Assembly (NCBI GenBank): GCA_034722055.1
Contig: JAYENL010000021.1
Span: forward strand, 1-15,279
Source: Armatimonadota bacterium
Lineage (GTDB): Bacteria; Armatimonadota; Zipacnadia; Zipacnadales; UBA5352
DNA: 15,279 nt
Reading direction: 5' to 3'
The translations under genes were made by a program, and so were the position numbers. Shown here piece after piece: positions 1 to 15,279 of the stretch (the stretch's first letter is position 1; each line of letters starts with the position of its first letter). The notes below the pieces were generated by a model. The model was not told the origin of the DNA. It searched no databases and saw only the letters and a program-made list of their open reading frames with translations.

Positions 1-294
1 GATGAGCCCACTCCCTGGGTGCAGAAGGCGGCCTGGCGTACGGCCGGGACCCTGCTCGTCGATCTGCCGGAGCCCCTGCCTGCCAACGAGGAGATACTGG
101 TCACCGCCGACCTCGGCGGCGGGCTGGAGACCCCGCCCATGCGCTATCGCCTCTGTGTCGGGGGCTACCCCTCCCGTGCCACCGAGATCGATTGGGACGT
201 CCGCATCGCCGCAGGCACCGGCCGGTCCCAGTCCTCTCCTGCAGCGCGAGGGCTCCCGCTGCTCTCGCCAGTCTCGATCGGTGCAATCCGCTGA
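1..294 (+). CDS. 3' end of an unidentified protein-coding gene (5'-truncated by the window)
   Basis: Frame 1 is open from base 1 (DEPTPWVQKAAWRTAGTLLVDLPEPLP...SIGAIR) to TGA at 292-294, with G/C-rich third positions. No family recognised. Confidence 0.6.
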   Translation, partial: DEPTPWVQKAAWRTAGTLLVDLPEPLPANEEILVTADLGGGLETPPMRYRLCVGGYPSRATEIDWDVRIAAGTGRSQSSPAARGLPLLSPVSIGAIR

Positions 295-368
295 GTGTAG
301 GCCATCCGCCTCGGGGGCGGCAGCAGGCTAAAGGCCGCTTGCGTTCTCTCGGCGGGCATCGCGCGCCA

Positions 369-405
369 CGCGTGGGGTGTCGGGCTGGAAGCCCCGACCT
401 ACGCG
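369..405 (-). repeat. REP-like GTAG-led palindrome within a longer hairpin
   Basis: Minus strand 402->378 reads GTAG-GTCGGG-GCTTCCAG-CCCGAC-A, a GTAG tetranucleotide followed by an imperfect palindrome. The flanks CGCGTGGG (369-376) and CCTACGCG (398-405) extend the stem. Intergenic location. Confidence 0.55.
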
Positions 406-520
406 GAGGTTGATACCGCGAGCGATGTACGGAGGAACATCCACCCGGCGCGGGGAACATGACCCCAACGCACATGCCGACGCTGGCCACGTGGGTGTCC
501 GACCGCGGGAGCGTGGGCTC

Positions 521-1366
521 ATGTCGCCCTGGTACTACCTCATCGTGCTCATCGAGGTCCCGGCCCTGCTGGCGCTGGCCTACGCGGGCGGCTGGTGGCT
601 GTACCTGCTTATCGCGTTCGTGGCGCTGATGGGCATGGGCGAGCTCTACTCAGCGCTCATCACGCGCAACATCCGCCCGGAGGCGGCCGTGGGTTACCTC
701 TGCGCGCTGCTGCTGATGGCGGCCGCACAGTTCCCGCCGGCGGCGATGCGCGCGGAGCTGATGGTTCTGTGCCTGTTCCTGGCCGTCGCCGCTCCCCTCG
801 CCGCGCAGTTCACCCGAACCGGCGAGCCCGACCGCCTCCGTGACGCGGCGCTCACCACGCTGGGCGTCGTCTACATCGCCCTGCCCCTGTGCTTTGTCTT
901 CATGCTCTGCGACATGGACATCGCGAAGCTGGTCACCGGCGAGACGGCCGGTTCCCTGCGGGCGCGAATCGGCGCCCTCCTGATGGTCGCCGCGGCCGTG
1001 TGGCTGTCGGACACCGCCGCCTGGTGGATCGGGAAGCGCTACGGCCGCACGAAGTTCACACCTCGGCTGAGCCCCAACAAGACGCTCGAGGGCGCCCTCG
1101 CGGGAGCCCTGACCGCCGTCCTCGCGACTGTCATCGTGGGGGCGTGGGCCGGCCTGCCGGTGATGCACGGCACCATCCTGGGGGTAGTCCTGGCTGTGGC
1201 CGGACAGATCGGCGACCTGGCGGAGTCCGTCATCAAACGAGACCTGAAGCTGCGCGATTTCGGCACGCTGCTGGGGCCGCACGGGGGCATGCTCGATACC
1301 TTCGACGGCATGCTCTTCGCGGCCCCGGTCGCATGGTTCTATCTGTGGCTCTTCCTGATGCCCTGA
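521..1366 (+). CDS. cdsA: Phosphatidate cytidylyltransferase (CTP_transf_1 family), 281 aa
   Basis: Polytopic membrane protein with the family motifs W-x-SDT-x-A-W-x-x-G, SPNKTLEG and GDLAES-x-x-KR...HGG-x-LD-x-FD. Start set at ATG 521 (GGGAG at 507-511) rather than the ORF-track start at 377. Confidence 0.9.
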   Translation: MSPWYYLIVLIEVPALLALAYAGGWWLYLLIAFVALMGMGELYSALITRNIRPEAAVGYLCALLLMAAAQFPPAAMRAELMVLCLFLAVAAPLAAQFTRTGEPDRLRDAALTTLGVVYIALPLCFVFMLCDMDIAKLVTGETAGSLRARIGALLMVAAAVWLSDTAAWWIGKRYGRTKFTPRLSPNKTLEGALAGALTAVLATVIVGAWAGLPVMHGTILGVVLAVAGQIGDLAESVIKRDLKLRDFGTLLGPHGGMLDTFDGMLFAAPVAWFYLWLFLMP

Positions 1367-1408
1367 CAGCCGCCCGGCAAACCTGCAGGCCGCCGTGGAG
1401 GAACGCTG

Positions 1409-2500
1409 ATGATCGTCGGAGTGCCCCGGGAGATCAAGGACGGAGAGCACCGCGTCGCCCTCGCCCAGCCCGGCGTTGACGCTCTGGTGCGCGACGGCCA
1501 TCGCGTGCTGGTGGAGAGCGGGGCTGGCCGGGACAGCGGCGTCCCGGACGGGGAGTACGTCCAGCACGGGGCCGAGCTCGTGGACGCCGCCGCGGCCTGG
1601 CGCGACGCGGAGATGGTGGTGAAGGTCAAGGAGCCGCTCCCCGAGGAGTATGACTACCTGCGGCCGGACCTGCTCCTGTTCACTTACCTGCACCTGGCCT
1701 CATCGCGGGAGCTCACGGAGGTGCTGCTCGAGCGCGGCGTCACGGCGCTTGCGTACGAGACTGTGCAGACCGCGGACGGGCACCTGCCACTGCTGGAGCC
1801 GATGAGCGAGGTGGCTGGAAAGCTGGCGGCGCAGGTGGGCGCCCGCTGCCTGGAGAGCCCGTGGCAGGGCCGCGGCGTGCTGCTGGGCGGAGTCACCGGA
1901 GTGCCGCCGGCGGAGGTGGTCATCATCGGCGCCGGCACGGTGGGCCGGAATGCGGCGCACGTGGCGCTGGGGCTGGGGGCGCAGGTCACACTGCTCGACA
2001 TCGACGCCGGCAAGCTGCGGCACATGGAGGAGATCACGCACGGGAGGCTCATCACAGTACTCTCCAACCCCTACGCCATCGCCCGCTGCGCCGGCTACGC
2101 CGACCTGCTGATCGGGGCGGTGCTGATCCCCGGCGCCCGCGCCCCTCGGCTGGTCACCGAGGAGATGGTGCAGTCGATGAAGCCCGGCTCGGCCATCGTG
2201 GACGTCTCCATCGACCAGGGCGGCTGCGTGCAGACCATTGAGGCCACCAGCCACTCTGACCCGACATACATCCGTCATGGCGTGGTGCACTACGCGGTTC
2301 CCAACATGCCGGCTCTGGTCCCCCGCACCTCCACCCTCGCCCTCACCAGCGTCACCCTCCCCTACGTCGTGTCCATCGCCAACCTGGGCCTGGATGCGGC
2401 CTGTGAGCGCGCCCAAGAGCTGCGCCGGGGGCTGAACGTCCGCAGCGGCGAAATCGCGCACGAGGCTGTCGCCGAGGCCTTTCCCGACCTCGCGAGCTGA
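1409..2500 (+). CDS. ald: Alanine dehydrogenase, 363 aa
   Basis: MIVGVPREIKDGEHRVAL start, KVKEP (catalytic Lys), FTYLHLA (catalytic His), LLEPMSEVAG, IIGAGTVG Rossmann motif, DVSIDQGG and HYAVPNMP. RBS GGAGG at 1397-1401. Confidence 0.97.
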   Translation: MIVGVPREIKDGEHRVALAQPGVDALVRDGHRVLVESGAGRDSGVPDGEYVQHGAELVDAAAAWRDAEMVVKVKEPLPEEYDYLRPDLLLFTYLHLASSRELTEVLLERGVTALAYETVQTADGHLPLLEPMSEVAGKLAAQVGARCLESPWQGRGVLLGGVTGVPPAEVVIIGAGTVGRNAAHVALGLGAQVTLLDIDAGKLRHMEEITHGRLITVLSNPYAIARCAGYADLLIGAVLIPGARAPRLVTEEMVQSMKPGSAIVDVSIDQGGCVQTIEATSHSDPTYIRHGVVHYAVPNMPALVPRTSTLALTSVTLPYVVSIANLGLDAACERAQELRRGLNVRSGEIAHEAVAEAFPDLAS

Positions 2501-2534
2501 TCGGACCGAGCGACCGCGCGCGGGGGTTCCGCCT

Positions 2535-3014
2535 GTGAGTCGCCGGACACTGGGCCTGGACATCCTGTGGACCGTGCTGGCCGTGGGAGTGATGCTGGCC
2601 GGCATCATCGCCTGCGCCCGCGTCCAAGGCACCGTGCAGACGGCCGGCCTGCGCGTGGCCCTCATCATGATGGCCATCTTCATGGGCATCGCCGGGGGGC
2701 TGCTGGCGGAGCGTATCCGGCGGCGCACCCGTCGGCGTCGTCCCAGGCACGCCCCCCGCCGCCACCGCGTTCTGCGCAAGATCGCGTTCGCCGCCGGCGG
2801 CGTGGTCGTCTCCGCCACCATCGTCGTCCTGTGTCTGACACCCGAGGCGTGGCTCGTCGTCGTTATCGGGCTGGTGAGCCTCTGCGCCGTGTGGCTGTGG
2901 TACGCCTTCGAGACAAGGGGGCTGAGCCGAGGACCGCTGATACGCTGGCCTCGCCGCAGGCGTCGGAAGTCCGACAGCAGCGAGGACGACGCCACGTCCG
3001 ACAGCGAATCTTGA
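2535..3014 (+). CDS. Hypothetical membrane protein with about 4 TM segments and Arg-rich loops, 159 aa
   Basis: GTG start 34 nt after the ald stop. Four hydrophobic stretches are separated or followed by poly-Arg segments. Coding-like codon usage. Confidence 0.7.
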   Translation: MSRRTLGLDILWTVLAVGVMLAGIIACARVQGTVQTAGLRVALIMMAIFMGIAGGLLAERIRRRTRRRRPRHAPRRHRVLRKIAFAAGGVVVSATIVVLCLTPEAWLVVVIGLVSLCAVWLWYAFETRGLSRGPLIRWPRRRRRKSDSSEDDATSDSES

Positions 3015-3119
3015 GCGAACTGTGAGCAAAGTCGAGCAGCAGCACCGGCGGTCAGGAGGAAGTAAAAGATAGCTGACCGCAGAGCGGACCGCGTGTTCGC
3101 CTCCTCTGCGTAAATCAGC

Positions 3120-3156
3120 GTCGCCCGCCGGCCTTTCCCGGGATCCGGCGGGCGAC
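3120..3156. terminator. GC-rich stem-loop between convergent genes, probable bidirectional terminator
   Basis: Perfect 12-bp inverted repeat GTCGCCCGCCGG (3120-3131) / CCGGCGGGCGAC (3145-3156) with a 13-nt loop. A second imperfect hairpin lies at 3072-3119 (GCTGA..CGCAGAG / CTCTGCG..TCAGC). U-tracts are weak. Confidence 0.55.
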
Positions 3157-3180
3157 ATCGCGTTCTTTCGGCGTCCTCGG

Positions 3181-5406
3181 CTACTGACCCAACTGTCCCT
3201 CTGCCCTCTCGATCTGCTCGGCCAGCAGCCGCCGGCCCTCGTAGATGAAGCTCGGCTGGATGTGCGCGCAGTTGTCGTAGGCGAGGATGAAGCTGTCCGC
3301 CTCCCGCAGCGCCTGCTCGCACTCCTCGGCGAGAGCCCCGTTGCCCACCTCGCGAGCCTGACCGGCCAGCCTCTCCAGCAGCACGTGATACTCGTAGTCC
3401 TCGAGGCCGTCGCGCATCATGGAGATGCGGATCGAGGGGCTCACGGTGCCATCAGGGTTCGGGTAGAGCAGGAAGTGATTGCCGGCGGGCGTTCGCTCCG
3501 AGCGGTTGGGCTGCTCCCAGGGGTTGGTCACCCAGCGGTTGACCGTCCAGATCAGGTAGCCGTCGATGCCGAACCGATAGTTCATCCAGAACAGCGCGCG
3601 GTGATCGACGCCACGCGCCACGATCCGCGTGCCCGGCCGCGGATCCCGGTAGCCGTTGTACCACCACACCTGGTTGCCCTTCGCGTGCTGCTCCTCAAGC
3701 ACGTCGAGGTCAAAGGCGCTCATGTTGATGCAGTAGATGTCCAACGGGTGCAGCACCGGTGACGGCACCTCGGCGCCGAAGAGCTGGATCTTCGGATGCG
3801 CCGCCGTGATGCGCTCAAACACGCGGTTCAGCAGCCCCAGGTCCTCGTCCCGGGTGTTCTTGTGCACCACCACCTCGTCGGCGGGATAGACGTAGCTGCC
3901 CTCCAGCCAGCCGTGGCTCTCGAGGTACTCCGCCGCCACCCGGTAGGCCTCCTCAATGCGGTCGAGGTACTCCTCGCTGCCCTTCCCGGCGCCCAGGAAG
4001 GCGTCGCGGTTGAAGAAGTAGGGCACCGGCATGCCGTCGATGTGATGGCCCAGCGCCAGCGAGCGCTTCAGGCTCTCCTCATACTCCGTGGTGTCTCCCA
4101 GCACCACCCTCTGCTGCTCCTCGTCCCAGTCCAGCGGCAGGTGGCCGAGATTCGACGGGCACAGCCGGTAGCGCGCCAGCAGCTCCACCATCTTGGGCCG
4201 GAAGACGTCCACGAAGTGGTTCCAGTCCTGATTCCCGAACCACTCGTTGATCTCGTCCGAGAAGCCCCAGTAGCCGTAGATGGTGGTGCTGGTGCGCAGC
4301 GACTGCTTCACCGGCACGTCGAAGTTCCATACGTGCAGCCGAAGCTCCGCAGGCAGCTCTCCGGCATCAGTCTGGACAGCCACCGGCGCGCTGTAGTCGC
4401 CGGCAGGCGTCCCTGGCGGTACATAGACCTCCAGCCAGATCGGCCAGTTGCCCAGCCCGTCGGCGGCAAAGGGCCTCGGCCCGGGCAGGGCGTCGGGCAG
4501 GCCCGCCGGCGGTCCCTCCCGTGCAGGCACGTGGCGAACCTCGCTCCAGAAGACGTGCTCGGCGGCGATGGTGGCGCCGGCCGGACCGGTGATCTCCCCC
4601 ACCTCCACCGAGACCTCGCCCACGCCCTCCCCCCCGCGGGGAGTGACCACAAGCTGAACCGCCTCGGTCTCATTGCGCGCCGCGGACATGCGCACCACAG
4701 GGTCCGCGTCGCCCGCCAACGCGGTCTCCTCGGTTCGCCTGATCTTCCGCGCTGACCCCTCCATCCACAGCGTGGCGAAGTCCGTCTGCGCCACCGCGTG
4801 CCGCACCGGCGACGGCTGGGGCGGCTGGTAGTCCTCCGCCCGCGTGGCGCGGAGGTTGTCGATCCAGAAGTCGATGACGTCGCCATGCTCGTAGGTGGAC
4901 TCGGAGAGCCAGTAGTGAACGCCTCCGAATGCCCCCACACGCTCAAGGTCGCGGATGCACAGCTTCTCGTGCGCCCACTGCCCGTGGCGAAGGTCGATGA
5001 GCGTCGCGCGGTAGATCGTGTTCTCCTCGTCGTCGAAGGTGGTTACATTCAGGGCGAAGTCCGGGTCCTCACCGTCGGCGCTCTCGAAGTACACGTCAAA
5101 CTCCAGGAAGTCGTACTGCGACAGGTCGAGCGGCGGGTCATAGCTTCCATCCACCGAGGGCCAGCCCATTGGGTAGGACTCGCCCTCCACGAACTCCACG
5201 TCCTGGTGGTCGATCTCCACGTGGATGTGCAGGGCCTTCTCGCCCTCGACGGTGTGCTCGCCATCGAAGCCGAAGCTGATCTCCTTCTGCCCGCCGGTCT
5301 CCCACTGCTCCGGGTCCGGCGCCTCAAAGCCGTCGATGAGCATCTCCTGCCCGACCGCGAGCGTGCATGTCAGCCCAATCGTGACGACCAGCGCAATCGT
5401 CTTCAT
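3181..5406 (-). CDS. Secreted DUF4091/GH123-like glycoside hydrolase with an N-terminal carbohydrate-binding-like beta-sandwich domain, 741 aa
   Basis: Signal peptide MKTIALVVTIGLTCTLAVG with RBS GGAGGGG upstream. CBM-like segment (IDGFE..W..EGEKAL..DLSQYDFLEFDVY..FWIDNLR). GH123-type N-domain (AARNETEAVQLVV, WLEVYVP..TPAGDY, LHVWNF). Acidic pair in YPADE. DUF4091-type C-terminus GYLIW...LLYP...PSIR...RDGLEDYEY. Ends in TAG. Confidence 0.8.
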   Translation of the reverse strand: MKTIALVVTIGLTCTLAVGQEMLIDGFEAPDPEQWETGGQKEISFGFDGEHTVEGEKALHIHVEIDHQDVEFVEGESYPMGWPSVDGSYDPPLDLSQYDFLEFDVYFESADGEDPDFALNVTTFDDEENTIYRATLIDLRHGQWAHEKLCIRDLERVGAFGGVHYWLSESTYEHGDVIDFWIDNLRATRAEDYQPPQPSPVRHAVAQTDFATLWMEGSARKIRRTEETALAGDADPVVRMSAARNETEAVQLVVTPRGGEGVGEVSVEVGEITGPAGATIAAEHVFWSEVRHVPAREGPPAGLPDALPGPRPFAADGLGNWPIWLEVYVPPGTPAGDYSAPVAVQTDAGELPAELRLHVWNFDVPVKQSLRTSTTIYGYWGFSDEINEWFGNQDWNHFVDVFRPKMVELLARYRLCPSNLGHLPLDWDEEQQRVVLGDTTEYEESLKRSLALGHHIDGMPVPYFFNRDAFLGAGKGSEEYLDRIEEAYRVAAEYLESHGWLEGSYVYPADEVVVHKNTRDEDLGLLNRVFERITAAHPKIQLFGAEVPSPVLHPLDIYCINMSAFDLDVLEEQHAKGNQVWWYNGYRDPRPGTRIVARGVDHRALFWMNYRFGIDGYLIWTVNRWVTNPWEQPNRSERTPAGNHFLLYPNPDGTVSPSIRISMMRDGLEDYEYHVLLERLAGQAREVGNGALAEECEQALREADSFILAYDNCAHIQPSFIYEGRRLLAEQIERAEGQLGQ

Positions 5407-5481
5407 CGTCGCACCCCTCCGGCGTCCTCGGACTGCTCGTCTGGGCAATCTGCCGCATTCCGCTCCGACATCGCGCCTCCC

Positions 5482-7221
5482 TCACCGCGCCAGCACGCGC
5501 ATCGTGTTGTTCAGCTCCGTGATCTCGGCAACCTCTCCGCCGGCATCGATGGTCACGGTCATCTCGTCCTCGGGATTCTCCGGCAGGTCGAAGCTGACCT
5601 CGCCCGTCTTCGGCTGGAAGTCCAGCGGGGCGGCGATGGCCGGGACGTCGGCCTCGGCGATGACCCCGCCGCCGGCGAGGAGCGTCGCCCTGCAGGCCGG
5701 CGCATCCCGCGAGCCCACGTTGTGCACGATGACCGTGAGGCGGCCGTCGCCGAGGTCCGCGCCCTCGCTCGCCGACAGCGCCAGGTCCGGCCGGTCCGGC
5801 GTCCAGTCGGACGGCTCCAGCAGCTCCAACTCGATCTGTGTCGATCGCTCAGCGGGCAGCTCGATGGGGACAGTGACTCCGCGCTGCAGCTCGACCTCGC
5901 GCACCAGGTTCGGCGAGCCCCGCGGCTGGACGGTGAGCCGGTAGCTTCCCGGCGCCATATCCCAGATCCGCATGCCCACCTGGCGGGCGTCGCCGAAGTT
6001 CCAGACGGTGGCCGCCAGGCGCTCCTCGGTGCGCTCTCGCACCAGCGCCGCGAAGTCGTAGCCGGCGTCCCAGCTCACCGCGATGGTCGGCCACGGCGCG
6101 CTGCCGCGCCCGTCCAGGGCATTGCCACCGCAGTACATCCACGGCAGCACGTAGCGCGCCCAGGGGTAGACGCGGTCCTTGTGCGGGTCGATCTCAGTGT
6201 AGATGCGCTCGGCGCGGCGGTTGTTGCGCCAGGCGTTCAGGCACGTGGCCTCCAGGTAGCGCTCCTGGCCCGTGATCAGCCAGCCCAGCACGCCCGGCAG
6301 CTCATCGTAGTAGAGGCCGCGCTGGAAGAAGCTGTCGTCTGCGATGAGCTGCATGCGCTCCTCGGCCTTTGCCAGCATCAGCGCATCGTGCTCGCCCGGC
6401 CCCAGCGCGCGCCTCAGATCACCCGCCGCCATGTTCAGCACCTGCGGCCACCGGCTGTACCTCCGCTCCAGGTAGCCCTCCAGCGGCCGCAGGAAGAGCT
6501 CGTCGCCGGTGAGCTGATAGGCCGCGTTCATCATCATGGTCAGCTCCGACAGATAGACCTCGCGCGCCGGCCCAATCTCGTGCGTGTCGAAGTCCACCCA
6601 TGCCGGGATCACCCCCGCGGGCTTGTCCTCCGTCTCGGTCATCGCATCCTCGACCCAGGCCCGCGCCCACTCCGTCAGATGCCGACTGGCCGTCGGGTGG
6701 CGGCAGTACCAGGCCAGGTACATCGAGGCGGTCATGGCGGTGGCGTTCAGGCCCACGTCATGGCCGAAGTGCCCCTCGGTCTTCATCCTCTCGGCAGTGA
6801 AGAAGTTGCTCCTGAAGTGCCGGTGATCGGGGCCGGTGATGCCCGTCCAGTAGTCGATATTCGACGCCGTCTGCATCAGCCGCTCCAGGTGCAGCGGATC
6901 GCCGTAGCGCACCAGCGCCATGGTGGGCTCCAGGTAGCTGGCCTCCTCGGCGGAGTGCACGATGTCCGTGAAGGGCTCGCTCCATCCGTTGAGCATCCGC
7001 CCCGAGGCCCAGTGTGCCGCCAGGTACTTCTCCATGGCCGCCGCCAGCTTCTCGTCGCCGCTCAGCAGCCACAGGAAGGAGAACTCGTTGAACAGCTTCG
7101 TGTCATCGTTCCACATGTTCGCCCGGCCGACCATGTAGCCGGTCTCATCCTGCCGCTCGTCGATCCACCAGTGGATGACATCCCGCGCGGCCAGCGCCGC
7201 CTCCCGAGCGTACTTCGCCAC
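5482..7221 (-). CDS. C-terminal segment of the interrupted gene: aromatic/acidic helical domain (hydrolase/lyase-like) + C-terminal CARDB domain
   Basis: HWWIDERQDETG..WNDDT region. The C-terminus PDLALS...LTVIVHNVGSRDAPA...IDAGGEVAEITELNNT matches the CARDB pattern. Ends in TGA. Confidence 0.7.
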   Translation of the reverse strand: MAKYAREAALAARDVIHWWIDERQDETGYMVGRANMWNDDTKLFNEFSFLWLLSGDEKLAAAMEKYLAAHWASGRMLNGWSEPFTDIVHSAEEASYLEPTMALVRYGDPLHLERLMQTASNIDYWTGITGPDHRHFRSNFFTAERMKTEGHFGHDVGLNATAMTASMYLAWYCRHPTASRHLTEWARAWVEDAMTETEDKPAGVIPAWVDFDTHEIGPAREVYLSELTMMMNAAYQLTGDELFLRPLEGYLERRYSRWPQVLNMAAGDLRRALGPGEHDALMLAKAEERMQLIADDSFFQRGLYYDELPGVLGWLITGQERYLEATCLNAWRNNRRAERIYTEIDPHKDRVYPWARYVLPWMYCGGNALDGRGSAPWPTIAVSWDAGYDFAALVRERTEERLAATVWNFGDARQVGMRIWDMAPGSYRLTVQPRGSPNLVREVELQRGVTVPIELPAERSTQIELELLEPSDWTPDRPDLALSASEGADLGDGRLTVIVHNVGSRDAPACRATLLAGGGVIAEADVPAIAAPLDFQPKTGEVSFDLPENPEDEMTVTIDAGGEVAEITELNNTMRVLAR

Positions 7222-7284
7222 CGCCGGGAAGTCCTCGGGGCCCTCAGGCTCGCGGTCCCACTCCGGCCACGGCCGGAACTTCGC

Positions 7285-8082
7285 CTAGCGAGCTATGTTC
7301 AGCGCCAGCTCGTTGTCTGGATCGTAGTAGAGGGCCCGGAAGACCCCGCGGGTCAGCGGGCTGTCGAGCTCGATCCCGCGCAGGTAGAACTTGAAGTTCA
7401 GGCCCATGCGCGAGGTGAACTCCTCGTTCATCAGCCGGTTGTAGTCACGCCCAAAGGCCGCTCCCTCCTCGTCGGCCGGGACTATCTCCGCGCGCAGCTC
7501 CGGCACGCCGTCGATCTTCAGCGAATCGGAGGAGACAAGCTGCACCAGCGGCCGGCTGCCCTCGGGGTAGATCATCCCTGGTCCGGCGATGGTGACGTCC
7601 AGCTCCCGCGTTCCCTCGCCACGCCAGATGACATCGAAGTCGGCGCTGGCGTAGAACGCGTCCGGCTCGTAGGGATGAGGGACAGTCACCCGCAGCGTCT
7701 GCGCCTTCGCCCCGGGCTCCACGGACATCCGCAGGCGCAGCGCGCGGACCGCGCCATCCTCAGCCACGGTCTCGCCGGCGAGGTACAGCCGCCGGGTGGG
7801 CGGCAGCACCTCGTCGAGAGGCCCCGGCGGCCCCGGCAGCAGCAGCCGGCGATCCGCCGGGTCCAGCGCCCGCAGCAGCGGATCCGCCTGCGCGGTGATG
7901 TGTGCGACGACTTCCGGGTAGTCCTCTTGCTCGGCCTTCGGCTCCTCGGGCGCCTCGCGCGGAGACGCCAGGTCGCGCGGCGTTCCCTCAGCGACCAGCT
8001 CCCAGGCGGTCATCGCCCGGTCCGGCGGCGTCGTGCTGGCGGCGTAGAGCATGACCTCGCCCACCTGGCTGCCGCCCGGCAC
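7285..8082 (-). CDS. Middle segment of the interrupted gene (no independent function assigned)
   Basis: Begins on the codon immediately after the first TAG, in the same frame, with no RBS in front of it. Coding-like codon bias. Ends at the second TAG. Confidence 0.55.
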   Translation of the reverse strand: MPGGSQVGEVMLYAASTTPPDRAMTAWELVAEGTPRDLASPREAPEEPKAEQEDYPEVVAHITAQADPLLRALDPADRRLLLPGPPGPLDEVLPPTRRLYLAGETVAEDGAVRALRLRMSVEPGAKAQTLRVTVPHPYEPDAFYASADFDVIWRGEGTRELDVTIAGPGMIYPEGSRPLVQLVSSDSLKIDGVPELRAEIVPADEEGAAFGRDYNRLMNEEFTSRMGLNFKFYLRGIELDSPLTRGVFRALYYDPDNELALNIAR

Positions 8083-9312
8083 CTAGAGCAGGACGTCGCC
8101 CGTCGCCGGGAGCCGAGCGCGCCCAGCTCCCGCGGCGGTGGTGCGGAGATCACGCTCCAGTCCCTCCACGCGAAAGCTAGCGCCTTCGGGCGGCCGTCCG
8201 ACCACCACGAGGTAGTTGGCCTCGCTGCCCTCCGGAAGCCGGAAGGTGATGTCGCGGTCCATGGTCAGGCCGCCCTGAGCGAAGCTCGCCGCCGGCTGCC
8301 AGCGGCCGTCGGCGAGCAGCGCAGACTCGATGAAGCGCACATCGATTCCCACTGGCTGGATACGCTCGAAGCGGACCCGCGCCACGCCGCCCTCTGCCCG
8401 CACGGTGAGCCGGTCGGGGTCCTCCTCGATGAGCAGGCGACGGCGACGGTCCGCGAGCTGCTCGGCGGTGTACTCGACGGGCATCGCCTGGTGGAGGTCC
8501 AGGTAGCGGCCCTCCATCAGCGCCACGACCTCGTCATCGGTTACCGCCCGATCCAGCATGATCAGCTCGTCGTAGACGGCATCGGCCGAGGTGGTATACT
8601 GAGGCCGAGCGGTGGGTCCGCCGCAGCCGACACCGATCCTGAAGGGCGTCGCCGGCGGATACGCATCCTCGCCCCATGTCGAGTACTTCATCTTCCCGTT
8701 GTCGTAGAAGCGCATCCCCTGCCCGGCGTCCCAGGTCATGACGATGTGGTGCCACTCGCCGGCCTTCCAGGTCCGTATACCCTCCCCGTAGCTGAGGCCG
8801 TGCTGGCCGCCGTCGCGATCCACCACCCAGAAGTAGAAGGCGCCGCCCTTGATGTTCGCGCGGATGAACTGGCGGTAGTAGGTGTCTTCCACCGCCGAGA
8901 CGTTCAGCAGGTATGGCCCTGTGGAGTTGCTGCCGGAGCGGATCGTGGGGTCGTCGGCGTCATACAGCGGCTGGAGCCAGTAGGCCACGGTTCCCCGCTC
9001 GCCGTAGAGGTTCCCGGTGGCGTCATAGTTGAGCGAGGTGGCGCGGCCCTTGACCTTGCCCAGCTCCGCCTCCTTGCTCCTCTGCGTCAGCGCGGCCCGG
9101 CCGATCCTGCCCTCCACGAACTGGACGTTCACCAGGCTGATCGGCTCGGGATCGCCCCGGGCGTAGTGCGCCGCGACCTCGCCCTCGAAGGGCGCGTAGA
9201 AGGTCACGCCCCGCGCCTCCAGTGCGGCGGGGTCGATCTGCGCGCCCGCACAGGCCACGCAGCCCGCAATGGCCGCGGCCATCACAACGCTTCGGCTCAT
9301 TCCCGCACGCAT
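8083..9312 (-). CDS. N-terminal segment of the interrupted gene: signal peptide + LamG/concanavalin-A-like jelly-roll domain
   Basis: ATG 9312 with GGAG upstream. Signal peptide ..VVMAAAIAGCVACAGA. LamG motifs GTVAYW, GEWHHIVMTWD..GMRFYDNGK and YDELIMLDRAVTDDEV. Ends at an in-frame TAG. Confidence 0.7.
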   Translation of the reverse strand: MRAGMSRSVVMAAAIAGCVACAGAQIDPAALEARGVTFYAPFEGEVAAHYARGDPEPISLVNVQFVEGRIGRAALTQRSKEAELGKVKGRATSLNYDATGNLYGERGTVAYWLQPLYDADDPTIRSGSNSTGPYLLNVSAVEDTYYRQFIRANIKGGAFYFWVVDRDGGQHGLSYGEGIRTWKAGEWHHIVMTWDAGQGMRFYDNGKMKYSTWGEDAYPPATPFRIGVGCGGPTARPQYTTSADAVYDELIMLDRAVTDDEVVALMEGRYLDLHQAMPVEYTAEQLADRRRRLLIEEDPDRLTVRAEGGVARVRFERIQPVGIDVRFIESALLADGRWQPAASFAQGGLTMDRDITFRLPEGSEANYLVVVGRPPEGASFRVEGLERDLRTTAAGAGRARLPATGDVLL

Positions 9313-9342
9313 GATCTCACTCCCCATGGCACCGAGGCGTCT

Positions 9343-11508
9343 TCACCCCTCGGGGATCAGGATCGCCGCCTCGCCCAGCCGCAGGCGGGCCGCAGATACG
9401 GGCTCGCCGAGCGTCCCGTCCGCCTGCAGCGGGCGGTGCGGGTCCCCAAGCGGGTAGTCGATCGCGGTGTCACCGCCCCAGCCCAGCGCAGGCATGGCCG
9501 GTCGCACCAGCACCAGTGCGTTCGAGAAGCGCCGCCGGAGGATGATCTCCTGCGCGTGCGCGCCCTCCACCAGCCGCAGGTCGTCGAACCAGGCGGTGCC
9601 CGTCGAGGCGTAGACGCGGAAGGTCACCCGGCCGTCGGCGTCCTGACCCGTTCGGAAGACCTGCTGCACGCGCGTCCAGTCATGCGTGCCGTGCATCACG
9701 ATGCCGATGCCCGCGCCATGGGCCTCGTCGAACTCGTAGACGTAGAGCTGCGCCCCCTGCCCGCCCTCAATCGCCTCGGTCTTCATCCACCCGCTCAGCG
9801 TGTAAGCGGTATGGGGCTTCAGCGACACGTAGCCCTTGTTAATGTTGTTGATCGTCACGTCATCGCTGTCGATCCGCACCGAGCGCGAGCCTGAATGGAC
9901 GACCTCCTCGTCGAAGGCCAGCGGCTGAGCGGTCTGCCAGCCGTCGGGCAGCCCGTCACCGTCCCGGTCGCGCTCGAAGTCGCCATTCGGCAGCAGGTTC
10001 TCGCCCTCCACCTCCTCGCCCACATCGGCCACCACGCTCTCGTAGGGCCCCAGCGGCTCGCCTACGTCGTACTCGATGGCCGGGAAGTACCAGCTTGTGG
10101 CCTCCCCATAGGGGTGCCGGCCGTAGCCGTAGTAGGTCCGGTCGCCGGCGCACAGGTAGTAGGCCGCCAGCCCGAAGATGGCGTCGCGCTCCAGCTCGAT
10201 CGGCACCTTATGCCCGAACTCCGACCGGCCCTCAACGTAGATGGGGTTGAACTGCAGAAGCTGGATCTTGCCGCGCGCGTCCACCTCCACGGCTCGACGC
10301 AGACGGGCCTCCAGCGCGCTCGCCGGGTGCGTGATGTTCAGCCAGCCCTCGCTCTCCGCGCCGTCGATCACGAAGGGCTCCGCGCTCCAGCCGTTGGCCA
10401 CCAGGACGCTGTCGGGAAGAGCGATCTTCACCCGCGCAAGCGCCATCTGCATGTCCCGCAGCCACGCCTCCTCCTCGTCGGGGCCGCGGGGGTATTCCAG
10501 GATCGGCCCGGACCGTCCCGGGCCTGGCACGTCGGCCGTAATGGTGTCCACGAAGAAGCCATCGTAGCCGCCCTCCAGCCTCGCCGGCATGTACCGCTCC
10601 GCCAGGTAGCGCTGGTAACCAGGGTGGCCGATGTTCATGACGAAGTCGTCCCGGGGCGGCCCCCAATAGTAGATGGGCACCCGCGCCTGCGACATCCGGC
10701 GGGCGTTGGCCCCGGGGTTGGCGAGGTCCGCCGCCTCCGCCTCATCCACAACGCCGTCACCGTTGCGGTCATTGGCCGGGTCCCAGCCCGGCACGGTGCG
10801 GGTCTCGCGCGGGTTCTCCGCCCGCTCGGCGCCCACGTGCAGCGTTATCTCGGTGTCCTCGCGGAAGTGGCAGAACATCTCCTCCGGCACGCCCTCCTCG
10901 CTGAGGCCCTCCGCCACGCACCACGACGCCAGGTCGTCGTGCTTCTCGGATGGAATCACCATGGTGGCCATGAGGGAGTAGCGCAGTCCGATGTACTGCG
11001 GACGGATCTCGTTCGGCGTGGGGCGGAAGCTTACGTCGTAGCGCTCGGCCAGCATCTCTGCATCGTCGGAGCCGAAGTTCACGAAGGTCCGTATGTGCTC
11101 CCGCAGCGCAGGCAGAGGCTCATGGTCCACCGTGAAGCGAGCCATGCCACTCCATTCACCCGGCTCCGGGCCCTCGCCCCACAGCCTGACGCGCCAGTAG
11201 TAGGTCTGCCCGTCGCGCAGCGCCTGTCCGGCGTACTCGGCGATGGGCAGCGGACTTTCCACGCGCCCGGAGTCCCACACCAGCTCGCCTTCGGCCACCA
11301 GGTCCGCCTCCGAGGCCGCCACCTGAACCTGCCAGGCCCGCTGTGCGTCGGTCTCCCAGAGCATCTCCGGATGGCTGTCGCGGACCGCGGGGTTGTCGCG
11401 TCGCCACTCGCACCGCAGCCCCGTTGGACTCGGCGCGGCGAGGGCCGTGCTGCTCACGGTAGCAAGGGACACCGCCAGGAGCATCAACTCAGCACCAGGC
11501 GCCGACAT
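9343..11508 (-). CDS. Secreted multidomain putative glycoside hydrolase: Fn3-like (alpha-L-rhamnosidase N-terminal type) + GHL15-like core + CBM4/9-like domain, 721 aa
   Basis: ATG 11508 with GGAGAGGTG upstream and a signal peptide ending STALA. PTGLRCE...QRAWQVQVA..VWDSGRVES...YYWRVRLW..WS is the Fn3-like module seen at the N-terminus of GH78 rhamnosidases. Core contains YDGFFVDT. ENLLPNGDFE..DGLPDGW...YTLSGWMKT...DWTRV...AWFDDLRL is a CBM4/9-like pattern. Confidence 0.75.
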   Translation of the reverse strand: MSAPGAELMLLAVSLATVSSTALAAPSPTGLRCEWRRDNPAVRDSHPEMLWETDAQRAWQVQVAASEADLVAEGELVWDSGRVESPLPIAEYAGQALRDGQTYYWRVRLWGEGPEPGEWSGMARFTVDHEPLPALREHIRTFVNFGSDDAEMLAERYDVSFRPTPNEIRPQYIGLRYSLMATMVIPSEKHDDLASWCVAEGLSEEGVPEEMFCHFREDTEITLHVGAERAENPRETRTVPGWDPANDRNGDGVVDEAEAADLANPGANARRMSQARVPIYYWGPPRDDFVMNIGHPGYQRYLAERYMPARLEGGYDGFFVDTITADVPGPGRSGPILEYPRGPDEEEAWLRDMQMALARVKIALPDSVLVANGWSAEPFVIDGAESEGWLNITHPASALEARLRRAVEVDARGKIQLLQFNPIYVEGRSEFGHKVPIELERDAIFGLAAYYLCAGDRTYYGYGRHPYGEATSWYFPAIEYDVGEPLGPYESVVADVGEEVEGENLLPNGDFERDRDGDGLPDGWQTAQPLAFDEEVVHSGSRSVRIDSDDVTINNINKGYVSLKPHTAYTLSGWMKTEAIEGGQGAQLYVYEFDEAHGAGIGIVMHGTHDWTRVQQVFRTGQDADGRVTFRVYASTGTAWFDDLRLVEGAHAQEIILRRRFSNALVLVRPAMPALGWGGDTAIDYPLGDPHRPLQADGTLGEPVSAARLRLGEAAILIPEG

Positions 11509-11675
11509 GCTGCACCTCTCCCCATGCGCAGTACGCACGACGGCCGTCTCTTGCCCTCGCGGCGGCCCGAATCCTGCATGCCGGCGGCCGAGATGTCTGC
11601 GCCAGCGTCGGAACGCACGCTCGAGACTGGCCTGCAGCTCGCAATGCGCCTCAGGGGCCCGCATTCGGCGAAAGC

Positions 11676-11704
11676 TTGACTCTCACCCGGTCTGCTGGTA
11701 CTGT
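11676..11704 (+). promoter_or_regulatory. Sigma70/SigA-type promoter for hrcA-grpE
   Basis: TTGACT (11676-11681), 17-bp spacer, TACTGT (11699-11704), with an extended -10 TG. Confidence 0.65.
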
Positions 11705-11718
11705 TCTTGATGGGCACA

Positions 11719-11744
11719 CAGGCACTCAGCGGACGGTGTGCGGC
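11719..11744 (+). promoter_or_regulatory. Degenerate CIRCE-like operator
   Basis: CAGGCACTC-N8-GTGTGCGGC against the consensus TTAGCACTC-N9-GAGTGCTAA. It lies between the promoter and the hrcA RBS, where CIRCE is expected, but the spacer and right arm deviate. Confidence 0.35.
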
Positions 11745-11784
11745 GCTGACATCATGGGCTGAGGCGCCCAAGGAGTTGGCTGCG

Positions 11785-12795
11785 GTGGGTGAGCTGACCC
11801 AGAGGCAGAAGAACATAGCCACCGCCGTGGTGGAGGAGCACATCACGACTGCGCAGCCGGTGGGGTCCGAAGCGTTGCGCAGGTCGCATGATTTCGCATG
11901 CAGCTCCGCGACGATCCGCAACGAGATGGTGCGGCTGGAGGAGCGGGGGTACCTCGATCAGCCACACACCTCCGCGGGTCGTATCCCGCTCGGTCCGGCC
12001 TACCGGCTCCACGTGGACACGCTGCCCGCGGAGTCCGGCCGGCTGGACCGCGATGTGGCCTGGGTTCAGGGGGAGCTGCGGCGGGTTGCGGGCCGGCACG
12101 AGACGGCCCTGCGGCTCAGCTCGGCCATCCTCTCCCGTATCACTCGCTACCCCGCGGTGGTCATAGCCCCGCGCGAGCGGGGACCGAGGCTCATCGATCT
12201 GTCGCTGACCCCGGTCAGCGCCCGCAATGTGCTGCTCTCCTACCTTGACGATGCGGGGGCCAGTGAGGAGGTACTGATCGAGACGCACCAGCCGGTCACC
12301 GTCGAGGAGGTGGCTGAGCTGGAGGCGCTGCTGCACCAGCGCGTCCTCGGCCGGCCCCTGGGCAGCGAGCTGCCACTGGAGGGCGTGGAGATTGACGCAG
12401 GGCTGCTGGCAGGCCTCCGCCAGGCGCTCGAGGATGCCAGCAGGGGGCGAGTCTACGTCGAGGGCACCACCTTCATCCTCGACGAGCCGGAGTTCGCCGA
12501 GCTCGACAGGCTGCGCCGGGTGATCAGCATCCTGATGCAGTCACCGATCCTGCGCCGGGCGCTCGACGCCGGGATGGCCGAGGAGGGGCCCACAGTCCGC
12601 ATCGGACCCGAGCATGGCATCGAGCCCCTCCGCGATTGCAGCGTGGTCGCTGCGTCCTACTCCGTGGACGACCGCCGCACCGGCGTCCTCGGGGTGCTGG
12701 GCCCCATGCGCATGCGCTACGAGGTCGCGCTGCAGATGGTGGAGCTCATCGCCCGCAATCTCGGCCACGCCCTCAGCCGCGCAGAGGAGAACTGA
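11785..12795 (+). CDS. hrcA: Heat-inducible transcriptional repressor HrcA, 336 aa
   Basis: ELTQRQKNI..VVEEHI.TAQPVGS, SSATIRNEMVRLEERGYLDQPHTSAGRIP, EPEF, CSVVAASY and GVLGVLGPMRMRY. GTG start at 11785 with AGGAG at 11771-11775. Confidence 0.95.
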   Translation: MGELTQRQKNIATAVVEEHITTAQPVGSEALRRSHDFACSSATIRNEMVRLEERGYLDQPHTSAGRIPLGPAYRLHVDTLPAESGRLDRDVAWVQGELRRVAGRHETALRLSSAILSRITRYPAVVIAPRERGPRLIDLSLTPVSARNVLLSYLDDAGASEEVLIETHQPVTVEEVAELEALLHQRVLGRPLGSELPLEGVEIDAGLLAGLRQALEDASRGRVYVEGTTFILDEPEFAELDRLRRVISILMQSPILRRALDAGMAEEGPTVRIGPEHGIEPLRDCSVVAASYSVDDRRTGVLGVLGPMRMRYEVALQMVELIARNLGHALSRAEEN

Positions 12796-12882
12796 GCTCG
12801 CCGGTGCCCACGCACCGGCCTGAGACCGAAAGCAGGCCTTCGCCTCGGGCGAAGGTATGACAATAGGAGGACCGTGCACGCG

Positions 12883-13569
12883 ATGACCGACAGCGAGCCG
12901 CGCAAGATCCAGATACAGGACGCCAACGAGAGCAGCGACGAACCGGAGGCAGAGACCGACACCGCCGAGCACAGCCCCGTGCCGGAGCCCGACGAGGCGC
13001 TTGAGAAGCTGAGCGAGGCCGCGGAGCAGCTCCAGGAGCCCGACGACGCCGGGGAGAGCACCGAGGTCGAGGAGAAGAGCGTCGAGGAGCTAGAAGCTGA
13101 GGTCGAGCGCCTTCGGAGGGCCTGGGAGGAGGAGCACGATCGGCACCTGCGTGCGGTCGCGGAGCTTCAGAACTTCAAGCGCCGCGTGGCCCGCGAGCGC
13201 CAGGAGCAGGCCCGCTACGCCAGCCAGGACCTCCTGTCCCAGATCCTCCCGGTCATGGATAGCCTCCAGCGCATGCTGGAGCACCAGGCGGAGGCTGGCA
13301 GCGAGGAGTTCGCCCGCGGGGTGGAGCTGATCGTGGAGGAGTTCTTCCGGGTCATCAAGCAGGTCGGTGTCGAGATCATTGAGGGGGAGGGCGAGCGGTT
13401 CGACCCAACAATCCATGAGGCCGTCGCGCAGGTGGAGACCGACGAGGTGCCCGAGGGCACCATCGTGACGGTGGACACACCCGGCTACTGCCTGCACGAC
13501 CGCTGCCTGCGACCGGCGCGGGTGGTCGTCGCCCGAGAGCCCAGCGACAGCGCCGAGGAGGCGCAGTGA
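12883..13569 (+). CDS. grpE: Nucleotide exchange factor GrpE
   Basis: Acidic N-terminus, LRAVAELQNFKRR, ILPVMDSLQR, GERFDPTIHEAV and GYCLHDRCLRPARVVVA. RBS AGGAGG at 12865-12870; the start is ATG 12883 or GTG 12874. Confidence 0.95.
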   Translation: MTDSEPRKIQIQDANESSDEPEAETDTAEHSPVPEPDEALEKLSEAAEQLQEPDDAGESTEVEEKSVEELEAEVERLRRAWEEEHDRHLRAVAELQNFKRRVARERQEQARYASQDLLSQILPVMDSLQRMLEHQAEAGSEEFARGVELIVEEFFRVIKQVGVEIIEGEGERFDPTIHEAVAQVETDEVPEGTIVTVDTPGYCLHDRCLRPARVVVAREPSDSAEEAQ

Positions 13570-13583
13570 CGGCCGGCGCTTGC

Positions 13584-13613
13584 TTGACTTCGCCGGCAAG
13601 CGGGGGCTATAAT
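13584..13613 (+). promoter_or_regulatory. Sigma70/SigA-type promoter for ftsZ
   Basis: TTGACT (13584-13589), 18-bp spacer, perfect TATAAT (13608-13613), in an otherwise very GC-rich intergenic gap. Confidence 0.75.
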
Positions 13614-13637
13614 CGAGCGACTTTCGGGAGGTAGGTC

Positions 13638-14801
13638 ATGAAAGCGCGCCAGCAATTCCCCGAGGAGGGGGCGTCCAGCATGCTGAGGCCGGGTGTCGAG
13701 GAGTACGCCAAGATCCGCGTGGTGGGCGTAGGCGGCGGCGGCTCCAATGCCGTGGACCGCATGATCGAGGCCGGCCTGATGGGCGTCGAGTACCTCACCA
13801 TCAACACCGACAAGCAGGTCCTCGACCTCTCCGCCGCGGACAAGAAGCTGCAGATCGGCGAGCAGCTCACCCGCGGCCTCGGCACCGGGGGCGACCCCGA
13901 GCTGGGCCGACAGGCCGCCGAGGAGAGCCGCCAGGAGATCCTCATGGCGCTCGACGGCGCGGACATGATCTTCCTCACCACCGGCATGGGCGGCGGCACC
14001 GGCACCGGCGCCAGCCCCATCATCGCCGAGATCTCCCGCGAGCTGGGCGCCCTCACCGTGGCCGTCGTCACCCGCCCCTTCTCCGTCGAGGGCAGGAAAC
14101 GCGCTGAATTGGCCGATGAGGGCGTCGAGGAGCTCAAGGGCGTCGTGGACACCCTCATCGTCATCCCCAACGACCGCCTCCTGACCCTCACCGAGGAGGA
14201 GCTGAGCCTCCAGGCCGCCTTCGCGCTGGCCGACCAGATCCTGCAGCAGGGCGTCCAGGGCATCTCCGAGGTCATCGTCGTCCCCGGCCTGGTGAACCTG
14301 GACTTCAACGACGTGCGCGCGGTCATGAAGGACGCCGGCACGGCCATGATGGCCATCGGCGAGGCCTCCGGCGAGAGCCGCGCCCAGCAGGCCGCCGAGC
14401 AGGCCATCTCCAGTGCACTGCTGGAGAGCGGCATCGAGGGTGCCCGTGCCGTCCTCCTCAATATCACGGGCGGCTCCGACATGACCCTCAACGAGGTGCA
14501 CTCCGCCTCCAAGATCGTCCAGGAGGCCGCCCAGGGCGACGACGGCACCGACCTGACCCTCGGCGCCGTCATCGACGAGAAGATAGAGGGCAGCCTCCGC
14601 GTCACCGTGCTGGCGACCGGCTTCGAGGCCGACTACCGCTCCCGCGAGCGCGAGGAGGTCGTCAAGCGCGAGGTCCGCGTGGGCGAGGAGGAAGAGGAGC
14701 CGGAGCGCGAGGAGCGCGTCGCCGCGGCCTTCGAGGAGGAGGAGCTGCCCACCTACGACGAGGACGACATCGACATCCCCGCCTTCCTGCGCCGGAGGTA
14801 G
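13638..14801 (+). CDS. ftsZ: Cell division protein FtsZ
   Basis: [21 protein letters not shown], the tubulin signature [22 protein letters not shown]7 loop NLDFNDV and C-terminal core peptide DIPAFLRR. Alternative in-frame ATG at 13680. Ends in TAG. Confidence 0.97.
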
Positions 14802-15059
14802 CCCTCAGCACCTGCGCGACAACGGGAGGGCAGCCGCACCGACGGACCTCGGGGGGTCGAGGCCGTTGCCCGACATCGACGTTCGCGACAGTCACTCCGC
14901 AGCCCCAGCACATAGCGGCACCACGTGCACGTGCTGAACTTCCTGGACCTCCGGGATTCACGACGGTGGTCACTTGCGCCCGACGACAACCGCAACGCGG
15001 CAGAGCCCTTGCCAGCCGCTACCGAACCGTGGCGCGCCAACCCCCTGCCAGGCGTCCAG

Positions 15060-15164
15060 GGAGGAGCGGGCCTGTTTGCCCGCCCGCGGCGTTCGTGTGA
15101 TCGTAGGCCGTCCGTTGTCTGCCGTCAGGAGGGGCGGGCTTCCCTGCCCGCCACTCCTGAACGG
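15060..15164 (+). repeat. Two related REP-like palindromic units; the second is embedded in a long hairpin
   Basis: GGAGGAGCGGGCCTGTTTGCCCGCC (15060-15084) and GGAGGGGCGGGCTTCCCTGCCCGCC (15128-15152) are 20/25 identical. 15122-15164 forms a ~18-bp stem with one mismatch and one bulge. Confidence 0.55.
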
Positions 15165-15279
15165 TAGCCGGCTGCGTCGCGGGCCGTTGCCCGTCACCGG
15201 TGCTCCATCCGCCAACCGCACGCGAGTGCACTCGCATCCCCTAACGGCCGCACAACGACCCGCTGGCGCGGACGTCCGT

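Follow-up and report, generated by a model that had tools for sequence, protein, structure and literature searches.

The locus studied here raises the question of why a gene that otherwise forms a single reading frame carries two in-frame amber codons, and whether these codons are read through, recoded or simply act as stops. It lies in a window of 15,279 nucleotides of DNA from an Armatimonadota bacterium, and all features given below are on its minus strand. We consider it highly probable (about 0.9) that the gene is a recently inactivated pseudogene, disrupted by nonsense mutations at codon 676 and, in some strains, at codon 410.

A single frame broken by two amber codons

The broken gene (5482..9312) reads from position 9312 to 5482 as a single frame that spans 1276 codons and closes with a TGA. 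Its only breaks are a TAG at codon 410 (8083..8085, between GDVLL and VPGGSQ) and a TAG at codon 676 (7285..7287, between LNIAR and AKFRPWP). The first-pass annotation had read three separately called open reading frames as one gene with neither a frameshift nor an internal TAA or TGA, and both points were borne out: in 11 relatives the gene is one undivided open frame. The full-length open orthologues measured 1248-1283 aa, with 41-73% identity, in a search that spanned proteins of 701-2233 aa. The uniform codon bias described earlier was also recovered, the three pieces being alike in codon log-odds (0.28, 0.29 and 0.36) and in GC3 (0.89, 0.89 and 0.93).

The encoded product is a predicted secreted protein of LamG, (alpha/alpha)6-barrel and CARDB domains. 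Residues 1-24 (9241..9312) form a likely signal peptide, as judged by eye from the translation and from similar orthologue N termini. The two domains already named in the annotation were present, namely a LamG/concanavalin A-like domain (PF13385, E 1e-11) at aa 100-262 (8527..9015) and a CARDB domain (PF07705, E 1.6e-7) at aa 1189-1271 (5500..5748). Modelling predicts an (alpha/alpha)6 barrel at about aa 697-1064 (6121..7224), entirely 3' of both stops.

Codons 676 and 410 in relatives and in sister strains

At codon 676 the amber replaces an invariant Trp codon. All 12 orthologous loci covering the position have TGG, and Trp occupies the column in 22 of 22 homologues, a set that overlaps these loci. 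None of 13 orthologous loci had a stop inside the matched frame, and a stop conserved among relatives, as in programmed read-through, was accordingly absent from them. By contrast with this invariant column, that of codon 410 is variable (R, H, M, L, A, S and Q, with Q in 1 of 20). Alignment to homologues, which the annotation had proposed, returned full-length proteins with W at one site and a variable residue at the other.

Strain differences were compared over positions 5400-9400 in four brine runs (X1 to X4) of one study, two of which may be the source of the window DNA; the counts below hold among the contigs and differences listed. TAG676 was present in the contigs of all four runs (depths of 52, 18.3, 31.8 and 6.2), and a divergent contig of X1 carried TGG676. 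The depth of the X3 contig over this codon (31.8, versus 52-57 alongside) dips, so a hidden second allele may exist. Codon 410 was CAG (Gln) in the contigs of X1 (depth of 52) and X2 (18.3), TAG in that of X3 (57.4), and mixed in X4, where C was carried by 2.1 of 4.9 depth; TAG410 was present in two of the four runs. Both amber codons are thus genuine in-frame stops and not artefacts of the window assembly. The sense codons at 676 in the relatives and at 410 in two runs' contigs speak against the read-through or recoding suggested in the annotation.

A Q/E polymorphism at codon 416 (8065..8067) is linked to the codon 410 alleles, and two synonymous CTG/CTC polymorphisms lie at codons 866 and 855 (6715..6750). 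The window combines TAG410 with Q416, unlike either main contig type, which makes it a mosaic, a recombinant or a third strain. The two runs most like the window DNA carry CAG at codon 410. Reversion of TAG410 to CAG is possible.

The annotation had also pointed to a small hairpin just after the second TAG. This inverted repeat (7262..7277) does exist and is the sole perfect 7-bp stem with a 2- to 8-nt loop in the gene, its own loop being of 2 nt. Its value as a read-through signal did not hold up: folding of the region did not differ significantly from that of shuffled sequences (z of +0.65 and -0.46), and the repeat is identical in orthologue L009, where codon 676 is TGG. Judged from this sequence comparison, the hairpin is a by-product of the coding sequence that predates the stop.

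The use of TAG in this genome

TAG ends 206 of the 643 genes whose ends align with those of a relative, and 90 of these 206 ends face TGA or TAA in the relative. ftsZ and a GH123/DUF4091-type gene also terminate with TAG, which the annotation had used as an argument against full reassignment, a view that the analysis bears out. RF1 and RF2 pass the NCBIfam cut-offs, and RF1, with its PAT and GGQ motifs, is intact at the sequence level.

Pyrrolysine recoding relies on pylTSBCD and places an in-frame UAG at the active site of methyltransferases. The search for pyrrolysine or suppressor machinery advised in the annotation gave neither PylS, PylB nor a CUA tRNA in this 92.7%-complete genome assembly, a kind of sequence from which tRNAs are often missing. 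The standard ARAGORN calls included no CUA anticodon, and a general anticodon-loop scan for tRNA-Pyl (CUA) returned none. Five CUA anticodons among 3126 relaxed ARAGORN calls were rejected, since four overlapped coding segments and the fifth had no Rfam tRNA match, stable fold or conservation. The N-terminal PylS domain and PylB were absent and the C-terminal PylS domain fell below the cut-off, while the Methanosarcina control was detected. No PYLIS and no Rfam family was matched within the window. Among the literature matches listed on amber reassignment, no mention of Armatimonad- was found.

The genome-wide count of internal stops proposed in the annotation gave no excess of TAG. Alignments to relatives, covering 395,918 codon positions, contained 24 stops. 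Of these, 16 were set aside because they fell at the ends of alignments and 5 because they belonged to antisense shadow frames, which left 3 true internal stops. A coding-score census yielded 67 candidates, mostly neighbouring genes sharing a frame (C273, C262 and C38 were dropped for this reason), and a TGA counted in paralogue C280 proved to be its terminal stop. Altogether, seven internal stops were found beyond the two of this gene, giving a total of 9, 7 of them TAG; this is a lower bound, as the coding-score census overlooked codon 410. All 7 TAGs correspond to CAG (3) or TGG (4), and their share agrees with the 0.68 expected from transitions (P of 0.42), so internal TAG is not in excess over mutational opportunity. 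Another of the ambers lies within a gene for which 16 of the 17 relatives have a match.

The double amber itself, regarded in the annotation as surprising, is not so here, CAG and TGG being the main sources of one-step stops in this genome: two random one-step stops from the codons of this gene would both be TAG with a probability of 0.40-0.48. With 97 transition routes to a stop and about 2,650 G/C sites, meeting a second stop among four listed strain differences was somewhat lucky. A methylcytosine hotspot at codon 410 (site CCAGG) was discarded, as no C5-methyltransferase was found and CCWGG is not depleted, and so was the idea that uracil repair had been lost, two UDG genes being open.

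Signs of decay other than the stops were lacking. Of 410 invariant columns, 12 carried private changes, which is within the orthologue range of 0.8-8.9%. The pN/pS resembled that of intact pairs, although the nearest orthologue, 73% identical, is too distant for recent decay to be seen. Frameshift candidates numbered 0 in this genome versus 11 putative ones in relatives. A pseudogene in this condition must be very young. The genome also has four paralogues whose frames are open.

Among the alternatives, leaky read-through fares best, but is improbable. UAG would still be a stop, at which a near-cognate tRNA (likely tRNA-Gln) or an unassembled suppressor would yield some full-length enzyme. The absence of further decay fits this, as do the share of TAG among the internal stops and the three TAGs at Gln codons; that share, however, equals mutational opportunity, codon 676 needs the invariant Trp, and the losses at two leaky stops would multiply. 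Coding-like in-frame continuation was slightly commoner after TAG (28 of 1089) than after TGA (37 of 2071), with 3.6% versus 2.7% by a second measure, but most of the continuations in the first count are neighbouring genes sharing the frame by chance, and no suppressor tRNA was found in the genome. The available part of PMC7918605 shows TAG/CAG switching in bacterial in-frame stops and argues for short-term read-through of some of them, yet assumes no functional recoding for most. Less probable still is a brine lineage that reads UAG ambiguously without a dedicated pyl or suppressor gene, as a first step of amber reassignment, with Gln and Trp amber alleles drifting in six or more genes, including one that nearly all relatives keep.

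A sequencing or assembly error, with the gene intact in living cells, is very unlikely. TAG410 may be a mosaic call, given the CAG of the most window-like runs, and the depth dip in X3 would suit an error at codon 676, but TAG676 recurs in every run and TAG410 in the deep X3 contig, albeit within a single study and in contigs, which lose rare variants. Just as unlikely is a functional fission in which each piece is translated on its own and the one with the barrel and CARDB suffices for activity. A GTG immediately follows TAG410, and another, at 7221, opens a 579-aa frame that is preceded by GAGG and spans nearly the whole barrel and CARDB; against this, among forms of 701-2233 aa none of the relatives shows a break at these points, that piece has no signal peptide, and codon 410 is polymorphic. 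The weakest candidate, a TAG that this organism has reassigned or uses for pyrrolysine, has in its favour only that both breaks are amber, and faces the TAG gene ends, the intact RF1, two sites corresponding to W and Q, different residues that no single reassignment fits, and searches that found no pylS, pylB or CUA tRNA in the genome and no PYLIS in the window.

Pyrrolysine and amber suppressor systems likewise have an in-frame UAG within an otherwise intact frame, but here no PylS, PylB or CUA tRNA was found, and the two codons fall at an invariant Trp and at a variable position that looks surface-like. The TAG/CAG exchange at one site recalls the TAG-to-Gln reassignment of Crassvirales-type phages, as far as the available text on them goes, whereas here TAG commonly serves as a genuine stop alongside an intact RF1 and seldom occurs within genes, where 4 of the 7 cases take the place of Trp. 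Bacterial nonsense-transition pseudogenes (CAG to TAG, TGG to TAG), a kind discussed in PMC7918605, share with this gene one-base Gln or Trp changes, intact orthologues and a stop confined to one species, one stop here being still polymorphic; unlike them, this gene is very young, with no frameshift or measurable decay yet.

Predicted function and inactivation

The barrel model (pLDDT of 91) matched the GH76 structure 6shd_A with a Z of 16.3 and an rmsd of 4.1 over 285 aligned residues, and GH47 came within about 1.3 Z units of this match. GH76 alpha-1,6-mannanases (6shd and 6zbx) share with it the (alpha/alpha)6 fold, predicted here, conserved acidic and aromatic residues, and an adjacent Asp pair, catalytic in GH76, to which D736-D737 of the present proteins (conserved in 34/34 and 31/34) may correspond; D736, H786, E789, H832 and D1046 are invariant. 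Identity to GH76 is, however, about 10%, the barrel had no Pfam hit, a PDB sequence search gave nothing significant (4v1r, E 0.57), and the ESM Atlas returned only unnamed clusters at 0.90. The predicted fold also resembles other (alpha/alpha)6 or (alpha/alpha)7 barrels, namely GH47, GH88, GH127 and AGE-type epimerases. On the basis of the model, the barrel is likely the catalytic domain, and the ancestral, unbroken gene likely encoded a secreted glycoside hydrolase or a related sugar-acting enzyme.

Pseudogenisation, which the annotation had kept as a live option, agrees with the TGG and CAG codons of relatives or sister strains, the intact RF1 and the use of TAG as an ordinary stop. Both stops would be G:C to A:T transitions, that at codon 676 probably the first, because it is present in every sampled strain. 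RF1 would end translation there, before the predicted catalytic barrel, and with selection gone a second stop could arise in one strain lineage. The product would be a fragment of 675 aa in CAG strains or 409 aa in TAG strains, with the signal peptide and LamG but no enzyme domain.

On its most likely reading, as a young pseudogene in whose second stop the strains still differ, the locus matters little in itself. It has value as a control: near 68% GC, with CAG- and TGG-rich usage, close to half of all random pairs of stops consist of two ambers. Leaky read-through, if true, would offer a rare natural example of a stop codon partway to reassignment. The intact family of secreted LamG/barrel/CARDB proteins, of which each Armatimonadota genome has several paralogues, is a candidate glycoside hydrolase family yet to be characterised.

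Gene, setting and orthologues

We regard the gene as a young nonsense pseudogene, whose stops are real and of ordinary cause (probability about 0.90); the first-pass annotation had named pseudogenization as a live option, and it is the reading preferred here. As that annotation had described, the gene ran in one frame from 9312 to 5482 on the reverse strand, with 1,276 codons and TAG at codons 410 (8085 to 8083) and 676 (7287 to 7285); it ends in TGA. Codon scores and GC3 were alike in all three pieces, in agreement with the uniform codon bias claimed across the junctions, and Pfam placed the expected LamG and CARDB domains at amino acids 100 to 262 and 1189 to 1271, respectively. No relative was split at codon 410 or 676, which supports the joining of the three ORFs into one gene. 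The flanking genes, both intact and on the reverse strand, encode secreted carbohydrate-type proteins, one GH123-like (3181 to 5448) and the other of the Rha78A-N/GHL15/CBM4_9 type (9343 to 11505). Synteny in the relative G007 comprised cdsA, ald and the GH123-like neighbor.

The host genome amounts to 6.14 Mb (68% GC, 92.7% complete), and the DNA was present in four brine-metagenome runs (X1 to X4), all from one study. Searching 41 genomes at the DNA level identified 13 orthologous loci, some of them partial, with no internal stop in the matched frame (0/13). At the protein level, 68 matches were listed among 67 genomes of the order. In a separate set of homologues, those with names were from Armatimonadota. 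The orthologue was a single open frame in 11 relatives and was spread over two contigs in one more. In the relative G005 (locus L011, contig C600, plus C605), it showed apparent frame changes across contigs and a duplicated C-terminal stretch, and is either a broken gene or an assembly error. The same-genus genome (83% complete) yielded paralogues only. Four open paralogues in the host (contigs C57, C69, C221 and C280) have the barrel-CARDB half in common at ∼30% identity; this family, whose barrel lacks a Pfam model, is expanded across the host's family of Armatimonadota.

Residues at the stops and strain alleles

The recoding proposed for codon 676 found no support in the relatives, as TGG occupied it in 12/12 covering loci. 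Similarly, it was Trp in all 22 homologues aligned (from 33 matches, overlapping with the orthologous loci), down to 41% identity. Codon 410 was variable (R, H, M, L, A or S, with Q in 1/20). Contigs of all four runs carried TAG676, and TGG appeared in one divergent contig (depth, 4). At position 8085, CAG was found in X1 and X2 (depths, 52 and 18.3, respectively), TAG in X3 (57.4) and both in X4. Both stops are therefore genuine, the one at 676 replacing Trp and the one at 410 alternating with Gln. Each is a single G:C-to-A:T change from a sense codon.

X3 also differed at codon 416 (Glu) and, synonymously, at codons 855 and 866, with alleles that agree with most or the nearest orthologues. 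In the proposed scheme, haplotype A would carry CAG410 and Q416, and haplotype B TAG410 and E416, with TAG676 on both; phase cannot be read from the contigs, and in X3 TAG410 and TAG676 fall on different ones. The X3 contig over codon 676 had a depth of 31.8, compared with 52 to 57 alongside, and because of this dip a hidden allele there is possible. TAG676 would have arisen first, and TAG410 later on haplotype B; under this order, four mutations and no reversions account for both haplotypes. The allele combination of the window at 8067, 8085, 6715 and 6748 fits neither main contig haplotype; its pairing of TAG410 with Q416 would stem from mosaic assembly, from recombination or from a third strain.

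Amber codons in the host genome

The coincidence of two ambers had been considered surprising, but two random one-step stops would both be TAG with a probability of 0.40 to 0.48 given the codons of the gene, or 0.47 from genome codon use and transitions. Three screens revealed seven additional internal stops in the host. Five were TAG: L081 (C159:14720, 4Fe-4S dicluster protein) and L082 (C243:37150, secreted protein), both CAG in the same-genus genome; L083 (C65:908, GH43-like) and L088 (C277:12997, DUF389), both TGG there; and L190 (C316:46644, TadE-like), TGG in a more distant relative. Two were TGA, each spanned by a Pfam domain: L084 (C289:18270, P-type ATPase) and L080 (C67:3547, UroD-like). 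From the codons of relatives and of the run contigs, therefore, all seven internal TAGs derive from CAG (three) or TGG (four). Nor was there an excess of internal TAG (7/9 amber versus 0.68 expected; P = 0.42). By these codon comparisons, the pattern is one of recent transitions rather than of one decoding rule. CTAG was strongly depleted genome-wide (observed/expected, 0.08); a C5-methyltransferase was looked for and none was found.

Leaky amber read-through is very improbable. Contrary to the pseudogene reading, the gene shows no further visible decay, and the second stop appeared early; one internal amber lies in a gene matched in 16/17 relatives, the genome is incomplete, and sampled host genes gave no frameshift candidates, compared with 11 unconfirmed ones in relatives, so that damage in the host looks substitution-only. 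PMC7918605 describes conserved in-frame stops and TAG/CAG switching, suggests brief read-through and assumes most such stops to be without functional recoding. Apart from the hairpin after codon 676, the gene contains no perfect 7-bp stem, a point in favor of the first-pass annotation, but an identical sequence follows TGG in the orthologous locus L009, and the region folds no better than shuffled sequence, against a role as a read-through signal. Around codon 410 no significant structure was detected (z = −0.11), and Rfam gave no matches within the window.

Standard tRNA calls included no CUA tRNA, in a genome that is incomplete (see its completeness above); 5 of 3,126 relaxed calls were CUA-anticodon candidates, judged noise. 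The search for pyl genes gave 29 bits for the PylS C terminus (cutoff, 178) and no match for the PylS N terminus or PylB. RF1 and RF2 scored above cutoffs, RF1 with PAT and GGQ, which are release-factor motifs; these, like the features of pyrrolysine systems and suppressors, are textbook knowledge.

Wholesale reassignment is contradicted by the use of TAG as a terminator, confirmed for ftsZ and the downstream GH123-type gene. TAG ends 1,089 of 3,375 coding-like frames, and 206 of 643 genes with relative-matching ends, opposite 90 of which the relative has TGA or TAA. When 1,377 predicted proteins from 2.04 Mb of 11 relatives were aligned (1,052 matched at ≥45%), 24 stops fell within alignments over 395,918 codon positions, and three were truly internal: TAG410, TAG676 and that in C316. 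The reverse test (447,102 relatives' positions) listed six stops, all shadow frames or C-terminal tails.

A tRNA-Sec-shaped gene lies elsewhere in the host (L149:1501-1595, i.e., C243:63147-63241, reverse strand; 59.4 bits against Rfam RF01852). Its anticodon is GCA (Cys) and position 73 is U; the genome also encodes a canonical tRNA-Cys elsewhere, and selA gave no match. It was matched in 12/17 relatives, with GCA in 5/5 checked, and is similar to selC* tRNA-Cys, for which PMC7609411 names other phyla; Armatimonadetes are absent from the main text of PMC7609411 and PMC5389517.

Predicted product and lost domain

The 600 amino acids past codon 676 were predicted to fold (pLDDT, 91) into one helical and two beta domains. 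In the predicted model, the helical domain resembles (alpha/alpha)6 barrels, best GH76 alpha-1,6-mannanases (Z = 16.3; rmsd, 4.1; 285 aligned; 10% identity), followed by GH47 (Z = 15.0) and GH88 (Z = 14.4); Foldseek ranked GH127 first. It contains conserved Asp, Glu, His and Trp. The intact product was probably a secreted sugar-acting enzyme, whose helical domain is lost through either stop alone.
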